This document shows positions 1 to 64,000 of a DNA stretch of 64,000 bases, piece by piece. The position numbers were made by a program, and so were the translations under genes. Location of the stretch: NCBI GenBank assembly GCA_964533855.1, contig CAZHNM010000014.1, positions 5,238 through 69,237 of the forward strand. The letters are read 5' to 3'. Within the stretch, counting starts at the first letter, position 1. Each line of letters opens with the position of its first letter. This DNA is from an uncultured Brevinematales bacterium. Its GTDB lineage: Bacteria > Spirochaetota > Brevinematia > Brevinematales > JAOACQ01. A model generated the notes under the pieces. That model worked only from the letters and a program-made list of their open reading frames with translations. It made no database searches and had not been told where the DNA came from.

Positions 1-1
1 A

Positions 2-91
2 TGGGCAGTTGCAGCACAGGCTATCTCTAATATGTATATACAGGCTAAGGCAAACAGTAGTCACATTGGGCTGAAGGAATTATACCACTAA
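2..91 (+). CDS. Possible 3' end of a plus-strand gene truncated by the window edge (...WAVAAQAISNMYIQAKANSSHIGLKELYH*)
   Basis: Frame 2 is open from the window edge to TAA at 89-91, convergent with the RHH gene ending at 96; no family recognisable. Confidence 0.35.
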   Translation, partial: WAVAAQAISNMYIQAKANSSHIGLKELYH

Positions 92-95
92 TAAA

Positions 96-320
96 TCAAA
101 TAAGATCATTCTTTTTCATATAATCATAAAGTACTGTCCTGATACCGGACATCATGGATAGTCCTTTATTATTAAAATGTTCCTGCAGTATCTTTTTATA
201 ATTATCAGGCATTGCTATATTAAAAACCTTTTTCTTCTGTTTTTTATATTTTTCTGATTTTTCAAAAGTGTCGGTACTTTGGATGATTCCTGTTTTCAAC
301 TCTTCTTTTTTCAATGGCAT
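96..320 (-). CDS. Small ribbon-helix-helix type partition adaptor (ParG/omega-like centromere-binding protein)
   Basis: 74 aa, basic flexible N-terminus, C-terminal beta-alpha-alpha pattern (VFNIAMPDNYKKILQEHF...SGIRTVLYDYM); directly downstream of ParA. Confidence 0.65.
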   Translation of the reverse strand: MPLKKEELKTGIIQSTDTFEKSEKYKKQKKKVFNIAMPDNYKKILQEHFNNKGLSMMSGIRTVLYDYMKKNDLI

Positions 321-321
321 A

Positions 322-1074
322 TTATATGACTTCCAGGATCACATTTCCTATATCTTTTATTGATGGAATGCTTTTTGAGTCAGGATAGGCCTCAAAAATG
401 CTTTTATTGACCATCTGGCTCTCAGCCAGTTTTGAATCCTGGGGTATAAAAAATAGCCTGTAATTCATTTTCTTAAATTCTTCCATTACTAAATTATGCC
501 TCCTGAAAGAATGATTTACAAGATTTATCACGACCTTATCATGTTTAATTTCCCGCCGAAAATTTTTCCTGATTTTCTTCAATTCATCAGTAAAGATTGT
601 CAGCCCTTCCAGGCCAAAATACTCGGGTGTGAAAGGCGTTATGACTTCCTGCAGGGAAAGTATGATGCTTTTTTCAAGCCGGGACATTCCCGGTGAAAGA
701 TCATAAATAATAAGATCAAAGTTCAGACTGCGGAATTCCTCAAAAAGATCGACAAAAATAAAAGGTTCATCATTCAGTTTTGTTTCCGAATAATTCTTGA
801 GCATTCCGTTTATTCCAAAAGACGGTATAAAATAAAGGTTTTCATTATATTGGACAATAGTATCGGAAACGGAGACTTTACCGGCAAGTATGTCTGCGAG
901 TTCATGCTTTAAACCTTCTAGTTTTGTAAGAAACCAGGAACTTAATGATCCCTGCGGATCTCCGTCTATAAGCAGGGTTTTCCTGCCTGTGCTTGCCGTA
1001 TAATATCCAACTGATCCGGATATGGTTGTTTTACCTACCCCACCTTTCAGGACATGAAAACCAAAAGATTTCAT
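322..1074 (-). CDS. parA: ParA family partition ATPase (type Ib, no N-terminal HTH)
   Basis: Deviant Walker A KGGVGKTT, Walker A' LIDGDPQGSLS, Walker B IIYDLSP; RBS GGAGG upstream. Confidence 0.93.
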   Translation of the reverse strand: MKSFGFHVLKGGVGKTTISGSVGYYTASTGRKTLLIDGDPQGSLSSWFLTKLEGLKHELADILAGKVSVSDTIVQYNENLYFIPSFGINGMLKNYSETKLNDEPFIFVDLFEEFRSLNFDLIIYDLSPGMSRLEKSIILSLQEVITPFTPEYFGLEGLTIFTDELKKIRKNFRREIKHDKVVINLVNHSFRRHNLVMEEFKKMNYRLFFIPQDSKLAESQMVNKSIFEAYPDSKSIPSIKDIGNVILEVI

Positions 1075-1102
1075 AAATATCCTCCCGGAATTGTATTATC
1101 TT

Positions 1103-1188
1103 AATACCATAATAATATTAAAATCATATAATGATTTTATGAAGTTAATATCATTTCAATACTATGATTATATCAAAATAATATCATT
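1103..1188. repeat. AT-rich phased repeat array upstream of parA (candidate parS/operator)
   Basis: AATAYCAT-like units at 1147, 1158, 1169, 1180 (11-bp period); TAATATCATT at 1146 and 1179; inverted repeat TAAAATCAT-ata-ATGATTTTA at 1119-1139. Confidence 0.55.
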
Positions 1189-1265
1189 AAAATTACAAAG
1201 GTTTATAAAGGAAATCCTTTTCAATCTCTGAGATTAAAGATTACCCTTCAGTCACTTATATAGCT

Positions 1266-1934
1266 TTAAGAATATAAATTATTGTCATCTAAATTTTTTA
1301 TAAATTTCTCAAAAGATTCAGGCGGAGGATCATATTTTATTGACTTCTCTTTTTCCCTGCGTTTAAATTCCAGCCTTTTTCCTTCTTCCTCTCTCAATTT
1401 ATTGGTTACTAAATACCCAATGAGTTCTCTATCTTTCAGACATTTTGCCACATAAGCCGGAATGTTTTTGACGTATGAAAGCGTCTCAACATATTTTTTA
1501 ACCAGGTTTCTTATCTGTGCCTGAGAGAGAGATTTAATATTTGTTTTATTACCTGTATTAATATACTGATCATTTTGATCAGGCTGATTCATCTTTTTGA
1601 TTAGAGCCTCTGATCCTTTTGATTTATCTGTCTCATCATTTTGATCAGGGACAATTATAACCCTGATATTGGAACTTAGTTTCCTTATATGTCCGTCAAA
1701 GCTTATCACGGATATTAATTTCAATTTTTTCAGGTGAGATATTGATCGTGTTACAGTTGGGATTGATACACCAAGAAAATTTGCAAAATATTCATTTGAG
1801 GCAAAGCAGCCGTCTTCAAGCTGGCTCAGACTGTCAATTTCAGCTAAAAGCAGCTTTTCATTTGCAGAAAGATCAGAGCATAAATAAATAGCCTTTGGTA
1901 TCCATACGCCTTTAAAATCTCTTTTTTCATTCAT
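1266..1934 (-). CDS. Phage-type replication initiator (replisome organiser) with N-terminal winged HTH
   Basis: N-terminus RDFKGVWIPK..LSANEKLLLAEIDSL..GCFASNEYFANFLGVSIPTVTRSISHL is typical of HTH_36 phage replication proteins; internal DNA repeats in the linker. Confidence 0.8.
   Translation of the reverse strand: MNEKRDFKGVWIPKAIYLCSDLSANEKLLLAEIDSLSQLEDGCFASNEYFANFLGVSIPTVTRSISHLKKLKLISVISFDGHIRKLSSNIRVIIVPDQNDETDKSKGSEALIKKMNQPDQNDQYINTGNKTNIKSLSQAQIRNLVKKYVETLSYVKNIPAYVAKCLKDRELIGYLVTNKLREEEGKRLEFKRREKEKSIKYDPPPESFEKFIKNLDDNNLYS
1569..1649. repeat. Four iterons inside the rep gene (candidate replication origin)
   Basis: ATCATTTTGATCAGG (1569), ATCTTTTTGATTAGA (1591), ATCCTTTTGATTTAT (1613), ATCATTTTGATCAGG (1635): exact 22-bp period. 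Confidence 0.8.
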
Positions 1935-1937
1935 TAA

Positions 1938-2276
1938 TCAGGCCTTCTGTTTAAAAAGGTTATCCCGAATAAAGGGCAGTAATTCCAGAACAACTTTTTC
2001 CTTTTCTTCAGTCGTTAAATTAAGAAAATATTCAACAGTTGCTTTTTCTTTTATTCCCAGGCATTTTTCAATTTTAAAACGCGGTATCGGATAATAAATT
2101 GACTTACGCCCTTCTTTACTGATTTTACCTCCGAATTCCTGCCAGTGGTCATAAAAATAGTCAATTGAGAAGGATGGGAATATTCTGGAAGCTTCTGCCG
2201 GGCGTACGGCATCATTATTTTTCAGATAATCTTCAATTCTTTTCTGCTTCTGTTCTTTGATCTCTTTTGATGTCAT
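1938..2276 (-). CDS. Small hypothetical DNA-binding protein, possibly excisionase/RDF or Cro-like
   Basis: 112 aa, basic, first gene of the leftward operon, RBS GGAGA; weak winged-helix-like segment AVRPAEASRIFP; call is mostly positional. Confidence 0.4.
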   Translation of the reverse strand: MTSKEIKEQKQKRIEDYLKNNDAVRPAEASRIFPSFSIDYFYDHWQEFGGKISKEGRKSIYYPIPRFKIEKCLGIKEKATVEYFLNLTTEEKEKVVLELLPFIRDNLFKQKA

Positions 2277-2285
2277 AAATTCTCC

Positions 2286-2323
2286 AAAAAATAAGCCCGA
2301 TAGCGTGGTAGCGCTGATCGGGC
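2286..2323 (-). terminator. Intrinsic terminator in the leader of the leftward (xis-rep) operon
   Basis: Minus-strand RNA GCCCGAUCAGCG-CUACCA-CGCUAUCGGGC followed by UUAUUUUUU, directly before the RBS of the 112-aa gene. Confidence 0.75.
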
Positions 2324-2505
2324 AACTTACGGTGTAGTTTTGATAGGAATTAATGATAAGAACACATCTACTATTTCTAAAACTACACTTATTGCTCTTG
2401 GGCTACCACCCGGAATATATTGAAATTATATATCTTTTATTTTATACTTTAATAATAAAGTTTGTTATTTTTAAACTCTTTACCAAGCATGTCTTTATTA
2501 GACAT

Positions 2506-2534
2506 ATTATATGTCAATATAGACACATTGTCAA
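2506..2534 (-). promoter_or_regulatory. Perfect sigma70 promoter driving the leftward operon, overlapped by palindromic operator-like sites
   Basis: TTGACA (2534-2529), 17 bp, TATAAT (2511-2506); palindromes ATGTCT-N5-AGACAT (2489-2505) and GACATA-N3-TATGTC (2501-2515). Confidence 0.85.
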
Positions 2535-2579
2535 TACCTACAATCAAGTATTTTGAGTAGTATGTGGAGATTTATTATA

Positions 2580-3263
2580 ATGCAAAATGAAAGATTAAAA
2601 ACAATACGAAATTCTTTAGGTCTGACCCAGAAGGAATTCGCAGGGAAATTAGATTTAAAGGTAGAAACTTATAAAAATTACGAGTTCAGAAATAGAGATA
2701 TACCAGGTATTATATTAGAAAAATTAATTTCTGTTTTTAATATTAATTTAAACTGGCTTGTGTCCGAAAACGGATCCATGTTTGAGAAACCAATTACAAA
2801 AACCCGTTTATTCCAGACATTTGACTTGATTATTAATTTATCTGAAATATTACCATATATTTCAAAGCCTGTAGTAAATATAATTGTTGAAACGGAACCT
2901 TCTTCTGCCTGGAACCTGCCCTGTCTGGTTCTTGAATCATTTGATTCCGGTGAATGGTATTTGTTCGGCCGTAGCAGAATCGCATTTCAAGGGAATGGGG
3001 GCGGTTATAACAACATGGTGAATCTATTAACCATGCTCAAAAAATACAAAATATCAATAGGAAAATGGACTTTATCAAGGCAGATGATTGATGACTTTGA
3101 AGCCGGGTTAATACTATGGTCTGAAATTAAAAAAAATGCCGTTCCAGCACTTTCAGCAATAAACGAACAGGATTCCTGGCAGTCGACAATTAATCAGATG
3201 AAGGAAATGTTTAAAAAAGAATATAACGAATTGAGTGAAGAAGAAATTAAAAAGATGCTCTAA
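2580..3263 (+). CDS. XRE-family HTH repressor with unassigned C-terminal domain
   Basis: ERLKTIRNSLGLTQKEFAGKLDLKVETYKNYE is an HTH_3 pattern; RBS GGAGA before ATG 2580; divergent from the rep operon. Confidence 0.85.
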   Translation: MQNERLKTIRNSLGLTQKEFAGKLDLKVETYKNYEFRNRDIPGIILEKLISVFNINLNWLVSENGSMFEKPITKTRLFQTFDLIINLSEILPYISKPVVNIIVETEPSSAWNLPCLVLESFDSGEWYLFGRSRIAFQGNGGGYNNMVNLLTMLKKYKISIGKWTLSRQMIDDFEAGLILWSEIKKNAVPALSAINEQDSWQSTINQMKEMFKKEYNELSEEEIKKML

Positions 3264-4321
3264 TCAATATCCGGCATCTTCTCCGGTAAGAATCCTGTCG
3301 GCATATTATCTATAAACTGCTTCTTATATTCATCCAGTGGATTAATATACCTGTCAGTCATCTTTATATCTGAATGCCCCATAAGTTTTGAAAGAGCAAA
3401 AGGATCAATTGAAATACCGTTAACTCTGGTTGCTGCAAGAGTAGTTCCGAAAACATGACGGAGATCATGCAGGACAAGGTCTTTAATATTCAGCAATCTG
3501 CATAATATGCTGAATGAATCCGACAGTTCCCGGGCTGTCATTGAAAACAATTTCCCTTCTTTAATGCCATTTGTTTGGATCCATAGAATCAGATCGCTCC
3601 TCAGCCGCGGATGAAGAATAATCGTTACCCTCTTCCCCGTTTTACCCTGGGTCATGGTCTGCCTGTACTGTATAATTTCCTGATCGAATTTCAACTTTTC
3701 AATCGTCAGATCGAGTACATCAGAACGGCGCAGCCCTGTCATGCAAAGCGTTTCGATTATAAGGAATAATTCGGGGTCATGGATAGATTCAAAAATCTGT
3801 CTCAATTCAACAGGGGTCGGTATGCGGTCCCTGTGCATCTCATCGTAAGGCACAGGAATATCCTTCAATTTAACCTTTTTCTCCTTTAACTCGCCCCAGT
3901 CTTCAAGCTTTGAAAAGAATCCGGAGATAGTATTTAATTCACGGTTAATAGTGGTATTTTTCACACTTTTCTGCCTTTCGCGCTTATAAATATCAATATC
4001 GAGAGTTGTATAATCCTCGATCTTCTTATCCCCTACGACTTCAATAAATCTTTTAATATTGTTCTCGTCCTGCCGCCAGCCTTTATTATTTACCTTTGCC
4101 CAGTTCTCAATGTAAAGAGTTATCAGTTCACTGGCCAGTCTTGCGGGTTTCTGCTTTTTAAGATCATAGAATTCACCGATCGAAATTTTAAATTTAATTT
4201 TATCCTCTTCGATATCCGCATCCTTTTTGCGTGTGATTCCATGAAGTTTGATTCTTTTCCGCTTGCCTTCAAGAATAACCGAAGCATAATAAGCCCTGTC
4301 TTTATTATCCCAATAAGCCAT
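3260..4321 (-). CDS. int: Tyrosine recombinase / phage integrase
   Basis: Catalytic motifs TGLRRSD (R), HDLRH (H-x-x-R), LMGHS (H), TDRY (Y); N-terminal arm-binding-like and SAM-like domains; RBS GGAGGA. Confidence 0.95.
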   Translation of the reverse strand: MAYWDNKDRAYYASVILEGKRKRIKLHGITRKKDADIEEDKIKFKISIGEFYDLKKQKPARLASELITLYIENWAKVNNKGWRQDENNIKRFIEVVGDKKIEDYTTLDIDIYKRERQKSVKNTTINRELNTISGFFSKLEDWGELKEKKVKLKDIPVPYDEMHRDRIPTPVELRQIFESIHDPELFLIIETLCMTGLRRSDVLDLTIEKLKFDQEIIQYRQTMTQGKTGKRVTIILHPRLRSDLILWIQTNGIKEGKLFSMTARELSDSFSILCRLLNIKDLVLHDLRHVFGTTLAATRVNGISIDPFALSKLMGHSDIKMTDRYINPLDEYKKQFIDNMPTGFLPEKMPDID

Positions 4322-4333
4322 GGATTCCTCCTC

Positions 4334-4415
4334 TTACTGGCAGATTTACTGGCAGAAAAGTGTCAGTGTCAGTGAAACCTGTAACTCATTATAATTTACT
4401 GGCACCTGACTGGCA
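4334..4415. repeat. Integrase arm-type binding repeats
   Basis: TTACTGGCAGA at 4334 and 4346, TTACTGGCA at 4396, TGACTGGCA at 4407; inverted variants TGTCAGT at 4361 and 4367. Confidence 0.75.
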
Positions 4416-4416
4416 A
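4388..4416 (-). promoter_or_regulatory. Candidate integrase promoter
   Basis: TTGCCA (4416-4411), 17 bp, TATAAT (4393-4388) on the minus strand. Confidence 0.6.
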
Positions 4417-4518
4417 ATTTCACCAAAATAGGCGAAATCAGCCAAACGGAACCCTTTGAAAATCATTGAAATATATAGAATTAATTGGCTGGTCTGGTTG
4501 GATTGGCCCCAGGAATAT

Positions 4519-4603
4519 CGGAGAGAGGGGGATTCGAACCCCCGGTACATTGCTGTACACGCGCCTTCCAAGCGCGCTCCTTAAACCACTCGGACATCTC
4601 TCC
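4519..4603 (-). tRNA. tRNA-Ser (anticodon GGA), CCA not encoded
   Basis: GGAGAGA/TCTCTCC acceptor stem, D-loop GAGTGGTTTAAGG, anticodon arm CGCGC-TTGGAAG-GCGCG, long variable arm, T-loop GGTTCGAATCC, discriminator G. Confidence 0.97.
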
Positions 4604-4616
4604 AGAAGAGCCGGAT

Positions 4617-4645
4617 ATTATAAGACTTTCCTCCACTTAAATCAA
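4617..4645 (-). promoter_or_regulatory. sigma70 promoter of tRNA-Ser
   Basis: TTGATT (4645-4640), 17 bp, TATAAT (4622-4617). Confidence 0.65.
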
Positions 4646-4652
4646 AAAAAGC

Positions 4653-5156
4653 TCATCTCCACAGGACATGGCCGAGAAAGTAAATGATTGAAAGAGCGAA
4701 AAGGTGAATCAGCCAGTAGCCCATGTTCGGGTATCTGATAAAGCGGCCCTTGGGCCTGGGCCCGTCGAGGGTATTGGCGCTTGTCATCTCGAGGTCGTAA
4801 ATTAATTTCCCTATGGCGAATACGCTCCAGAGTATCAGGATATCTGGAAGGACTGATTTCATAATGAGGTAATTGAGATTAACTCTCCTGGGCATGCTCA
4901 CGAAAGCGAAATGGATCAATGTTATCGTCCCGATAAGTGTCAGCATTCCGTTTATCAGGTAAGCGTAGGCTACTAATCGTTTATTAAGGAACATCAGCGG
5001 CAGGACAAGTATGCTTATCAGACCTGCCAAAAAAGGCACTAAATAAGCCGGATTTTCAGAAATGAGATGGCCCCTCGCATGGGTTATAAAACTGCCTATA
5101 GAAATCATCAAGAGGCATATGACAAGGGCTACGCTCAAGTATCTTTTTTGCGTCAT
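4653..5156 (-). CDS. Hypothetical integral membrane protein (about 5 TM helices)
   Basis: 167 aa, alternating hydrophobic stretches, RBS GGAGG. Confidence 0.75.
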   Translation of the reverse strand: MTQKRYLSVALVICLLMISIGSFITHARGHLISENPAYLVPFLAGLISILVLPLMFLNKRLVAYAYLINGMLTLIGTITLIHFAFVSMPRRVNLNYLIMKSVLPDILILWSVFAIGKLIYDLEMTSANTLDGPRPKGRFIRYPNMGYWLIHLFALSIIYFLGHVLWR

Positions 5157-5227
5157 GCAGGGACCTCCTCCGCGGTATTTACCAATATTCTATAATGCGC
5201 CTGTAATTAAAGCAACGTGCGGAACTG

Positions 5228-5899
5228 TCATTTAACGCCATTTATTTTTCTAACGTTTATATACATCAGTATCCTGATAATAAGGGTAAGGACAAGAAGC
5301 AGGGAAGTGAGAACAAGCGAAGTTCCTATCTGGAGCTTGATGTTCTTGAAAACACTTGAGATGGAATTCCTCTTTATCAGGACAAGCGAACTGAAATCGG
5401 CAAGAAGCCTGGCTTCCTCCACCCTGAGCTGTGTCATAAATTCGCTGTCAAGTTCGCTGTTGTTTTCCTCCACTCCGGATATCTTTAAATCTATGTCCCC
5501 GATATAATCATCCAGGTCCTGCCTGGATTTATTATATAGTTTCTTCTCATCTTTCCTGGCGAATCTCCATCCCGATTTTTCGATTAAATTGCTGACGGTC
5601 GACATGTTTGTCCTGATGTTCGATACGGTCCATTTCCTTCCTTCTTTTTCACCGATTATAAGGTCCTTGAGTTCGCTGTCTATCTGCTGTATTATTGAAT
5701 AAGCATCCTTGATATTGGACCTTCCGGCGACATCGTATTGGAAGATCTGGTTGATCTCGCTTTCAAGCGAATTCAGGTAATTGATGGAGAATATGCTGCT
5801 TACTATGGTAATGCTTATGATTATTATAAAGCTCCAGGTATAATCTGCCAGCAGAGAGGGAAGGTTTGATATAATTTTACTCACAAGCTTGTGTTTCAT
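5228..5899 (-). CDS. Stand-alone membrane sensor with MCP-type four-helix-bundle domain (2 TM, no cytoplasmic signalling domain)
   Basis: TM1 (SFIIIISITIVSSIFSINYL), helical extracytoplasmic domain, TM2, stop soon after. Confidence 0.6.
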   Translation of the reverse strand: MKHKLVSKIISNLPSLLADYTWSFIIIISITIVSSIFSINYLNSLESEINQIFQYDVAGRSNIKDAYSIIQQIDSELKDLIIGEKEGRKWTVSNIRTNMSTVSNLIEKSGWRFARKDEKKLYNKSRQDLDDYIGDIDLKISGVEENNSELDSEFMTQLRVEEARLLADFSSLVLIKRNSISSVFKNIKLQIGTSLVLTSLLLVLTLIIRILMYINVRKINGVK

Positions 5900-5998
5900 A
5901 TTCTTATTATAATAAATGGGCCCCTTCTTATCAATAATATCTTATTTGCATTTTCCTGTCTTTTTACCTAAAATTATGTCGCCGTTATGGAGGGTTCC

Positions 5999-6892
5999 AT
6001 GAACCTTGATGACAGGGAGATAAAAGCAGCTGTCTCGGATTACCTCGGCGGCGGAGAGAGTTCTTCGCACGGTCTTTCCAACTTCAAAAAACTTACTGAA
6101 ATTTATATATATAACTTCCCTCGCGCCGCATACAGAAAAGACCTGGACACCTGTTCGGGGTTTTATATATACATGGTTGAAAGGCTTGAAAGTGTTATTA
6201 AAAATTTTCCGCTCGGCGAAGATATAAAGTTTAAGACCTGGTTCAACTGTGTGCTGAGAAACCAGTTCTCGCATTTTATGCGTTTTCAGAAAAAAGAGTC
6301 CTTGTACGAATTGAACATCGATGATTATGAAAATAAGACCGCATTCGATGTTTTTGAGACTGAAAGTTTTGATTATTCATTCCTGGAAGACTGCATGAAG
6401 GGACTCGATAATGCTGAAAGGCTGACGTTAAAGTTTTTCTATATGCCCTCAAGCCTGACCCCTGAGGATATTATTTCTTCTTCTGATGCATTCGGACTTA
6501 GCATAAGCGATATCCTATCCGTACAGGCGGGGCTTATTAAAGCCAGGGCGGATGAAAGCAGCAGGGCCAGGCATGCTGTCATGAAGATAAATTATATCAA
6601 TAAAGTGCTGAGGGACTTGAAACACAGGCTGCGCTCTATAAGCCTGGCAGGCAGCCAGCAGGGCCGGGCCCCGGCAGTTCCCCTGATAGACAGGATTGCA
6701 AGGTACGAGGCTGCAAAAGCTAGGCGGATCAGGGAAATGGAATCCCCCGACAGGAGGTTGTTTGCTGTTTTCGCCCCGCTTTTCGATAACGCCGTAAGGG
6801 CGAAAAGATCCCTGAACGGATCGAAGAAAAAGCTCAAAATGATGATCCTGTATAAGATGAATGCCCGGAAAACGGGAAGGGGGCTTTCATGA
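5999..6892 (+). CDS. Divergent sigma70-family (ECF-like) sigma factor
   Basis: Region-2-like FKTWFNCVLRNQF, region-4 start LDNAERLTLKFFY; followed by a ZAS anti-sigma gene; RBS GGAGG before ATG 5999. Confidence 0.65.
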   Translation: MNLDDREIKAAVSDYLGGGESSSHGLSNFKKLTEIYIYNFPRAAYRKDLDTCSGFYIYMVERLESVIKNFPLGEDIKFKTWFNCVLRNQFSHFMRFQKKESLYELNIDDYENKTAFDVFETESFDYSFLEDCMKGLDNAERLTLKFFYMPSSLTPEDIISSSDAFGLSISDILSVQAGLIKARADESSRARHAVMKINYINKVLRDLKHRLRSISLAGSQQGRAPAVPLIDRIARYEAAKARRIREMESPDRRLFAVFAPLFDNAVRAKRSLNGSKKKLKMMILYKMNARKTGRGLS

Positions 6893-7425
6893 CTTTCGGA
6901 TGCGGATATTTCCCTGAAAATGAGATGCTTCGCTACATCGATCTTAATTCAGGCAGGTCTTCTATAATTGAAGAACACCTGCGGAACTGCCCGGCGTGTA
7001 TGAAAGAGATTATAGAATTGAACCGTATTAATGCCAGGCTTGAAGTTTTCAAGCCCGGGACCTTGCCGTCATGGCATGATCTTACTGTTACGATAAGTGA
7101 AGGATCTGTCGAAGGCGCCTGGTCGAGCCGTACGGCTGTTAATCTTGTCCCCTTGGCTTATTCCAGGGGCCCGTCGTCCCCGGGCTGCATGGCGGTTTTT
7201 CCAGAGGGCGTCAGCGTTCAGGCTGATGGCGGGGTGTGCAGGATAACCCTTAAGCGTGCTGGTAATGAAAAACAGGTATCCGAAATAAGGAGAAAGGGCT
7301 CTTCCCTTCCCCTGTTTTCAGAAAAGTCCGGCAGGGAAGAGGTTGTATTCAGGGGCATCGGGCCCGGTGATTACCGGATAATATCAGGGAAATCCGTCAT
7401 AAATATTTCGATAAGAAAAGCTTGA
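6889..7425 (+). CDS. zf-HC2 (ZAS) anti-sigma factor with soluble C-terminal beta-rich domain
   Basis: EEHLRNCPAC (HxxxCxxC); start overlaps the sigma stop (ATGA); no TM helix. Confidence 0.7.
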   Translation: MTFGCGYFPENEMLRYIDLNSGRSSIIEEHLRNCPACMKEIIELNRINARLEVFKPGTLPSWHDLTVTISEGSVEGAWSSRTAVNLVPLAYSRGPSSPGCMAVFPEGVSVQADGGVCRITLKRAGNEKQVSEIRRKGSSLPLFSEKSGREEVVFRGIGPGDYRIISGKSVINISIRKA

Positions 7426-8310
7426 ATGAAAACTGGAGACATCATTGTGAAGATCAGCGAAATTTTAAAAAATAATTTTACCATATCGTTTGAATTTTTC
7501 CCTCCCAAAACGTCCCAAGGAGAGATTGACCTTTTTTCAAATCTCAGGAGCCTTGAAAACCTTGAGCCCTCTTTCGTTTCCGTCACATACGGTGCGGGGG
7601 GGAGCAGCCGGGATTCCACGAGAAGGGTTGTGACCCGGATAGCCCGTGAGGAAAAGCTGAATGTCATGGCTCACCTGACCTCTGTAGCGCATACCCGTAG
7701 TGAGGTTCTCGGAATTCTCGAAGACTATAAAAATGCAGGGATAGATAATATAATGGCTCTCAGGGGAGACAGCCCGGCCGGGAGCGGCATAGAGCCCTGC
7801 AAAGGCGAAATTCCCCATGCTTCAGACCTTATGGCCATTATCAGGGAGAAGTACAGGGATTATTTTTCCCTGGGCGGGGCTGTCTATACATGCAGACACC
7901 CGGAATCGGCAAGCTGGGATGATGAAATGACGCATCTTGAAAAGAAGATTGAAGCCGGTATGGATTTCGGTATTACTCAGCTCTTTTTTAATAACCGGGA
8001 TTACTATGAATTTATGGAACGCTGCCTGAAGAGAGGGCTCTCGATACCGGTCATACCCGGCATTATGCCTGTAACAGGCTTCAGCCAGATCGAACGTTTT
8101 TCAACTATGTGCAATGCCGTTCTTCCCGCCGCTACTGCTTCAAAAATGGAAAAGTATAAAGATACGCCTTCTGAAGTGGAGAAAATCGGAGTCGATTTTG
8201 CAATAGCGCAATGCCGGGACCTCCTGGCCAATAATGTAAGAGGAATTCATTTTTACACCCTTAATAAAAGCCAGGCGACTCTTAAAATATACAGAGCCCT
8301 TCGTGATTAA
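7426..8310 (+). CDS. metF: 5,10-methylenetetrahydrofolate reductase
   Basis: [42 protein letters not shown]. Confidence 0.96.
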
Positions 8311-8324
8311 TAAGGAGGATTTTT

Positions 8325-9641
8325 ATGCGTAAATTCCCCTACAATATCTGGAATCCGGAAATGGAAACAATGGAGCCGGAAACCAGGAAATCTCTCCAGC
8401 TTTACCGTCTCAAAGAGCTGGTCGCTTTCGTTTATGAGAATGTCCCGTTCTATACTAAAAAATTGGACGAGATGAAGATCAGGCCGGCTGACATAACAAA
8501 AATGGAAGATATTCAAAACCTTCCGTTTACTACTAAAACAGACCTCAGGGACAATTATCCCTACGGCCTTTTCGGCGTGCCCCTCGAAAAAATCGTCAGG
8601 ATCCATGCCTCGAGCGGCACGACGGGCAAACCGACTGTAGTCGGTTATACAAGAGAGGATCTCGATACCTGGTCGGAAGTTATGGCACGCTCTCTTACCG
8701 CATCCGGGGCCACGAAACATTCTATCGTCCAGAACGCGTACGGGTACGGGCTCTTCACTGGGGGCCTGGGCGTGCATTACGGAGCGGAGAAAATCGGAGC
8801 GAGTGTTATCCCGATATCCGGGGGCAACACTGCAAGGCAGATACTGATTCTTGAAGATTTCGGCTCCGATGTCCTGACTTGCACGCCGTCATATTCACTT
8901 TTTCTTGCGGAAGAGCTTGAAAAAAAGGGAGTGGACAAGAAAAAGCTGAAACTCCGGTATGGAGTCTTCGGCGCCGAACCATGGTCCGAGGCGATGCGCA
9001 AGGAGATCGAAAAACGCCTTCCGATAAAAGCCCTTAATATTTACGGCCTTTCTGAAATTACAGGGCCCGGAGTGGCGAACGAATGTCTTGAACAGAGCGG
9101 CCTGCATGTATTCGACGATCACTTTTACCCTGAAATTATCGACCCCCAGACATGCAAGCCCGTAAAGCCTGGCGAGAAGGGCGAACTTGTAATAACGACC
9201 CTCACCAAAAAAGGTATTCCCCTGATAAGATACAGGACAAGGGATCTGACAAGCTTCATCGGGGGTGTTTGCCCCTGCGGAAGGACTCATCCCAGGATTG
9301 ACAGGATCATGGGCAGATCCGATGATATGCTTATTATTCGCGGCGTCAATGTTTTTCCTTCCCAGATCGAAGAGGTTCTGGTGAAGATAGAGGAAGTTTC
9401 CCCCCATTACCAGCTGATTGTGGAAAGGGAGCATAATCTTGACAAGCTCACCATCATGGTCGAAGTGAACCAGAGCGTCTTTTCTGACGAGATAAAAGGC
9501 CTTGAGACAAGCGAGAGAAAGATCCAGGATGAAATCGAGAATGTCCTTGGAATTTCAGTCAGGGTCAAGCTGGTCGAGCCGATGACAGTCGAAAGGAGCG
9601 AAGGCAAGGCGAAAAGGATCGTGGATAAAAGACAGATATAG
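8325..9641 (+). CDS. paaK: Phenylacetate-CoA ligase family protein
   Basis: [54 protein letters not shown]. Confidence 0.92.
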
Positions 9642-9664
9642 TAACAGGATAAAGGAGGTTTCTA

Positions 9665-10093
9665 ATGGTTAAGCAGGTTTCTATTTTCCTGGAAAACCGG
9701 GCCGGAAGGCTCTATGAAGTAAGCAACACCCTTGCAAAGAATAAACTGAATATCAGGGCGCTGTCTATTGCAGATACATCGGATTTCGGGATTCTCAGGC
9801 TGATTATGGATGACCCTGACAGGGCAATAGATGTCCTGAAAAAGGAGAACTACACGGTCTCAGCCACCGATGTTCTCGCTATTGAAGTCGACGACAATCC
9901 GGGGGGCCTGGCAAAAATCCTCGGAATCTTCGATGAGAATAAAATCAATATCGAGTATATGTATGCATTCCTCGGCAAACTCCCGGAAAAAGCGATTATG
10001 ATCTTCAGGTTCGATAATAACAAGCTCGTTCTTGAAAAGCTGAAAAACAAGGAAGTTAAGTTCATAGACGCCAGGGACCTCTACAGCCTGTAG
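9665..10093 (+). CDS. Tandem ACT domain protein
   Basis: KQVSIFLENRAGRL, ADTSDFGILRLI, DNPGGLAKIL, NIEYMYAF. Confidence 0.9.
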   Translation: MVKQVSIFLENRAGRLYEVSNTLAKNKLNIRALSIADTSDFGILRLIMDDPDRAIDVLKKENYTVSATDVLAIEVDDNPGGLAKILGIFDENKINIEYMYAFLGKLPEKAIMIFRFDNNKLVLEKLKNKEVKFIDARDLYSL

Positions 10094-10118
10094 CTCTCGT
10101 CTTGCCGCCCGGAGCCGC

Positions 10119-10151
10119 CCCTCTGCGCAGCAGCCTCTGCTTCGCAGAGGG
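10119..10151 (+). terminator. Hairpin after the ACT gene (terminator or REP-like)
   Basis: CCCTCTGCG...CGCAGAGGG 9-bp inverted repeat followed by ATTT. Confidence 0.45.
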
Positions 10152-10214
10152 ATTTAAATAAAAGGAGGATTTGTTCCGATATATTTACCGGTTGAACAAT
10201 AAAAAGGGGTCCCG

Positions 10215-11399
10215 ATGAAAAAATGCCTCCTTACCGCGCTTCTGCTTGTCTTTGCTGGGACGGTCTATTCAGAAGCGTCGAACGATGTCCAGGCATATAT
10301 AATTTATAAAGAAGCCAATGACAGTTATATAGTGAAAAAATTCGATGATGCCAGGAACAGCTATCTCCAGGTTATAAACGAGTTTCCGTCTTCAAAATAT
10401 GTTCCCTACTCTATTTACATGCTATCCTTCATTGAAACCGATTATATCAAGATCATCGATTATCTGGGGATTATCAAGGGAAAATACCCGGATTTCCAGT
10501 ACTGGACGAATTCTGTTGAAAAACTCGCCGATATTTTCTATGTAATGGATAACCAGAAAGCGGCCATAGAGGAATACGGGCTGATCTCTACCGACAGGTC
10601 ATACTACATGCTCTCCCTTATTTATTCCTCTAACGGTTTCATCGACAAGGCCGCCGATTACGCGCTGAAACTCCTGCAGACAACAAAAGACAGCTCCTTA
10701 GCTTACAAGGGATTTATAATTCTCATCAAGTGCCGCCTGGACCAGGGAAATTACACGCAGGCGCATGACCTCATCGAACAGGCTCTCAAGCTTAAAAAAT
10801 GGGCTTTCGATAACGGCGCAAGGGCCCTTTACTATGCCGGAAAATGTTATTTTTATAAAAAAGATATTGTAAATCATATGCAAAAATCATTTTATATATT
10901 TTCCCTCCTTAAAACAACTTTTCCCCTGTCCCCGGAATCGGCAATGGCAAACGGGTATTTCGATTACTTCAATAAAAACAATATCAGTAAAACCGATGAA
11001 GTAAGGTGGATAGCCGATGCTTTTACAACCCCGCTTGACCTGCCTTACCAGAACCAGACGCTGACCGTCCTCGATAAGCTTGAAAAACACGCTGAAGATA
11101 TTTCGGCAGAATCGGAAGGTGTTAACGGAAACCTCATAAAATCCGATTTCCAGGAATATGTCGTGAGGATCGGAGAATTCAAAGATCTTAGCGTTGCCAG
11201 TCTCGCAGCCGCAGATATTGTTAAAAGCGGCCAGAACGTTCCCCTCGGGGTTTTTTACAGGAACGACATGTATGTAGCAGAGATCAGGGGTATTAAAGAC
11301 CTGGGAGACGCAAAGGACCTGGCGAAAAAAATGATAGCGATGGGGTATTCCGACACCAGGATCATTGAAGTCGTCAAAGTTATCCAGTTTGCAAAATAA
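10215..11399 (+). CDS. Secreted TPR-repeat protein with C-terminal SPOR-like domain
   Basis: Signal peptide; TPR patterns (YLQVINEFPSSKYVPYS, ALYYAGKCY); C-terminal YVVRIGEFKD...AKDLAKKM. Confidence 0.7.
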   Translation: MKKCLLTALLLVFAGTVYSEASNDVQAYIIYKEANDSYIVKKFDDARNSYLQVINEFPSSKYVPYSIYMLSFIETDYIKIIDYLGIIKGKYPDFQYWTNSVEKLADIFYVMDNQKAAIEEYGLISTDRSYYMLSLIYSSNGFIDKAADYALKLLQTTKDSSLAYKGFIILIKCRLDQGNYTQAHDLIEQALKLKKWAFDNGARALYYAGKCYFYKKDIVNHMQKSFYIFSLLKTTFPLSPESAMANGYFDYFNKNNISKTDEVRWIADAFTTPLDLPYQNQTLTVLDKLEKHAEDISAESEGVNGNLIKSDFQEYVVRIGEFKDLSVASLAAADIVKSGQNVPLGVFYRNDMYVAEIRGIKDLGDAKDLAKKMIAMGYSDTRIIEVVKVIQFAK

Positions 11400-11452
11400 C
11401 ATTTTTATAATTATAATGCTAATCAACATTGTTTTTTTAGGAGGTTATAAAG

Positions 11453-12277
11453 ATGTTAAGAAATCTGCCATCAATACCCGTTTTATTTATCCTCTTCTTT
11501 ATCTGCCCGCTATTTTCCCAGGAAACCAACCAGGACGCCTGGTATCTTGAACAGGATCTCGGAGGGGAATACAATCCCCTGGGGCTGCAGCTCGATACAA
11601 AATTATACTATGAATTTGCGCTTCAGAAAACGGATAATTTTCTCTTTAAAACCTCCAAAGTAAACGCGGGCTTGATAGACAGGATAAGCCCGTCATATGA
11701 ATGCATCGGGGTAACCGGTTATGTGGAGCCTATCGCGTTTTTCGATTTTACTTTCACAGGTTTTTACCAGTACTCATACAGCGCTCTCGGGTACGGATTT
11801 CTGTCTGAAAACAGTTCGGACGCCCTCAACTTCGCCCCGCCCGCACAGGCCGGAACGGATGCTCAGGGATGGTGGATAATCGCTGCGCCCAGGCTCAAAA
11901 TGCAGCTTGGAAACTTTATCGCCGCCGATACTTTCAGCTATAATTATCTGGATAAGCTGAATTATTCGGGATATTATTACGAATCCTTCTCCGACGCTAT
12001 CGTGAACGCCAGCGACTATTACTGGATCAACGACGGTTACCTTCTCTATCAGGTCACGAAAACTATAACGGTCGGCCTCAACGATTATAACCTCTTTGTT
12101 CCGGACACCGGGTATGTATCCCAGAGAATATCCGCCGTATTTATTTTCGAACCGGATTTAAAGCCTTTCAGCGATTTTTACATATTCTGCTCGGCAGGGA
12201 CGCTGCTTATTGACCATTATTACGCCGGTAAGCTCTGCCTGATAGCTGCTGCTGGTTATAAACTGATGGTGTTTTAA
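11453..12277 (+). CDS. Secreted/outer-membrane hypothetical protein (beta-strand and aromatic rich)
   Basis: Signal peptide, alternating beta-strand pattern, C-terminal F. Confidence 0.55.
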   Translation: MLRNLPSIPVLFILFFICPLFSQETNQDAWYLEQDLGGEYNPLGLQLDTKLYYEFALQKTDNFLFKTSKVNAGLIDRISPSYECIGVTGYVEPIAFFDFTFTGFYQYSYSALGYGFLSENSSDALNFAPPAQAGTDAQGWWIIAAPRLKMQLGNFIAADTFSYNYLDKLNYSGYYYESFSDAIVNASDYYWINDGYLLYQVTKTITVGLNDYNLFVPDTGYVSQRISAVFIFEPDLKPFSDFYIFCSAGTLLIDHYYAGKLCLIAAAGYKLMVF

Positions 12278-12279
12278 CT

Positions 12280-14169
12280 ATGAATAAAAGCAAGTTCCTG
12301 ATACGCTTCTTTTCATCCGAATTATCGGGGTTTGCCGTAGGGATGCCTGTGGCCTCAGCATACGCACTCCTGCTAGCCTCCATTCCCCAGGAAATGATAC
12401 CGGGCTATCTTAAATTCGTGCTTGTAATGTCCTGCATGATAGTTTTTCTCGTCGCAATGCCGGTCAATTACCTCCTCATCAGGAAACTGAAAGATCTCAT
12501 CGATAGAAAGGATATGACCATAGAGGAAAACACTTCGTACTTTTTGATGCTTCTGAAACTCCCGTTCAGGCATGGGGCCCTTATCTTCGCCCGCGTATGC
12601 TGCGGAGCCATTGTGGCAGCGGGTTATATATATACCAACATGCACCTGCATATTTTCCAGGCTGTTATATGCCTTTTCCTCGCGTTTTACGGAGCTTACA
12701 TAGCGGGAATCGTAGCTTATATTATCATCCTTAATCTTATTAAACCGCTTGCCCAGGCAATCGTAGCCTCGGAAAAGCTTGATAAAAACATAATCGTAGA
12801 AGGCAGGTATTTCGGCATCGGATATTCCAGAAAGATCATATTGTTCATCGTCCTGCCAGTCGTTTTTACCAGCATATCGCTGCTGTTTACACTTTTAGAC
12901 GCTTCTTTCAACAATACCGGCTATAGCGATCTTTTACCGAAATTCATCGGAGCCCTGACGGTTAATTCCCTTACCCTGTTCGCCGGCATATACCTGATAC
13001 ATTATTCGACAAAAGGGCCGCTCAGCGATCTTGAAAAATCCCTTACTTCCCTGTCTTCCCATTCAGGGGACCTGACGCAGATACTACCCACTGACCTGTC
13101 TGACGAGTTCGCATATCTAAGCTACCTGATTAACGAATCCAACAGGAATATCAGGGGCATTATCATGAAAGTGAAGCATAACGCCGAGGTCACCATAAAG
13201 AGTATGGATGTCGTAAAAGGCCTCATCGAGGATGCGGGTGTCAATATAATGGAAAGGAGCAAGTCCTCCTCCGATGTGAAGGGCAAAAGCGACACCCAGA
13301 ATAAATTTGCCGTCCAGGCTGTAGACACGATGACCGGAATATCCGAACAGATAAGGAAGATTTCGAGCAAATCGAGCGTTTCCAAGGATAACATAAACGA
13401 GCTGATAATGTCCATAGATTCAAGCAATATCAATATTAAGAACCTGAATAAAAAATCGAGCGATTTTCTGGAGTTTATCAGATCACTCGAGATTTCAATA
13501 GAGGAATCGAAGGAAAAGGCCAATTCCATAATGGAAGAAGTTGACAGGATCCTTGAGGGCTCTAACCAGATTTACAATATTTCATATATGATCGAGGGTA
13601 CGGCTAACCAGATCAACATACTTGCCATGAACGCCTCGATAGAAGCAAGCCATGCCGGGCAATACGGCAAAGGTTTTGCAGTAGTCGCGAGGGAAATCAA
13701 GAAGCTGTCTGAAACAACAAGGGAAAACGTAAGAAACACGAACGACCTCTTGAAGAATATGAAAACTACCACTGAAAAAAGCAATGAAAACGCGTTTAAC
13801 GCGATAAAAGACCTCGAGGCAGTCCTTAAAAATTTCTCGGGGATCCAGGAATTTTATGAGCAGATAGACCAGACCCTGAAAAAAGAGAGTTCGGCAAATA
13901 CGGATATCAGGTCTAAAGCGCTCGCTTATGAAACAGGGATCGCCGGCCTGAACGAAGAGATACAGAAAGAATCCGCCAGGGCCCTCGACTCAAGCACATT
14001 TATCAAGGACCTCGGCAAGATCTCGGTCGATATCAACGAATGCATGCAGATCGAAATAGACAAGATAAACAGCTTCGCTGAATCCATCAGGGGGATCTCC
14101 CGGCATCTCGACGATACAATTGAAAAGGCCAGCGACCTTATTTCTACAGTGAACAGTTTTAGCGTCTAA
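12280..14169 (+). CDS. Methyl-accepting chemotaxis protein with multi-TM N-terminal sensor and HAMP
   Basis: MCP hairpin tip NQINILAMNASIEASHAGQYGKGFAVVAREIKKLSE; HAMP GDLTQILP..DEFAYL; about 6 TM helices. Confidence 0.92.
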   Translation: MNKSKFLIRFFSSELSGFAVGMPVASAYALLLASIPQEMIPGYLKFVLVMSCMIVFLVAMPVNYLLIRKLKDLIDRKDMTIEENTSYFLMLLKLPFRHGALIFARVCCGAIVAAGYIYTNMHLHIFQAVICLFLAFYGAYIAGIVAYIIILNLIKPLAQAIVASEKLDKNIIVEGRYFGIGYSRKIILFIVLPVVFTSISLLFTLLDASFNNTGYSDLLPKFIGALTVNSLTLFAGIYLIHYSTKGPLSDLEKSLTSLSSHSGDLTQILPTDLSDEFAYLSYLINESNRNIRGIIMKVKHNAEVTIKSMDVVKGLIEDAGVNIMERSKSSSDVKGKSDTQNKFAVQAVDTMTGISEQIRKISSKSSVSKDNINELIMSIDSSNINIKNLNKKSSDFLEFIRSLEISIEESKEKANSIMEEVDRILEGSNQIYNISYMIEGTANQINILAMNASIEASHAGQYGKGFAVVAREIKKLSETTRENVRNTNDLLKNMKTTTEKSNENAFNAIKDLEAVLKNFSGIQEFYEQIDQTLKKESSANTDIRSKALAYETGIAGLNEEIQKESARALDSSTFIKDLGKISVDINECMQIEIDKINSFAESIRGISRHLDDTIEKASDLISTVNSFSV

Positions 14170-14271
14170 AATTCATACGGCACCAGTAGCTGCCGGCGCA
14201 GCCGAACCCCATTAAAACGCCCGCTGCATCAAAGACGATTACGCCTGATGGCGCGTACCCGATGGCGCAGC

Positions 14272-14300
14272 TTGACTAAACCTGCTATATAATTTAAACT
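14272..14300 (+). promoter_or_regulatory. sigma70 promoter of the ilv leader
   Basis: TTGACT, 17 bp, TAAACT. Confidence 0.55.
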
Positions 14301-14323
14301 TATCCGTTAAAAATGGAGGAACC

Positions 14324-14416
14324 ATGTCTACCCCGATTTTCAAGATCAATATTCTTCTTAACGTTGTTGTAGTAGTACTTTCCGGGTCTGTCTACAGGCT
14401 TGGTCCGCGGGGTTGA
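14324..14416 (+). CDS. Ile/Leu/Val-rich attenuator leader peptide (MSTPIFKINILLNVVVVVLSGSVYRLGPRG), absent from the ORF track
   Basis: RBS GGAGGA; 30 codons with a run I-x-I-L-L-x-V-V-V-V-V-L; lies upstream of a terminator and ilvB. Confidence 0.88.
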   Translation: MSTPIFKINILLNVVVVVLSGSVYRLGPRG

Positions 14417-14440
14417 CAACGTTAATTAAAAGCTAATTAC

Positions 14441-14474
14441 GCCCCTGCCGGCTTAAAGCCGGCAGGGGTTTTTT
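14441..14474 (+). terminator. Attenuator terminator upstream of ilvB
   Basis: CCCCTGCCGGC-TTAAA-GCCGGCAGGGG-TTTTTT. Confidence 0.9.
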
Positions 14475-14527
14475 AATGCCCTTCCGGCTCCGGCAGTCAA
14501 TAAAATTTTATACGCCGGGAGGACGTT

Positions 14528-16186
14528 ATGAGAACAAGCGGAGCCCAGATCATTATCGAAATGCTCGAAAAGCTCGGGGTGGAATTCATTGCGGGAATTC
14601 CGGGGGGATTCAACCTCCCCCTCTATGATGCCCTTTACAGGAGCCCCATCAGGCATATTCTCGCCAGGCATGAACAGGCGGCAGGATTTATAGCGCAGGG
14701 TCTGGCCAGGTCCACAGGGAAAACGGGTGTATGTTTTGCGACATCGGGGCCGGGCGTAACAAACCTGCTGACAGCGCTTGCCGATGCAAAAATGGATTCA
14801 ATCCCGATAGTTGCCATCACCGGCCAGGTGCCCCTGAATTTCATAGGTACAGACGCTTTCCAGGAGGTTGATACTTATGGAATCACGTTTTCTATTACCA
14901 AACATAATTTCTTAGTCAGGTCTGCGGATGACCTGCCTGAAATAATTTCCGCGGCTTTCAGGATCGCCTCTTCCGGAAGGCCCGGGCCGGTGCTTGTCGA
15001 CATTCCCAAGGATATTCAGACCGGTTACGCGGAATGGAACGGAAAACTCTTTAGAGGACACAGGGAGAGCCCCCCGGCTTCCGATAAGGAAGCGCTTGAA
15101 AAAGCCGCCTCCATGATAAACAACGCGCGAAAGCCTCTTCTCCTTGCCGGCGGAGGGATAGTTCACTCCGGAGCGGATGCGGCTTTAAAGGAGCTTGCTC
15201 ATAAAAGCTCTATCCCCGTAGTATCCACCCTTATGGGATTGGGAGCCTTTCCGAGTTCCGATCCGCTATTCAAGGGTTTGATAGGAATGCATGGCTCAAA
15301 AAGCTCGAATCATATCAGCGAGCTTGCCGACCTTGTAATCGCCTGCGGTACAAGGTTCTGCGACAGGACTACGGGCAGGGCCAGCAGCTTCTGCAGCAAC
15401 GCCGGTATTATTCATATCGACATCGATAATTCAGAGTTCGGCAAAAACAGGCAAGCGGACCTAACAGTTAACTCTGATATAAAAGATTTTCTATCGGGAC
15501 TTTTACCGTTAATCGCCATATCTGAGAGGGCTTTATGGATAGAAGAGACAAAAACTGTCCTTTTAAAGCATCCGCCCGATATGCCCCCGGCAGACAACCC
15601 TCTCCACCCCGGAAACATTATCATGAAAACCGGATCGATCGTTCCGGAAGATGCTATCATAACGACCGACGTAGGGCAGCACCAGATGTGGGTTGCCAAA
15701 TGGTACAATTTCAGAAGACCCCGCACTCTTCTTACTTCGGGCGGACTCGGGACAATGGGTTTCGGACTGCCCGCGGCTATAGGGGCGGCTCTTGCCAATC
15801 CCGGCAAAAAAGTTGTCTGTTTTACCGGGGATGGTTCGATCATGATGAACATCCAGGAACTGGCAACTCTGTCGGAATATGGCCTTGATATTACTATCAT
15901 AGTCATGAATAACGGAAACCTGGGGCTGGTCAGGCAGCAGCAGGACCTTTTTTACGGCAAGCGCTTCATAGCCTCTAAATTTCTGAAAAACACCGATTTC
16001 AGGGCTGTCGGTGAGGCTTTCGGGATAAAATCTTTCAACCTTGCCAATGAAACAGATCCTGAGAAGATTCTATATAAAGCCATTTCGGAACCGGGTCCAT
16101 GCCTTGTCAATGTTCCTGTGCCTGAAACGGCATTTGCCCTGCCTATGGTAAAGCCCGGGGCGGCGAATCTGGAAATGATCGGCTGA
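14528..16186 (+). CDS. ilvB: Acetolactate synthase large subunit (biosynthetic type)
   Basis: RHEQAAG, ATSGPGVTN, TTDVGQHQMW, SGGLGTMGFGLPAAIGA, ThDP motif GDGS...NN. Confidence 0.96.
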   Translation: MRTSGAQIIIEMLEKLGVEFIAGIPGGFNLPLYDALYRSPIRHILARHEQAAGFIAQGLARSTGKTGVCFATSGPGVTNLLTALADAKMDSIPIVAITGQVPLNFIGTDAFQEVDTYGITFSITKHNFLVRSADDLPEIISAAFRIASSGRPGPVLVDIPKDIQTGYAEWNGKLFRGHRESPPASDKEALEKAASMINNARKPLLLAGGGIVHSGADAALKELAHKSSIPVVSTLMGLGAFPSSDPLFKGLIGMHGSKSSNHISELADLVIACGTRFCDRTTGRASSFCSNAGIIHIDIDNSEFGKNRQADLTVNSDIKDFLSGLLPLIAISERALWIEETKTVLLKHPPDMPPADNPLHPGNIIMKTGSIVPEDAIITTDVGQHQMWVAKWYNFRRPRTLLTSGGLGTMGFGLPAAIGAALANPGKKVVCFTGDGSIMMNIQELATLSEYGLDITIIVMNNGNLGLVRQQQDLFYGKRFIASKFLKNTDFRAVGEAFGIKSFNLANETDPEKILYKAISEPGPCLVNVPVPETAFALPMVKPGAANLEMIG

Positions 16187-16213
16187 TCCTGCGGATTTAT
16201 AGGCCGGCTGGCA

Positions 16214-16340
16214 TACCCTATCGGGCACAAGTACCCTATCGGGCACAAGTACCCTATCGGGCACAAGTACCCTATCGGGCACAGGCAAGGTCCGCGGACA
16301 CATAGGCCGACTGGCACATAGGCCGACTGGCACATAGGCC
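16214..16340. repeat. Intergenic compound VNTR
   Basis: 18-bp unit TACCCTATCGGGCACAAG x~3.9 (16214-16283) plus 16-bp unit CACATAGGCCGACTGG x~2.6 (16299-16340). Confidence 0.95.
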
Positions 16341-16417
16341 CTTAATTGATAAAATTACTTAATTTTGTTAAAATAACATCTGGAATTCAATTCCCGTCAG
16401 ACTTACAAGGAGCGAAG

Positions 16418-17806
16418 ATGAAATCTATTATAATGGCCGGAGGCTCAGGCACAAGGCTCTGGCCTCTTTCCCGGAAAAATTACCCGAAGCAGTTCCTGTC
16501 AATATTCGGAGAGAACAGCTTTTTACAATCGACAGCATTACGTCTGCTTTCACTGGGGAAACCGGAGGACATTTACGCAGTCGCGGGAGAGGAATACAAA
16601 CTTACCATATCAGGGCAGCTGTCGGAAGTCCTCGACAATGGTTTCAAAAATATGATCATCGAACCGTCAGGCAGGAACACAGCCCCTGCGATAGCGCTCT
16701 GCGTAAAATACTTCATTGAAAAAGAGTGCTGCGCCGGTGACGAAGTACTGTTTTTCTCGCCCTCCGACCATATTATCAGCCCGGTTGAAGATTTTGCGGA
16801 AACCGTTAAAAAGGCTTTACCCCATACATCAAAAGGCATAGTTGTTTTCGGAATTACCCCTGTTGCGCCGGAAACCGGCTATGGGTATATAGAGCTTGGA
16901 GCCGGCACATCCGGAGATGCGGGAAAAGTGGTCAGGTTCGTTGAAAAACCGGATGAAGAAACGGCAAAACGCTACCTTTCGTCCGGAAATTTCCTGTGGA
17001 ATTCCGGAATGTTCATGTTTACCATTGATGTGATCATGAAGTCTTTCGAACGTTTCGCGCCGGAAATATTCAGGTGCCTCCGCTTGATGACATTGGATGA
17101 AATGCTCGCATGTTACAGCGATCTCAGCGCAATCTCCATCGACTATGCCGTGATGGAAAAATCGCCCGATATTTTCTGTTCGAGGATGTCTGTCCGGTGG
17201 AACGATATCGGTTCCTGGAAATCTGTTTACGATGTCCTCCCGAAGGACGGATCCGGCAACGCAGTCGAAGGGGATGTTGAACTTATCGATGTCAATGACT
17301 CCCTGGTCTTGAGCGACAAAAAACTGATTGCCATGATTGGCGTATCCAATCTTGCCGTGATTGAAACGGCGGACGCAATCCTGATAAGCGACAGGAATAA
17401 AACCCAGCTTGTTAAAGATATGGTGTCGCGCCTGAAGGGTAAATCCCGCAAAGAAGCCGATGAAAATATAACTACTTACAGACCCTGGGGATGTTATACT
17501 ATTCTTGAAGAATCCGCCGGGTATAAAATAAAAAAAATATCCGTCAATCCCGGAGCGACTCTTTCTCTCCAGAGGCACAGGAAGAGAAGCGAACACTGGA
17601 TAGTGGTTAAAGGCACCGCAGGAACCAGGATCGGTGAAAAGGATTATGTAATAAATGAAAATGAAAGCGCATTCGTACCCATCGGAGCTCTCCACCGGCT
17701 TTCAAACCCCGGAAAGTCTGTTCTTGAAATTATCGAAGTGCAGAACGGGGAATATACCGGCGAAGACGATATCGAAAGGATCGAAGACAAATACGGCCGG
17801 ATTTGA
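16418..17806 (+). CDS. manC: Mannose-1-phosphate guanylyltransferase / mannose-6-phosphate isomerase
   Basis: IMAGGSGTRLWPLSR..PKQF, EPSGRNTAPA, FVEKP, WNDIGSW, cupin RPWG..LSLQRH..RSEHW; RBS GGAG before ATG 16418. Confidence 0.95.
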   Translation: MKSIIMAGGSGTRLWPLSRKNYPKQFLSIFGENSFLQSTALRLLSLGKPEDIYAVAGEEYKLTISGQLSEVLDNGFKNMIIEPSGRNTAPAIALCVKYFIEKECCAGDEVLFFSPSDHIISPVEDFAETVKKALPHTSKGIVVFGITPVAPETGYGYIELGAGTSGDAGKVVRFVEKPDEETAKRYLSSGNFLWNSGMFMFTIDVIMKSFERFAPEIFRCLRLMTLDEMLACYSDLSAISIDYAVMEKSPDIFCSRMSVRWNDIGSWKSVYDVLPKDGSGNAVEGDVELIDVNDSLVLSDKKLIAMIGVSNLAVIETADAILISDRNKTQLVKDMVSRLKGKSRKEADENITTYRPWGCYTILEESAGYKIKKISVNPGATLSLQRHRKRSEHWIVVKGTAGTRIGEKDYVINENESAFVPIGALHRLSNPGKSVLEIIEVQNGEYTGEDDIERIEDKYGRI

Positions 17807-18928
<1,122 letters not shown>

Positions 18929-18931
18929 TTA

Positions 18932-18970
18932 ATAAGAGGCAGTAAGGACGGTAATTCCTGACTGCCTCTT
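18932..18970 (+). other. Strong intercistronic hairpin between gap and pgk
   Basis: AAGAGGCAGT...ACTGCCTCTT with inner AGGA/TCCT pairing, followed by a T-rich run; partial terminator or mRNA stabiliser. Confidence 0.6.
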
Positions 18971-19000
18971 ATGTTTTTTTACCTTAACAGGAGGCTTAAA

Positions 19001-20269
19001 GTGAGCATTTCTAAAAAGACCGTAAAGGATATCGATTTAACCGGCAAACGTATTATTATGAGAGTGGACTTTAATGTCCCTATGAAAGACGGAGTGGTCC
19101 AGGACGATACCCGCATCAAAGCGGCCATGCCTACGATAAATTATATTTTAGCGCATAAAGCTAAAAGCCTTGTCCTGATGTCGCATCTGGGCGACCCTAA
19201 AAAAGATATGGAAAAGGCCAGGGAAAAGACCGTAAAAGACGGTAAAGTTTTCGATGAAAAAAAATACCTTGCAGGCAAGCATATGCTTAAACCCGTCTGC
19301 GATCATTTCGCCAAACTGCTGGGAAAAGAAGTTAAATTCGCACCCGACGCTCTCGGGGCTGATACAAAAAAGCTCGTTGATTCCCTCAAGGACGGAGAGG
19401 TCCTGATGCTTGAAAATACGCGCTTTCATAAGGAAGAAACATCAAAGGACGCCGCGGACAGGGAAAAGATGGCCAAAGAATTAGCCTCCTACGGCGACAT
19501 TTTTGTTAACGATGCCTTCGGAACTGCACACAGGGCGCATGCCTCCACTGAAACAATCGCGCACTTCCTTCCCGCGGTCGCAGGTTTCCTGATGGAAAAA
19601 GAGCTCGAGTATCTTGACGAAAAGGTTGTCAAGAACCCTGCAAAACCTTTCGTTGCGATAATCGGCGGAGCTAAAGTATCATCGAAAATAAGCGTGCTGG
19701 AAAGCCTGCTGGAAAAAGTAGACAAGCTCATCGTGGGCGGCGGAATGGCTTATACATTCTTAAAAGCGAAAGGCCTGAGCGTCGGAACATCCCTGATAGA
19801 AGACGATATGATAGAAAAGGCCCGCAATATCCTCCAGAAGGCATACGAAACGCATGTCTATATATACCTGCCCATAGACCATATAGTCACTCATGAATTC
19901 TCGGCCGATGCGCCTTTTAAGCATGTCGCAAGGGGCAATATCGACGAAGGCGAGATGGGAATGGATATTGGACCGCTGACAATTGAAAAATTCCAGGGAG
20001 CCCTGAAAGGCGCAAAAACAGTCTTCTGGAACGGCCCGCTCGGTGTTTTCGAATTTCCTAAATTCTCGAAAGGCACCATGGCTATTGCTGAAACACTTGC
20101 AAACCTGCCGGACTGCATTACCGTAATAGGCGGCGGAGATTCCGTATCAGCCGTCAACAAGGCCGGTGTAGCCGATAAAATGTCTCATATTTCGACAGGC
20201 GGCGGCGCTTCTCTTGAACTTGTTGAGGGAAAGGTTCTCCCCGGTGTCGCAGCCCTGATGGATAAATAG
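19001..20269 (+). CDS. pgk: Phosphoglycerate kinase
   Basis: MRVDFNVP, SHLG, LENTRF, NDAFGTAHRAHAS, GGGDS, HISTGGGASLE; GTG start after GGAGG. Confidence 0.98.
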   Translation: MSISKKTVKDIDLTGKRIIMRVDFNVPMKDGVVQDDTRIKAAMPTINYILAHKAKSLVLMSHLGDPKKDMEKAREKTVKDGKVFDEKKYLAGKHMLKPVCDHFAKLLGKEVKFAPDALGADTKKLVDSLKDGEVLMLENTRFHKEETSKDAADREKMAKELASYGDIFVNDAFGTAHRAHASTETIAHFLPAVAGFLMEKELEYLDEKVVKNPAKPFVAIIGGAKVSSKISVLESLLEKVDKLIVGGGMAYTFLKAKGLSVGTSLIEDDMIEKARNILQKAYETHVYIYLPIDHIVTHEFSADAPFKHVARGNIDEGEMGMDIGPLTIEKFQGALKGAKTVFWNGPLGVFEFPKFSKGTMAIAETLANLPDCITVIGGGDSVSAVNKAGVADKMSHISTGGGASLELVEGKVLPGVAALMDK

Positions 20270-20301
20270 GAACTAGACCATATTAATTTAAGGAGATTAA
20301 A

Positions 20302-21060
20302 ATGTCCCGCAAACCGTTTATAGCAGGCAACTGGAAAATGTATAAAACAATAGCCGAAGGCCTGAGTTTTTCTGATGAATTCAGGAAGCTTGTATCCGAT
20401 GTCAAGGACAGGGATATGCTCATTTGCGCGCCCTTCACCCTGCTCCAGCCTCTTGCACAGGCTTTTAAGGGAAGCAATATAAAGCTCGGCGCTCAGAATA
20501 TGTATTTCGAGAAAGAAGGCGCTTTTACCGGTGAAATATCACCCCTTCAGGTCCTTGATGCCGGGGCAGCCTATGTCCTCCTCGGACATTCGGAACGCCG
20601 CCATGTCTTCGGGGAAAAAGACAGCCTTATCAACAAAAAAATGATTTCTGCGCTGGCGGCCGGGCTATTGCCCGTGCTCTGCGTCGGAGAACTTCTCGAA
20701 GAAAGGGAAAAAGGTAAAACCGAAGAAGTAGTCAAGACACAGGTCATGGAAGGATTTAAGAATATCGATAAAGAAACTGCCCGGAAAGTCACGATAGCTT
20801 ATGAACCAGTGTGGGCGATTGGAACCGGTAAAACAGCCACTCCGGAAGACGCAGACAGCGTTCATGCATATATCAGAAAGGTATTGACCGAAGTATACGG
20901 CTCCGAATTCGCCCTGTCGATGAGAATTCAATACGGCGGATCAGTGAAAGCAGAAAATATCGATACCCTTATGGCAAAGGAGAATATCGACGGTGCGTTG
21001 GTAGGCGGAGCGAGCCTGAAAGCCGAAACTTTCGCAAGGATCGTTAAATTTCAGAAGTAA
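20302..21060 (+). CDS. tpiA: Triosephosphate isomerase
   Basis: AGNWKM, GHSERR, AYEPVWAIGTG, YGGSV, LVGGASL. Confidence 0.98.
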   Translation: MSRKPFIAGNWKMYKTIAEGLSFSDEFRKLVSDVKDRDMLICAPFTLLQPLAQAFKGSNIKLGAQNMYFEKEGAFTGEISPLQVLDAGAAYVLLGHSERRHVFGEKDSLINKKMISALAAGLLPVLCVGELLEEREKGKTEEVVKTQVMEGFKNIDKETARKVTIAYEPVWAIGTGKTATPEDADSVHAYIRKVLTEVYGSEFALSMRIQYGGSVKAENIDTLMAKENIDGALVGGASLKAETFARIVKFQK

Positions 21061-21086
21061 AAGAGCGGGAGGTTATTATTCTTTTC

Positions 21087-21272
21087 ATGAAGTATTTTGA
21101 TCTTAGAGCAGAAGTGAAGGATGTTGTCCATGAAATTCTGGAGTATAAGTGGCTGGAAAGTGAAAAAGCGGGAAAAGACATCGGCCTCCAGAGGGCGGCC
21201 TTTGAATGGATAACCAGATACTATGATGGCTGGTTTAAATTCAATAATCAGCGTTATTCAAAAAACATTTAA
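21087..21272 (+). CDS. Small protein resembling the DUF4032 C-terminal motif
   Basis: EILEYKWLESEKAGKDIG...AAFEW; RBS GGGAGG. Confidence 0.55.
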   Translation: MKYFDLRAEVKDVVHEILEYKWLESEKAGKDIGLQRAAFEWITRYYDGWFKFNNQRYSKNI

Positions 21273-21284
21273 AAGTAAAACCGT

Positions 21285-23246
21285 TTGATGAAAGCCGTTA
21301 GGTGGATTATTTTTTCTGTAATTTTTCTTTCCGTGGTCACATTCGTTGTTGCTGTCTGGTTTTATACCGCCAATCCGGGTTATATTTTTAAAGCTCTCTC
21401 AGACAGCCTTCATGATACATATTCACTCGATATAAAAGCCTCGAAAGTAGGCTTCGACCTGCTCCATGGAGTGGAAATATCCGGAGTCACCCTGTCTTCC
21501 GCTTCGGGTAAACTCTATTTCAGGAAAGGAAGCATCCTGTATAATCCCATCGCCCTTTTTAATAAAAAAATCGATATACTCGGCATCAAAGTCATCGGCC
21601 TTGAAACGCATGCAGACATGATCGAAAATCTCTACCATATATTCTCGAAAAAATCTTCGCCTGCCGGCCCGGCTGCCTTCAATATTGCGGTCCACAGGCT
21701 TGAAATAGAAGATTCGACTTTCATTTATAATGACATACCTTTCAGTATATATCTCTCGATCTCTCCTGACAGGCCCATAGACCGCATGCCGCTCACGCTT
21801 ATGGTCAAATCAAGCGCCGGGGAGATAGCTTTCAGGGGCAATACAAGTTCCGGAAAGATAAAAGTATCACGGCTCGATATCGACTCGATTTTCAAGACAG
21901 GAAGTTCCATTGTAATCGACGATTTAGACGCGTCTGTAACCAGGGATAAAAACAGCCTGTTGTACTGCGATTGCTTCACTCTCGGTATGTATTACAATAA
22001 GATGCTGTTCAAATCCGCGGGACCGTTTAAATTTAATTTTAACCCGAAGGATAAAATTCTCGCAGTTAACGATATAACGGCCGTCATGTCGGAAAGCACC
22101 GCTAAGGCGTCCAGCCTGTCATACGACTTCGTTGAAAAAAGGCTTGAAATAGTCGCGGAGTCTTCTTCGATCGATATCGGAGACTTCCTCCCCCGTGCCG
22201 CGGGACGACTGAGCGGCCCTTTTTCATTAATTTCTCATGACGGTTTGATATTGAGCGGTGATTTTAAGGTATCAGCTTTAGACTATGATTCCATAAGGAA
22301 TTGCGAAGGGACCGTTTCTATTGTGAGCAATGCTATGAAAGCCGAAGCCGTGGCAGTCACTCCGGCCGGAAAAGCCGAAGCCGTTATTGAAACTGGCGAC
22401 ATTTTCAACCTCGGAATAGCTGTTCAGGTCAAGATAGACGAGTTCGATATTGAAAAGGTGATCTCTTCTCTCGGAGAAGTGAAAAGCTCATCCATGCAGG
22501 CCCAGGCTCCTGACCAGACTCCTGCCGCAAAGCAGCTGTTTAAAATTTATCCGGTCGATTTTATTTTTGAAATAAAAAATATCATCTATAAAAAATTTTC
22601 TGTTACCGACGCGAGGATTGCAGGCGAGGCGGAACCGGGACGTCTGGCTGTCAGGGAATTAAAGGCTCAGTTTTTCCGCGGGACATTAAGCTCCGGCTTC
22701 GTAATATCGGGAGGATCGCTTTCAGGCGGAATAAAACTGGAAGGCTGCAGGCTGAAAGACTTTTCAAATCTCTTCCTTGAAGACGGCATTAAAAGGCTCT
22801 ACGGCATTTTTTCTTTCAGCGGAAATTTCATTGTGCCTCTCCAGGACATAAAACTCTCTTCGGGAACATTCGAAGCTGCCATCGTCAACGGGGAGGTCAG
22901 GGATTTTTTCCTCCAGGAGGCGATAGCCCAGACCCTTTACGATATCCCGATGAATGATATTTTTTTCGATTCCATCCATGCAAAGGGAAAATTAGAGAAT
23001 AGTAAAATCACAATCGAAGAAGCCGGCTTCGAGAGCAGGGATATTATTGCAAGCGCCCATGGAGCAGCATCGCTTTCAGATAACGCCATCGACTTCAGCG
23101 GAAATATCAGGTTCCTGAGCTCATATCTGGCAGACCTTCCTAACGTTACACAGATATTTACCGCCGGACATGAATCCGGCGGCTGGGTGAGTTTCGATGT
23201 AAAAGCCGGGGGGACATTTGCAAAACCGGCTGTCAGCATAGAATGA
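21285..23246 (+). CDS. AsmA-family protein
   Basis: N-terminal TM anchor, beta-rich body, AsmA-like C-terminus (FDSIHAKGKLENSKITIEEAGFES..ASAHG..DFSGNI). Confidence 0.7.
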   Translation: MMKAVRWIIFSVIFLSVVTFVVAVWFYTANPGYIFKALSDSLHDTYSLDIKASKVGFDLLHGVEISGVTLSSASGKLYFRKGSILYNPIALFNKKIDILGIKVIGLETHADMIENLYHIFSKKSSPAGPAAFNIAVHRLEIEDSTFIYNDIPFSIYLSISPDRPIDRMPLTLMVKSSAGEIAFRGNTSSGKIKVSRLDIDSIFKTGSSIVIDDLDASVTRDKNSLLYCDCFTLGMYYNKMLFKSAGPFKFNFNPKDKILAVNDITAVMSESTAKASSLSYDFVEKRLEIVAESSSIDIGDFLPRAAGRLSGPFSLISHDGLILSGDFKVSALDYDSIRNCEGTVSIVSNAMKAEAVAVTPAGKAEAVIETGDIFNLGIAVQVKIDEFDIEKVISSLGEVKSSSMQAQAPDQTPAAKQLFKIYPVDFIFEIKNIIYKKFSVTDARIAGEAEPGRLAVRELKAQFFRGTLSSGFVISGGSLSGGIKLEGCRLKDFSNLFLEDGIKRLYGIFSFSGNFIVPLQDIKLSSGTFEAAIVNGEVRDFFLQEAIAQTLYDIPMNDIFFDSIHAKGKLENSKITIEEAGFESRDIIASAHGAASLSDNAIDFSGNIRFLSSYLADLPNVTQIFTAGHESGGWVSFDVKAGGTFAKPAVSIE

Positions 23247-23296
23247 TACTTTGATAATTGTTGATCCGCGATGTATACTTATATCAGGAGAGAAAT

Positions 23297-24394
23297 ATGG
23301 ATTTTATCGACTTGAAAAGCCAGTACAGGGATATTAAAGCTGATGTGGATGCAAAAATAAATTCTATCATAAGCAGAACGGCTTTTATCGGCGGCCCGGA
23401 AATCAGGGAACTTGAGGAAAAGCTTGCCGCCTACACAGGCGCCGGTTATGCGGTAGGATGCTCTTCAGGTACGGATGCGCTAATACTTCCCCTGCTTGCG
23501 CTCGGCATTAAACCCGGCGACGAGGTGATAACCACCCCTTTTACTTTCATAGCCACGGCCGAAGTTGTGTCATTTATCGGGGCGACTCCCGTTTTCACGG
23601 ATATTAACTCTGAAAATTATAATATTGACATTACACGGATCGAGAGCCGGATCACATCCAGGACTAAGGCGATAATTCCAGTATCTCTTTACGGCCAGGT
23701 CCCCGACATGGATGAAATAAACCGCATAGCAAAAAAGCATAATATTTTTGTCATAGAAGACGCGGCCCAGTCATTCGGAGCCGTCTACAGGGGCCGCAAA
23801 TCCTGTTCGCTGACCGGAGCAGGTGCAACATCCTTTTACCCGTCCAAACCCCTCGCCTGCTACGGCGACGGCGGTATGGTTTTCACAAATGACGGAGATC
23901 TTGCCGCAAAGATGAGAAGCATTTTAAACCATGGCCAGGGTGAAAGGTATATCCATAAATATATCGGGCTGAATTTCAGGCTCGATACGATCCAGGCCGG
24001 GATTTTACTCGCAAAATTCACACGTTTCGAACAGGAAGCTGATAAAAGATTCGAATTAGGGAAAAAATACAATGAACTCCTGAAAGACAGTCCGGTTATT
24101 ACCCCCCGCATAGAAGATTATACCGGAAGGCATGTCTTCGCCCAATACTCCGTCAGGGTAAAGAACAGGCAGGAAGTTATCGAAAAACTTAAAGAAAAAG
24201 GCATACCTACGGCAATACATTATCCCATACCTATCCATCTCCAGGAAGCATATAAATATCTGGGATACAAACCGGGCGATTTCCCGGTTTCAGAGAAAAT
24301 AGCGGGGGAAATTTTCAGCCTGCCCATGCACCCCTACCTGACTCTGCAGGACCAGGTATTAATAAGCGATACAATTAAATCAGCGGCGCGCTAA
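23297..24394 (+). CDS. DegT/DnrJ/EryC1/StrS PLP-dependent aminotransferase (WbpE/GnnB-like)
   Basis: FIDLKSQY, SSGTDAL, TPFTFIAT, IEDAAQSFGA, TSFYPSKPL..GDGG. Confidence 0.92.
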   Translation: MDFIDLKSQYRDIKADVDAKINSIISRTAFIGGPEIRELEEKLAAYTGAGYAVGCSSGTDALILPLLALGIKPGDEVITTPFTFIATAEVVSFIGATPVFTDINSENYNIDITRIESRITSRTKAIIPVSLYGQVPDMDEINRIAKKHNIFVIEDAAQSFGAVYRGRKSCSLTGAGATSFYPSKPLACYGDGGMVFTNDGDLAAKMRSILNHGQGERYIHKYIGLNFRLDTIQAGILLAKFTRFEQEADKRFELGKKYNELLKDSPVITPRIEDYTGRHVFAQYSVRVKNRQEVIEKLKEKGIPTAIHYPIPIHLQEAYKYLGYKPGDFPVSEKIAGEIFSLPMHPYLTLQDQVLISDTIKSAAR

Positions 24395-24417
24395 TCAAGG
24401 AGGTCGCTGGAATAACC

Positions 24418-25656
24418 ATGGAGAATTGGCTTTGGTTAAACCCCGCTCTTATCGTAATACTCTTATTGCTTTCCGGTTTCTTTTCATCGTCTGAGACTGC
24501 GCTGTTTGCGCTCGACGAGATGAAATTAAAAAACATGCACAATAAAAAGGACAAAAGAAGAATAAAGGTCCTTCTCCAGAACACATCGATACTGCTTATA
24601 ACAATCCTCGCATGCAATACGGCTGTCAATACGGCCGCGGCCGCCCTCATAGAAAAACAGCTGTCTATCGGCAGCATAGTCTATTCAACCATCGCCGTGA
24701 CCGTGATAATTCTCTTTATAGGGGATATCAGCCCCAAGACCATAGCCATACTCCGGGAAGAGCGCGTAGCCGCATTGAACTCGAAGATGTTATATCCCAT
24801 ATATATCCTCTTCAGCCCGATAACCCGCCTGGTAAACGTTTTAACCACGGGTTTTGTCGATTACCTTAGAAGGATACACCCTAAAGACAGCAGGGAGCCC
24901 GACAGGGAGAGGTTAACGGCAATTCTCTCGATCGTTTCCCGGGAGGATATTTTCAACAAGGACGAAAAGATACTAATTGAAAATATCGTTCATTTCACGG
25001 AAAGGGAAGTATGGAATATTATGACACCCAGGACGAAGGTGTTTTCAATCGAAAGGGGTTTACTTTTGAAAGACCTGATCCGCCAGGCGAAGAGAATGAA
25101 AATGTCCAAGATCCCGGTTTATGAAAGAACAGACGATAACCTTGTCGGAATGATCTATATGAAGGAAATTTTCCATTACTTTCTGTACCCCGAGAAGATT
25201 GACAACAAGAAGGCTGAAGATATAATGGAAAGCGTTTATTTTGTTCCTGAAACAAAGAAACTTTCCGACATGCTCGATGATTTCAAAAAAAAGAAGATCA
25301 GGATAGCCGCAGTCGTCGATGAGTATGGAAGCGCTCTCGGGATAGTTACTATGGCGGATGTTCTCGGAGAGATCGTCGGCGAACTTATGGATGAAAGCTT
25401 TACCATGGAGAAGAAAATAATAAAACTCCCGAAGAACAGGTTTCTCGTAAGCGGGGAATTGAGCCTTGTCGATTTTAACGATTATTTCCAGACTGAATTG
25501 AAAAGCGTCGATTATGAAACATTAGCAGGATATGTTATTGAAATGGCCGGTGATATACCGGATACGGGGTATTCATTCGAAACAAACGGGTATAACATAA
25601 GCGTCAGGGAAAAGAGCGATAAGACGCTTGAACTATTGATGGTTGAAAAAAAATAA
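24418..25656 (+). CDS. CNNM/hemolysin-family CBS-domain protein (CorC/HlyC)
   Basis: SGFFSSSETALF, IMTPRT, VVDEYGSALGIVT, C-terminal CorC_HlyC. Confidence 0.92.
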   Translation: MENWLWLNPALIVILLLLSGFFSSSETALFALDEMKLKNMHNKKDKRRIKVLLQNTSILLITILACNTAVNTAAAALIEKQLSIGSIVYSTIAVTVIILFIGDISPKTIAILREERVAALNSKMLYPIYILFSPITRLVNVLTTGFVDYLRRIHPKDSREPDRERLTAILSIVSREDIFNKDEKILIENIVHFTEREVWNIMTPRTKVFSIERGLLLKDLIRQAKRMKMSKIPVYERTDDNLVGMIYMKEIFHYFLYPEKIDNKKAEDIMESVYFVPETKKLSDMLDDFKKKKIRIAAVVDEYGSALGIVTMADVLGEIVGELMDESFTMEKKIIKLPKNRFLVSGELSLVDFNDYFQTELKSVDYETLAGYVIEMAGDIPDTGYSFETNGYNISVREKSDKTLELLMVEKK

Positions 25657-25669
25657 AGGGCATGGTGGC

Positions 25670-26932
25670 ATGGAACTGATTATCGCAGCCGGATTTTTAT
25701 TACTGTCAGCCTTTTTTAACGGCAGTGAAACGGCTTTCATATCAATCAACAAGGTTAAGCTTTATTCACGCCTCGAAAACGGTTATTATAGCGCCAGAAT
25801 TCTTACAATGTTAGCAAAGAGTTCCGAAAGCGTGATCGGGGGTTTTCTGATCGGTGTCAATATCTGCGATGTCGCCGTTGTATTGATATTCAATGTTTAC
25901 CTCGCAAAACTTATAGGCCCCGGCCCTCTCGTACCGCTTTATTCGACATTGATCCTGACCCCCGTAATAGCGGTATTCGCCACTCTTTTCCCGAAAATCA
26001 TTTTCAGGGAATACGCCGATGAGATCATGTCAAAGCTGTCTTATTTATATCTTGTAATATATATTCTTCTCTACCCTTTCCAGTTCATTTTTGTCAGGAC
26101 AGTGAAATTTCTGCTTCAGATAATGGGGCTTAAAAAGAAAAAGACCATGTTTTCAAAGGACGAGTTCGGCATCCTGCTCGATATGACCACGGAAAAAGGA
26201 ATTTTGAAGCAGAGTGAAAAGGAAATCATAGAAAGCATTATGAAATTCCGTAATATTAAAGCCCGTGAAATCATGGTTCCGCTCATCCGCATGACTTGCG
26301 TCGAAGAAAACGATACGGTGGAGATAGCTTCCGCCCTGATGCTCTCTACAGGGCATACAAGGCTTCCGGTCTTCAGGATAAGGGTTGACAACATGCTCGG
26401 CTATATCGAGAACAAGGACCTCCTTGCCGCAGTCAAGCATGACAGAGTCTCGAGCTATATCAGGGAGGGCATAATTGTTCCCGAAAGCGCCCCTATCAAC
26501 AGGGTCCTTGTCGGCATGCAGAACGCTAAAGCGCAGATAGCCTTCGTGGTTGACGAATACGGCGGAGTAATGGGCGCGATTTCCAACCAGGATATCATTA
26601 CCGAGATCATCGGAGAATTCGTCGAGATGAAAGGCGACTGGATTAAAAAAGAGGGTGAAGCATATATAGTTAACGGAATGATAGGGATCGACGAAATAAA
26701 CGAGCTTTTAAACCTGAAAATAAAAAAATCGGATTTTGAAACGGCTGCCGGATTCATGCTTCATGAGCTTGAAAATATTCCCAGTCCGGGCGACAGCATA
26801 GAAGTCGGAAAATTTATTTTCGAAGTTTACTCCGCCACCAATGTACGCATTAAACAGATAAAGATTTACCCCAGGACAAGAAAGGCCTCTGGAAAATCAA
26901 AAAAAAGGACAGGGACTAAGCATGAGCACTGA
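25670..26932 (+). CDS. Second CNNM/hemolysin-family CBS-domain protein
   Basis: SAFFNGSETAF, GHTRLPV, VVDEYGG, C-terminal CorC_HlyC. Confidence 0.92.
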   Translation: MELIIAAGFLLLSAFFNGSETAFISINKVKLYSRLENGYYSARILTMLAKSSESVIGGFLIGVNICDVAVVLIFNVYLAKLIGPGPLVPLYSTLILTPVIAVFATLFPKIIFREYADEIMSKLSYLYLVIYILLYPFQFIFVRTVKFLLQIMGLKKKKTMFSKDEFGILLDMTTEKGILKQSEKEIIESIMKFRNIKAREIMVPLIRMTCVEENDTVEIASALMLSTGHTRLPVFRIRVDNMLGYIENKDLLAAVKHDRVSSYIREGIIVPESAPINRVLVGMQNAKAQIAFVVDEYGGVMGAISNQDIITEIIGEFVEMKGDWIKKEGEAYIVNGMIGIDEINELLNLKIKKSDFETAAGFMLHELENIPSPGDSIEVGKFIFEVYSATNVRIKQIKIYPRTRKASGKSKKRTGTKHEH

Positions 26933-28169
26933 TATATCAGACTCTGACGGGCAGGAGGAGTCAATCTCCTTTAACCCGAGGAAAATAAAGCCGGTTAAAC
27001 GCGAAGTCGAACTGGTGATCGAAAAATATGCCTCCGAGGGTTCCTCGATTGGCTATGATGAAGGAAAGGTCGTCTTTGTCAGATATGCGCTTCCGGGCGA
27101 AAAAGTCCTGGCAAATGTCTACAAGGAAACATCGGATTATGCGGTGGCTGAGCCGCTGGAGATCATCACGCCCTCACCCGACAGGATAAAAGCGCCCTGC
27201 CCTTATTTCGGGCTTTGCGGCGGATGCGATTACCAGATGCTGCCTTATGAAAAGCAGCTCGAAGCGAAGGCGCAGCTTTCCCTCGAAGTTTTCAGGCGGA
27301 TCGGAGGATTTACACTTCCTGAACTGACCGGCACGGTTAAAAGCCCGTCTGAATATTATTACAGGAACACCGAAACATTCAAAGTCAATCCCAGGAAAAA
27401 TCTCATAGGGTTTTTCAGGAAAGACACCAAATTTATAGTGGATATCAATGTTTGCATGCTCGCGATGCCGGGAATAAACGAAGCCCTTGCAGATATAAGA
27501 TTGAGAGGGCCCTTTCCACCCCATAATTTCAAGGTCAGGACTACAGGAAAGGGAGACACAGTCGTCCACTGGGTTAAGACCGAGAATTACGAGGATAGGG
27601 AAGTTTTCGAAACAATAAGCGCTGCCGGAAGGGATCTTACTTTCAAGATTTCAAAGGACAGTTTTTTCCAGGTAAATAATTCAGTGATACCCCTCTGGAT
27701 TGAAAAGATCATTTCTTTCCTGGATCCGGACGGCCATGAAAAAATATACGATCTTTACAGCGGGATAGGTCTCATAACCCTTTTTGTGAGTTTTTTTGCA
27801 AAGGAGACAATAGGCATAGAGATCGCTAAAAGTTCTGTTCAGGATGCCGATTATAACCTTAATCTGAACAATATTAAATCCAATGTAAAATTCATCCAGG
27901 CCGGAGTGGAGGAGAAGATCGCCGAACTCGGCTGCGCCGACGTTATAATAATCGATCCCCCGAGAAGAGGCCTTGACCCTGAAACCATAGCCTCTATTAA
28001 ACGTTCAGGACCGGGAAAGATAATCTACTCTTCCTGCAGGCCCTCGACGATGGCAAGGGACATAAAAGATTTTTCAGATGAGTACACGATCAAAGAAATG
28101 TACCTGTTCGATATGTTCCCGCAGACCCAGCATATGGAAATGCTGTCCCTGCTCACGAGGAAAAACTGA
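26922..28169 (+). CDS. TRAM-domain m5U RNA methyltransferase (RlmD/TrmA family)
   Basis: CPYFGLCGGC Fe-S motif, SFFQVN, DLYSGIG, IDPPRRG, catalytic YSSC, DMFPQT. Confidence 0.9.
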   Translation: MSTDISDSDGQEESISFNPRKIKPVKREVELVIEKYASEGSSIGYDEGKVVFVRYALPGEKVLANVYKETSDYAVAEPLEIITPSPDRIKAPCPYFGLCGGCDYQMLPYEKQLEAKAQLSLEVFRRIGGFTLPELTGTVKSPSEYYYRNTETFKVNPRKNLIGFFRKDTKFIVDINVCMLAMPGINEALADIRLRGPFPPHNFKVRTTGKGDTVVHWVKTENYEDREVFETISAAGRDLTFKISKDSFFQVNNSVIPLWIEKIISFLDPDGHEKIYDLYSGIGLITLFVSFFAKETIGIEIAKSSVQDADYNLNLNNIKSNVKFIQAGVEEKIAELGCADVIIIDPPRRGLDPETIASIKRSGPGKIIYSSCRPSTMARDIKDFSDEYTIKEMYLFDMFPQTQHMEMLSLLTRKN

Positions 28170-28181
28170 CAGGAGAAGATA

Positions 28182-29486
28182 ATGCGAATAGTTCCCATGG
28201 GCCTGATGTTTATCTGCATGACACTTTCTTCCGCTTTTATTTTCGGGTCATCGCCGGGATCGAAAGAAGAGATAAACGCAAGGATAATTAAATACAGGAC
28301 TAGCGCAGTTACTATTACCGTCAGGGATGAAAACGGCAAATCACTGAGCTCATCTGGAATTACCGTCGAAGAGACAAACCAGAAATTCCTGTTCGGCTGC
28401 AATATTTTTCTCTGGGGTTCTCTCGACAATGAGCCTGAGAAACGTAAACTTTACAGGGATTATTTCGCAGGCCTTTTCAATTACGCCACATTGCCTGTTT
28501 ACTGGAGCGGGTACGAGATCGAAAAAGGTAAAAAAAACGATCCTCTAATTTCGGATATGGCTATGTGGTGCAAAACCAACGGAATACGCACCAAGGGCCA
28601 TACGCTGATCTGGCATTACCTTGTGCCCCTGTGGGCGGATTATGACGTTACCCAGACTGAAAATGCCCTGGAGTACAGGGTTACCGATATAGTCCGTAAT
28701 TACAAGGGCCTTATAGATACCTTCGACGTCATAAATGAAAGCTTCGACGGCGCCGGGCAGGACAACTGCGTCGGAAAATGGGAAAAGGATATCGGGCCCG
28801 TCGAGGCTGCGAGAAGGGCTCTTTCCTGGGCCCGCGACGCCAATTCAAACGCGATTCTTATTGTCAATGATTACAGGACGTCGACCGATTACGAATCTCA
28901 AATCAATGTTCTCAAAAATTTAGGTTATCCTCCCGATGCTATCGGAATTCAATCTCATATGCATGGCGGAGTATGGCCCGATGAACAGATACTCGATATA
29001 GTCGAACGCTTCAGCCGTTATAATATTCCCATCCATTTCACGGAAATGACCATTCTTTCCGGGCGTCTCAAGACGGATAAAGACTGGTTCAGCTATCAGC
29101 GCGGCTGGGATACCACGCCCGAAGGAGAAAAATTACAGGCTGAGAATGCCGAAAGGGTGTACAGGCTCCTCTTCTCCCTTCCTTCGGTCGAAGCCATAAC
29201 ATGGTGGGACCTTTCCGATTATTATAACGCGGGTGTCGGGGCCTGGATGGGCGCCCCATCGGGGCTTCTGCGCAAGGATATGACCCCGAAGCCGGCATAT
29301 GAGATCCTTCATAAACTAATAAAGAAGGAATGGCGGACGGGACCTCTCTATTTAACCACGGATAAAAACGGGCAGGCGGCATTCCGCGGATTTTTGGGCC
29401 TTTACAGCATAAAGGCCGGGGACAGATCGGGTTTTTTCGATATATCGGCCGCTGTGGACGGTAAAATGACGGTTATTGTAAGATAA
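28182..29486 (+). CDS. Secreted glycoside hydrolase family 10 (endo-1,4-beta-xylanase-like)
   Basis: KGHTLIW, DVINE (acid/base), NDY, GIQSHM, HFTE (nucleophile). Confidence 0.88.
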   Translation: MRIVPMGLMFICMTLSSAFIFGSSPGSKEEINARIIKYRTSAVTITVRDENGKSLSSSGITVEETNQKFLFGCNIFLWGSLDNEPEKRKLYRDYFAGLFNYATLPVYWSGYEIEKGKKNDPLISDMAMWCKTNGIRTKGHTLIWHYLVPLWADYDVTQTENALEYRVTDIVRNYKGLIDTFDVINESFDGAGQDNCVGKWEKDIGPVEAARRALSWARDANSNAILIVNDYRTSTDYESQINVLKNLGYPPDAIGIQSHMHGGVWPDEQILDIVERFSRYNIPIHFTEMTILSGRLKTDKDWFSYQRGWDTTPEGEKLQAENAERVYRLLFSLPSVEAITWWDLSDYYNAGVGAWMGAPSGLLRKDMTPKPAYEILHKLIKKEWRTGPLYLTTDKNGQAAFRGFLGLYSIKAGDRSGFFDISAAVDGKMTVIVR

Positions 29487-29499
29487 TTAGGAGGATATT

Positions 29500-31242
29500 A
29501 TGGATGAACTGATCCTGAAGAGAATAGATGAATGGCAGGGGGAGGAATATGACGAAGCCACCCGAAGGGAAATTTCAGGTCTTGTTATAAAAAAAGACGA
29601 AAGGGAACTTACGGACCGCTTCTATGCCGAACTGGAATTCGGTACGGCGGGACTCCGGGGCACTCTCGGGGCCGGGTCCAACAGGATGAATATATACGTG
29701 GTTAGAAAAGCGACGCAGGGCCTGGCCAATTATATCCTCAAACAAGGCCCGGGGATTTCCGGCAGGGGTGTTCTTGTAGGAAGGGATTCGAGGATAATGT
29801 CCGACGCTTTTGCCATGGAAACAGCCTCCGTATTGATCGCAAACGGAATAAGGGTCTATTATTACGAAGATATCCACCCCACCCCGACTGTTTCTTTCGG
29901 AGTAAGGCGCCTCAATGCCATTTCCGGAGTTATGATAACCGCCTCGCATAATCCCAAGGAATATAACGGCTACAAGGTCGTATGGGAGGACGGAGCACAG
30001 ATAACTCCTCCCCATGATTCTGAAATAATAAAAGAGGTCCGCGCAATAAGCTCCCTTAAACAGGTAAAGCACATAGACGCCTCCGAAATCAGGAAAAACC
30101 CTCTATTCTCGATAGCTGACGGTTTAGTTGACGGCGACTACCTTAGCAAAGTAAAATCGCTTTCCATCCACCCTGAAATTATCCAGTCCTCAGGGGTAAA
30201 GATATGTTATTCCCCCCTTTATGGAACAGGCTACAGGCTAGTCCCTGAAAGCCTTAAAAATTTCGGCTTTAAAAACATCGAGATAGTAAAAGAACAGGCT
30301 GTTCCTGACGGCAATTTTCCGACAGCTCCCTACCCCAATCCCGAAGAACCCGAGGCCATGGCTGTCGGAATGAAGTATGCTAAGGAAAGCGGGGCTGATG
30401 TTTTCATCGCCACCGATCCGGATGCGGACAGGCTGGGCGTTATGCTTAAAAAGGAAAAAGGGGATTATGTCCTCCTTAACGGCAATCAGATCGCCACTCT
30501 GCTCGGATTCTATATAATGTCCGAATTGTATGAAACCGGAAAAATGCCGTCAAATCCCAGGATAATAAAGACCATCGTTACCACAGACACGCTTCCGGCA
30601 ATAGCGAAGACATATGGAATAGAAACTGACGAGGTCCTTACCGGATTCAAATGGATAGGCGCTAAATTAAAAGAGTATGAAAAATCCGGCTATAATTACG
30701 TTTTCGGCGGAGAAGAAAGCCATGGATATTCAGCCGGCACTTTTGTCAGGGATAAAGACGCAGTTATTTCCGGTTCTATGTTCGCCGAACTTGTCGCCTT
30801 TTATCTTTCGAAGGGCTTATCGGCATACAGGGTTCTCGAAAACATTTACGAGAGGTTCGGATTTTTCTCGGAATCACAGCAATCAGTTACGCTCAAGGGC
30901 CGGGACGGAGCAATGCAGATAAAGGCTCTTATGGAAAAGCTGCGCAAAACACCGCCAGAAAAAATCTCAAGGTACAAAGTACTTGAGGTGATCGACCTTG
31001 AAAGCTATAAAAACGGCAAATGGCAGCTTCCTAAATCGGATGTTGTAATATTGAAGCTCTCCGATAATGCCAAAGTTATTGCACGCCCTTCGGGCACGGA
31101 GCCTAAGATCAAGTTCTACTTCACAACATTCGGAAAACTTACCGGGGGCAGCAAGGACATAAATGGTCTGATGGAAACCGTCAAGGCCGCTCATGAAGAG
31201 CTCAAGGCAGGGTTCCTTACAGACATGGGCCTCCGGGCCTGA
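29500..31242 (+). CDS. pgm: Phosphoglucomutase/phosphomannomutase
   Basis: FGTAGLRG, TASHNP, DPDADR, GEESHG, RPSGTEPKIK. Confidence 0.93.
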   Translation: MDELILKRIDEWQGEEYDEATRREISGLVIKKDERELTDRFYAELEFGTAGLRGTLGAGSNRMNIYVVRKATQGLANYILKQGPGISGRGVLVGRDSRIMSDAFAMETASVLIANGIRVYYYEDIHPTPTVSFGVRRLNAISGVMITASHNPKEYNGYKVVWEDGAQITPPHDSEIIKEVRAISSLKQVKHIDASEIRKNPLFSIADGLVDGDYLSKVKSLSIHPEIIQSSGVKICYSPLYGTGYRLVPESLKNFGFKNIEIVKEQAVPDGNFPTAPYPNPEEPEAMAVGMKYAKESGADVFIATDPDADRLGVMLKKEKGDYVLLNGNQIATLLGFYIMSELYETGKMPSNPRIIKTIVTTDTLPAIAKTYGIETDEVLTGFKWIGAKLKEYEKSGYNYVFGGEESHGYSAGTFVRDKDAVISGSMFAELVAFYLSKGLSAYRVLENIYERFGFFSESQQSVTLKGRDGAMQIKALMEKLRKTPPEKISRYKVLEVIDLESYKNGKWQLPKSDVVILKLSDNAKVIARPSGTEPKIKFYFTTFGKLTGGSKDINGLMETVKAAHEELKAGFLTDMGLRA

Positions 31243-31255
31243 CCTGGTACGGCCT

Positions 31256-32563
31256 TTATCTCTCCTTTACCGTCAGAAATTCCCTGTCGCCTTCGCCGGT
31301 ATATATCTGGCGAGGGCGCATGAGTTTCTGTTCCGGATCGGATTTCATCTCGAGCCAGTGAGCTATCCAGCCGGGAAGCCGCCCTATGGCGAACATCACT
31401 GTAAACATATTTATAGGGATGCCCATTGCCCTGTAGACTATGCCTGTGTAATAATCGACATTAGGATAAAGGTTCTTTTCCTGGAAATAGCTGTCATTCA
31501 GGGCCCTTTCTTCGAGCTCCATGGCTATATCGAGAAGCGGATCATGCTTCATGCCGAGATAATCAAGGTATTTCCTGCATGCGGCCTTGGCTATCTTCGC
31601 GCGCGGATCGTAGGTCTTATATATCCTGTGCCCGAACCCCATGAGCCTCACCTTTGAATCCTTTCTCTTAGCCTGCTCGATTACCTGCTCAGGCTTCAAT
31701 CCGCCCTTATAGATGTTTTCAAGCATTTCTATCACTTCCTGGTTGGCGCCCCCATGAAGAGGGCCCCATAGCGCGCAAATGCCGGCGGCAATCGAGGCAT
31801 AAAGGTTGGCGCCCGAACTGCCCACAGTCCTGACAACGGTCGTTGAACAATTCTGCTCATGGTCGGCATGGAGGATTAAAAACATATTCAGGACATGCTC
31901 GGTGACTTCGTCAAGCTTATATGTCTTGACAGGCGAAGTGAACATCATATTCAGAAAATTCTCGCAGTAGCTGTATTTATAGCTCGGGTAAACGAAGGGT
32001 TCTCCTATCGATTTTTTGTATGAAAACGCGGCAATCGTCCTCATTTTCGAAAGGAGCCTGGTCACTGTAATATCGATAGATTCCTCGCCCGGTTCCTTTT
32101 CGAGTTCGGGATAAAACGTAGAAAGTGAAACGACCATGGCCGACAGGACAGCCATCGGGTGCGCCCTTTCCGGGTAATTCTGGAAAAACCTCAGCATATC
32201 TTCATGGAGGAGCGAGTGATTGTTCATCAGCTTGGAAAAATTTTTCCTTTCTTCGATATTCGGAAGTTTTCCTAATATCAGCAGGTATGCGACTTCGAGA
32301 AAGGAGCAATTTTCGGCGAGCTCTTCAATGCTGAAGCCCCTGTGCCGGAGTATGCCCTTCTCCCCGTCAACATATGTTATATCGCTTGTAGTAATACCCG
32401 TATTTCCGAGCCCGGGATCATATGTTATATACCCGGTTTCCTTCCGCAGAGATGTGATATCCATTGTTTTTTCATACCTGGAACCCTCGAACAGGGGCAG
32501 GTTATAGGAATTCTCGCCTATTTTAAGTTCTGCGGTGCCTTCGAATTTCATACGTTCTATCAT
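31256..32563 (-). CDS. gltA: Citrate synthase
   Basis: TYDPG, DGEKGILRHRG, HADHEQNCST, GPLHGGAN, GFGHRIYK, YPNVDYY, RPRQIY. Confidence 0.96.
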   Translation of the reverse strand: MIERMKFEGTAELKIGENSYNLPLFEGSRYEKTMDITSLRKETGYITYDPGLGNTGITTSDITYVDGEKGILRHRGFSIEELAENCSFLEVAYLLILGKLPNIEERKNFSKLMNNHSLLHEDMLRFFQNYPERAHPMAVLSAMVVSLSTFYPELEKEPGEESIDITVTRLLSKMRTIAAFSYKKSIGEPFVYPSYKYSYCENFLNMMFTSPVKTYKLDEVTEHVLNMFLILHADHEQNCSTTVVRTVGSSGANLYASIAAGICALWGPLHGGANQEVIEMLENIYKGGLKPEQVIEQAKRKDSKVRLMGFGHRIYKTYDPRAKIAKAACRKYLDYLGMKHDPLLDIAMELEERALNDSYFQEKNLYPNVDYYTGIVYRAMGIPINMFTVMFAIGRLPGWIAHWLEMKSDPEQKLMRPRQIYTGEGDREFLTVKER

Positions 32564-32648
32564 GTTAATACCCTTTCTTTAAAATCGGCTATAAGACATG
32601 ATTCTAAAGTATAAGATAAAAAAATACAACGATAGATTGCCGAATAAG

Positions 32649-33542
32649 TTATTCAGGAATAATTAAATTACGTAGCAGTTCATCGGCAGAAACAGGAGGC
32701 TTTCCTGTTGCAATCCTTACTGTATCGGAGACTTTAACGTCAAATAATCTGAACATATCACAGTAGCCGACGATTTGCTCCGCTGATTGCAAGGGCATGC
32801 CATTCGAAACCAATCCTTCTATCACCCTCCCGCCGGGCTGGATCTGGACCTCCATATTTCTTTCATGAAATCCGGCCCAGCGCCGGGCCAGATCATCAAG
32901 ACCGAGAGATTCCGGACCGGTCACATCCGCGGCGCCGTTAATCAAAGCCTTGCCGGTCAATACGGAAACAGCCGTACGGGCATAATCCTCATGTGAAACC
33001 CAGCATGGTTTGCCTGATCCTTCAGGAATCAGTATCTTTTCTCCCGTCCTTAAAGCGTTAAGAAAGTATGGTATTCCATCCATCCAGATATTCATATTAA
33101 GCACGGTCCATTCCCGGCCGGACCTGGCGAGAGCATCCATGATTTTCTCCTGGCCTCTTGTCCATGGATTATCGTCATCCGCATTCGAGGCCTTCGATAA
33201 AGAAAAATAAGTGCTCGTGATATGCCTGACCCCGGCATTTACAGCCGCTTTTATAGCATCCATGTGATGAGCGGAGCGCAACTCCATCGGATATTCGTTT
33301 GTACTGATAATCAGAATCCTCGTGGCTCCTGAAAACGCCCCCTCCAATGACCGCGTATCGCTGAAATCCGCTCTTCTGACTGTTACTCCTTGAGCGGTAA
33401 AATCAGAGAGAAGTTCCGGCCGGCGTGTTGTCGCCAGGATTTTTCCCGCCGGAACCAGGTCCAGAATATATGAGAGTGCCAGCCTTCCAAGATGGCCGCC
33501 TGCTCCGGTCAGGGCATAAACATGTCCATTATTATTTTCCAT
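32649..33542 (-). CDS. NmrA-like / atypical SDR NAD(P)H-binding protein (YtfG/QOR2-like)
   Basis: TGAGGHLG, VRRADF, HMDAIKAAVNAGVRHI, GPESLGLDDLA. Confidence 0.85.
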   Translation of the reverse strand: MENNNGHVYALTGAGGHLGRLALSYILDLVPAGKILATTRRPELLSDFTAQGVTVRRADFSDTRSLEGAFSGATRILIISTNEYPMELRSAHHMDAIKAAVNAGVRHITSTYFSLSKASNADDDNPWTRGQEKIMDALARSGREWTVLNMNIWMDGIPYFLNALRTGEKILIPEGSGKPCWVSHEDYARTAVSVLTGKALINGAADVTGPESLGLDDLARRWAGFHERNMEVQIQPGGRVIEGLVSNGMPLQSAEQIVGYCDMFRLFDVKVSDTVRIATGKPPVSADELLRNLIIPE

Positions 33543-33571
33543 CTAACATCCTCCTTTTTTCCGGCAGAGAC

Positions 33572-33603
33572 ATTATACACCCTGTAGTATGGAACAGTGT
33601 CAA
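33572..33603 (-). promoter_or_regulatory. MerR-type long-spacer promoter of the NmrA-like gene
   Basis: TTGACA (33603-33598), 20 bp, TATAAT (33577-33572), with dyad CTGT-N8-ACAG in the spacer. Confidence 0.8.
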
Positions 33604-33628
33604 GCGTTTTTTTAAGAAAGGATAGATT

Positions 33629-33979
33629 TTATTTTGCAGGATCGATATACTCGATAAGAAGCTTCTTAAGGCTTTTTAATTCATTGATTTGTTTATCAAT
33701 ATCTTTAATTTTATCTCGGAATAAAATTTCAAAATCGTTACTGTCTAATTTCATGTTTTCAGCCTTATCGATCATAATCTTTATTTCTCTAAGAGAAAAT
33801 CCGTATTTTTTAGCGCCTAAAATATGTTTGATTTTATTGGCATCTTCTTCGGTATAAACCCTGTACCCGTTGCTCGCCCTTGCGGGAGGCTTGATTAATT
33901 CCATCTTTTCATAATATCTTAATGTCTCAATCCCGATTCCCGCTTCTTTTGCAAGGCTCTTTCTTGTGTAATTCATCAC
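33629..33979 (-). CDS. MerR-family transcriptional regulator (no Cys)
   Basis: LAKEAGIGIETLRYYEKMELI..NGYRVY..GFSLREIK. Confidence 0.92.
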   Translation of the reverse strand: MMNYTRKSLAKEAGIGIETLRYYEKMELIKPPARASNGYRVYTEEDANKIKHILGAKKYGFSLREIKIMIDKAENMKLDSNDFEILFRDKIKDIDKQINELKSLKKLLIEYIDPAK

Positions 33980-34147
33980 AGCCGCCCCGTTTATAATATT
34001 TTAAATTATCAATGCCAAAAAGTAAATAATGGAGAACAGTATTCGCAATTCAAACGATGGCCCCTGACAAATTCTTGATGTTCTTTTGATTTCTTGACTT
34101 TTAGTTTCCGCCTATTACAATTAATAAAGACTGGCTAGGAGGGAATT

Positions 34148-34711
34148 ATGGCGGATGGTTTTACCGGCGGCCCCGCTCTTGATGCGGATGAAATTCTTGA
34201 CGGTGAAAAACGGAAATACGGGTACGGCGAAAAAGGTCCGGATTCATATGAAGAAAGGGAGTATATTTTACCCGATGACTACGGCGGGACGAAAATAACG
34301 CTTCTTGTCCAGAATCCCAACTGGGTATTCGTCATGTGGGAATTCGGAGCGGAAACAAAGGCCAGGATAAATAGCATTAACAGCACGGCAGATGCCGCCG
34401 CCGCTAAAGGTCTTTGCGTAAGAATGTATTATGCGGATACAGACAGGTATTTTGACACTGAGATCAAGCTCGGAGCCAGGAGCTGGTATATTCATGTTCC
34501 TGAAACTAACCGCCCTTATTATGCTGAAATCGGCGTTATGGATAATGATAACCGTTTTACAGCAATAGCCCGTTCAAACGCGGTCGTCACTCCGGCCGAC
34601 TCTGCGGCAGGCAGCGGACCTGACGGTAAACCGGCCGATCCGGAGCTTTTTAATATGTCGGGAGGCGAGTGGGTGGGGAAAACGCCGGGATCTCTTCCCG
34701 GCGGTAAGTAA
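34148..34711 (+). CDS. DUF4912 domain protein
   Basis: LPDDYG.TKITLLVQNPNWVFVMWE, SWYIHVP, YYAEIG, IARSN.V.TP. Confidence 0.8.
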   Translation: MADGFTGGPALDADEILDGEKRKYGYGEKGPDSYEEREYILPDDYGGTKITLLVQNPNWVFVMWEFGAETKARINSINSTADAAAAKGLCVRMYYADTDRYFDTEIKLGARSWYIHVPETNRPYYAEIGVMDNDNRFTAIARSNAVVTPADSAAGSGPDGKPADPELFNMSGGEWVGKTPGSLPGGK

Positions 34712-34782
34712 TGGATTAAGATTTGAAAACCCCGCCGGTGTTAAGCGATACCCAATAAAGATAAAGACGGTAAAACTTTAAA

Positions 34783-35271
34783 ATGATCCATGTTATTTAC
34801 AATGACGGAAAAGTTTATGAAAGCGTTTTGACGGATTGCCTGTCAGAATTCCTTGATGAAATTCTGTCCGATTTCAAAAAGGGCGGATTCGAAGTCAATC
34901 TTGTGCTTTGTTCCGACAGGTATATTCATACGATAAACAAGCAATACAGGAATAAAGACTGCCCGACCGATGTCCTGTCATTTTCCATGCAGGAAGATGA
35001 AGGAGAGGATTTTTTTGAAGCTGGTTCAGAAGATATGGATGGATTTGAAGAACCTGAAATCCTCGGCGACATTATTATTTCCACGGAACGTTCCGAAAAG
35101 CAGGCCGTTGAATACGGAGTCACAGCCGAAGAAGAATTAGCGCGTCTTGCAATTCATGGCATGCTCCACCTGCTTGGTTTCGACCATGAGAAGTCCGATG
35201 AAGACGAGAAAATAATGTTCGAAGAACAGGATAAATACCTTGATAAATTCCTGCAGAGTTATTCACATTGA
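34783..35271 (+). CDS. ybeY: rRNA maturation RNase YbeY
   Basis: INKQYRNKDCPTDVLSF, LGDIII, HGMLHLLGFDH. Confidence 0.95.
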   Translation: MIHVIYNDGKVYESVLTDCLSEFLDEILSDFKKGGFEVNLVLCSDRYIHTINKQYRNKDCPTDVLSFSMQEDEGEDFFEAGSEDMDGFEEPEILGDIIISTERSEKQAVEYGVTAEEELARLAIHGMLHLLGFDHEKSDEDEKIMFEEQDKYLDKFLQSYSH

Positions 35272-35288
35272 TTAAATGGAAGGTGATT

Positions 35289-35486
35289 ATGACCATACTG
35301 ATCGGAGGCATGTCTTGCGGCCATTGCGTCAAGGCTGTGGAAAAAGCTCTGAAAGACCTGAAGGTCCTTAATAACATCCATGTCGAGAACGGGAAGGCGA
35401 CTTTCGATGCGCCCGCAGGTTATGATACAGGCCGGATAAGGGCTGCCATCGAAGATAAAGGATATGAACTTATAGGAATCGAGTAA
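35289..35486 (+). CDS. CopZ-like heavy-metal-associated domain protein
   Basis: GMSCGHC motif; likely ATG at 35289 after GGAAGG. Confidence 0.88.
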   Translation: MTILIGGMSCGHCVKAVEKALKDLKVLNNIHVENGKATFDAPAGYDTGRIRAAIEDKGYELIGIE

Positions 35487-35487
35487 A

Positions 35488-36951
35488 CTATTCCCCTTTC
35501 AGAAGCAGCGAAAGATTATTCATATCGTTCGTGAAGACGGAATGCGGATATCTCCTGTCGATCGATTTTATCCAGTCATTAAGCGCAACATAGCTCTTGT
35601 ATCTCATGACAGAGGGGTATATTTTTGCAAGGTCCTTATAATCAACATTTACGGCCGCTCCTTTCTTAAGGATTTTCGCGATTACGATATAACCGTCAGT
35701 ATAGAAGGTTTTGCTTACGGACATAGGAGCCGACGTAAAAAGGAAATCGGCAAGGTCTTTATTATCCAGGACTGGCAGAACCTTATCCCCCTTTTCATCC
35801 GTTAAAGAAGAATTAAGAGGCGAAATCTTGTCGGAATGAAGGTAGCTTAGACCTGAAACTTCAGAAGCCCTTTTAAAATCCTGGGAGGATTTCAGCGAAT
35901 CTTCAGCTTTCGCGACAGCTTCCTTGATAGTCCCATCGTATTTAGTTCTTAAATCGTCATATTTGTTATTGATAAGATCCATTTCGACCGCCTTTCGGTC
36001 TTCCGGTTTTAAATCCGCAAAAGGCTGATAGCCGGCAAGCATAACTACATGGTATTCCCTGTTCTCAAAAACAGGTTTCGGAGTAATCCCGCCGGCCTTC
36101 AGTTTCAGAGCGGCGGTAAACCGTGTCAGGGATCCATGGACATCGCTGATTTTTTCGGAATTTATATAGTTTGCGCCGGAGGCCTTGTACTTTTCAACGG
36201 TTTTATCCCAGCCGAGAGTCTGCGCGTCACGGGTCATGTTGAAGGCGCTGAGTTTCGAAGTAGTGCTAAGCTCGTTTATTGTAAGCTCTTTAATATATTT
36301 GCTGAAGTTGCTCTCATAATAATCTTTAATGTCATCTGATGTAAGCTTGCTTACAATAAAATTAGTGACATCGATATATAGGAAATCCGCAGAATGGTTG
36401 AAATTTTCCATTTCAGAAAATGAATAAAGCTCGGCATATGTCGGAAGGCCGGCAATATTAAGAATATCCCCGTTATTGCCCTCTACGGCGTCAACATCAT
36501 AGCGCATTTCGGCAAAATCAAGGAGTCCCTGGTCGGGAGCCTTGTTAAGCTGGCTCCTTGTGATTATTTCTATATTTCTTGTTACAGCTTCCCTGGAAGG
36601 GGTTATACCTATTGTTTTAGCAAACTGGTGAATGGAACCTGACTGAACCATCAGGTCGACGCTTTTGCTTAAGACATAATTATTGAGCTGTGCAGGATCG
36701 AGCTGGCCCTTGAGGGAATCGGAGTAGCCTTTCTTCAGCCATGAGTACAGGTAATAATAAGGAGCGTTGGGTTCATAAGAGTATATCTGGCCGCCTACTT
36801 TGACAACCCTGTAACCCTGTATGTTTTGACGGCTGCTCCATGGAGAGTAAGCAAGGCTTACGATGAAACATCCTATAAGGACAATAATGAAAAACCATAC
36901 AACGCCTTTCTTGATTATCTCTCTTACTTCTTTACCTTTCTTAGTGCTCAT
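35488..36951 (-). CDS. SurA/PpiD-like membrane-anchored periplasmic chaperone
   Basis: N-terminal TM, VVKVGG then helical SurA_N-like region, degenerate parvulin-like segments (KPVFENREYHVV, SKTFYTDGYIVIAK). Confidence 0.6.
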   Translation of the reverse strand: MSTKKGKEVREIIKKGVVWFFIIVLIGCFIVSLAYSPWSSRQNIQGYRVVKVGGQIYSYEPNAPYYYLYSWLKKGYSDSLKGQLDPAQLNNYVLSKSVDLMVQSGSIHQFAKTIGITPSREAVTRNIEIITRSQLNKAPDQGLLDFAEMRYDVDAVEGNNGDILNIAGLPTYAELYSFSEMENFNHSADFLYIDVTNFIVSKLTSDDIKDYYESNFSKYIKELTINELSTTSKLSAFNMTRDAQTLGWDKTVEKYKASGANYINSEKISDVHGSLTRFTAALKLKAGGITPKPVFENREYHVVMLAGYQPFADLKPEDRKAVEMDLINNKYDDLRTKYDGTIKEAVAKAEDSLKSSQDFKRASEVSGLSYLHSDKISPLNSSLTDEKGDKVLPVLDNKDLADFLFTSAPMSVSKTFYTDGYIVIAKILKKGAAVNVDYKDLAKIYPSVMRYKSYVALNDWIKSIDRRYPHSVFTNDMNNLSLLLKGE

Positions 36952-37020
36952 ATTTTCTCCTTAGTGCCGCTTACGAAGTTAGCGGCTCTTAGTGCGCCGC
37001 TATAAGCGGCGCCTTCCAGC

Positions 37021-37596
37021 TTACCATTTTGATCTTTCCGGCCGCATGGCGGCTATTTTAATAAATTCTTCAGTCCAGGTTTCTATTTCAGATAACACTA
37101 TGTCTATTTTTGCCGCTATGTAGTTATAACCTGCTATTGACGGAATAGCCACACACAGTCCGAAAGCCGATGAAATAAGGGCCCGGTTGATATTAACCGG
37201 AACCATGAGACCGAGCACGGATCCAAGAAGCCCCAACAGGGTAGCTATGCTCGAAACTGTCGCAAGTACATGGACCAACCTGTTAATGCCGGGCAGCTGG
37301 TTTCTCGCGGCCGATTCCATCGCCTGATCTATCGCCCCGGACGGGCTGCCTGAAACTTCCACTCCGGCTTTTATTATCGCCGAAGCCGGGCCGGGGTAAT
37401 TATCACACTCTGCGGCGGCCTTATCGGCCTGGAACGGTCCCGCTTTTCGGATGCTTTCCAGGATCGCCCTTCCGCAGAAAAGAAAATTCCTCAGGTACAT
37501 ATAACGTTCAATAAAAACGGCAAAACCCAGTACAGAAATAAAAAGTATTAAATACATTATGGGCCCGCCCTGAATGAAATAATCAGTCAAGGTCAT
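37021..37596 (-). CDS. MotA/TolQ/ExbB proton channel family protein
   Basis: GGPIMYLI, ATLLGLLGSVLG, ALISSAFGL.VAIP. Confidence 0.85.
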   Translation of the reverse strand: MTLTDYFIQGGPIMYLILFISVLGFAVFIERYMYLRNFLFCGRAILESIRKAGPFQADKAAAECDNYPGPASAIIKAGVEVSGSPSGAIDQAMESAARNQLPGINRLVHVLATVSSIATLLGLLGSVLGLMVPVNINRALISSAFGLCVAIPSIAGYNYIAAKIDIVLSEIETWTEEFIKIAAMRPERSKW

Positions 37597-37627
37597 AAAT
37601 TAATTATAAGACACGTTGCGATATTTG

Positions 37628-39667
37628 TCATTTTATTGTGATATTGCTGTAGGCGTCTGTCAGCATATTGTATTTCATACCCATATTCCAGAATGTATAC
37701 CCGAGGTCTATAGCGTCCTGCACGCCGTTTATTTCACCGGCAATATATTTAGGACCGTAATATTTCCTGTCGAATTGCCCGAAAAGCTTAAATGCCTGGA
37801 CATATGGCCTTATTACGAGTTCCTTTTTACCGATAAAATAATTCCTGAGCGTCCCGAAATAGTAAATCCTGTAGGGCCTGTCCTCGACCGGGTCGCAGTA
37901 CTGGAAATCCTCAGAAAAGTGCGATGGGTAAAACATCGGGCAGATAACATCAACATATTTTCTTAATGTTTCAACATCCTGGCCTGTTCTGGCATCCGTC
38001 CTGTAATATCCGTTAGCCCCGTATATATCGATCGAGATCGGGCAATTTAAATTTTTCCTTGCATAGTAAAGGAAGGAGAGGATCGCGCTTTCCTTATCCA
38101 TATCCTTTTCCCTGAAGCCGAACATGGCGTCGTCCAGGTTCAAGCCGTCGGTCGGGAACCTCACGTAATCGAATTGAATCTCGTCGAATCCACGTTCTAT
38201 CAGTTCCTTCGCTATGGCGACATTGTATTCCCAGACTTTTTCACTGTAGGGGTCAACCCACCATTCTTTAATATTTTTTACTATACCGTCTCTTCCTATC
38301 TTTGTACCCTGCCAGGGCTTTCCATGAGCGCTTCTCGATTTCACAGCATATAAGTTATTGCTGTAGCTGTATAAAATACTATCTTTGAAAAGGACCAGTC
38401 TCGCCGTAAGGTAGATCTTCTTTTCTTTCATGAAAGGAATGAATGTATCGAGGTCGAGGGGATTGACAACCCGTGCTATCCCGGCTGTTAGATTCGACAG
38501 GGGCTTGAACCTGAGATATCCCGAATCGTCCTTCATATCGACAGTGATCATATTTAAAGAATTCTGAGCCATAAAATCAGTAAGTTTTTCCAGCCTGTTT
38601 TTGTCTTTCAGGGCTGTCGCCTGCACATAAAGCCCTCTTTTCTGTGATGCAAGCACGTAATTGGGCCGCGCCGGCGGCAGTGATGCAAGCCAGAGGCCTG
38701 AAAAATGGAACTCTTCTCCATTATCATCATAGCCGCAGATCGTCAGGATAGACTGGCCGGTCTTTGTCTCAAGCGCGCTTATCAGCTCATTTGCCTTGTC
38801 AAGTTCGACGGATTTATCGGCTGTATTATACCGCATTATACCCATCCGGTTGGCAAAGTAAAAATAAGGCCCTTTTTTCACAAGACCCTCTATCATATCG
38901 AAATCTTTCTGAAAATGCTCGATTACAGACCAGGAATTGGATTTAGCGGACCACTCATACAGGATCGGGGTGAAATTATTGGCGGCATATATATTGAAAT
39001 TGCTTACACTCTTTTCAACTGCAATTCCGGAAACTTCCTCGAAAGTCTTTGAAAAAGTGGATAGCCCGGAATTCATTTTTTTCCATGACGAATCTTTACC
39101 AAGTGTATAAGAGAAAAATCCCTGGAAGGAATGGCCGAGTAATACGGTTATATTTGATGATGAAACTATTGCTAACGATTTAATAGTCGAATAAGGCACA
39201 GGCCCCTGGATAGAAAACCATGATTTTGCGCCGTTTGTAGAAATGAAAACTTTATCCTTGCTGCAGGTCACCAGGTTTAACGGATTGGACAGGTCCGATG
39301 CTATGTCTTTCAGGTCATCTGTAATATTTGTGAATGATTTTTCATTCTCATTAATGACTTTAATGGTTTTATAAGTAATGCCTTCGTTCCTGTCCTCAAA
39401 ACTCCTCCCATCGCCTGAAAAAAATATACCCTCGGAGGTCAGGACAAAGAATCCGTAGGGAACTGCAATGATCTTTTTGATTTCCGGAGGATTGCCCCCG
39501 CCATTCCAGACTAAAACGGGATCACCATGGCAATCCCAGGCATATAGCCCCTGGGATGTTCCTGCGAGGAGAAATGATCTCTTTTCCAGGGCAAAAACTG
39601 CCGAACAGGCGCAGAACATCAAAACACCGAAAAACAAAACCGCTGCTGATGTAAAATGTTTATTCAT
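37628..39667 (-). CDS. Putative glycoside hydrolase (DUF4015-like) with N-terminal beta-propeller
   Basis: VDMKDDSG, ARLVLFKD, WVDPYSEKVWEYN..IA, GFDEIQFDYVRFP, IDIYG, PMFYPSHF. Confidence 0.75.
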   Translation of the reverse strand: MNKHFTSAAVLFFGVLMFCACSAVFALEKRSFLLAGTSQGLYAWDCHGDPVLVWNGGGNPPEIKKIIAVPYGFFVLTSEGIFFSGDGRSFEDRNEGITYKTIKVINENEKSFTNITDDLKDIASDLSNPLNLVTCSKDKVFISTNGAKSWFSIQGPVPYSTIKSLAIVSSSNITVLLGHSFQGFFSYTLGKDSSWKKMNSGLSTFSKTFEEVSGIAVEKSVSNFNIYAANNFTPILYEWSAKSNSWSVIEHFQKDFDMIEGLVKKGPYFYFANRMGIMRYNTADKSVELDKANELISALETKTGQSILTICGYDDNGEEFHFSGLWLASLPPARPNYVLASQKRGLYVQATALKDKNRLEKLTDFMAQNSLNMITVDMKDDSGYLRFKPLSNLTAGIARVVNPLDLDTFIPFMKEKKIYLTARLVLFKDSILYSYSNNLYAVKSRSAHGKPWQGTKIGRDGIVKNIKEWWVDPYSEKVWEYNVAIAKELIERGFDEIQFDYVRFPTDGLNLDDAMFGFREKDMDKESAILSFLYYARKNLNCPISIDIYGANGYYRTDARTGQDVETLRKYVDVICPMFYPSHFSEDFQYCDPVEDRPYRIYYFGTLRNYFIGKKELVIRPYVQAFKLFGQFDRKYYGPKYIAGEINGVQDAIDLGYTFWNMGMKYNMLTDAYSNITIK

Positions 39668-39726
39668 ACTCCCTCTTGATTCAAAGGAGTAGATTTTAAA
39701 TCAACAGGCTTTAAATATCAATAATT

Positions 39727-40152
39727 TTAAAGATATTTGAGAACATCGTCGGCATGATTCTCAGGATTTACCCTGGGAAAAACCTTGATCACTATGCCTT
39801 TTTCATCAATTATAAATGTCGAGCGGATAGTTTTGCCGTCCCAGGCTCCATAAGATTCCATCATTTTATGATCCGTATCGGAAGCAAGATAAAAAGGAAG
39901 GTTATATTTATCTCGGAACTTCTTGTGGGAATCTCTGTCGTCGCCGCTTACGCCTATAACTGCGGCCCCTTTTTCCATAAACAGGGAATTGGCATCCCTG
40001 AAAGAGCAGGCCTCTTTCGTGCAGCCGGGGGTATCGTCCTTAGGATAAAAATACAAAACAACTTTTCTCCCCTTGAAATCGGAGAGAGATACCATGGAAC
40101 CAGAATCCGCCGGCAGCTTGAAATCAGGGGCTTTCTCGCCTTCTTTTATCAT
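39727..40152 (-). CDS. bcp: Peroxiredoxin Bcp/PrxQ
   Basis: YFYPKDDTPGCTKEAC; RBS GGAGGAG before ATG 40152. Confidence 0.93.
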   Translation of the reverse strand: MIKEGEKAPDFKLPADSGSMVSLSDFKGRKVVLYFYPKDDTPGCTKEACSFRDANSLFMEKGAAVIGVSGDDRDSHKKFRDKYNLPFYLASDTDHKMMESYGAWDGKTIRSTFIIDEKGIVIKVFPRVNPENHADDVLKYL

Positions 40153-40185
40153 ATACTCCTCCACAGCTTTTGCGTTTATTTAAAT

Positions 40186-41011
40186 TTAAAACAAATAATT
40201 TGTAATGTCAATGACCATATCCTCAAGATCATAATTCAGGCAGAGTACAGGATCGGAATTTTCCTCCGGATATTCGAAATTGATGAAGTTAGCCTGGTCG
40301 AACCTGACCGGCGTATTGCCGACTATGCGGCAAGACCTTTCATAGATATCCCGCAGGGACAGTTCGATTCCCTCCACCACGATATCTTTTTCAAGCACAG
40401 CCTTCCTGTTATAGATAGAGTCAAGGGCATCCATTTCATAAATCAGATAAAATCTCGAGGCATCCCTGACATTCACCTGGTCGGTCTTATCGAGCCTGAG
40501 GGCGTTGATAAGCCTGATCGGTGGAGTGTTGAGGATCTGGAAGCCATGCCTCGATATTATGCTCGGGACAAAAATTATCCTTGCCCTGTAGAATTCGCTC
40601 AGGAAAGAAACAAAGTTTTCGATAATACGCAGGATCCGCAGGAATCTGTTAACATTGGTTTTGAAAGGATAATTTTTAATTATGGTCAGGACACCTTCCG
40701 GATAATTCAAGGGCCCTAAGGTCGCATGGATAAGAGAAAACTGGTTGTAGAGATATTCTTCGGTTACGTTCTTGTTAAAAATATCGAAGGTAAGGTCAAG
40801 ATAAACTAAGGGCGCGCTGAAAGTTTCTTCAGACCCCGCCGGGACTATCCGGATATCCTTCAAAAGGCGGATTTTTTCCTCGAGCGATTTCATCTCGGTA
40901 TTTTCCGGCAGCAAGAGGACCGATTGCACTTTTACCCCCGAGCGTCTCAGTCACCATGTTTCTACTATAAAATAATCCTTTATAATTGTCAATCATATCC
41001 TTTTTTGACAT
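40186..41011 (-). pseudogene. Hypothetical protein apparently split by a one-base frameshift near 40930-40939
   Basis: ORF 41011 (MSKKDMIDNY...TETLG) joins ORF 40929 (VQSVLLLP...) if one base is removed from GGGGG or AAAA. Confidence 0.55.
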
Positions 41012-41055
41012 TTTTGTTTTACTATATATAATGTTTCTTATGATGGGAGGAGCAA

Positions 41056-42393
41056 ATGAGCAAGGCGGCGGTTAAACCACAAAGACCCAATGTCAATATC
41101 AACGAAGTTCTCGGCCTCATCCTCGGAGGGGGCAAGGGTACAAGGCTTTATCCGCTGACAAAAGACCGCTCGAAGCCTGCCGTCCCATTCGGAGGCTGCT
41201 TCAGGCTGATCGATATTCCGATTTCCAACTGCATTAATTCGGGCATTAACCGCGTTTTTGTAATGACTCAGTTTAACTCGACCTCGCTGAACAGGCATAT
41301 CACGCAGACCTATAAATTCGATATTTTTCATAACGGTTTCGTGGATATCTTAGCTACGGAGCAGACCCAGGACATTCCGACCAGCGCCTTTACGCAGGGT
41401 ACTGCGGACGCTGTGAGACGCGCCCTGCGGCATTTCAGGGGTTTAAGAGACTCCGGCGACGCTAAATATGTCCTGCTTCTGTCCGGCGACCAGCTTTATT
41501 CCATGGATTTCAAGACTCTCCTATCTGCGCACATAGAAAATAAAGCCCAGATAACACTCGGAATAATCCCCGTCCAGGAAGAGGATACTTCGAGGTTCGG
41601 TATTTTAAAAATCGACGAATCATGCAAGATAACGAATTTTATCGAAAAACCTAAAAACAAGGACGACATCAAGGATTGGGCCGTGCCTAAAAAATATGCT
41701 TCCGTTTGCGGCCCGGGCAAGCCGTTTTTCGGATCTATGGGCATATACCTTTTCAATATAGACACGCTTTACGATATTCTTCTGACTCACCCCGAGATGC
41801 TCGACTTCGGAAAAGAGGTTATACCCTACTCGATCGAGAATAAATACGATGTTTACGGCTTTGTACACCACGATTACTGGGAAGACATCGGGACTATCAA
41901 AAGCTTCCATCAGGCTAACATAGAACTCACTATGAAAAACGGGCCTTTCGACCTGTTCAAGCTCTCCAATCCGTTCTTCAGCCGCCCCCGTTTTCTTCCG
42001 CCGTCGAGAGTCTTCAATTCTAAAATCGATAACGCTGTGATCAGTTATGGAATAATGGTTGACGAGGTTACAGTCAAAAACAGCGTAATAGGCGTAAGAA
42101 GCATTATTAAAAAGGGCGTCAAAATAGAAAACAGCGTTATAATAGGCGCAGATTTTTATGAAACCGACGAAGCGAAGGCCAGGAACGCCGAGAAAAAAAT
42201 CCCCGATATCGGGATCGGAGAGAACACTATTATTAAAAATGCCATTATTGATAAAAACTGCAGGATAGGCAAAAACGTCAGGATAGTCAACGATGAAGGT
42301 ATCCTTAACAAGGAAGAAAACGATTACGCGATAGTTGACGGGATTGTCGTTATAGTCAAGAATTCCATTATTTCCGACGACACAGTGATCTGA
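41056..42393 (+). CDS. glgC: Glucose-1-phosphate adenylyltransferase
   Basis: ILGGGKGTRLYPLT..RSKPAVPFGG, QGTADAVR, LSGDQLY, FIEKP, SMGIY, YWEDIGT. Confidence 0.96.
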   Translation: MSKAAVKPQRPNVNINEVLGLILGGGKGTRLYPLTKDRSKPAVPFGGCFRLIDIPISNCINSGINRVFVMTQFNSTSLNRHITQTYKFDIFHNGFVDILATEQTQDIPTSAFTQGTADAVRRALRHFRGLRDSGDAKYVLLLSGDQLYSMDFKTLLSAHIENKAQITLGIIPVQEEDTSRFGILKIDESCKITNFIEKPKNKDDIKDWAVPKKYASVCGPGKPFFGSMGIYLFNIDTLYDILLTHPEMLDFGKEVIPYSIENKYDVYGFVHHDYWEDIGTIKSFHQANIELTMKNGPFDLFKLSNPFFSRPRFLPPSRVFNSKIDNAVISYGIMVDEVTVKNSVIGVRSIIKKGVKIENSVIIGADFYETDEAKARNAEKKIPDIGIGENTIIKNAIIDKNCRIGKNVRIVNDEGILNKEENDYAIVDGIVVIVKNSIISDDTVI

Positions 42394-42395
42394 AC

Positions 42396-43238
42396 ATGCA
42401 GGAGAACGGAAAAGTTATGCAGCTGCGATTCTGGGGCGTGAGGGGTTCAATACCGACGCCCGAAACCGATAAAATGAAAATCGGGGGGAACACATCATGC
42501 ATCGAGTTATCGCTCGGTGAAAAACGGGTTATCCTCGACATGGGGACAGGAATAAGGGAACTCGGTAAAAAGATAGTTAAGGAGATCGAATCCGGCAAAA
42601 CCTCCGAAATCATTATTTTTCTCAGCCATACCCACTGGGACCATATACAGGGATTTCCTTTTTTCAATCCCATATACATGCCCGGCGTAAAGATAGTCAT
42701 TTACGGGCCTGAAAAGGCAAACCGCCACCTCCAGGTTCTCCTCGAGGGCCAGATGGAGTATGACTATTTTCCGGTAAAATTCAGCCACCTTCCCTCGAAG
42801 ATTGAATTTCATGAACTTTCAGAAGGGGTTCATTCAATCATGGAGGGCGTAAGGATTGAAATAAAGCGACATATCCACCCCGCGATCGCATATACTTACA
42901 GATTCGAATATAAAGGAAAGTCCATCGTATATTCCACCGATACAGAGCATTTCCATGATGTAATCGATAAAAGGGTCGTTGAAATTTCGAAGAATGCCGA
43001 CATACTTATCCATGATGCGCAGTATACGGACCAGATCATAGGTTACAGGCTCGGCTGGGGCCACAGCACATGGAAACAGGCCGTTAAGGTTGCTTCCGAA
43101 GCCGGGGTTAAAAAGCTTGCCCTGTTTCATTATGACCCTGACCAGAGCGATGACGAGATAATGAAGATAGGAGAAGAGGCAAAACTGATTTTCCCCGGGA
43201 CAATAGTATCGAGGGAAGGCCTCGTGCTCGATATTTAA
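42396..43238 (+). CDS. MBL-fold metallo-hydrolase
   Basis: FWGVRGSIP, GGNTSC, SHTHWDHIQG, HDAQY, WGHS. Confidence 0.9.
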   Translation: MQENGKVMQLRFWGVRGSIPTPETDKMKIGGNTSCIELSLGEKRVILDMGTGIRELGKKIVKEIESGKTSEIIIFLSHTHWDHIQGFPFFNPIYMPGVKIVIYGPEKANRHLQVLLEGQMEYDYFPVKFSHLPSKIEFHELSEGVHSIMEGVRIEIKRHIHPAIAYTYRFEYKGKSIVYSTDTEHFHDVIDKRVVEISKNADILIHDAQYTDQIIGYRLGWGHSTWKQAVKVASEAGVKKLALFHYDPDQSDDEIMKIGEEAKLIFPGTIVSREGLVLDI

Positions 43239-43996
43239 ACTCCGAACACTTTCCTGAAATTCTTCTCTACCGAGTTTTCAAGCTCTTCCTCTCCTGTATT
43301 CCTCAAAGCGGAAATAAATTTATAAGTATGTTTGATATTGAGCGGATTATTTCGCTGCCCCCTCAGGGGAACCGGCGGCAGGTAAGGGGAATCCGTTTCA
43401 AGCAGAAGTTTATCGAAGGGAACGGTCAAAGCGGCTTCCCTGAGTCCCCTGGCGCCGGAATACGTAACGTTTCCCGCAAAAGATATAAAATATCCGTTCG
43501 AAAGGAACTTTTCAGCCTCCCCGGGCCCGTATCCGAAACAATGAATGATCACATCGCTGCTGAACCTGTAATCCGATAAAATCCTGTAAGTGTCTTCAAA
43601 TGCATCCCTCGAGTGGACGATAAGAGGAAGGGATTTTTCGATGCTTGCCTCGATTTGCGCCCTGAACAGGACTTCCTGGCATTCATGCGATCCGTAGTCC
43701 CTGTGATAATCGATCCCGCATTCGCCGACAGCCCTTACAGGGCCCGCATCAAGTATAGCTTTGAATTCTTCCCCCTTTTCCTTCGTGTAAAGAGCGGCCT
43801 CTTCCGGATAAAGCCCGAAAGCGAGTATCACATTAGCGGGGAGAAGCCTGTCTTTCATATTCAAGAATTCAAGCGCATTTGTCGATACATCAACAATATA
43901 TCGCATTGCTGACGCTAATCCGGAAACTTCCCGGTTAAAATCCGGACCTGAAAAACAGTGCTGGAGATGGCAATGACTGTCGAGCAGCATAATCAC
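43235..43996 (-). CDS. tatD: TatD family hydrolase
   Basis: DSHCH, GLYPE, GECGIDY, VHSRDA, IHCF, LETDSPYLPP. Confidence 0.93.
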   Translation of the reverse strand: MIMLLDSHCHLQHCFSGPDFNREVSGLASAMRYIVDVSTNALEFLNMKDRLLPANVILAFGLYPEEAALYTKEKGEEFKAILDAGPVRAVGECGIDYHRDYGSHECQEVLFRAQIEASIEKSLPLIVHSRDAFEDTYRILSDYRFSSDVIIHCFGYGPGEAEKFLSNGYFISFAGNVTYSGARGLREAALTVPFDKLLLETDSPYLPPVPLRGQRNNPLNIKHTYKFISALRNTGEEELENSVEKNFRKVFGV

Positions 43997-44049
43997 CTTT
44001 TATATATAAACTTATTAACTTTCTTGACTTTATTGTAATGTGAGGTAAG

Positions 44050-44078
44050 ATTATATAATCAAAATTATTCCAAGTCAA
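44050..44078 (-). promoter_or_regulatory. sigma70 promoter for tatD, overlapping a divergent candidate promoter
   Basis: Minus: TTGACT (44078-44073), 17 bp, TATAAT (44055-44050); plus: TTGACT (44024-44029), 16 bp, TAAGAT (44046-44051). Confidence 0.6.
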
Positions 44079-44175
44079 AAAGGAGTCATTAATTGGGGAA
44101 AAAAATTGAATAAGTATTCTCTTCGATATATAATATCCAGCCATTGCTTGCGTAAATTAGAATTAGGAGGCGCGA

Positions 44176-45210
44176 ATGGCAAACTATAGTAAAAAAAGGC
44201 CTGTTTTTAAATCAAAAGCTGAAATGTATAAAAAGTCGCGCTGGATGAAATTCAAAGAAGTTGTTGCCCTTTATTACAGCAATATAAAAAGGTCATTTGC
44301 CAAACTTCTATACAAGATCAATGAAAAAGGCTCCCAGAGGCTTACTATCATGGTCGTTCCCCATTCTGAAAAGAAAATCGTCAATATTCAGATCTCTAAT
44401 TATATACTTTTTTCCTTCAGCGTTCTTCTCGGGATCACGATCGGAGCTTCGGTCCTCGCTATCGGCCAGACCAATCATAACCAGAAGCAGTATGATTTCC
44501 TTATCAGGGATGACGACCTCAAGCAGAGGCAGATCGAAGATTTTAAAACCCAGATAGAGAGTTTCGATAAGCGTTTTACATCGCTGAAAGTGGATATCAC
44601 AAATATCATAAGGTCTGTCGGTAAGGACAAGAACGTATACAATTACGACAATATCGAGATTCCCGATAATGATTCCACGAACAGCACTGCGCGCCAGACA
44701 AAGATTTTAAATAAGCTTAAAAACGATCTCGAAGTAACAAAAAATAATGTTGTCAGAATAGGTAAATGCATCGAAGAATGGGACAGTCTTTTAAATTCAA
44801 TTCCCTCCAAGTATCCGCTGCCTGAACGCGTGGCGATAACTTCTCCATTCGGGCTGAGGGTAGATCCTGTCTTTACCTGGAGGACGGAGTTTCATCCCGG
44901 GGTCGATCTTGCGGCATTTCCAGGGACTCCTATCCTTGCGGCAGCCGATGGCCAGGTTATTTCCGCCGGCTGGCTCGGCGGTTACGGGCTGCAGGTTGAA
45001 ATCAGGCATAAATACGGTTTCTCGACAAGATACGCCCACATGGAAGAAATCGGGCCTGGAGTTGTTCCGGGCGCACAGATAAGGCAGGGCCAGGTTGTAG
45101 GTTACGTCGGTATGACAGGAAAAGTTACCGGGCCGCACCTGCATTTCGAAGTCCTTATCGGGGAATCCCAGATCGATCCGGTGCCTTTTACAACTATGAT
45201 GATGCCTTAG
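44176..45210 (+). CDS. M23 family metallopeptidase with TM and coiled coil
   Basis: FHPGVDLAA, TRYAHM, TGPHLHFEV. Confidence 0.92.
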   Translation: MANYSKKRPVFKSKAEMYKKSRWMKFKEVVALYYSNIKRSFAKLLYKINEKGSQRLTIMVVPHSEKKIVNIQISNYILFSFSVLLGITIGASVLAIGQTNHNQKQYDFLIRDDDLKQRQIEDFKTQIESFDKRFTSLKVDITNIIRSVGKDKNVYNYDNIEIPDNDSTNSTARQTKILNKLKNDLEVTKNNVVRIGKCIEEWDSLLNSIPSKYPLPERVAITSPFGLRVDPVFTWRTEFHPGVDLAAFPGTPILAAADGQVISAGWLGGYGLQVEIRHKYGFSTRYAHMEEIGPGVVPGAQIRQGQVVGYVGMTGKVTGPHLHFEVLIGESQIDPVPFTTMMMP

Positions 45211-45226
45211 AAATCCTGGGGGGTTT

Positions 45227-45673
45227 ATGGATTCTACCGAGTTAAAAACAACCGAGATTAAAGCCGAAGATACTACCGGAAAAAGTCCGATATCAAACAG
45301 TGTTATCGGCCGTGAAAACGCCTTTTCGGGAGAATTCCGTTCCGACGGCCTTCTTCGCATAGACGGCGATTTCAAGGGAGTTATCAAGGGTTACGGCATA
45401 GTATTGGTCGGGGAAAAGGGCAGGATCATCGGCGATATTTATGCCCGCATGGTCAGGATCGGAGGAAGGATAAAGGGCAATGTATACGCCCTCGAAAGAG
45501 TCGATATCCTTTCAACCGGAGTGCTTCATGGCGAGCTGTGGACCAAAAAATGCCTTGCGGAAGAAGGAATGGTCTTCAGCGGTGTTTCCAAAATAGATAC
45601 TAAAAATGAAATCGATGCCGTTTTTGAAAGCAAGATTAAAAGGATAGCGCCGCTAATAGATGAGGAATTTTAA
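45227..45673 (+). CDS. Bactofilin (polymer-forming cytoskeletal protein)
   Basis: SVIG..FSGEFRSDGLLRIDGDFKG..VLVGEKGRIIGDI repeats. Confidence 0.9.
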   Translation: MDSTELKTTEIKAEDTTGKSPISNSVIGRENAFSGEFRSDGLLRIDGDFKGVIKGYGIVLVGEKGRIIGDIYARMVRIGGRIKGNVYALERVDILSTGVLHGELWTKKCLAEEGMVFSGVSKIDTKNEIDAVFESKIKRIAPLIDEEF

Positions 45674-46180
45674 ATGCAGGAAAATTCTCGGGTAATAATA
45701 GGAATAATAACGTCCGGATATATCATTAAAGTCATCGGCAAGGGGACAATGGAGTATTGTTCGGAATTATTCCAGTTCCTTTCCGAAAAGATTGAAAATG
45801 AAAAGGCTGAAAATGTGTATTTCGAGCTTTCCGAAACGACATATCTTGACAGCTCCTTTATAGGAGTTATAGTTTCTGTGCAGAAAAAGCTTAAAAAAGC
45901 CAGCAACGGCAACCTTATTCTTTTAAATCCTTCGGATAAGACAAAGGAAATACTCTCCACCATGGGCCTTCTCGACATAATGCCTATCCAGGAGAACGAC
46001 ACCTTTAAAAACATAGAAATCAGCAGTGAAATCAAAAAAAAACTTGAAAAGAACTACCAGGACATACAGGTTTTACTGGAATCCCATCAGAATCTCATGG
46101 AACTTTCCAGCGAAAACAGGAAACGCTTCAGCCTTGTCGAGGAAATGCTGAAAAAGGAACTCGAGAAGGAGAAGAAATGA
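45674..46180 (+). CDS. STAS-domain (anti-sigma antagonist-like) protein
   Basis: FELSETTYLDSSFIG motif. Confidence 0.85.
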   Translation: MQENSRVIIGIITSGYIIKVIGKGTMEYCSELFQFLSEKIENEKAENVYFELSETTYLDSSFIGVIVSVQKKLKKASNGNLILLNPSDKTKEILSTMGLLDIMPIQENDTFKNIEISSEIKKKLEKNYQDIQVLLESHQNLMELSSENRKRFSLVEEMLKKELEKEKK

Positions 46181-46971
46181 ACCGTATCCACCCGACGGCG
46201 CTGCTCGGCAAAGATGTCAAACTCGGAGACAATATAGACATAGGTCCGTATGCCGTTATAGACGGCAATGTTGAAATCGGGGACGGCTGCGTCATCGGCC
46301 CCTCCGTTTACATTACAGGCTGGGTAAAACTAGGCTTAAAAAACAGGATCTACCCTTTTACAGCAATAGGCACGCCTCCCCAGGATTATTCTTTCGGCGG
46401 AGAACCGGGGCTTATCCTCATCGGGGATAACTGCATGATCCGTGAAGGCGCCTCTATACACACCCCCGTCCATGGCGACCAGGGCTCTCAGACCGTTGTG
46501 GGAAATAACGTTTTTTTAATGGGAAATTCTCATGTGGCTCATAACGCTAATGTCGGCGATAACTGCCAGCTTGTCCAGGGTGCAGCTTTAGGCGGGTATG
46601 TGATACTCGAACACGATGTAATCATCGGCGGCAACACAGGCATACATCAGAATTGCCGGATCGGCGCTTATTCCATGATAGGAGCCCTGAGCAAAGCATC
46701 CCAGGACGTGCCGCCATATATGTTAGCCGACGGCTCGCCGGTCATCGGATACGGCCTGAACAGCGTCGGTTTGAAAAGGAAAGGCATAGGACAGGAAGAA
46801 CGGTCAAAGATAAAAGAGGCATATCAGATCCTCTTTTCAGGAAAATCCCGTAAAGAAGCGCTCGTTGAGTGCCGGATAAAATTCCCTGAAGGGAAAGTGA
46901 GTGTCCTGATCGATAACCTGATAAAGTTCATCGAAGCCTCAAAACGGGGCACAATCAGCTATCATGAATAG
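46177..46971 (+). CDS. lpxA: Acyl-ACP--UDP-N-acetylglucosamine O-acyltransferase
   Basis: IHPTA, hexapeptide repeats, IGTPPQD, SHVAHN, HQNCRIG, QDVPPY, GLNSVGLKR. Confidence 0.95.
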   Translation: MNRIHPTALLGKDVKLGDNIDIGPYAVIDGNVEIGDGCVIGPSVYITGWVKLGLKNRIYPFTAIGTPPQDYSFGGEPGLILIGDNCMIREGASIHTPVHGDQGSQTVVGNNVFLMGNSHVAHNANVGDNCQLVQGAALGGYVILEHDVIIGGNTGIHQNCRIGAYSMIGALSKASQDVPPYMLADGSPVIGYGLNSVGLKRKGIGQEERSKIKEAYQILFSGKSRKEALVECRIKFPEGKVSVLIDNLIKFIEASKRGTISYHE

Positions 46972-48124
46972 CAAGACTATTTTTGTTTCGGCCGGCGAAG
47001 TGTCCGGCGATATACATGCCGCCGCCCTGATAAAAAAAATGAAGGAACTCGATCCCACCCTCAGTTTCGAAGGCCTGGGCGGACCTAACATGATCTCTGC
47101 AGGTATGAAGAGCATTTTAAAAGCCGATTTTTCAACAATGAGCACAATGGGATTCATGGAAGCAATGCGGTTTTTTCGTAAAAAATCCTCTATTTTAAAA
47201 TCGAGCCTTAAATATATCAGGGACAAAGAGATTAAGCACCTCCTGCTTGTAGATAACCAGGGCTTTAACATACCGTTGGCAAAAAAAGCATTCAAATCAG
47301 GCGTAAAAAGCATATATTATTTCCCGCCCCATGTTTCAATCTGGGCAAAGTGGAACGCCCGGATAGTGGCCCGGTATGTCGATCTTATAATAGCTCCATT
47401 CTACCAGGATTACCTGATCTATAAAGAAAAAGTCCCCGCAGGCAGCGCGGTCTTCCCGGGTCACCCTCTTCTCGATATTACATCGGAACCCTTCACGGCA
47501 AAAGGGTTATATGAAAAATATAAACTTGATAAAAACAAAAAAATCGTTTCAATCATGCCGGGAAGCCGTTTCCAGGAAATTGAAACCCTCACCGGGCCGA
47601 TGCTCCAGGCCGCGAAGATCCTTATTGAAAAACATGGGGTGTCTGTTATCCTGCCGGTTTCTCACAAAGAGTTTGAAAAAACAATACTTGAAAAGATAAA
47701 TTTTTACGGACTGGAAAATAGCATCATAATTATAAGGAACGACTCATATAACGCGATGAGGATGGCGGATGTCAATATCCTGGCTTCGGGGACCGCTTCC
47801 CTCGAATCAGCCCTTTTCCGCAAGCCTCCGGTTATTTGTTATAAAATATCCCCTGTTTCTTTTCTGATTGGGAAACTGCTTATACAGGTGAAAATGATCG
47901 GGCTGCCGAATATTCTCCTGGGAAAAAAATATTTTCCCGAGCTCCTGCAGAAGGATTGCAGCGCTGATAATATAGTTAAAGAAACTTTATCTCTCCTGCA
48001 TCCTGACGCGGAGAAAAAGAAGGAGATGGCCGGATATTTCGATGATATCAGAAAATCTCTGGGAGAGGAAAATGTCATCGAAAGAGTGGCGCGTTTATTA
48101 ACCGAAAGGATTTCGGATGCCTAG
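46964..48124 (+). CDS. lpxB: Lipid-A-disaccharide synthase
   Basis: SAGEVSGD, GHPL, PGSRFQEI, ASGTASLE, IGLPNIL, PELLQ. Confidence 0.94.
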   Translation: MNSKTIFVSAGEVSGDIHAAALIKKMKELDPTLSFEGLGGPNMISAGMKSILKADFSTMSTMGFMEAMRFFRKKSSILKSSLKYIRDKEIKHLLLVDNQGFNIPLAKKAFKSGVKSIYYFPPHVSIWAKWNARIVARYVDLIIAPFYQDYLIYKEKVPAGSAVFPGHPLLDITSEPFTAKGLYEKYKLDKNKKIVSIMPGSRFQEIETLTGPMLQAAKILIEKHGVSVILPVSHKEFEKTILEKINFYGLENSIIIIRNDSYNAMRMADVNILASGTASLESALFRKPPVICYKISPVSFLIGKLLIQVKMIGLPNILLGKKYFPELLQKDCSADNIVKETLSLLHPDAEKKKEMAGYFDDIRKSLGEENVIERVARLLTERISDA

Positions 48125-48524
48125 GCTTCTCGGGATCGATTACGGCGGGAAAAGAGTCGGGATCGCCATATCCGACGAATTGCAGATTTTATCCAGCCCG
48201 CTAACGGTTTTAATCAACAATGCCTCTTTACCGTCGGAATTGAAAAAAATATGCAAAGATAACGCGGTAGAAAAAATAGTCATAGGGTTCCCCTATTCCG
48301 AAAAATACAAGGAAGCGTCCCTTGAAGTCACCGCATTTTCAGAAAAAATAAAACAGTACACAGGGCTTGCCGTCGATTTTCAAAACGAGGAAAACAGCAC
48401 GGTTTATTCGTTAAGCCTTCTGAAATCAATGGGCATTAACGAAAAGAAGATCAAGTCTGTAATCGATAAATTCGCCGCCCAGAAGATTCTCGAAGATTAC
48501 ATCAAAAATAACCCCAAAGCATAG
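48117..48524 (+). CDS. ruvX: YqgF/RuvX family nuclease
   Basis: LLGIDYGGKRVGIAISD, VIGFP, IDKFAAQKILE. Confidence 0.9.
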   Translation: MPRLLGIDYGGKRVGIAISDELQILSSPLTVLINNASLPSELKKICKDNAVEKIVIGFPYSEKYKEASLEVTAFSEKIKQYTGLAVDFQNEENSTVYSLSLLKSMGINEKKIKSVIDKFAAQKILEDYIKNNPKA

Positions 48525-48607
48525 AATGGTGTATGATATTTATTACACCCCGTCATGGGGTTCATTCATATCTCTATTAATTACAATCGTTAACCCGCTT
48601 TTCAATG

Positions 48608-48623
48608 TGGCATAATAATTGCA
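48608..48623 (+). promoter_or_regulatory. Candidate sigma54 (-24/-12) promoter upstream of lpxC
   Basis: TGGCATAATAATTGCA: GG-N10-GC with TGGCA and TTGCA flanks, 30 nt upstream of ATG. Confidence 0.65.
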
Positions 48624-48652
48624 ACATGACATGTAGAATTATGGAGCGTTAG

Positions 48653-49582
48653 ATGAGAAAGCAGCAGACATTGAAAAGCAGGATAGATTTCAGCGGAACA
48701 GGGATACACAGCGGCCATTCCTGCGATATCATTCTCAAACCGGCTCCCGAAGACACGGGGCTGCTTTTTTTAAGCAAAGCGGGTCAGTCAAAAGAGTATA
48801 TACCTTACAATATCGGAAATATTATAGATACCCGGAACAACATATCCATATCCAACGGCAGGGCCGTTATCAAGACTGTTGAACACCTTGTTTCGGCCCT
48901 GTACGCATGCAAAATCGATAATTGTATTATAGAGTGCAGTTCCAACGAAATACCGATTCTCGACGGGAGTTCAAGGCTCTTCGTAGAAGGCATCAATAGC
49001 GCCGGCATCGAAGAGCAATCAATCACCCGTGAAGAATTCATGGTAATCAACCCGGTCTGGACTACCATGTCCGACAAATACATAATAGCCCTGCCTTATA
49101 ACGGCTTCAAGATAAGCTACACCATTTCCTTCCCTAATTCTCCCATAGGCACCCAGACCTTCAACACTGAAATATCCCCGGACACGTTCAGCAAGGATAT
49201 TTCGAGCGCAAGGACGTTCGGCTTTATAGAAGACCTTGAAAATTACAAAAAAACCGGCCTTTCGAGGGGTGTAACTCTTGATAACGTTCAGGCATACAGC
49301 AAAAAAGAAAATAAGATCCTTAACTCATCCAGGTATCATGACGAACCTGTGAGGCACAAGATCCTTGATCTATTAGGAAGCCTCGCCCTTTTGAATTTCG
49401 ACATTAAAGGCTTTATAATAGCTTACAAGGGCGGTCATACTATCGATGTGGCTTTCATCCAGAAAATGATGGCAATTTTCACTGCGCCCATACCCCGTCC
49501 TCTCGACCGTTTCTATCATGGGGAATCGGGTTATTTCTTCAATGCGGGAAACACGGCTGATATTCTCAAAATTCCTTCCTGA
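48653..49582 (+). CDS. lpxC: UDP-3-O-acyl-N-acetylglucosamine deacetylase
   Basis: GTGIHSG, TVEHLVSAL, EIPILDGS, ARTFGF, RHKILDLLG, GGH. Confidence 0.95.
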   Translation: MRKQQTLKSRIDFSGTGIHSGHSCDIILKPAPEDTGLLFLSKAGQSKEYIPYNIGNIIDTRNNISISNGRAVIKTVEHLVSALYACKIDNCIIECSSNEIPILDGSSRLFVEGINSAGIEEQSITREEFMVINPVWTTMSDKYIIALPYNGFKISYTISFPNSPIGTQTFNTEISPDTFSKDISSARTFGFIEDLENYKKTGLSRGVTLDNVQAYSKKENKILNSSRYHDEPVRHKILDLLGSLALLNFDIKGFIIAYKGGHTIDVAFIQKMMAIFTAPIPRPLDRFYHGESGYFFNAGNTADILKIPS

Positions 49583-49607
49583 CATTCAATCTTAAACAGT
49601 TCAATAT

Positions 49608-49636
49608 TTGACAAAGGTCACCTGTAAATTTATAAT
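49608..49636 (+). promoter_or_regulatory. Perfect sigma70 promoter of the rpsP operon
   Basis: TTGACA (49608-49613), 17 bp, TATAAT (49631-49636). Confidence 0.85.
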
Positions 49637-49667
49637 AGTAACTCGATTTTATCATGGGAGGAAACCA

Positions 49668-49916
49668 TTGGCCGCTCATATCAGGTTAACAAGAATAGGA
49701 AAATCAAAGAGGCCTTATTACCGTATAGTCGTACTTGACAGCCGCGATCCCCGCGACGGGGCTTATATAGAATGCCTGGGACACTACCAGCCTATCGAAG
49801 CTGCCAGCAACACTACGATCGACCTTCAGAAATACGATGAATGGAAGAGCAAAGGTGCAAAAGTCAGCAATATTGTAAGGGACATTGCCAGGAGAATGCG
49901 CAAAGCAGGAGTTTAA
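49668..49916 (+). CDS. rpsP: 30S ribosomal protein S16 (TTG start)
   Basis: IRLTRIG...PYYRIVV.DSR.PRDG..IE.LG.Y.P; RBS GGGAGG before TTG 49668. Confidence 0.96.
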   Translation: MAAHIRLTRIGKSKRPYYRIVVLDSRDPRDGAYIECLGHYQPIEAASNTTIDLQKYDEWKSKGAKVSNIVRDIARRMRKAGV

Positions 49917-49922
49917 CCTGTT

Positions 49923-50432
49923 ATGGATACCCTGTTGATAGGCAAGTTGATCAAACCTTACGGTCTCAAGGGCCTTATAAAAACGGCTTTTTACATAGAC
50001 AACCTGAAAGAACTGAAAGATTATTCTCATTTTTATATTATCAATAAAAGCGATCCTTCAGGGTACCAGGAAATTGTTTTTGAAAATATTACAGGCGAGA
50101 TCGGCCAGACGATAGTAAAACTCGGAGGCATAGACGACAGGAACGGCTCGGAAATGATGAGCGGCAAAGAAATTTTTGTAGAATCTGCCGAAGTACCGGA
50201 GCTGAAAGGCAACGTCTTTTATATTAAAGATCTTTACGGCCTGGAAGTTTACGAAAATTCCGCCCTTGTGGGAAATATCATGAACGTAATTGAAATTGCG
50301 GACAGGACGATGCTCATTATCAAGCTTGCGAATAACAGAGAACTTGCAGTGCCTTTTAATGATAAATATGTTCTTGAAGTCGATATAAATAACAGGAAAG
50401 TTGACGCGAAAAATTTACAAGAACTGATGTAG
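49923..50432 (+). CDS. rimM: Ribosome maturation factor RimM
   Basis: IGKLIKPYGLKG, DDRNGSE, FYIKDLYGLEV, AVPF. Confidence 0.93.
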   Translation: MDTLLIGKLIKPYGLKGLIKTAFYIDNLKELKDYSHFYIINKSDPSGYQEIVFENITGEIGQTIVKLGGIDDRNGSEMMSGKEIFVESAEVPELKGNVFYIKDLYGLEVYENSALVGNIMNVIEIADRTMLIIKLANNRELAVPFNDKYVLEVDINNRKVDAKNLQELM

Positions 50433-50440
50433 AGAGGAAA

Positions 50441-51253
50441 ATGGTTTTCAATATTGTTACCATTTTTCCGGAAATGATAAAGGAATATCTCCGTTTCGGC
50501 ATAGTTTCCACCGCCCTTAAGAAGGGGATATTCGATGTGAATGTGGTAAATCTCAGGGATTTTTCCACATCGAAGAACGGGGACGGCCGTATTGACGATG
50601 GTATTTTCGGACACGGAAAAGGCATGCTTTTCAGGCCCGAACCTCTCTATGAGGCCGTTAAAGCTGTAAAGAAGAAATACCCCGGGAGCCGGGTTGTTTA
50701 CCTGACGCCGAGAGGAAAGAAATTCGATAATGTGGCGGCCAGGCGTTTGTCTGAGGAAGAAAGCCTGGTTCTGATATGCGCGAGATACGAAGGCGTAGAT
50801 GCAAGGTTCGTCCTGACATCGGTGGATGAAGAGATTTCCATAGGCGATTATGTACTGACCGGCGGTGAACTGCCGGCCCTTGTTGTTTTAGATGCTGTAA
50901 CAAGGATGCTCGAAGGTTCGATTAAAAATGATTCAAGGGAAGAAGAAAGCTTCGAATACGGGCTCCTTGAATACGATCATTACACCGAACCTGGAGTTTT
51001 TTCCGGCCTGATTGTCCCGGACGAATTAAAGAGCGGCGACCATAAGAAGCTTGAGAAGCTTCGTTTTGAGAGCAGTTTGAAAAAGACATATAACAACAGG
51101 ATTGACCTGCTTCTTAATTACAAGCCGGCCTTTAATCCCGGTGAAACAGCCGATCCGCTTAAAAAGATGATGCGGAAAAACAGGGAATTGAAAAATTTTC
51201 TTTTAATCATACAAAATATTTCTAAGGAGTGGAAAGATGGCAGACGAAATTAA
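50441..51253 (+). CDS. trmD: tRNA (guanine37-N1)-methyltransferase
   Basis: [36 protein letters not shown]. Confidence 0.95.
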
Positions 51254-51701
51254 AACCGATGAAATTCCCCAGCCCAATCCTGAAAAAGAAGAATCTGTTT
51301 CTAATAAAGAGGAAGAGGCACCTGTAGCCGCTGTTAAAAAGGCAAAAAATTCTATAGAGGCGATTGAAAAATCCTTTATGAGCCTTCATCAGAATGTTGA
51401 GAAATATCCTTTATTCAACGTGGGCGATACCGTAAAAGTCTTTGTGAAAATAATTGAGGGCGAAAAGCAGAGAATCCAGCCCTACGAAGGCGTTGTGCTC
51501 GCAATCAAGCATGGCGGCGTCCGGAAGAGTTTTATCGTCAGAAGGATCAGTTATGGAGTCGCTATAGAAAGGGTTTTCCCGTTCTATTCGACTTACATCG
51601 ATAAAATCGAAGTTGTGAGAAAGGGCCGCGTCAGGAGAGCCAAGATCTATTATCTCCGCGGACGTTTCGGCAAATCAGCGGTCATTACCGAAAAAGTTTA
51701 A
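51237..51701 (+). CDS. rplS: 50S ribosomal protein L19 with acidic N-terminal extension
   Basis: [43 protein letters not shown]. Confidence 0.96.
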
Positions 51702-52312
51702 TGAAAGTCCCTCCGGTCCGTTTCATCATAGATACCGAGAAAGACCTATGGCAAAGCGGTTACCGGAACATAGCAGGCATGGACGAAGCGGGCAGAGGCC
51801 CGCTTGCCGGTCCTGTAGTTTCCGCATGTGTCGTCTTCGATCCTTTTGTCCTGATCGAAGGTGTTTTCGATTCCAAGTCACTCCTCCCGTCAAAACGGAA
51901 AGATCTCTACAAAATCATCGTTGAAAAATGCAGGTGCTTCGGCATAGGCATAATCGACAACATTACCATAGACCGTGTAAATATTTTAGAAGCAACAAAA
52001 TTATCAATGCACGAAGCCCTTCAAAGGCTTTCCATCCGGCCTGATTATGTCCTGATAGACGCAGTCCGGCTGCAGCTCGACACGCCTGTAAAACCCATAA
52101 TAAAAGGCGACTGCAAAAGCTTTACAATTGCCGCCGCCTCTATAATTGCGAAGGTTTCCAGGGACAGCATAATGGAACGTCTTCATGAGGAATACCCCAT
52201 GTACGGCTGGGACAGGAACAAGGGTTACGGCACGGAGGAGCACAGGAAAGCTATAGAAAAGTACGGGCCTTCAAAGTATCACAGGAGATCGTTTAAATTC
52301 AAGCCTGCATAA
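51701..52312 (+). CDS. rnhB: Ribonuclease HII
   Basis: GMDEAGRGPLAGPV, DSK, IKGD..SFTIAAASIIAKV.RD, KGYGT..H, HRRSF. Confidence 0.96.
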   Translation: MKVPPVRFIIDTEKDLWQSGYRNIAGMDEAGRGPLAGPVVSACVVFDPFVLIEGVFDSKSLLPSKRKDLYKIIVEKCRCFGIGIIDNITIDRVNILEATKLSMHEALQRLSIRPDYVLIDAVRLQLDTPVKPIIKGDCKSFTIAAASIIAKVSRDSIMERLHEEYPMYGWDRNKGYGTEEHRKAIEKYGPSKYHRRSFKFKPA

Positions 52313-52349
52313 AAAACCGGGCCTTCGCTTTTCAGCTTTCCGGCCCGGT
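52311..52349. terminator. Hairpin between convergent rnhB and htrA
   Basis: ACCGGGCC (52316-52323)...GGCCCGGT (52342-52349); the A-tract at 52311-52316 gives a U-tract on the minus strand. Confidence 0.65.
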
Positions 52350-52378
52350 CTAATCAATTTTGAAGGATAGTTTTTATC

Positions 52379-53866
52379 TTATTTCTCTATTCCCCGGTAG
52401 ATCATCATTCCGTCCTGTATTATGAGGAATGTGAATGCCTTGCCGTTTTTATTGGCGTCCGCGAAAGATTTCATATCTTTCAAGTTCTTGACCGGCGTGC
52501 CGTTTATAGCGGCTATTATCTGGCCCTCTCCGAGTATATTCGCCAGTATGCTGTTTTCGCTGATCGAATCGATCACTACGCCGTATTCGGCGCCGTTCTT
52601 TTGAAGAAGATCCTGAGGTGCGTCGCTGAAGACGGCTCCCATGAATTCAACGGTTTCGCCGCCTTTCTGGGGTTCCTGCTTATTTTCTCCGCCTTCGCCG
52701 CCTTTAGCTAAATTTCCGGGACGCTCATTGAGCTTAACGCTGAATTCCATTTTCTTCTTGTCCCTTAAAACCTCTAACTTAATAACCGTTCCAGGCGCCT
52801 GGTCCCCCACAGCCTCCTGCAGATTATTTACATTTGCGATAGATATTCCGTTTACCTTTAAAATAATATCACCGTTCTTGACTCCTGAAGTTTCTGCCTG
52901 GCTGCCCTTTTCAACCTTGGAGACCATTACTCCCTCGCTTTCACCGAGGCCAAGAAGTTTCCTGGTCGTGGAATCGATATCCGTTATGCTTATTCCAAGG
53001 TATCCCCTTTCAACCTTTCCATGCTCCTGAAGCTGATTTACAACGTTTCTTACTATATTTATAGGAATCGAGTATCCGATGCCCTGAAAACCGCCGCTCT
53101 GGGACTGTATAGCCGTGTTTATGGCTATGACCTGCCCTTTTATATTGATTAGCGGCCCCCCGGAGTTCCCGGGGTTAATAGCTGCATCAGTCTGGATAAA
53201 GTGCTGGAAACCCGAATTCAGTCCGGGCCTTCCGATGGCGCTTACAACTCCTGTCGTATAGGTCCCGCTCAGGCCGAACGGGCTGCCTACAGCGATTACA
53301 AGATCGCCGACCTGCACTTCGCCTGAATCTCCGAGGGGTATAACCGGCAAATTATCTCCGTTGATCTTTAGAAGAGCCACATCCGTATCGGCATCGACGC
53401 CGACTACCCTGGCATTGAACTTCCTGTTGTCCGCAAGTGTTATTTCGACTTTTGAAGCATTTCTTACAACATGATAGTTGCTGAAAATATATCCGTCGGG
53501 TGTAACTATGAATCCGGAACCGACCATTTGTAATTTCTGTTTGAACTGCCTTGGACCCATATTGTCATCGCCGAAAAATTTCCTGAAGAAGGGATCATTG
53601 AAAAATTCGCTATACGGATTTTCAACCGTCTGTTCGCTTTCCACGCTTATCATCACAACGGCAGGCATGGTAGCTTTGGCGACAGACCTGTAAACGTTCT
53701 GCAGTTTGACAAGCAGGTCCATCCCGTCGACGTTCTCTAACTGCTTATTTGTAGTCTGATAATTCAGGACTTTTGAAAATATCGAATTGCACGATACCAA
53801 GAAAACCAGACCGGTGATCAGCACGGCAAAAGCCGAAATAGCAGCTGCCCTTTTCAAGCCTTTCAT
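52379..53866 (-). CDS. htrA: HtrA/DegP/DegQ family serine protease with two PDZ domains, predicted lipoprotein
   Basis: Lipobox LVSC; triad NYHVV / DVALL / GNSGGPL; PDZ domains. Confidence 0.95.
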   Translation of the reverse strand: MKGLKRAAAISAFAVLITGLVFLVSCNSIFSKVLNYQTTNKQLENVDGMDLLVKLQNVYRSVAKATMPAVVMISVESEQTVENPYSEFFNDPFFRKFFGDDNMGPRQFKQKLQMVGSGFIVTPDGYIFSNYHVVRNASKVEITLADNRKFNARVVGVDADTDVALLKINGDNLPVIPLGDSGEVQVGDLVIAVGSPFGLSGTYTTGVVSAIGRPGLNSGFQHFIQTDAAINPGNSGGPLINIKGQVIAINTAIQSQSGGFQGIGYSIPINIVRNVVNQLQEHGKVERGYLGISITDIDSTTRKLLGLGESEGVMVSKVEKGSQAETSGVKNGDIILKVNGISIANVNNLQEAVGDQAPGTVIKLEVLRDKKKMEFSVKLNERPGNLAKGGEGGENKQEPQKGGETVEFMGAVFSDAPQDLLQKNGAEYGVVIDSISENSILANILGEGQIIAAINGTPVKNLKDMKSFADANKNGKAFTFLIIQDGMMIYRGIEK

Positions 53867-53945
53867 ATTGTCCTCCTACATTATGCTCAATATTAATAAT
53901 CTTTAATATACTAAAATATCAATTAAGAATCAAAGACTCACCTGT

Positions 53946-53995
53946 TACTACAATCGTAGTATTACTATTATACTACACGCGTAGTATTATGTCAA
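53946..53995 (-). promoter_or_regulatory. Perfect sigma70 promoter of htrA with two palindromic operator-like sites
   Basis: TTGACA (53995-53990), 17 bp, TATAAT (53972-53967); TACTAC-N4-GTAGTA at 53946-53961 and 53971-53986. Confidence 0.85.
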
Positions 53996-54023
53996 TTTTA
54001 AAATAAATTTTTTAAATAAGCCA

Positions 54024-54650
54024 TTATTGATTTGATATATTCGCTAATATAGTCCTGTTGTTGCTGATCCGGCCCATGAGATTATCGACAATCTTGTAGT
54101 AATCCAGGTCCCCGCTCTGGATCCTGAAAAGCTCATCCTCTATATAAAGCATATCGGTTTTAACGCCTTTAATATTTCCGGCGCTGTTTGCATATCCGAC
54201 TGTTTTATCCCAGTAATTCCTGGCATGGTGGAAATAATATTCGGCAATATCGTAACCGTCAAGATACTCTTTTTTATATTCCGCATTAAAAAAATAGATG
54301 TGTTCTTTCATATAAAGGTACCCGTAATCTATGTAACCCTTTGTAAGGAGAGAGCAGATATGCATCATGAGAAGGTTTTTATACCTTTCATACTGGGTTT
54401 CATTTGTAATAGGGGTAAGGGCCTTGATAGGATGGTCGAAAGGCACTACACTTGCCATTTCAAGAAAATAAATATTCCTGCTTATGGAATCAGGATCTGA
54501 ATATAGCCATTCGTTGTAAAGGCTGTAGAACTCTTCCTTATAATGAATCTTCTGGTGCATCGGCTTATAATTGAAATCTTTTGAATCCGCAAAAAGAGCC
54601 GGCCCGGTCATAAACACAAGAATGACTGCAGTGTAGGCAAAATATCTCAT
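54024..54650 (-). CDS. Secreted hypothetical protein of a type recalled next to htrA in other spirochaetes
   Basis: Signal peptide; EEFYSLY..NIYFLE..F.HP..AL..I.NE..YERY..L..MH pattern (family recalled, not searched). Confidence 0.6.
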   Translation of the reverse strand: MRYFAYTAVILVFMTGPALFADSKDFNYKPMHQKIHYKEEFYSLYNEWLYSDPDSISRNIYFLEMASVVPFDHPIKALTPITNETQYERYKNLLMMHICSLLTKGYIDYGYLYMKEHIYFFNAEYKKEYLDGYDIAEYYFHHARNYWDKTVGYANSAGNIKGVKTDMLYIEDELFRIQSGDLDYYKIVDNLMGRISNNRTILANISNQ

Positions 54651-54711
54651 AAATTCTCCTGCTTTCTATTAAATCGGCAGAAAGAGGAAAATATTGAGGC
54701 GGCGGATCCTC

Positions 54712-56181
54712 TCAGTAAGCACCTTCTTTTTTTATTACTGTGGACACACCTTTAAAAAGAATTGTAATATCAAGCCACATGGACCAGTTCTGCACATACC
54801 ACACATCCGTCTGGACCCTGAAGGAATAATCCGTGTCGCTCCTCCCGCTAACCTGCCAGAGTCCTAAAAGGCCGGGACGAACGGAATAATAATACTGCTT
54901 GAAATTCCCGTAATATTTATCAATTTCTTCCATTATAACAGGTCTTGGTCCGACAAGACTCATTTCTCCCCTCAATATATTTAATACCTGCGGTAATTCA
55001 TCCAGGCTTGTGCTCCTGAGGAATTTGCCGATAGGGGTTACACGGGGATCGCCCTTGAGCTTGAAATTTTTATCCCATTCTTTTTTAGCTGCCGGATTAG
55101 ACTTCAGGATTTTTTCAAGCCTCTCTTCAGCATCAAGATACATAGTCCTGAATTTAAAAATATTGAATTCTTTACCGTTACGGCCGATTCTCTTTTGAAT
55201 AAATATGATATTGCCCCTGGATGTAAATTTTATAAGCAGGGCAATAACAAGAAAAAAGGGAGAAAGAACAATAGATCCCAGGATAGTGCATGTAAAATCG
55301 AAAATCCTCTTGGCAACCATATTCGGTGTTGAATTGAGGTTATTGTTGACCTGGATCAGGAATAATTTTTCCATGAACAGGTAATGGAGTTCTGAATTGA
55401 AGATCGCCACGCCCTTGATATCTGGAATAATCACGACTCTCTTTACATGTTTATAGATCTCGTTTACAAATTCAGTGAGTTCCTGCTGATCGGAATAAGG
55501 GGTGGCTATAAAAACAGTTTCAACTTTAAGCAATTGTACGAATTTCCGAATATTTTTTATACCGGTGTAAACTTTATACGATTTGCCTCTTATCTCGACG
55601 GATTTCTTTCGCGACGCCGAGTCATCGAGGAAGCCTATGACAGAGTAACCCAGGTGTTCTTCCTTGGTCAAACCCTCGACAGCGCTGATCGCCCGGTCGG
55701 AAAGTCCTATGATAAGAACCGATTCTTTCCATGGGCCCAGCTTGAAAAGAAGTTTTTTGCCCCAATACCGGACCAGGGGCAGGATAAAGATCATGTAGAA
55801 CCATAAGTAAAGAAGGACGGTCCTGGGAATATTTCCGAGAAAGTTTCTGACTGTTATTGTAAGAAAAACGAACAATACGGCTATAGTGACAGACTTGACT
55901 ATGGCCCTGGTCTCTTCCCAGAAGGGATAACGGACCATATACATTTTTTCAAACAGGAGGATAATCACCATCGAAGGCGGTATCCACCATATAGAAAACA
56001 GGTAATTAAAATTGAACAGAAAACTTGATATGTTATCGGCGCTGAAAATATAATTAAAATTAAAAAGCAGCCCGATATTGAATTCGCTGAAGATAGCTAA
56101 CATCAAGCATATATAGTAAGCCGCAACATCCAGCATTATCAGGGAAAAAAGCTGGACCATGGATTTGAAGCGAACCTTCAT
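54712..56181 (-). CDS. wbaP: Undecaprenyl-phosphate glycosylphosphotransferase (WbaP/WcaJ family)
   Basis: KRIFD, FIQKRIG..G..F.IFKFRTM, DPRVT.IGKFLR.TSLDELPQ..N.L.GEMSLVGPRP, RPG..GLWQVSGR. Confidence 0.9.
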   Translation of the reverse strand: MKVRFKSMVQLFSLIMLDVAAYYICLMLAIFSEFNIGLLFNFNYIFSADNISSFLFNFNYLFSIWWIPPSMVIILLFEKMYMVRYPFWEETRAIVKSVTIAVLFVFLTITVRNFLGNIPRTVLLYLWFYMIFILPLVRYWGKKLLFKLGPWKESVLIIGLSDRAISAVEGLTKEEHLGYSVIGFLDDSASRKKSVEIRGKSYKVYTGIKNIRKFVQLLKVETVFIATPYSDQQELTEFVNEIYKHVKRVVIIPDIKGVAIFNSELHYLFMEKLFLIQVNNNLNSTPNMVAKRIFDFTCTILGSIVLSPFFLVIALLIKFTSRGNIIFIQKRIGRNGKEFNIFKFRTMYLDAEERLEKILKSNPAAKKEWDKNFKLKGDPRVTPIGKFLRSTSLDELPQVLNILRGEMSLVGPRPVIMEEIDKYYGNFKQYYYSVRPGLLGLWQVSGRSDTDYSFRVQTDVWYVQNWSMWLDITILFKGVSTVIKKEGAY

Positions 56182-56279
56182 TATGTTACCTTTTAGCAAT
56201 AAATTGCCATATCATTATAAATTATTTTTTTAATAATGACAAACACCTTTCATGATAGTCCTTGATAGCAATTATGGTA

Positions 56280-56306
56280 AAAAAAACCGCCCCTTTTCGA
56301 GGGGCG
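56280..56306 (-). terminator. Intrinsic terminator of the lipoprotein operon
   Basis: Minus strand CCGCCCCTCGAAAAGGGCGG followed by a T run. Confidence 0.8.
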
Positions 56307-56329
56307 GCAAATAAAATAAGTTTAGAATT

Positions 56330-56995
56330 TTACTGATCGGCCGGGAGATCTTCGCTCTTGTTAATGCTGTCAAGGACTTTTTCAGCCTTATCCTTTAACT
56401 CGGGCGGGATTTTCTTCTTCTGCGGTTCCCATGCCTGGGTCAGGGCTTTCTGGTATGTATCGTAATCCATAGCGAATCTCATGACATAACGGTAGTACGT
56501 CTTGGAATTATCGCCCTGGACTTCCTGTATGTATTCATAATAATCAGCCACGTTAACCGCACCGCTGATGTTGACATTTTTTGATACCGCCGCGATTGTT
56601 TCCTCGAAGTAGGAATCAAGATCTGTTTCATCATTGAGCATACCGCTTTTCGCCACAGCGAATTCCCTTGTAGCGACCTGCTTGATCAGTTCGGACAGTC
56701 GCGCTATCTTCTGGCTTTCAGCATCTATGCGGGCTTTTTCCTTTGTGTTTTTCTCGCCCTCGACAGTCAGATACATAACTTTCCTGCCTGTTTCATCCTT
56801 GCCGAGTTCCCATCTCTTGTTTATCCAGGGGGGAGTCGGATCTTCACTCTTCTGGAGCACATAAATCTGGATCTTCGCAGGACTGTCATCAGCCTTGGGC
56901 TGGGGCTGCGGCTGGGGCTGCGGTTTTGTCCCTCCGCAAGATACGATTAAACCGGCAGCGAGCGCTATGGCGGCAAATAATCCGATTTTGTTCAT
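56330..56995 (-). CDS. Lipoprotein (LPP20-like) with PQ-repeat linker
   Basis: Lipobox IVSC, KPQPQPQPQP, ARIDAESQKIARL.ELIKQ, C-terminal YYRYVMRFAMD. Confidence 0.65.
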   Translation of the reverse strand: MNKIGLFAAIALAAGLIVSCGGTKPQPQPQPQPKADDSPAKIQIYVLQKSEDPTPPWINKRWELGKDETGRKVMYLTVEGEKNTKEKARIDAESQKIARLSELIKQVATREFAVAKSGMLNDETDLDSYFEETIAAVSKNVNISGAVNVADYYEYIQEVQGDNSKTYYRYVMRFAMDYDTYQKALTQAWEPQKKKIPPELKDKAEKVLDSINKSEDLPADQ

Positions 56996-57026
56996 AATTA
57001 TTCCTCCTATTTAGAATAACATCTGT

Positions 57027-58280
57027 TTATTCAATCGAAAACGTGAGTTCATTCCCCCTGATCTCCTTCAGATCGAGTTTCTCAAAACCTTCCTTATCTG
57101 AAAGCGAATTGAAAATATTGTCAACGGCATCTGTCGGCGTTCCTTTATAACGAAGGTTAAAATCATAAATCATATCTTCTTTGGAGCCTGACCTTAATGT
57201 CAGATCTACCGCTCCATCCATGTTTTTAACGGCTGATAAGAACTTTCCGGCTTCCCTGAATGATTTTACTCCAGTCAGCCTTATAAAATAAAATCTTCCG
57301 CCGCCGATATAGTCATTTAAATTATTTCTGAGTTCCTCCATTATCTTTTTCGAGGCTTCCCTCATGCTCATCTTAATTGATGCGGCAAGTGAGGAAGACT
57401 CATACTGCTGCCCGCCTTTTTCAAAGGTGCCGACAAGGGCCCCGGTTGTCCTTATATAAACCCTGACATTGAGAATAGCATTTGCCTTATTCCCGTCGTA
57501 TGTCACATCCGGAGTTACCTCCGCATACAGCTCGGCATAAACTTTCTGCGCTAAAGCCAGACCTACGCTCATGCCGTCCCCGGATTCCTGCAGCAGTGTC
57601 CTCTCCCTGGCAAGCTTTTCTACCGTATCAGGGTCGAATGTTTTTATATTCAAAGACGAAAGTTCCCTGTCGAGATCATCGACGGCCCATTTCGCATAAT
57701 TTTCCTGGTCCGGGTCCTTTTCTAAAGCAGAGTCGTTTTTATTGTAAAACACCAGGAATGTAAGCGATGACAGATCGGTTGAATTTGCCGGTTGCGCAGC
57801 CGGCTCTTCTTCCCGTTCAGCCTTAACCTCAGTGGAAATGGAAAGATCCATTCCTGCCAGATCCTTTTTCAGTTTTGATATATTCACATAAGCATTCATC
57901 CTGAGTACAAGCATGCCTTCTTCGTTTCTCAGGTTCGATACCCATTTTTTTTGTTTTTCCTGGGGGGCTTTCCCGGTTTCTCCTAATATATATTTCCGCG
58001 CCTGGACATATGAAAGCATTTCCTGCTCTATTTTTTCCTTATTGTTATCAAAAGTGACCCTGCCGAGCAGGAATATCACTGCTTTTTTTATAACATCCGC
58101 ATAAGCTTTATTGCGTGCTTCAGGGAAATCGGCAGCGGCTCCTTCACCGGTAAACATCATATCTTCAGGTTCTGATGCAATACCCGGCTCTTCGCTCTTT
58201 GTCATACCGGAAGTACAGGCTGCGCAAAAAATAAAAAGTGATAACCCCGTTATAGCGCCGGCCTGCCAGAAATTGCGCAT
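57027..58280 (-). CDS. Probable lipoprotein of unknown function (DUF6175-like)
   Basis: Lipobox-like FCAAC; EARNKAYADVIKKAV, FLVFYN, C-terminal ferredoxin-like domain. Confidence 0.55.
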   Translation of the reverse strand: MRNFWQAGAITGLSLFIFCAACTSGMTKSEEPGIASEPEDMMFTGEGAAADFPEARNKAYADVIKKAVIFLLGRVTFDNNKEKIEQEMLSYVQARKYILGETGKAPQEKQKKWVSNLRNEEGMLVLRMNAYVNISKLKKDLAGMDLSISTEVKAEREEEPAAQPANSTDLSSLTFLVFYNKNDSALEKDPDQENYAKWAVDDLDRELSSLNIKTFDPDTVEKLARERTLLQESGDGMSVGLALAQKVYAELYAEVTPDVTYDGNKANAILNVRVYIRTTGALVGTFEKGGQQYESSSLAASIKMSMREASKKIMEELRNNLNDYIGGGRFYFIRLTGVKSFREAGKFLSAVKNMDGAVDLTLRSGSKEDMIYDFNLRYKGTPTDAVDNIFNSLSDKEGFEKLDLKEIRGNELTFSIE

Positions 58281-58392
58281 AAAAGCTCCTTATAGCCGCA
58301 TTTAATAAATATTATCACCGTTTATTAGAATTTTCAAGATTAATTTACAGTTTTTAAAAAAAGAGGTGATCAGCAGGCCCTTTTTTGGATTT

Positions 58393-58893
58393 TTAAGCCC
58401 TTTTTCTCTTTAATAACGGCCCGATAACAATAAGCAGGCCAAGTGCTATTAAACCGGCAGCTATGCCGATGTCGGAACGGATTATCCCGCCGAAGGATAT
58501 CAGGGCTGTAACTACAAGGACTATAACAGGAATCAGCAGCCCGGTATTTCTTTGAATGATATAAAATCCGAAAAGGCCAGCGGCAGGGGCAAGTAAAAAG
58601 TTAGGCCAGCTTACAGCTACGTTGCTCCATGAAGTGTAATTGAGCCAGAGGAAATATATTGTGAGGTAGATTAATATTACTCCCGGTACAATCACTCCGG
58701 AACTTTTCAGACCCTCGTCCGCCAGGATCTGTGTAAATATGAACACGGGAATGAGCATAAAAAGCGGCCAGAGTTTCGAAATAGTAAAATCCGGAACAAA
58801 TGTTCCGGCAAGAAATAAAATACCTGCAGCAATAAGGGTTATACCCAGGACAGGAAATCTCGCCATTGTTCTGTCTTCACCTTCTTTTCCCAT
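58393..58893 (-). CDS. Membrane protein (LiaF/LiaI/DUF5668-like TM repeats)
   Basis: LGITLIAAGILFL, KLWPLFMLIP, VSWPNFLLAP. Confidence 0.6.
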   Translation of the reverse strand: MGKEGEDRTMARFPVLGITLIAAGILFLAGTFVPDFTISKLWPLFMLIPVFIFTQILADEGLKSSGVIVPGVILIYLTIYFLWLNYTSWSNVAVSWPNFLLAPAAGLFGFYIIQRNTGLLIPVIVLVVTALISFGGIIRSDIGIAAGLIALGLLIVIGPLLKRKRA

Positions 58894-58929
58894 TATATTC
58901 TCCTATATGCCAGTTGGCCTTAGCCGGGA

Positions 58930-60099
58930 TTAAAAAAATTCCCGGATAATAAATTCAGCTATATTCCTTGCGCCGCCCCCAGGGCCCATCCTTTTTTTCC
59001 CTGCTTCTCCCCTTGCTTTTCTCTCAGCCGGATCTCCCATCAGCAGCAATAATTCTTTAATCGCATCATCCGGATAATTCCTGACAAATTTTAGCGCACC
59101 CCCGAGGAGCCTTTCCTGCTCCTCCATCCTGCGGACAGTCGTCTGAGGCCCCATGCCTTTAAAACCTATGATGGGTTTTCCCATACCGGCTGCCTGTTCA
59201 TTGGCTGTTCCGGCAAGACCTATGATAATATCTGAAATATGAAGGATTTCTTTGAATTGATTTCTGCAGAGCTGAACTTCCGCGCCATTCTTTGACAGGC
59301 TTGTCTTTTTATCATTACCGGCGAATTTCCATCCGTGAAGGGCCGCTTTTGCCTTTATTGGCCCGATATCAAGGCTTCCCGAAACAGCCGTGAGGAAAGT
59401 CAGCCCCCCCCTCTCCTGGACAGGTATATGTTCAATAAGATCAAGGATCATATTAAAATTATCGTATGCCTCGCTCCGGCTTCCGGGAAAAATTCCAATA
59501 ACGGGATTTTTATATTGTTGTTCAGGAAGGTTTTGAACCTCTTTTAATTCCAGGTCGTCCATCATGGGATTGCCGAGGAAAAGGGCATTTATATCTTTCT
59601 TTCTGAGATTGGCTGCTGTAAATTCATCGTGGGTAAAGACATAGTCCGCGGTTTTCTTCATATACCATCTTTCAACGGCATAATGGCCTTCTATGTAATC
59701 GGATTTTGCAGGGGCTAAAAATAGAATAGGGCAGTTTTTCAACGCTAAATTCGTAAGGAAAAGCAGTGAAATATCCCCTACGACAACGCAAAGGGCGCAG
59801 TCATCTCCGGCCTTTTTAACGGCTTTTACAAAATCGGAGAGAAGGGTCAAATGGAACAGATCTGCTATAAAGCCTTTTAAACTGCGGGTCGGAAAGCCCC
59901 CTGAAGGAGGTACATAAGATGAAAAGAGAAGATCTATGCCTCTTGAAGAATAATCCCTTCCCTCGCTGATCAGGGAAGCCCCGGAAACATCCATTTCGAT
60001 GCCTTTTTCCTTGAGCATCTGCTTTAGTTCAAGCGCGATAAGGGCTGCGCTCCTGTCTTCACCGAAGCAGTTGCTTGTAAAAAGGATTTTTTTTCTCAT
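58930..60099 (-). CDS. Lipid-A-disaccharide synthase-related GT-B protein (TIGR03492-like)
   Basis: LFTSNCFGED, PSGGF, VVGD, GNPMMD, FPGSRSEAY, GLAGTANEQAAGMGKP, GPQ, RMGPGG. Confidence 0.75.
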   Translation of the reverse strand: MRKKILFTSNCFGEDRSAALIALELKQMLKEKGIEMDVSGASLISEGRDYSSRGIDLLFSSYVPPSGGFPTRSLKGFIADLFHLTLLSDFVKAVKKAGDDCALCVVVGDISLLFLTNLALKNCPILFLAPAKSDYIEGHYAVERWYMKKTADYVFTHDEFTAANLRKKDINALFLGNPMMDDLELKEVQNLPEQQYKNPVIGIFPGSRSEAYDNFNMILDLIEHIPVQERGGLTFLTAVSGSLDIGPIKAKAALHGWKFAGNDKKTSLSKNGAEVQLCRNQFKEILHISDIIIGLAGTANEQAAGMGKPIIGFKGMGPQTTVRRMEEQERLLGGALKFVRNYPDDAIKELLLLMGDPAERKARGEAGKKRMGPGGGARNIAEFIIREFF

Positions 60100-60100
60100 T

Positions 60101-60853
60101 TTATGAGCCGGCAAATTCCTCAAAGACGCTGTCATCAATTTCAGCATTGGATGCCGCGTTTTGAATATCGTCATGATTTTCAAGTTCATCCATCAGTTTA
60201 AGGAGGGTTAACGCTTTATCCCTTTCAAGCTTGACTGTATTCTGGGGGATGCGTGTGACTTCCGAAGACAGGATAGTTACATTTTTGCTTTTTAAGCCCA
60301 GGAGAACAGCGCTGTAATCTTCAACTGCGGTCAATACTTCGATAACATCATCGTTTTTCTTGATATCGTCCGCGCCTAATTCAAGTCCAATTTCCATTAT
60401 TTCGTCTTCAGTATGCTTTGTACCGTCGACGGCAATATATCCCTTTTTATCGAACATCCAGGCTACGCTTCCCGATTCGCCCAGATTTCCGTTATGCTTC
60501 GAGAATATCTTTCTTATTTCTGCGGCAGTCCTGTTTTTGCTGTCTGTCGTGATATCCATGATGACTGCAACGCCGCCGGGTCCGTAGCCCTCGTATGTAA
60601 GCTCTTCGTAAACGACACCCTCGATCTCTCCTGTCCCTCTTTTGATGGCTTTATCGATGTTATCCTTGGGCATGTTCGCTTCCCTGGCTTTTTCAACCGC
60701 GGTTCTCAGGGCTGCGTTGGTATCTATATTGCCTCCGCCCCGCCTGGCTGTTATGATTATCTCTTTTACTATTTTAGAAAAAAGATTGCTTCGTTTTGCG
60801 TCCTGTGAGCCTTTTCTCTGCTTGATATTGGCCCATTTATTATGACCTGACAT
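60101..60853 (-). CDS. yebC: YebC/PmpR family protein
   Basis: MSGHNKWANIK, NMPKDNIDKAIKR, YEGYGPGG, RTAAEIR, GSVAWMF. Confidence 0.95.
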   Translation of the reverse strand: MSGHNKWANIKQRKGSQDAKRSNLFSKIVKEIIITARRGGGNIDTNAALRTAVEKAREANMPKDNIDKAIKRGTGEIEGVVYEELTYEGYGPGGVAVIMDITTDSKNRTAAEIRKIFSKHNGNLGESGSVAWMFDKKGYIAVDGTKHTEDEIMEIGLELGADDIKKNDDVIEVLTAVEDYSAVLLGLKSKNVTILSSEVTRIPQNTVKLERDKALTLLKLMDELENHDDIQNAASNAEIDDSVFEEFAGS

Positions 60854-60972
60854 GCGTATCCTCCGTCAATTAGGGTGAAAGATTTTAGCATATAAACCAA
60901 ATAAATTCAAACTAAACCAAGATATTTTCACCGCAGGCGCAGAGGGCGCAAATTCGCCGAATCATCTGATAA

Positions 60973-61001
60973 TTGAAAAACACAGGTTTCGGGGTTATAA
61001 T
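60973..61001 (+). promoter_or_regulatory. sigma70 promoter of the acyltransferase gene
   Basis: TTGAAA, 17 bp, TATAAT. Confidence 0.65.
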
Positions 61002-61036
61002 ATACTGCTAAGTTAAAGCAATACAAGGAGTAACCT

Positions 61037-61993
61037 TTGGCAAAACGCAAGATCAGCAGATTCCAGCGCTTTTTATATATACTCGAGTATGTAATCGTGA
61101 TTCCCCTGGCATTTATGCTCAGCCTGGTCCCCAGGGCAATAGCATTTTTCATCGCCAGGATTCTGGCAAGGGTTGTTTATCTTTTGCCTCTTCATTTCAA
61201 GGAGCTTTGCTTCAAGAGCCTTGACATAGTATTTAAAGACAAACCCTTGAACGAAGATGAAAAGAAATCTATTGTGAAAAGGCTTTACCTGTCTGTTTTC
61301 AGATACGGCGTTGAATTTATCAAACTTCGCGATATCAATGCGCGCAACTATGAGAAATTCGCCGTCCTGGAAGGCTATGAAAATATCGGAAAAGGCCTGG
61401 CCGCCGGAAAGGGATTGATAGTCATTACCGCCCACATGGGCAACTGGGATTACCTTGGAGGAATTCCGGCGATGCTCGGGCATAACGTAGCCGTAATAAT
61501 AAACAGGCAGTTCAACCCCTACACGGATAAATGGATGAAAGACCTCAGGGAAAAATACACGAAGATGAAGAGTTTCTACAACGAGGTAGGAGATCTCAAG
61601 AAAACCATGAAGCATATCAGGCAGGGCGGCATTGTCGCCTTCGTTAACGACCAGACTTATTACTTCAAACCTGTCTTTGTTCCATTCTTCGGGCTTCCAG
61701 CGGCGACTGCCGACGGCCCGGCCAGGTTCCATCTCCTGTTCGGAGCCCCCATTCTAATGGCGTTCAGCATCAGAAGGCCTGACGGCAAATATATACAGAG
61801 ATATGAAGAGCCTTTTATTTTTAAGCCTACAGGCGACATTGAAAAAGACTGCAGGGATATAACCGCATGGGTCCACAGGCAGTTCGAAAGGGTCATCAGG
61901 GAATATCCGGACCAGTGGTTTACAATGGGTCATGGAAGGTGGGAAAGGACCAAGCCGGAAGATTTCTATGACTGCGAGTGGGATCCGTACTGA
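61037..61993 (+). CDS. lpxL: Lipid A biosynthesis (lauroyl/myristoyl) acyltransferase family protein
   Basis: TAHMGNWD (HxxxxD), DQT..K..FVPFFG.PA, PDQWF..H.RW; TTG start after AGGAG. Confidence 0.85.
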   Translation: MAKRKISRFQRFLYILEYVIVIPLAFMLSLVPRAIAFFIARILARVVYLLPLHFKELCFKSLDIVFKDKPLNEDEKKSIVKRLYLSVFRYGVEFIKLRDINARNYEKFAVLEGYENIGKGLAAGKGLIVITAHMGNWDYLGGIPAMLGHNVAVIINRQFNPYTDKWMKDLREKYTKMKSFYNEVGDLKKTMKHIRQGGIVAFVNDQTYYFKPVFVPFFGLPAATADGPARFHLLFGAPILMAFSIRRPDGKYIQRYEEPFIFKPTGDIEKDCRDITAWVHRQFERVIREYPDQWFTMGHGRWERTKPEDFYDCEWDPY

Positions 61994-62002
61994 AGACTGC
62001 GA

Positions 62003-62278
62003 TCAATATAATTATATCCCATCGAAGAAGATAAACCGCTACCGCGCTGTAATCGAAAACTTGAACTGCATTGTTTCAAAATGGCTGCAAGCACAACTTA
62101 CCCCGATTTTCGGAATATTTCTAAATTTTCCATTATTTTTTTATTAAACTCTTCGATTTAATACCAAAATCGGGGTTCGAACAGCGTGCTTGCTTACCGC
62201 CATTTTTCAACAGCAGTTCTACGTTTTCTTCATAATGCGCGTCAGCGGTTTACTTCGTTCTGGAATCTATTATATTGA
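62003..62278. repeat. Diverged long inverted repeat between convergent genes
   Basis: Arms 62003-62110 and 62167-62278 share ordered blocks TCAATATAAT, TAAACCGCT, CGCGC, GAAAAC, GAACTGC, AAAATGGC, GCAAGCAC, ACCCCGATTTT. Confidence 0.8.
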
Positions 62279-62318
62279 ATTCGGAGTGGATTTCAACAGG
62301 TACTTATAATGCAAAGAA

Positions 62319-62867
62319 TCAACTCTGTATATCTTTTAAGACAATATCTAACTTATCCTTTAGTTCTATGTCCTGCTCAATTTTAATGATTTTACAGGAT
62401 AACTTTTTCATCCATTCAGAATGTTTGAACTTGCTTCTTACTTCCATTCCCCCGTTATCATACTTCCCCGCCCAATCCATAAAGTCAATATGGCTTTGAT
62501 GCATATCATTGCCGGGGTCAATCCTGCTTCCAAACCGTTCTTTTTCCCTTTTGATCAGCCTTTCAATCCTGGTTTCCTGCGGCATGTGCAGATATACTGC
62601 TAAATCCAGTTCAGGCAAAAATAAATCACCCCAATCCATCATTGATCCTGAAATTATCCAGGAATTATTTTTTGATAAATCCTGCCTCATCAGCCTTATT
62701 CTTTCTTCACATGTCCTTTTTTCTAGAAATGGAGGGTCGGTTTCTTCCCAGAAATATTCGTCAATATCGAACAATGGAATCCGTGTTTCCACCGATATCG
62801 CTATTCCAAGAGTTGTTGTTCCCGATCCTGACGCACCGAATATATGTATGTGTTTTAATTTAATCAT
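62319..62867 (-). CDS. P-loop kinase / AAA_17-18 family (adenylate-kinase-like, FlaR-related)
   Basis: IHIFGASGSGTTT, DIDEYFW, WIISGS. Confidence 0.85.
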   Translation of the reverse strand: MIKLKHIHIFGASGSGTTTLGIAISVETRIPLFDIDEYFWEETDPPFLEKRTCEERIRLMRQDLSKNNSWIISGSMMDWGDLFLPELDLAVYLHMPQETRIERLIKREKERFGSRIDPGNDMHQSHIDFMDWAGKYDNGGMEVRSKFKHSEWMKKLSCKIIKIEQDIELKDKLDIVLKDIQS

Positions 62868-63020
62868 ATATAATTCTCTTCAAATTCAACCCCCTTTGCG
62901 TAATCAGCATCATCTGCGAAATCTGTTTCAATCATTGAGCCGCTGCAGCCCTGTGGCCCTTCGAGTTCAGCAAGAGTTTGCGGCTTGTCCTTGAGGGAAA
63001 GATTTATAATGCATATATCG

Positions 63021-63054
63021 AAAAAAAGCCCCGCTCCGGTTAAAGAGCGGGGCT
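63021..63054 (-). terminator. Intrinsic terminator of the Ig-repeat gene
   Basis: AGCCCCGCTC-N8-GAGCGGGGCT followed by TTTTTT on the minus strand. Confidence 0.85.
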
Positions 63055-63072
63055 GAATTATCTTAAAGAAAC

Positions 63073-64000
63073 TTACTGGTTTGTATTTGTCGTGGTGCTG
63101 GCTGCAGGTGCAGGAGCGGCCATATTCGTGTCTATTGTTGTAGGTGTCAGATCTGCTTCAGGTATTGTAGAGTCTACAATCAATGTAATGCTGATCTCAG
63201 GGCTGATATTGCCGACGAGATCTACAGCTTTTGCCTTGATTGTATGAGTGCCGCCCTTCAGCTTGAAAGGCCCCTGGTAATCCATAACTATGCCGTCATC
63301 GACAGTATAGGTGATATCTGCAACAGCTGTTTCAGCATCGACTGCGTTGATCTTAATCGGTGTTGCGGGCGAAATATAATTGTTGCTGTTTGTTGAAAAT
63401 ATGGGAGCTACGTCAAATGTTACTACCGGCGGATTCATATCCATGTAGAATATGTAGGTCTGTTCCTGGCTGACGTTACCGACATTATCGGATGCCTTAT
63501 AGGCGATCTTATGAAGTCCGTTGGTCTGTATGCCTATAAAGGGTTTGTCATACGTTGTATCTGCGCCGTCGTCGAGCTTGTAGCTGATCCATTTCACGCC
63601 TGAATAATCATCTTCGGCATAGATGCCGAAGTTAACATTCGAGCTGACATATGCGATGTCCTTGATCCTTACAACTTTCCTGTCGCTTGTAAGAGTAACC
63701 TTTGGCGGGTTCTTATCAAGGATAAATTCATAATATTTGATCGGCGAAACGTTGCCGACGTTGTTTATGGCTTTATAGGCAATCATGTGCTTGCCGTCCA
63801 TAAAAAACGAAAGCGGATTGTCATAGATGCCGAACTGGGAATCATCAACCATCACATAAATGTTGCTGATGCCGGAGCCCTGGTCATCTTTGGCATCGAT
63901 TTTGAACTTGATATCCGGAGAAACATAGTCGATAGTCCCATCATTATAAACGAGCCCCTGTGTCACAAGGACCTCTTTCTCGGAAGTCATCTGGTTGGAT
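63073..64000 (-). CDS. OmpL47-type Ig-like repeat surface protein, probably truncated by the window edge
   Basis: Repeats of A.D..SG....Y.VD.....Y..P......H.I.YKA.D.VGN.S, D..PP.V; frame open to the window edge; Thr/Ala/Pro-rich tail. Confidence 0.75.
   Translation of the reverse strand, partial: SNQMTSEKEVLVTQGLVYNDGTIDYVSPDIKFKIDAKDDQGSGISNIYVMVDDSQFGIYDNPLSFFMDGKHMIAYKAINNVGNVSPIKYYEFILDKNPPKVTLTSDRKVVRIKDIAYVSSNVNFGIYAEDDYSGVKWISYKLDDGADTTYDKPFIGIQTNGLHKIAYKASDNVGNVSQEQTYIFYMDMNPPVVTFDVAPIFSTNSNNYISPATPIKINAVDAETAVADITYTVDDGIVMDYQGPFKLKGGTHTIKAKAVDLVGNISPEISITLIVDSTIPEADLTPTTIDTNMAAPAPAASTTTNTNQ

What the first reader, a model, noticed from the sequence alone, without database searches (positions are those of the whole stretch)
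1..4603. tRNA-Ser-integrated element that also carries a plasmid-type partition system and a lambda-O-like replicon
Seen: int, XRE repressor, divergent operon (small DNA-binding gene, rep with internal iterons), then ParA + RHH where lambdoid phages usually have a helicase loader (DnaC/P). Established: type Ib ParA plus a small RHH protein segregate extrachromosomal low-copy replicons. Inference: the element can persist both integrated and as a stably partitioned episome, in a spirochaete lineage where such elements are poorly described. No structural or conjugation genes are visible here, so prophage vs satellite vs ICE is unresolved.
Basis: partly seen in the sequence, partly recalled or inferred. 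Interest (0 to 1): 0.75.

Follow-up and report, generated by a model that had tools for sequence, protein, structure and literature searches.

The report
Integrated plasmid-like element at tRNA-Ser
The first 4.6 kb of the window is the integrase end of a mobile element, at least 9.8 kb long, inserted at a tRNA-Ser gene; it carries a complete-looking plasmid-type replication origin and partition system, a combination already known from other integrating elements, and no free circular form could be shown.

Summary
tRNA-Ser(GGA), a tyrosine integrase, an XRE repressor, a divergent operon (orf112, Rep), then ParA and a small ribbon-helix-helix (RHH) protein are all intact. They lie in a low-GC stretch (32-39% against about 45%).

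New findings:
- The rep gene holds four iterons (ATCAAAANGAT) exactly 22 bp apart. They are read in three reading frames, so the repeat is a DNA signal, not a peptide repeat.
- The RHH protein has ParG-like architecture.
- ParA plus RHH is a conserved cassette found almost only in Spirochaetota. It sits on circular 6-11 kb plasmids, Brachyspira and Borreliella plasmids, a phage-like contig, and two tRNA-Leu islands beside an integrase.
- A sister element shares XRE, orf112, the Rep C-domain and ParA (90%), and adds a TrwC relaxase.
- The integrase and attL region are 83% (protein) and 77% (DNA) identical to those of a 32-kb tailed prophage at the same tRNA.
- A public contig extends the element 5.3 kb: membrane proteins, an EcoRII-like restriction-modification system, and an interrupted glycosylase.

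Not found: a second att copy, an attP junction, an empty site, or excess coverage.

Best reading: a mosaic integrative plasmid-like element. Episomal life is inferred, not shown. Leptospira LaiGI, LE1 and the lcp plasmids, and ICEs with partition systems, are clear precedents. It is a new member of a known kind, of moderate-to-low interest.

The parts
4518..4604 (-). tRNA-Ser(GGA). Its 3' end (4518) faces the integrase and is the presumed integration target (attL core).
   Evidence: ARAGORN; Rfam tRNA, 53 bits. The related prophage L215 starts inside the same tRNA 3' half.
4334..4415 (-). Four (T)TACTGGCA repeats in two tandem pairs (4334-4356 and 4396-4415), lying between int and the tRNA. 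They are putative integrase arm-type sites and overlap a promoter-like site for int (4416-4388).
   Evidence: TRF finds a 12-bp period at 100%. ACTGGCA occurs 7 times in 19.6 kb of L005 against 1.7 in shuffles, with four of the seven clustered here. The promoter scan scores 11/12. Function is inferred.
3260..4321 (-). Tyrosine integrase, 353 aa.
   Evidence: Pfam Phage_integrase and Int_N; PHROG integrase 2.4e-49. It is 83% identical to the integrase of the tailed prophage IMGVR_UViG_2829072343_000001 at tRNA-Ser.
2553..3263 (+). XRE-family repressor candidate. The more likely start is the ATG at 2580. It has an HTH_3 N-domain and an uncharacterised C-domain of about 150 aa with no peptidase S24 match.
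   Evidence: Pfam HTH_3 2.6e-9; PHROG transcriptional regulators and repressors. It is 59% identical to the XRE of sister element L100.
2501..2534 (-). A perfect sigma-70-like promoter for the orf112-rep operon (-35 at 2534-2529, -10 at 2511-2506). It is overlapped by two palindromes, GACATATTATATGTC (2501-2515) and GACACATTGTC (2522-2532), which are putative XRE operators.
   Evidence: The promoter scan scores 12/12. The palindromes were read from the sequence. Operator function is inferred.
2277..2500 (-). A structured 5' leader of the orf112-rep operon. It ends in a GC-rich hairpin (2295-2323) followed by a U-tract just before the orf112 ribosome-binding site.
   Evidence: RNA fold gives -50 kcal/mol, z = -3.2. 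The hairpin block is the best-conserved part of the intergenic region when compared with L100. One metatranscriptome contig covers 2061-2323.
1938..2276 (-). orf112, the first gene of the divergent operon. Function is unknown; a Cro-like regulator or an excision factor are both possible.
   Evidence: No family match. The AlphaFold model is low-confidence and all-helical. The C-terminal 61 aa are 72% identical to L100.
1266..1934 (-). Replication initiator Rep, 222 aa. It has a winged-helix HTH_36 N-domain, a linker, and a C-domain (aa 125-206) shared with the Rep of sister element L100.
   Evidence: Pfam and PHROG matches. Relatives sit in phage replication modules and in Leptospira LE1 and lcp-type plasmids next to parAB. 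The C-domain is 40% identical to the L100 Rep (8e-15).
1566..1649 (-). The putative origin: four 18-bp iterons (1566-1583, 1588-1605, 1610-1627, 1632-1649; core ATCAAAANGAT) at a 22-bp period, located in the Rep linker codons 96-123.
   Evidence: The 22-bp period places the copies in three reading frames. The related Rep gene in L009 has CTAATCAAAATGAT twice in mid-gene, and the L100 Rep has different mid-gene palindromes.
1522..1565 (-). An A+T-rich stretch immediately 3' of the iterons on the coding strand; a candidate DNA-unwinding region.
   Evidence: Sequence read. It is not the most AT-rich 40-mer of the gene. Its role is inferred.
1094..1184 (.). An AT-rich array of ATGAT/ATCAT-type direct and inverted repeats upstream of parA. 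It is a putative centromere and/or operator for the RHH protein.
   Evidence: Repeat families D1 and I6 (D1). The central block is conserved with L100, and the whole cassette including this region is 79% identical over 1.09 kb. Binding has not been tested.
322..1074 (-). Small Walker-type (type Ib-like) ParA ATPase, 250 aa.
   Evidence: Pfam AAA_31 and CbiA; PHROG ParA. It is 90% identical to L100, 64% to the circular plasmid L095, 46% to Brachyspira pBHWA1, and 42-43% to Borreliella plasmids (lp17 among the named ones).
96..320 (-). ParG-like partner protein, 74 aa: a disordered N-terminal tail of about 32 aa followed by a C-terminal ribbon-helix-helix.
   Evidence: PHROG Arc-like 3.7e-5. A PDB profile search hits the small protein 2KEL (deposited as 'Uncharacterized protein 56B') at 0.006. 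In the AlphaFold model the C-terminal part has pLDDT 85-88. Foldseek hits are almost all RHH proteins (Arc TM 0.78, ParG at rank 8), though all E-values are 1 or higher. A homologous partner follows ParA in most related loci.

Best explanation
Window 1-4604 is the integrase-proximal end of a mosaic mobile element. The element is at least 9.8 kb long and is integrated at the 3' end of tRNA-Ser(GGA) in an uncultured peat/wetland bacterium, probably a member of Spirochaetota.

It joins two kinds of module:
- A phage-type integration module: a tyrosine integrase with a cluster of arm-type repeats.
- A plasmid-type maintenance backbone: an XRE repressor facing a consensus promoter with palindromic operators, a structured leader, orf112, an initiator Rep whose own gene contains four iterons at a 22-bp period plus an AT-rich stretch (a lambda-ori-like layout), and a type Ib-like ParA with a ParG-like RHH partner and an upstream repeat array.

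The cargo seen so far is two membrane proteins, a 208-aa protein of unknown function and an EcoRII-like restriction-modification system with a mismatch glycosylase.

Proposed working:
- Shown: the genes, the repeats, the integrated state, and the plasmid location of the par cassette's relatives.
- Inferred: XRE keeps the leftward operon off while the element is integrated.
- Inferred: after derepression and Int-mediated excision, Rep fires the origin inside rep. The RHH protein then binds the repeats upstream of parA, and ParA segregates the low-copy circle until it is lost or reintegrates.
For: - Gene content and integrity. The sequence is 99.96-100% identical in seven contigs from independent assemblies.
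- Low GC.
- Iterons at an exact 22-bp period, in three reading frames, against 0.49 matches expected in the whole window. Analogous mid-gene repeats occur in related Rep genes, and they change when the N-domain changes.
- RHH fold with a ParG-like disordered tail.
- ParA-RHH cassette on circular contigs (L095, L159, L186, L212), next to Rep3, and on Brachyspira, Borreliella and Entomospira plasmids.
- Sister element L100 shares XRE, orf112, the Rep C-domain and ParA-RHH, and adds a TrwC relaxase.
- A second int-tRNA-linked cassette (L107/L149).
- Integrase and attL module shared with a tailed prophage.
- Literature: HTH Rep proteins encoded next to parAB in Leptospira plasmids (our Rep N-domain matches LE1 Orf5 and lcp-type Rep regions) alone support plasmid replication, and the island LaiGI excises and its rep region replicates (PMC4338851; PMC4140679).
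Against: - No second att copy lies within the 9.8 kb available, and the far end is unknown because the only extending contig stops in a transposon-like sequence.
- No joints, attP or attB contigs were found. Every contig carrying the exact chromosomal neighbour and reaching past the tRNA also carries int (L092, L003, L093; L094 stops before the tRNA).
- Element contig depth is 4.6-8.3 against 5.4-10 for the flank, so it is not multicopy. Only assembled contigs were available, no raw reads.
- No recognisable excisionase is present.
- No helicase or helicase loader is encoded.
- The centromere and operator assignments are untested.
Confidence: 0.5

Rival explanations
1. It is the early (lysogeny and replication) end of a temperate tailed prophage. 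In this reading the phage both integrates and carries a partition system (phage-plasmid-like), and its late genes lie beyond the end of the available sequence.
For: - Most Rep N-domain relatives are in phage replication modules and viral contigs.
- The order attL-int-repressor-divergent operon-initiator is lambdoid.
- The closest integrase (83%) belongs to a 32-kb prophage with a tape measure gene and capsid-, portal- and terminase-sized ORFs. That prophage also encodes a distant ParA (27%) and a primase.
- A 55%-identical ParA-RHH cassette sits in a phage-like contig with a tape measure gene, pRha and an S24 repressor.
- LE1 is a Leptospira phage that replicates as a plasmid and has parA plus a related Rep (PMC4338851).
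Against: - The 5.3 kb beyond the par genes holds no phage genes, only membrane proteins, one protein of unknown function and a restriction-modification system.
- The nearest whole-backbone relative, L100, carries a TrwC relaxase and no phage genes across 11 kb.
- ParA has no close relatives in IMG/VR.
Confidence: 0.2
2. It is a fixed, no longer mobile remnant of a plasmid that once integrated. The rep and par genes are carried passively or have been co-opted, for example as regulators.
For: - Only the integrated form is seen in every assembly. Depth does not exceed the chromosome's and no empty site was found.
- The cargo glycosylase is interrupted by a transposon-like insertion.
- No excisionase is recognised.
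- ParA-RHH cassettes also sit inside large, apparently chromosomal defence islands with no integrase within 10 kb (L106, L108).
Against: - All six backbone ORFs, the catalytic motifs, the four iterons, the consensus promoter and the operators are intact.
- GC is still far from that of the host.
- Assemblies break repeatedly inside the element. Two independent assemblies stop at the same place, L005 position about 15.66-15.68 kb, which suggests population variation.
Confidence: 0.2
3. It is a phage satellite (PICI-like) or an integrative mobilizable element. In this reading it excises and replicates only when a helper phage or a conjugative element is present.
For: - The layout int, master repressor, divergent operon with initiator and origin resembles a PICI.
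- The XRE protein has an uncharacterised C-domain of about 150 aa with no S24 peptidase match, so a sensor role is conceivable.
- It shares its integrase and att site with a resident-type prophage.
- The sister element has a relaxase.
Against: - No packaging-redirection genes, terS, capsid-morphogenesis genes, relaxase or oriT are recognisable in 9.8 kb.
- Rep is a small winged-helix protein, not a primase-helicase.
- An active partition system is not a described feature of satellites (my own knowledge).
Confidence: 0.08

Closest known systems
Leptospira LE1 phage-plasmid, L. interrogans lcp/pGui plasmids, and the excising island LaiGI (rep LA1839)
   Same: The host phylum is probably the same. 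Rep is an HTH-type initiator with N-domain similarity: 50% to LE1 Orf5 over aa 9-86 and 33-34% to the L. interrogans plasmid Rep proteins. Rep is encoded next to a ParA-type partition locus. LaiGI is both integrated and able to excise, and its rep region replicates autonomously (PMC4140679). Rep alone supports shuttle-vector replication (PMC4338851).
   Different: The Leptospira ParA is only about 25-26% identical to ours, and its partner is a ParB- or DUF3102-type protein rather than a small RHH. Gene order there is parAB-rep, whereas here it is rep-parA-RHH. Those replicons are 54-75 kb and partly phage-like. No integrase next to a tRNA, and no iterons inside rep, were shown for them here.
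Type Ib partition systems with an RHH centromere-binding protein (ParF-ParG-parH of TP228; delta-omega of pSM19035)
   Same: A small Walker ParA without an HTH. The partner is 74 aa, with a disordered N-tail and a C-terminal RHH like ParG. A repeat array lies upstream of parA.
   Different: There is no significant sequence similarity to ParG; ParG ranks 8th by fold with E about 3.7. The centromere has not been identified experimentally. The cassette here lies in an integrated element.
Lambda O / ori-lambda type replicons
   Same: The origin lies inside the initiator gene, in the linker between the DNA-binding and C-terminal domains. It has four roughly 18-bp iterons with internal dyad symmetry, followed by an AT-rich stretch. 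PHROG 'O-like' families match weakly.
   Different: There is no Pfam Phage_rep_O match; the N-domain is HTH_36. No P-type or DnaC-type helicase loader is present; ParA-RHH follow instead.
ICEs and genomic islands with their own replication and partition (SXT/R391 srpMRC; pKLC102/PAPI-1 soj; SGI1)
   Same: The concept is the same: a site-specifically integrated element that also encodes replication and active partition for its excised circle (PMC4489591, PMC10954446, PMC7826253). The pKLC102/PAPI-1 example comes from my own knowledge.
   Different: Those elements are large, conjugative or mobilizable, and proteobacterial. They replicate by relaxase-driven rolling circle or IncC-dependent mechanisms, and their partition systems are type II or ParAB. 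No transfer genes are seen here.
Sister element L100/L102 (MAG 'uncultured Spirochaetota bacterium MFD03726.bin.1.50', contig_115431)
   Same: XRE is 59% identical, orf112 72% (C-terminal part), the Rep C-domain 40%, ParA 90% and RHH 76%. There are 70-79% nucleotide identity blocks that include the leader hairpin and the repeats upstream of parA.
   Different: Its Rep N-domain is different and has its own mid-gene palindromes. It has a TrwC relaxase and a 169-aa gene between rep and parA. It carries a different recombinase and hsdM fragments, and there is no tRNA on the contig.

Membership tests
Type Ib (ParF/ParG-like) plasmid partition system | A small deviant-Walker-A ParA ATPase lacking an N-terminal HTH domain. 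| tested here: met
   250 aa; AAA_31 2e-26 and CbiA; KGGVGKTT at residues 10-17; no HTH domain hit.
Type Ib (ParF/ParG-like) plasmid partition system | A small ribbon-helix-helix centromere-binding protein encoded immediately downstream of parA. | tested here: met
   A 74-aa ORF starts 1 bp after the parA stop codon. Supporting results: PHROG Arc-like 3.7e-5; in the AlphaFold model the well-predicted C-terminal part (pLDDT 85-88) is an extended segment followed by two helices; Foldseek hits are almost all RHH proteins. Foldseek E-values are 1 or higher because the domain is tiny. Synteny is conserved in related loci.
Type Ib (ParF/ParG-like) plasmid partition system | A cis-acting centromere made of repeats bound by the RHH protein. 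| tested here: inconclusive
   A repeat array at 1094-1184 is conserved with L100. A TGTACA cluster also lies downstream, outside the window. Binding cannot be tested with these tools.
Type Ib (ParF/ParG-like) plasmid partition system | The system acts on an extrachromosomal low-copy replicon. | tested here: inconclusive
   Relatives are on circular contigs and known plasmids. This copy is seen only in the integrated state, at about 1x depth or less.
Lambda O family initiator / ori-lambda | Sequence membership in Phage_rep_O. | tested here: not met
   There is no Pfam Phage_rep_O hit; HTH_36 matches instead. Only weak PHROG 'O-like' hits were found, at 1.2e-8 and 1.9e-5.
Lambda O family initiator / ori-lambda | Iterons within the initiator coding sequence, followed by an AT-rich region. 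| tested here: met
   Four iterons at a 22-bp period in codons 96-123, with an AT-rich stretch next to them.
Lambda O family initiator / ori-lambda | An adjacent helicase-loader gene (P- or DnaC-like). | tested here: not met
   The next genes are parA and the RHH gene. No helicase or loader is present in the 9.8 kb.
tRNA-targeting tyrosine-integrase integrative element | A tyrosine recombinase with intact catalytic residues adjacent to the 3' end of a tRNA gene. | tested here: met
   An 83%-identical integrase sits at the same tRNA in the L215 prophage.
tRNA-targeting tyrosine-integrase integrative element | A direct repeat of the tRNA 3' end (second att site) at the far end of the element. 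| tested here: inconclusive
   There is none in L005 9000-19602, in the window, or in any fetched locus. The far end of the element is not in any available contig.
tRNA-targeting tyrosine-integrase integrative element | An excised circular form and/or an empty site in the population. | tested here: inconclusive
   No joints, attP or attB were seen in assembled contigs of five DNA runs (X1-X5), and there were no empty-site contigs. Raw reads were not available.
Phage-plasmid / temperate prophage | Virion structural and packaging genes within the element. | tested here: inconclusive
   None are present in the 9.8 kb seen. The remainder of the element is unknown.
PICI-type phage satellite | A primase-helicase Rep and packaging-hijack genes (terS, cpm, ppi) downstream of the int-repressor switch. 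| tested here: not met
   Rep is a 222-aa winged-helix protein. No such genes are present in 9.8 kb.
ICE / IME | A relaxase with oriT, with or without a type IV secretion system. | tested here: not met
   None in the 9.8 kb. A TrwC relaxase is present only in sister element L100.

The most novel reading that the evidence does not exclude
A family of small modular 'integrative plasmids' exists in environmental Spirochaetota. Its backbone is an XRE switch, orf112, a Rep with the origin inside its gene, and ParA with a ParG-like RHH. Family members swap their integration module (phage-derived integrase at tRNA-Ser or tRNA-Leu), transfer module (TrwC) and defence cargo (type I or type II restriction-modification). 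They genuinely alternate between a tRNA-integrated state and an actively partitioned low-copy episome. The compact rep-ori-par unit of about 2 kb would be a ready-made shuttle replicon for poorly tractable spirochaetes.
Probability: 0.3. Interest if true: 0.55.

Novelty: new member of a known kind. Interest (0 to 1): 0.35.

Why it matters
If the element really alternates between an integrated state and a partitioned episome, it adds a compact example of about 10 kb from an uncultured spirochaete lineage to the growing evidence that plasmids, prophages and genomic islands form a continuum. It also shows how defence cargo (restriction-modification systems) travels on such mosaics.

In practice, the roughly 2-kb rep-ori-par unit with clearly defined iterons is a candidate replicon for genetic tools in spirochaetes. 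The related HTH Rep genes of Leptospira plasmids have already been used this way (PMC4338851).

It does not open a new mechanistic question. Replication and partition of integrative elements are established for LaiGI, SXT/R391, SGI1 and pKLC102/PAPI-1.

Tried and rejected
1. Finding the far end or attR
- Direct-repeat search of L005 9000-19602 found nothing.
- The tRNA 3'-end pattern was searched in the window and in all 214 loci, with no second copy.
- A homologue search with the last cargo gene found the exact protein only on the same JGI contig. Intact relatives are at most 70-72% identical and come from unrelated phyla.
- The transposon-like contig end has no copy in the window.

2. Empty site or circular form
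- Every contig carrying the exact chromosomal 167-aa neighbour and reaching past the tRNA also carries int.
- Logan contigs of five DNA runs show no joints. The loose ends at 4548/4549 are other organisms' tRNA-Ser(GCU) genes. The contigs ending at 4518/4519 could not be retrieved.

3. Scans for relatives
- The integrase scan of JGI metagenome contigs found no relative.
- The XRE and ParA scans of IMG/VR found none.

4. Host taxonomy
- Cluster look-ups return no names for window proteins.
- NCBIfam hits on chromosomal genes are uninformative.

5. orf112 as a DNA-binding protein
- It has no family hit and the AlphaFold model is poor, so no fold search was run.

6. Other
- Rfam finds only the tRNA.
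- The idea that the rep repeats merely reflect a peptide repeat (PDQND...PDQND) was rejected, because the two middle copies are read in other frames.

Full report
**Observation**

ORF listing, ARAGORN and family scans give, from right to left:
- tRNA-Ser(GGA) at 4518-4604(-), with its 3' end facing the element.
- A 353-aa tyrosine integrase at 3260-4321(-). Its catalytic motifs (TGLRRSD, HDLRH, GHS...DRY) can be read in the translation.
- A convergent XRE-family protein at 2553-3263(+).
- A leftward operon of orf112 (1938-2276) and a 222-aa Rep (1266-1934). Rep matches HTH_36 and PHROG replication-initiation families, including 'O-like' and 'DnaD-like' ones.
- After a 191-bp AT-rich spacer, a 250-aa ParA (322-1074), followed 1 bp later by a 74-aa protein (96-320) that matches a PHROG 'Arc-like repressor' family.

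GC is 0.32-0.39 over 1-4000, against roughly 0.40-0.51 in most of the remaining 60 kb.

One detail is not confirmed: that orf112 binds DNA. It has no family match, and its single-sequence AlphaFold model is poor.

**The origin**

Two near-identical palindromic 18-mers proved to be the outer members of four copies with the core ATCAAAANGAT. They lie at 1569, 1591, 1613 and 1635, exactly 22 bp apart. The whole 64-kb window has five matches where 0.49 are expected.

Because 22 is not a multiple of three, the four copies are translated in three different frames: PDQNDE, KSKGS, LIKKM, PDQNDQ. The repetition is therefore a property of the DNA, not of the protein.

The copies occupy codons 96-123, between the N-terminal winged-helix domain and the C-terminal domain. 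An A+T-rich stretch follows them. This is the ori-lambda layout.

Two comparisons support function:
- The nearest full-length Rep relative (L009, 41-44% identical) has CTAATCAAAATGAT twice, 21 bp apart, at the same place in its gene.
- The sister element L100 has a Rep that shares only the C-domain (40%, 8e-15) and has a different N-domain (PHROG replication initiation, 3e-34). That gene carries different mid-gene palindromes, TTTCCGAAAT.

**The partition cassette**

ParA is a small Walker-type ATPase without an HTH.

Its partner has a confidently predicted C-terminal strand-helix-helix (pLDDT 85-88) behind a disordered tail of about 32 residues. That is the architecture of ParG. Foldseek returns almost only RHH proteins (Arc with target TM 0.78, FitA, PutA, ParG, CopG, AmrZ). 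The E-values are not significant for so small a domain. A profile search of PDB sequences finds the small protein 2KEL (deposited as 'Uncharacterized protein 56B') at 0.006.

A homologous small partner directly follows ParA in most related loci.

The spacer upstream of parA holds ATGAT/ATCAT-type direct and inverted repeats. It travels with the cassette: ours and L100 are 79% identical over 1.09 kb starting about 110 bp upstream of parA, and the central repeat block is conserved. I read this as the centromere and/or operator, but that is an inference.

**Where the cassette's relatives live**

In PLSDB the best ParA matches are the Brachyspira hyodysenteriae 32-36 kb plasmids (46%) and Borreliella plasmids (42-43%; lp17 among the named ones). 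Phage records give only distant hits.

In the large protein collection the named relatives are Spirochaetes, Brevinematales and Sphaerochaeta, and most sit on short contigs. Individual contexts:
- 64% identity: a Logan contig with a 30-nt terminal overlap, that is a 7.08-kb circle. It also encodes a tyrosine recombinase, an HTH_17 protein and a Prim-Pol.
- 57% identity: next to a Rep3 gene in Spirochaetes bacterium GWF1_51_8.
- 55% identity: in a phage-like contig with a tape measure gene, pRha and an S24 repressor.

A profile scan of GTDB genomes found 33 loci, of which 28 are titled as spirochaetes. The same scan of JGI metagenomes returned 80 loci. They were mostly short contigs; three were circular, and Rep3 lay beside the cassette in seven.

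Two loci (L107, a Spirochaeta sp. MAG, and L149) have ParA-RHH directly beside an integrase and tRNA-Leu(CAA); L107 also carries type I hsdM genes next to the cassette. So the cassette is a plasmid partition module that recurrently ends up in integrase-bearing, tRNA-linked islands.

It also occurs inside large defence islands where no integrase lies within 10 kb (L106, L108).

**Relatives of the other modules**

- Rep N-domain relatives are mostly phage initiators; in L010 DnaB follows directly, and in L013 DnaB and a primase follow after one intervening gene. They also include Leptospira LE1 Orf5 (50% over aa 9-86) and the Rep of L. interrogans plasmids, encoded next to parAB.
- A ParA 90% identical to ours led to contig L100/L102, from a MAG titled 'uncultured Spirochaetota bacterium'. 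This contig shares XRE (59%), orf112 (72% over the C-terminal part), the Rep C-domain, ParA and RHH (76%). It has a TrwC relaxase and a 169-aa gene between rep and parA, plus a different recombinase. The backbone is therefore plasmid-like and modular.
- The integrase has its closest relative (83%, with 77% nucleotide identity across the tRNA 3' half, arm region and int) at the edge of a 32-kb IMG/VR provirus. That provirus has a tape measure gene, capsid-, portal- and terminase-sized ORFs, a primase, methyltransferases and a distant ParA. The integration module is therefore phage-derived.

**Extent and state of the element**

A JGI contig identical to the window (0 mismatches in 4700 nt) runs 5.3 kb further left. 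It adds:
- a 208-aa protein of unknown function;
- two membrane proteins;
- a C5 methyltransferase (1.5e-91);
- an EcoRII-C endonuclease (6e-67);
- an HhH-GPD glycosylase, cut at about residue 172 by GC-rich, transposon-like sequence at which the contig ends. Intact homologues are 200-263 aa (mostly 206-230).

No copy of the tRNA 3' end occurs in these 9.8 kb or anywhere else I could reach.

Seven other contigs, from at least five independent assemblies, are 99.96-100% identical. They break at different points inside the element, and two of them stop at the same place, L005 position about 15.66-15.68 kb.

Every contig carrying the exact chromosomal neighbour and reaching past the tRNA also carries int. 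Logan contigs of peat and wetland runs show no joints. They give element depths of 4.6-8.3 against 5.4-10 for the flank. So there is no evidence of an episome, an excision product or an empty site. The data are assembled contigs, not reads, and cannot exclude rare forms.

**Regulation (inferred)**

A perfect TTGACA-17-TATAAT promoter points into the orf112-rep operon. Two GACA...TGTC palindromes overlap its -10 and -35 elements, next to the XRE start.

The 224-nt leader folds with z = -3.2. It ends in a GC-rich hairpin plus U-tract just before the orf112 ribosome-binding site. That hairpin is the best-conserved block of the intergenic region between our element and L100.

One wetland metatranscriptome contig covers 2061-2323 at very low depth.

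Between int and the tRNA, four TTACTGGCA repeats in two pairs overlap a promoter-like site for int.

**Interpretation**

The best-supported reading, at about 0.5, is a mosaic integrative plasmid-like element. It joins a plasmid backbone (switch, Rep with internal origin, type Ib-like partition) to a phage-derived integrase and att module. It carries defence cargo and is at present seen only in the integrated state.

Rivals:
- The early end of a prophage whose late genes lie beyond the contig end (about 0.2).
- An immobile remnant (about 0.2).
- A helper-dependent satellite or IME (about 0.08).

**Comparison with what is known**

Functionally it resembles LaiGI of L. interrogans, an island that excises and whose rep region replicates. 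The Leptospira papers report the LaiGI Rep (LA1839) as similar to the LE1 and lcp Rep proteins, and our Rep N-domain matches the LE1 and lcp-type proteins directly (PMC4140679, PMC4338851). It also resembles ICEs and islands with their own replication and partition (SXT/R391, SGI1).

It is not a member of the lambda O family by sequence, although its origin is built the same way. It meets the protein-level criteria of a type Ib ParA/RHH system.

It is therefore a new member of a known kind.

Noticed in passing
L005 14355-14537 (34-216 bp to the left of window position 1, outside the window): Six TGTACA motifs lie within 183 bp, between the RHH gene and the next gene (208 aa). Only one other copy occurs in 10 kb. 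This could be a second centromere or operator site, or the regulatory region of the cargo genes.
   Followed up: partly
L005 about 19500-19602 (the end of the JGI contig): The HhH-GPD glycosylase gene is cut at about residue 172 by GC-rich foreign sequence. That sequence starts TGTG... and contains AGTGACCCA twice, so it looks like the end of a DDE transposon. The contig stops there, and no copy occurs in the window.
   Followed up: partly
window 2277-2500 (minus strand): The orf112-rep operon has a structured leader (z = -3.2) with a terminator-like hairpin at 2295-2323 plus a U-tract just upstream of the ribosome-binding site. The hairpin is conserved in sister element L100. This may be attenuation-type control of rep. 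An RNA contig ends exactly at 2323.
   Followed up: partly
L095 (Logan SRR21713525 contig, 7109 bp): A 30-nt terminal overlap indicates a 7.08-kb circle. It encodes a tyrosine recombinase, an HTH_17 protein, a Prim-Pol, ParA (64% identical) and an RHH protein (41% identical). It is a candidate free form of a small integrative plasmid.
   Followed up: partly
L107 1-6230 and L149: In a Spirochaeta sp. MAG with 59% GC, two type I hsdM genes, ParA (50% identical), an RHH gene, an integrase and tRNA-Leu(CAA) lie in a row. This is a second int- and tRNA-linked copy of the cassette, carrying restriction-modification cargo, with no rep gene between par and int.
   Followed up: partly
L215-L217 (IMGVR_UViG_2829072343_000001, 32 kb): A tailed prophage sits at the same tRNA-Ser with an 83%-identical integrase. 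It also encodes a distant ParA (27% identical), a 1059-aa primase and two methyltransferases, so it is an integrating phage with a partition-type ATPase.
   Followed up: partly
L106 and L108 (contigs of 112 kb and 227 kb): ParA-RHH cassettes are embedded among genes that by eye look like defence genes (very large helicase-, methylase- and ATPase-like ORFs in L106; an AAA ATPase with a protease-like ORF in L108; paired 205-aa/316-aa and 299-aa/323-aa ORFs resembling AbiE-type toxin-antitoxin genes). None of these was run against a family library. No integrase was detected within 10 kb.
   Followed up: no
L005 about 15662-15679 (inside orf181): An ENA megahit contig and a Logan contig from different samples both end here. 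The JGI contig continues into the restriction-modification genes. This suggests that the cargo beyond this point varies between strains.
   Followed up: no
window 4382 and 4511-4519 (loose ends): Some metagenome contigs match the window from 4382 rightwards but diverge to the left into sequence that again contains CCAGTAA-type motifs. Other contigs, of similar depth, end at the tRNA 3' end with unrelated upstream sequence. These may be variant elements, an attR or an attB, and could not be retrieved.
   Followed up: partly
window 5987-7425: Two overlapping ORFs (301 aa and 178 aa, the latter with a CPAC...motif near its N-terminus) have no Pfam hit on record. They lie between the chemoreceptor-like gene and MTHFR. 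A sigma/anti-sigma pair is possible.
   Followed up: no

Follow-up and report, generated by a model that had tools for sequence, protein, structure and literature searches.

How is a replication operon transcribed when a predicted strong terminator stands directly in front of its first gene? This question is raised by a leader of about 210 nt on the minus strand of the window, as we call the whole 64-kb stretch of DNA analysed here. The original prediction had placed a promoter at 2534–2506 (minus), followed by a leader that ends in a terminator at 2323–2286 right before the first RBS, and had read nested complementarities within this leader as mutually exclusive folds of an RNA switch. Its observation is confirmed: the promoter is present and matches the consensus at 12 of 12 positions (TTGACA-17-TATAAT), and leader and terminator are arranged as described. 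Its interpretation is partly supported.

The leader and its mobile element

The leader belongs to a low-GC island (29–39% GC versus 43–52% beyond it) whose integration site is marked by a tyrosine integrase gene (3260–4321, minus) together with a tRNA-Ser(GGA) (4518–4604, minus). The terminator precedes ORF112 (1938–2276, minus), which starts with an AUG at 2276 and has the RBS GGAG at 2285–2282. Further downstream are the gene of a replication initiator (rep; 1266–1934, minus; HTH_36 and PHROG replication-initiation families), which contains three iterons of 18 nt at about 1566–1649 (converted from L005 6628–6711), and the genes of ParA (322–1074, minus) and of an Arc-like protein (96–320, minus). 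The link with replication drawn in the original prediction holds, since a replication initiator and partition proteins are products of the downstream operon. With Rep, ParA and the Arc-like protein, the element is plasmid-like. The island extends past the window start, where L005, a longer copy of the same contig, encodes a cytosine methylase and an EcoRII-like nuclease. The closest relative of the element is found in an uncultured Spirochaetota MAG. The source of the DNA is wetland and peat metagenomes.

ORF112 has no match in Pfam or PHROG. Its AlphaFold model (mean pLDDT 72.7, and 84–91 for the core at residues 21–70) predicts a winged-helix-like core with the order strand-helix-helix-strand-strand. 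Foldseek searches with this model gave weak matches (E > 0.4) to winged-helix DNA-binding proteins, namely MarR, ArsR, RdfS and Pukovnik Xis, two excisionases being among them. Our guess from the model is that ORF112 may be a DNA-binding or excisionase-like regulator.

An XRE/HTH_3 repressor-like gene (2580–3263, plus) is divergent from the early operon. Just downstream of the early promoter lies an inverted repeat, ATGTCT-N5-AGACAT (2505–2489), which is a likely repressor operator, and TATTGACA occurs twice in the promoter region, 17 bp apart. A consensus promoter is present in the homologous elements described below as well, where the inverted repeat at this place is a different one. Every element thus combines a repressor gene with an operator-like inverted repeat at a consensus promoter, and the sequence of the repeat differs from one element to the next. 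The repressor gene is of the XRE type in the window, in L001 and in L004 (where it is truncated at the contig end), and encodes a ribbon-helix-helix protein, not an XRE protein, in L118. A candidate promoter pointing to the XRE gene (TTGAAA-17-TATACT, 10 of 12 positions; 2420–2448, plus) faces the early promoter and lies 8 nt away from the first conserved hairpin of the leader, P1. Similarly placed sites occur in L001 (TTGATA-17-TATACT) and L118 (TTGACT-17-TAGAAT); these repressor-directed promoter calls are consensus matches only, of a kind common in the AT-rich DNA here. The RNA element of the leader would be a second checkpoint downstream of this protein switch.

This RNA element is about 130 nt long and consists of three hairpins on the minus strand. 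P1 (GGG-UGGUAG-CCC, 2411–2400) displays the 6-nt loop L1 (2408–2403). P2 (2388–2332) is a long hairpin with a closing stem of 10 bp (GUGUAGUUUU/AAAACUACAC) and a variable interior. P3 (GCCCGAU-C-AGCG-CUACCA-CGCU-AUCGGGC, 2323–2295) is the terminator hairpin; its 7 bp, C bulge and 4 bp carry the 6-nt loop L3 (CUACCA, 2311–2306), and it is followed by the U-tract UUAUUUUUU (2294–2286) and then by the GGAG. All three hairpins, the small one at 2411–2400 included, are present in the minimum-energy fold of a 221-nt leader, and this fold is better than those of 200 out of 200 shuffled sequences (z = -3.4).

With its 11 bp, 1-nt bulge and 6-nt loop, P3 of the window folds at -17.0 kcal/mol. Across the four leaders compared below, the terminator hairpins range from -17 to -18.3 kcal/mol and all four have a U-rich tail. 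By these features, P3 and UUAUUUUUU are predicted to form a strong intrinsic (Rho-independent) terminator, which a simple terminator scan overlooked, presumably because the stem has a bulge. The hairpin ends 10 nt before the RBS in the window; this distance is 4 nt shorter in L001 and about 30 nt in L118. No consensus promoter was found between terminator and RBS in a consensus scan. Given a strong terminator and a gap free of consensus promoters, expression of ORF112 and rep must pass the terminator.

The 5' part of the leader (2412–2499, minus) is variable and cannot be aligned between homologues. It contains an AU-rich hairpin at about 2490–2444 and a 13-codon uORF at 2490–2449, which had been suggested to take part in the switch. 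The uORF exists, but it has no Shine-Dalgarno sequence and is not conserved, having no counterpart in L001, L004 or L118. Leader-peptide attenuation was rejected on these grounds and on the position of the uORF upstream of P1. A proximal promoter that would make P1–P3 a separate gene is not conserved and was rejected as well.

Conservation of the hairpins and of their loops

Relatives of the element are rare. ORF112 forms 3–4 clusters among 5.8 billion proteins and gave 9 matches among 1.84 billion representatives, and the XRE protein had one relative in a protein-cluster search. Three further independent leaders were obtained. L001 comes from a Spirochaetota MAG recovered by a genome scan with ORF112 (L002 and L003, in the same MAG, are the same sequence at 99.7%), L004 is a 2.3-kb Logan contig, and L118 is a 55-kb contig with an element that IMG/VR lists as a predicted provirus of 32 kb. 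A few distant relatives of ORF112 came from an exhaustive profile search, and the leader is absent from two of them, L117 and L119. BLAST against phage and plasmid collections gave no match, with DNA or with protein, and scans of viral contigs gave nothing new, returning the L118 element again, cut at ORF109. A pattern scan of metagenomes for the terminator returned 106 stretches, and every locus fetched among them was a chance match of high GC content and without a U-tract.

A covariance model was built from the window leader alone, with P1, the base of P2 and P3 as its structure. It detected L001 (49.5 bits), L118 (43.9 bits) and L004 (35.3 bits) with E values from 4e-9 to 7e-6, in each case at the corresponding place upstream of the ORF112 homologue, and gave no further match in the 64-kb window or in the other loci. 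The leader alignment was guided by this model and replaced MAFFT alignments that were out of register. As the model did not include the helix between L1 and L3, which was added afterwards as a pseudoknot, that helix had no part in fitting the alignment.

All four leaders follow the same plan, with P1, a long P2 and a terminator P3 with a 6-nt loop. L1 is the exact complement of L3 in all of them, in three sequence versions: UGGUAG and CUACCA in the window and L118, UUGUCG and CGACAA in L001, UGCUCG and CGAGCA in L004. This holds even for L001, where P1 has a longer stem and an 8-nt loop closed by a G-A pair and the complementarity of L1 is still 6/6. The L1:L3 helix (2408–2403 with 2311–2306) is paired in 24 of 24 alignment cells. 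Compensatory double changes are seen at three of its six pairs (G-C to U-A, G-C to C-G and A-U to C-G), and none of the six is changed on one side only in the four leaders. With 6 of 6 loop bases complementary in each leader, the two loops have the sequences expected of a kissing complex.

Similar support was found for the stems. In the closing stem of P2, 8 of 10 pairs are changed on both sides and 100% of the cells are paired, whereas P3 is largely constant (8 of 11 pairs invariant, one covarying). Taking all helices together, 97.4% of the cells are paired versus 83.2% in shuffled alignments, and none of 500 shuffles attains the 97.4%; 12 pairs are altered on both sides, and controls with slid partners are paired at 33–45%. 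Both exact complementarities of the original prediction, 2402–2409 with 2305–2312 (8/8) and 2379–2388 with 2332–2341 (10/10), are thus present in the window, conserved and covarying; the three relatives keep both helices with compensatory changes, as the check for covariation proposed with the prediction anticipated.

In the window alone, the 8-nt match does not exceed chance expectation, as the stretch of 371 nt that includes it has four perfect inverted repeats of 8 nt, and it is the relatives that carry the case. The complement of each terminator loop occurs once per leader, 85–94 nt before the terminator, and this spacing is constant despite the variation of the P2 sequence. The chance of finding a loop complement anywhere in a shuffled leader is 0.007–0.045 per leader (0.02, 0.027 and 0.007 for the three versions). 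The joint chance of the three versions is about 4e-6 with any leader position allowed, in a comparative set of four independent sequences, two of which share the same loops.

An explanation at the level of DNA, or chance, appears very improbable. The 8-mers (the GTGGTAGC sites) would then be inverted protein-binding sites, or ssDNA hairpins of an origin or a transfer system. Such a role would suit a region between a repressor gene and a replication gene, and an 8-nt inverted repeat is expected by chance in the window taken by itself. It does not account for compensatory changes by which three versions stay exactly complementary at a fixed position, nor for sites that lie exactly in hairpin loops, one of them that of a canonical terminator with a U-tract. 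The likely promoter operators differ in sequence from the 8-mers, and the iterons lie elsewhere, inside the rep gene, and are of another sequence. Moreover, three G-U pairs of the sense strand are A-C on the opposite strand, and since G-U pairs occur on the sense strand only, the structure belongs to that strand.

Together, these comparisons indicate that P1-P2-P3 is a new RNA motif absent from Rfam, supported by covariation though its family is small. No Rfam family matched the leader in the window at E values up to 10, or those of L001, L004 and L118 up to 5, which agrees with the earlier remark that the structure was not recognised as a known Rfam family. Literature searches found no description of the motif.

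Geometry of the proposed loop contact and passage of the terminator

The conserved complementarity comprises exactly the two 6-nt loops. Its extension to 8 nt is automatic, each hairpin being closed by a G-C pair of like orientation. A complementarity restricted to loops has the geometry of a kissing loop or pseudoknot, in which the terminator can stay intact, and not that of a classical antiterminator that overlaps the 5' arm. In the four leaders, no partner of this arm (GCCCGAU) is conserved. A third complementarity that had been described, between 2392–2397 and 2320–2325 and the only one to involve that arm, pairs at 5 of 6 positions in the window but is not kept in the relatives, where a different match of 6 bp is seen in L001, 3 bp in L118 and hardly any pairing in L004. 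An antiterminator extended to the 5' arm was rejected, as it can be formed by chance in L001 (CUUAUC:GAUAAG) and is absent from the others.

The order of folding was examined with models that exclude pseudoknots. In transcripts cut before the 3' arm of the terminator, the long-range L1:L3 helix folds in all four leaders. In full-length leaders, the terminator fold is the thermodynamic minimum in 4/4 and is better than the alternative by 4.1–8.0 kcal/mol (4.1 in the window), and a direct path from the alternative to the terminator fold crosses a barrier of about 19–21 kcal/mol; as pseudoknots are ignored, these energies and barriers overstate the conflict between the two folds. Of the mutually exclusive folds proposed earlier, the early appearance of the nested fold in truncated transcripts is borne out by these pseudoknot-free models, but exclusivity is not established, the pairing being in the loops only. 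On this modelling, an antiterminator role is possible but unproven.

The reading closest to the original prediction is a riboregulator acting only in cis, with 2402–2409/2305–2312, 2392–2397/2320–2325 and P2 nested against the terminator and the uORF perhaps involved. The nested fold is indeed the minimum-energy fold of transcripts without the 3' arm, it costs only 4.1 kcal/mol in the window, and its barrier is about 19 kcal/mol with pseudoknots disallowed. We nevertheless consider this reading unlikely: the helix by which the 5' arm of the terminator would be sequestered is not conserved, the uORF is neither conserved nor provided with a Shine-Dalgarno sequence, and no input signal such as a ligand pocket, a tRNA site or a leader peptide is identifiable, the unpaired regions being not conserved.

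Our preference, which is tentative, goes to a three-hairpin kissing-loop attenuator placed before the ORF112-rep(-par) operon, in which the L1:L3 contact would permit read-through. L1 is transcribed about 90 nt ahead of L3 and could capture the emerging L3 segment before the 3' arm of the terminator exists. Their contact would delay closure of the terminator, and RNA polymerase would read into the replication genes; occupation of L1 by anything else would restore termination. The read-through reading was adopted, with measured confidence, because P1, P2 and L1:L3 are the only conserved upstream aids for passing the terminator. We infer from this arrangement the control of termination by the pairing and its direction, as well as any action in trans and any processing. 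The geometry also speaks against such a control. The complementarity stops short of the 5' arm GCCCGAU, whereas every classical antiterminator, to our knowledge, reaches this arm. Loops of 6 nt can kiss with both hairpins intact, so that the pairing may not hinder termination, and it could even pre-organise the terminator loop.

These points would fit a leader without any switch, a real though minor possibility, in which L1:L3 is architectural and compacts or stabilises a small, mostly terminated leader RNA or splints the closure of the terminator and so speeds it. Expression of the downstream genes would then be a leak that occurs once the repressor leaves the promoter. Complementarity limited to loops and compatible with two intact hairpins, a terminator fold that is the minimum in all four leaders and a 5' arm without conserved partner are all as expected for such a role, and a repressor gene and an operator-like repeat at the promoter are already there in every element. 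A hairpin of -17 kcal/mol with a good U-tract, however, needs no helper, and a strong terminator set 10 nt before the RBS of a replication operon, together with an elaborate structure of fixed spacing, is hard to explain if it is unregulated.

If the kissing-loop attenuator operates, the most economical competitor for L1 would be the terminator hairpin of earlier leader RNAs, which would display the complementary loop. The loop sequences would then be a specificity code, of which three versions are seen; its positions read U-N-N-U-N-G versus C-N-A-N-N-A, with three variable loop positions. Terminator hairpins of earlier leaders might in this way kiss the nascent P1 loops of the same group, set the balance of termination and read-through into the replication operon, and provide an RNA-only self-recognition that requires no antisense transcription and defines immunity or incompatibility groups among mobile elements of spirochaetes, an extension that we regard as rather doubtful. 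A full-length leader tends to pair its own L1 and L3, and a processed 3' hairpin must therefore be postulated for action in trans.

Pairing of L1 and L3 exclusively between molecules seems quite unlikely. Either a terminated or processed short RNA would target nascent leaders, whether of its own element or of one that is coming in, and give RNA immunity or incompatibility as P4 CI and P1 C4 do, or the molecules would dimerise hand in hand; the three loop versions would be orthogonal specificity groups. Fast RNA-RNA recognition usually relies on hairpin loops, and both partners are carried on such loops; close relatives with nearly identical terminator stems have three specificities, while the distant L118 has the loops of the window; the element is plasmid-like, and precedents exist (PMC4825925). 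The linkers, of 9–19 and 6–8 nt, are long enough for L1 and L3 to pair in cis, and such pairing would win over pairing in trans. A second target site was not found elsewhere in the element, nor did the leaders match the C4/CI RNA family. The loops vary no faster than the P2 stem, and since P2 covaries about as fast as they do, diversifying selection on the loops is not clearly indicated.

Known RNA controls and traces of transcription

In the systems of C4 RNA and of P4 CI RNA with its seqA, seqB and seqC, the effector is complementary to two targets, one upstream and one downstream, and is released by RNase P. The C4 RNAs of P1 and P7 differ by covarying bases; in P4, termination depends on Rho and processing excises the RNA. 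Like these systems, the leader studied here has sense-strand RNA complementarity in an early or replication leader, tied to premature termination, and its regulator and target come from one promoter. Unlike them, it has its effector-like site in the loop of an intrinsic terminator, and the element also has a protein repressor. A search of the element for a second loop-target site with at most one mismatch gave none but one chance-level match inside the methylase gene. The analogy with P4 CI and P1 C4 made in the original prediction is therefore fair in logic, but there is no C4-family match and one target site is found instead of two.

The account of P4 CI RNA given in PMC4825925 presents it as a short leader RNA that acts on its own transcripts in phage immunity. 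IsrK of the Gifsy-1 prophage is another RNA whose short terminated form acts in trans on its own read-through transcript (PMC4825925). IsrK resembles the present leader as a prophage leader ending at an intrinsic terminator, with short and read-through forms that share sequence. It differs in that it activates translation of a downstream ORF via long helices, without a loop-loop contact to the terminator loop, and it has no sequence relationship with this leader. The model proposed here would follow the logic of P4 CI, and that of IsrK with the opposite sign.

A second group of controls comprises pT181, pIP501/pAMbeta1 and pCF10 prgQ/Anti-Q, in which a leader with a terminator precedes a replication or transfer operon and a pre-emptor decides on the terminator. 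Recognition is via hairpin loops, and pIP501 adds a small repressor. In such countertranscript systems the antisense RNA is made from a promoter on the opposite strand within the leader, and the pre-emptor pairs with the 5' arm of the terminator. The present leader shares with pT181, pIP501 and pCF10 an intrinsic-terminator leader upstream of a replication operon; unlike in pT181 and pIP501, the pairing involves the terminator loop only and not the 5' arm. A consensus scan found no opposite-strand promoter downstream of P1, and the only one present points away, to the repressor gene. An antisense RNA over P1–P3 of the pT181/pIP501 type was rejected, as no promoter for it overlaps P1–P3.

Fully complementary kissing loops of 6–7 nt between two molecules are known from TAR-TAR* and from ColE1 RNA I/RNA II. 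For OxyS, a kissing complex of its terminator loop with fhlA is cited in PMC11979758. The loops described here are alike in being 6 nt long, exactly complementary and closed by G-C pairs; they are unlike in that both are on one transcript and one is part of an attenuating terminator. In sum, the leader resembles the P4/P1- and pT181-type controls in logic and belongs to none of them.

Two other classes of leader were considered and rejected. A T-box, in which a conserved UGGN pairs with the NCCA end of a tRNA and a specifier loop is present, is not compatible with a P1 loop in which UGG is not conserved (UUGUCG in L001, UGCUCG in L004), and no Rfam T-box match was obtained. A riboswitch would have conserved unpaired nucleotides that form a ligand pocket; the linkers and the interior of P2 cannot be aligned, and the only conserved positions outside stems are the mutually covarying loop bases.

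Should the loop contact control the terminator, the leader would represent a new class of attenuator that targets the loop of a terminator and not its stem, with both pairing partners on the sense transcript. It would add to the short list of RNA-based immunity and copy-number controls of mobile elements (P4, P1/P7, pT181, pCF10) and bring in the Spirochaetota, which are little studied. Synthetic control of transcription would gain a compact part of about 130 nt with at least three naturally orthogonal 6-nt codes. If the contact is only architectural, P1-P2-P3 would still be a new covariation-supported motif absent from Rfam, of modest interest.

Among the RNA contigs found, none covers the leader. 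One metatranscriptome contig (2061–2323, depth about 2) runs through the terminator into ORF112 and is compatible with read-through. Its end at 2323 is probably an assembly effect of the palindrome, because DNA contigs from several runs also break there, at 2317–2330. A second RNA contig lies inside the XRE gene.

Repeats and promoter-like sites around the early promoter

The early promoter of the element is embedded in repeats (window 2489–2536, minus strand). Two copies of the direct repeat TATTGACA, 17 bp apart, span the −35 box and the spacer, and an inverted repeat, ATGTCT-N5-AGACAT, directly follows the −10 box. These direct and inverted repeats are probably repressor operators. An inverted repeat is found at the equivalent place in every homologue, with a different sequence each time; in L118, one of the related leader loci, its counterpart is a perfect 44-bp palindrome (2696–2739).

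Just upstream of hairpin P1, a promoter-like site directed at the divergent repressor gene was detected in three of the four elements: the window (2420–2448, plus strand), the related locus L001 (3824–3796, minus strand) and L118 (2824–2796, minus strand). The repressor promoter and the early promoter would thus lie face to face, with a convergent overlap of 45–110 nt. Between the early promoter and P1, L118 also carries a 16-bp hairpin with a T-run, on the opposite strand from the leader (2754–2791, minus strand). It resembles a terminator that would stop antisense transcription running toward the repressor gene. The other three leaders showed no such hairpin.

Hairpin P2 itself contains a weak promoter-like site, TTTAGA-17-TATCAT (window 2353–2381, minus strand), and P2 of L001 holds a matching one, TTTAGA-17-TATGGT. 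This site accounts for the sole sequence similarity within the interior of P2. L118 and L004, the remaining related leader, lack it, so it is probably not functional.

Candidate iterons, cargo and extent of the element

The HTH_36 replication-initiator gene contains three direct repeats of 18 nt (CCTGATCAAAATGATGAG and variants; minus strand) with spacings of 44 and 22 nt, at window ~1566–1649, equivalent to 6628–6711 in L005, a longer copy of the same contig. They resemble the iterons of an origin that lies within the initiator gene, the arrangement known from lambda O-type replicons.

The element (window 1–4604) is integrated next to tRNA-Ser(GGA) and extends beyond the window start. A search of the available sequence gave no att repeat. 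Its continuation in L005 (8543–12339) comprises three small ORFs, a PF00145 cytosine methylase and an EcoRII-C nuclease, making up a restriction-modification cargo.

Contig breaks and redundant copies

In five runs, four of DNA and one of RNA, the Logan contigs break inside the terminator palindrome, at window 2317–2330. These breaks are probably an assembly-graph effect and are not to be taken as an RNA end. The element was also found on three contigs of MAG CAWIGG01 (L001, L002 and L003; 99.7% identity), which is explained either by redundancy in the assembly or by the presence of several copies or strains in the same bin. In some of these copies ORF112, the first gene after the terminator, is frameshifted.

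Follow-up and report, generated by a model that had tools for sequence, protein, structure and literature searches.

A conserved sigma-54-type promoter and a candidate upstream enhancer at lpxC in a Brevinematales genome

LpxC, a drug target, catalyses the committed step of lipid A synthesis, by which flux through the pathway is controlled. In the textbook view, which is based on E. coli, the enterobacterial enzyme is controlled post-translationally, by FtsH/LapB proteolysis, and the lpxC locus of an uncultured Brevinematales bacterium raises the question of whether control can also be exerted on the transcription of the gene, through sigma-54 and an enhancer-binding protein (EBP). From the promoter motif, its class in the genome, its conservation in relatives and a palindrome lying upstream, we consider it very probable that lpxC is here transcribed from an enhancer-dependent sigma-54 promoter, with an EBP acting at the palindrome.

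The lpxC locus and its sigma-54 motif

The window (the whole stretch of 64,000 nucleotides that was analysed) lies on contig C14 of the host genome, G000, which comprises 3.0 Mb at 45% GC and is 96% complete. On the forward strand, lpxA (46177-46971), lpxB (46964-48124) and ruvX (48117-48524), identified by the Pfam models LpxA, LpxB and RuvX, form a string of which ruvX is the last gene; a gap of 128 nt follows, then lpxC and, beyond it, rpsP-rimM-trmD. The lpxC gene (48653-49582, forward strand) encodes a UDP-3-O-acyl-N-acetylglucosamine deacetylase of 309 amino acids, with a Pfam PF03331 match at 6.2e-84 and a score of 233 bits against the NCBIfam equivalog TIGR00325, for which the cut-off is 187. 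A ribosome-binding site, GGAG, can be read from the sequence at 48643-48646 on the same strand, 6 nt 5' of the lpxC ATG.

Within the gap, at 48608-48623 of the forward strand, lies TGGCATAATAATTGCA (TGGCAT-N5-TTGCA), with the GG of the -24 element at 48609-48610 and the GC of the -12 element at 48621-48622, the canonical GG-N10-GC spacing. It matches the consensus TGGCAC-N5-TTGCW at 15 of 16 positions, the sole departure being a C to T change at the sixth, and it starts 45 nt before the lpxC ATG at 48653, so that the exact spacing and suitable distance from the ribosome-binding site claimed in the sequence-only reading are borne out. From the position of the -12 GC and the usual geometry of sigma-54 promoters, we infer a transcription start at 48634 (± 2 nt, forward strand), which would give lpxC a leader of 19 nt.

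The same reading had proposed that the genome be checked for rpoN, and a single, complete rpoN was found, as an ORF of 476 amino acids with Sigma54_AID, CBD and DBD domains. Eight EBPs on which RpoN could depend are also encoded, every one with a Walker A motif and either GAFTGA or GSFTGA. Across both strands of the genome (6 Mb in all), the pattern TGGCA-N6-TTGCW occurs 16 times, and 10 of these matches are intergenic, whereas only 8% of the genome is intergenic when this is defined as DNA outside crude ORF calls, an enrichment of the motif class in intergenic DNA of about 10-fold; a weight-matrix scan placed 17 of 24 matches in intergenic DNA. The lpxC site had the highest score in the genome when the window's own site was left out of the training of the matrix, although this rank is biased upward because the training set consists largely of orthologous lpxC sites from relatives. 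Most of the intergenic exact-pattern sites stand 40-50 nt from a start codon with a strong ribosome-binding site, as compared with 45 nt at lpxC. Sites of the class, found by exact pattern or by matrix, precede amtB and glnA, both classic targets of sigma-54 (glnA adjoins the gene of a GAF-GAF EBP), and they also precede genes for a permease-PII fusion, hsp20, exbB, TonB-dependent receptors, two RpoS/RpoH-like sigma factors and a response regulator adjoining an EBP. Together, rpoN, the EBPs, the intergenic enrichment and the matrix scan indicate that the organism has a functional class of sigma-54 promoters, and that the lpxC site fits well into it.

Conservation of the motif and the origin of lpxC mRNA

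Conservation of the motif among relatives had likewise been proposed as a check, and it proved extensive. Loci of lpxC were collected from 40 relatives, among them 21 genomes of the same order (families f1-f5) in which the 5' end of lpxC is present, with LpxC identities of 49-79%. All 21 carry TGG[CT]A[CT]-N5-TTGC[ATC] upstream of lpxC; its distance to the start codon spans 36-78 nt, with 18 genomes at 36-56 nt and the remaining three at 70-78 nt, while the sequence flanking the motif is unalignable. The motif is absent from all six lpxC loci of the sister family f7, and neither lpxC nor lpxD was found in family f6, whose genomes are of about 1.5 Mb; rpoN was present in 41 of 41 genomes.

Beyond the order, the 400 nt upstream of lpxC were searched in 40 genomes of other Spirochaetota families, and the strict motif was found on the coding strand in 18. 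It was present in eight of nine f14 genomes, in the single genomes of f27 and f35, in two of five f28 genomes (two further sites there being one or two mismatches off) and in six of eight genomes of the Leptospira-like family f15, where the genus-level groups differ: g23 has it in 5/5, g36 in 1/1 and g64 in 0/2. Four more Leptospira-like genomes of g23, beyond this survey, also have the motif, and in all nine g23 genomes the site upstream of lpxC reads TGGCATAGAGTTTGCT (or TGGCATAAAGTTTGCT). Shuffling led us to expect 0.085 matches in the 67 upstream regions, and the reverse strand gave no match in any of the regions surveyed. The letters conserved throughout the phylum are TGG.A and TTGC; those that would make up a -10 hexamer vary (TACGGG, TACAGA, CATAGA, TACGAA).

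How much of the lpxC mRNA would come from such a promoter is a separate matter. No intrinsic terminator was found between ruvX and lpxC (48524-48653), so that read-through could supply some or most of it. As to a sigma-70 promoter in the gap, the earlier statement that no good pair is present broadly holds, the best candidate being TTAACC-18-AATAAT, which matches at 9 of 12 positions and is no better than those obtained from shuffled sequence. The organism does use canonical sigma-70 promoters, as a perfect TTGACA-17-TATAAT (12/12) precedes rpsP. For L. interrogans, the only spirochaete with transcription start data that we compared, the published dRNA-seq supplement gives a primary start for lpxC at 3328105 which, when transferred to a near-identical genome, coincides with the C of TGGCA in the -24 element and not some 26 nt downstream of it, at odds with a start from sigma-54. 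A different promoter is therefore used there in culture, and any genuine start from sigma-54 would be a conditional one.

These observations bear on dual control, in which most lpxC mRNA would arise by read-through from ruvX or from a sigma-70 promoter and sigma-54 with its EBP would boost expression under some signal or, in a variant, the bound closed complex would dampen transcription arriving from upstream. Such an arrangement is favoured by the fact that lpxC is as a rule an essential gene, while a sigma-54 promoter gives no transcript unless an EBP is active, and also by the terminator-less gap and the upstream, sigma-70-type start in culture that the L. interrogans data imply. In addition, lpxC is highly expressed in Desulfovibrio, where the regulator DVU2934 has been called a 'fine-tuning' input (PMC3333781). 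Against it, the 128-nt gap holds no convincing sigma-70 promoter in a host that uses TTGACA-17-TATAAT, and the short, fixed distance from motif to ATG suggests that a sigma-54 start defines the leader. On balance we regard dual control, in either form, as rather unlikely, although it overlaps with our preferred reading, from which it differs in the share of the mRNA assigned to sigma-54, and the likelihoods of the two are not to be added. The earlier claim that RpoN makes LPS synthesis dependent on an EBP thus stands as regards sigma-54 control, which rpoN, the EBPs, conservation and the palindrome support, but the 'dependence' may amount to modulation rather than an all-or-none switch, because read-through or a second promoter may provide basal expression.

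The upstream palindrome and a candidate activator

When the 21 order-level sequences were anchored on the sigma-54 motif, a palindrome was exposed upstream. In the window it reads GGTGTA-N10-TACACC (48528-48549, forward strand), with the core TGT-N12-ACA at 48530-48547; it begins 4 nt beyond the stop codon of ruvX and is centred at about -95 (-95.5) from the predicted +1. In 19 of the 21 Brevinematales loci the core precedes the motif by either 76-78 or 86-92 nt, and among the loci with full-length flanks the palindrome is present in 18/20, compared with 1.5/20 on average and at most 6 after shuffling. The arm positions flanking TGT and ACA co-vary such that the symmetry is kept. In f14 and f27 a related element, TGTGTA-N6-TACCACA, often duplicated, stands 105-110 nt upstream of the motif. 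Only eight TGTA-N10-TACA palindromes are intergenic in G000, and of these, three precede high-scoring sigma-54 sites by 56-107 nt, at lpxC, lpxD and a sigma-factor gene (contig C5, 74574-75404). We infer that the palindrome at lpxC is the enhancer (UAS) of an EBP, its position being usual for an EBP site. RpoN holoenzyme would then bind the TGGCAT-N5-TTGCA element as a closed complex, and an EBP dimer or oligomer bound at the palindrome would loop to the promoter and open it with ATP, transcription beginning near the predicted start.

The palindrome could instead be the terminator of ruvX or the operator of some other regulator, the activator binding elsewhere or acting from solution. Its proximity to the ruvX stop codon and the co-variation of its arms would suit this, some EBPs work without binding DNA, and the single EBP of f6 has no HTH. 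The distance of the palindrome, however, is fixed relative to the sigma-54 motif, and it is kept in f4, where the frame ending just upstream has a C-terminus that is not that of RuvX, which ties it to the promoter rather than to ruvX. As a terminator it was rejected, since the 'loop' is long and AT-rich, the predicted fold leaves the arms unpaired and is no better than those of shuffled sequences (z = -0.93), and there is no T-run. Its likeness to a validated Desulfovibrio EBP site (see below) also speaks against this alternative, which we judge improbable.

The distances of these palindromes from their motifs (56, 76-78, 86-92 and 105-110 nt) are suggestive, but only suggestive, of helical phasing. 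At lpxD, G000 has the palindrome together with TGGTATAATAATTGCA, but only TGnTATAAT elements, without TTGC, were seen at the lpxD genes of relatives; as the sigma-54-like motif is unconserved there, lpxD was dropped as a second conserved target and its site is treated as species-specific or coincidental.

That the lpxC element is in fact a sigma-70 extended -10 (TGnCATAAT, 48608-48616) with an incidental likeness to sigma-54 is scarcely credible: TG-n-CATAAT fits, the T at motif position 9 is found in 19 of the 21 order relatives and their lpxD genes have the plain TGnTATAAT, but TTGC at sigma-54 spacing is invariant in all 21 and in 18 sites of other families, whose variable -10 letters lack the key T and so dispose of this reading, amtB and glnA have sites of this motif class too, and a palindrome of enhancer type (about -95 to -125) would serve no purpose at such a promoter.

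If, as we prefer, lpxC has a sigma-54 promoter with an enhancer, its most likely activator appears to be an NtrC/NtrX-like response regulator encoded on contig C5 (22399-23835), with the architecture REC-Sigma54_activat-HTH_8 and an intact GAFTGA. A histidine kinase gene (HAMP-HisKA-HATPase, C5 20799-22484) is just upstream, a convergent gene for an HD-GYP-type (HD_5) protein is downstream, and the whole locus lies just downstream of the hpf, hprK and HPr genes. The best score of the regulator against a named family is for NtrX, yet it falls below the cut-off. Every near-complete f1-f5 genome, that is, the families with the composite promoter at lpxC, has a 1:1 orthologue of it at 59-88% identity. 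In f6, by comparison, only paralogue-level matches (43-47%) to the single EBP without HTH were obtained, and in the motif-less f7 the homologues (46-48%) have a different HTH. Should this regulator be the activator, the pace of lipid A synthesis at its committed step would answer to an envelope signal or to one linked to c-di-GMP.

A link to Leptospira comes from EbpB, for which the C5 regulator is the best match in G000 (45% identity over the full length), and the two also have the synteny of kinase and regulator in common. In g23, where lpxC has the motif, the GAFTGA of EbpB is intact. In the two Leptospiraceae genomes of g64, where lpxC is motif-less, the EbpB orthologue lacks GAFTGA (ASQTDS or SQTEN in its place); this joint loss is only suggestive, because it represents one evolutionary event. 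We had also considered absence of EbpB from g64 as a phyletic test, but this was abandoned as g64 does have an orthologue, at 63% identity. The assignment of the C5 EBP to lpxC, which rests on correlation, is in the same way suggestive. Among the other EBPs, the GAF-GAF, EbpA-like protein is a less likely activator, since the amtB and glnA promoters have no palindrome. A short, PspF-like EBP with AAA+ and HTH domains only (contig C13, 73049-74089) may be considered for the role, its gene lying close to rpoN in f4, yet f7, whose lpxC is motif-less, has it as well, and nothing positive points to it.

Comparison with known systems

The arrangement has an experimental counterpart in Desulfovibrio, the prototype of lpxC control by sigma-54. 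In D. vulgaris, DVU2934, a sigma-54-dependent response regulator, had lpxC as its single target by DAP-chip and EMSA (Rajeev et al. 2011, PMC3333781), and it shares its operon with the kinase DVU2931 and a response regulator of the HD-GYP type (PMC3333781). In D. alaskensis G20, the sigma-54 site CGGCACGATTATTGCT lies at the mapped transcription start of lpxC (Kuehl et al. 2014, PMC4045070), the EMSA-validated site of Dde_3003/DVU2934, GTGTAAAAAACACACA, is centred at -101 (PMC4045070), and lpxC was the sole gene strongly changed in a mutant of the kinase (Kuehl et al. 2014, PMC4045070). The members of the system are thus DVU2931, DVU2933 and DVU2934 in the one species and Dde_3000 and Dde_3003 in the other (PMC3333781, PMC4045070), with lpxC as the main or only target of the regulator. 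The Brevinematales locus is alike in having a sigma-54 site immediately before lpxC and a GTGT/ACAC-rich palindrome some 100 nt upstream (-101 there, about -95 here), as well as a set of genes for a histidine kinase, a REC-AAA+-HTH regulator and an HD-GYP protein, the role of the C5 regulator at lpxC being the probable rather than the demonstrated part of the likeness. It differs in phylum (Spirochaetota versus Desulfobacterota), in the wider spacing of its half-sites (TGT-N12-ACA) and in its HD-GYP gene, which is convergent here and not in the operon. The Desulfovibrio circuit was established by experiment, whereas that of the Brevinematales is predicted from genome sequences, and the regulators are likened by design.

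Within the Spirochaetota, a sigma-54-type promoter was predicted for L. interrogans lpxC by Hu et al. 2017, according to a review (PMC12655853), and this prediction, for the same gene in the same phylum, with an EbpB-type regulator as the best match to our candidate EBP, is prior art. The Leptospira motif stands about 130-155 nt before the likely lpxC ATG, unlike the 45 nt seen here. Francke et al. 2011 (PMC3162934) linked sigma-54 to LPS in general terms and did not mention lpxC. Control of lpxC by sigma-54 in the Brevinematales therefore adds a well-supported case to a principle already known. The contrast drawn in the sequence-only reading with FtsH/LapB control in enterobacteria is real, but the mode of control itself is not new, having been shown in Desulfovibrio and predicted in Leptospira. 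Enterobacteria have the same enzyme and the same need to balance lipid A with phospholipid; what is distinct here is the transcriptional, enhancer-dependent input. In this 96%-complete genome the LapB zinc-ribbon model PF18073, which is short and non-specific, matched only a RadA/Sms-like protein.

What the present analysis adds is a phylum-wide footprint, a readable candidate enhancer and, with lpxC, a target hypothesis for Leptospira EbpB, for which the above review (PMC12655853) names no target and leaves the regulon undescribed. Beyond the single Brevinematales genome, the case now takes in much of the Spirochaetota, Leptospira-like genomes included, and the footprint supports the view that in phyla other than that of the enterobacteria the LpxC step is under enhancer-dependent two-component control. 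More tentatively, an ancient circuit of a histidine kinase, an NtrX-like EbpB and sigma-54 could be what chiefly governs lipid A synthesis at the level of transcription throughout the LPS-bearing spirochaetes, having its design, and perhaps its ancestry, in common with DVU2931/2934. We hold this to be possible, if somewhat doubtful; were it true, lpxC would become a target of EbpB in Leptospira, and the joint loss of GAFTGA and of the lpxC sigma-54 promoter in g64 would be explained.

Among spirochaetes, the Rrp2-RpoN-RpoS cascade of Borrelia also joins a REC-AAA+ EBP to sigma-54, although its target is rpoS and not lpxC; Borrelia is not known to possess a pathway to lipid A. A likeness to that cascade is nevertheless seen in G000, where the two genes for RpoS/RpoH-like sigma factors have sigma-54 promoters, one of them with a palindrome of the same type as that at lpxC.

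lpxD and sigma-factor genes in the source genome

In the source genome (G000), the gene for lpxD (C4:96413-97527, locus L058:2414-3528; NCBIfam equivalog, 309 bits), which lies outside the window, has TGGTATAATAATTGCA upstream of it, and the palindrome GGTGTATGATATTTGTTACAG, nearly the same as that at lpxC, occurs 56 nt 5' of this motif. The lpxD genes of relatives have TGnTATAAT extended -10 elements only, without TTGC. lpxD may have been recruited into the lpxC regulon, as a species-specific event, or the presence of motif and palindrome there may be coincidental.

Strong predicted sigma-54 promoters were also found at each of two sigma-70-family genes encoding RpoS/RpoH-like sigma factors (C5:74574-75554 and C15:67784-68738; loci L019 and L021), an arrangement that recalls the RpoN-RpoS cascade of Borrelia. 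The gene on C5 has, in addition, the palindrome TGTATTATAATGTATACA 107 nt upstream.

Enhancer-binding proteins in related lineages

The Leptospiraceae genus g64, which we tentatively take to be the saprophytic Leptospira group, retains an EbpB-type regulator at 63% identity (loci L145 and L146, in genomes G117 and G135), and this protein has lost the GAFTGA loop that contacts sigma-54, with ASQTDS or SQTEN in its place. No sigma-54 motif was present at lpxC in these same two genomes. If g64 is indeed the saprophytic group, loss of GAFTGA could explain the statement in the literature that saprophytic Leptospira 'encode only EbpA'.

Neither lpxC nor lpxD was found in the genomes of family f6 of the Brevinematales (G016-G034, about 1.5 Mb). 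These genomes have kept rpoN, but in a diverged form, and their sole enhancer-binding protein (EBP) is about 400 aa long, without a C-terminal HTH. The family appears to be a reduced lineage that lacks LPS and whose sigma-54 activator would work independently of DNA binding.

Surroundings of the kinase-EBP pair and of lpxC

In proteobacteria, rpoN is usually adjoined by hpf and PTS-Ntr genes. In G000, by contrast, a cluster of sigma factor (regions 2-4), hpf (sigma-54 modulation protein/S30EA), hprK and HPr genes lies directly 5' of the kinase-EBP pair (locus L149, C5:18310-24969), whereas rpoN is on a different contig, adjoining a FapA-like gene.

Upstream of lpxC, a small GC hairpin (ACCCC-GTCAT-GGGGT, window 48547-48562) overlaps the palindrome's right arm; no T-run follows it and it was not found in relatives. 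Downstream, a perfect TTGACA-17-TATAAT promoter (49608-49636), 26 nt past the lpxC stop, is predicted to drive rpsP-rimM-trmD. Translation of rpsP most likely begins at the TTG at 49669, which has the RBS GGGAGG and gives the N-terminus MAAHIRLTRIG, rather than at the start of the longer TTG ORF listed from 49608.
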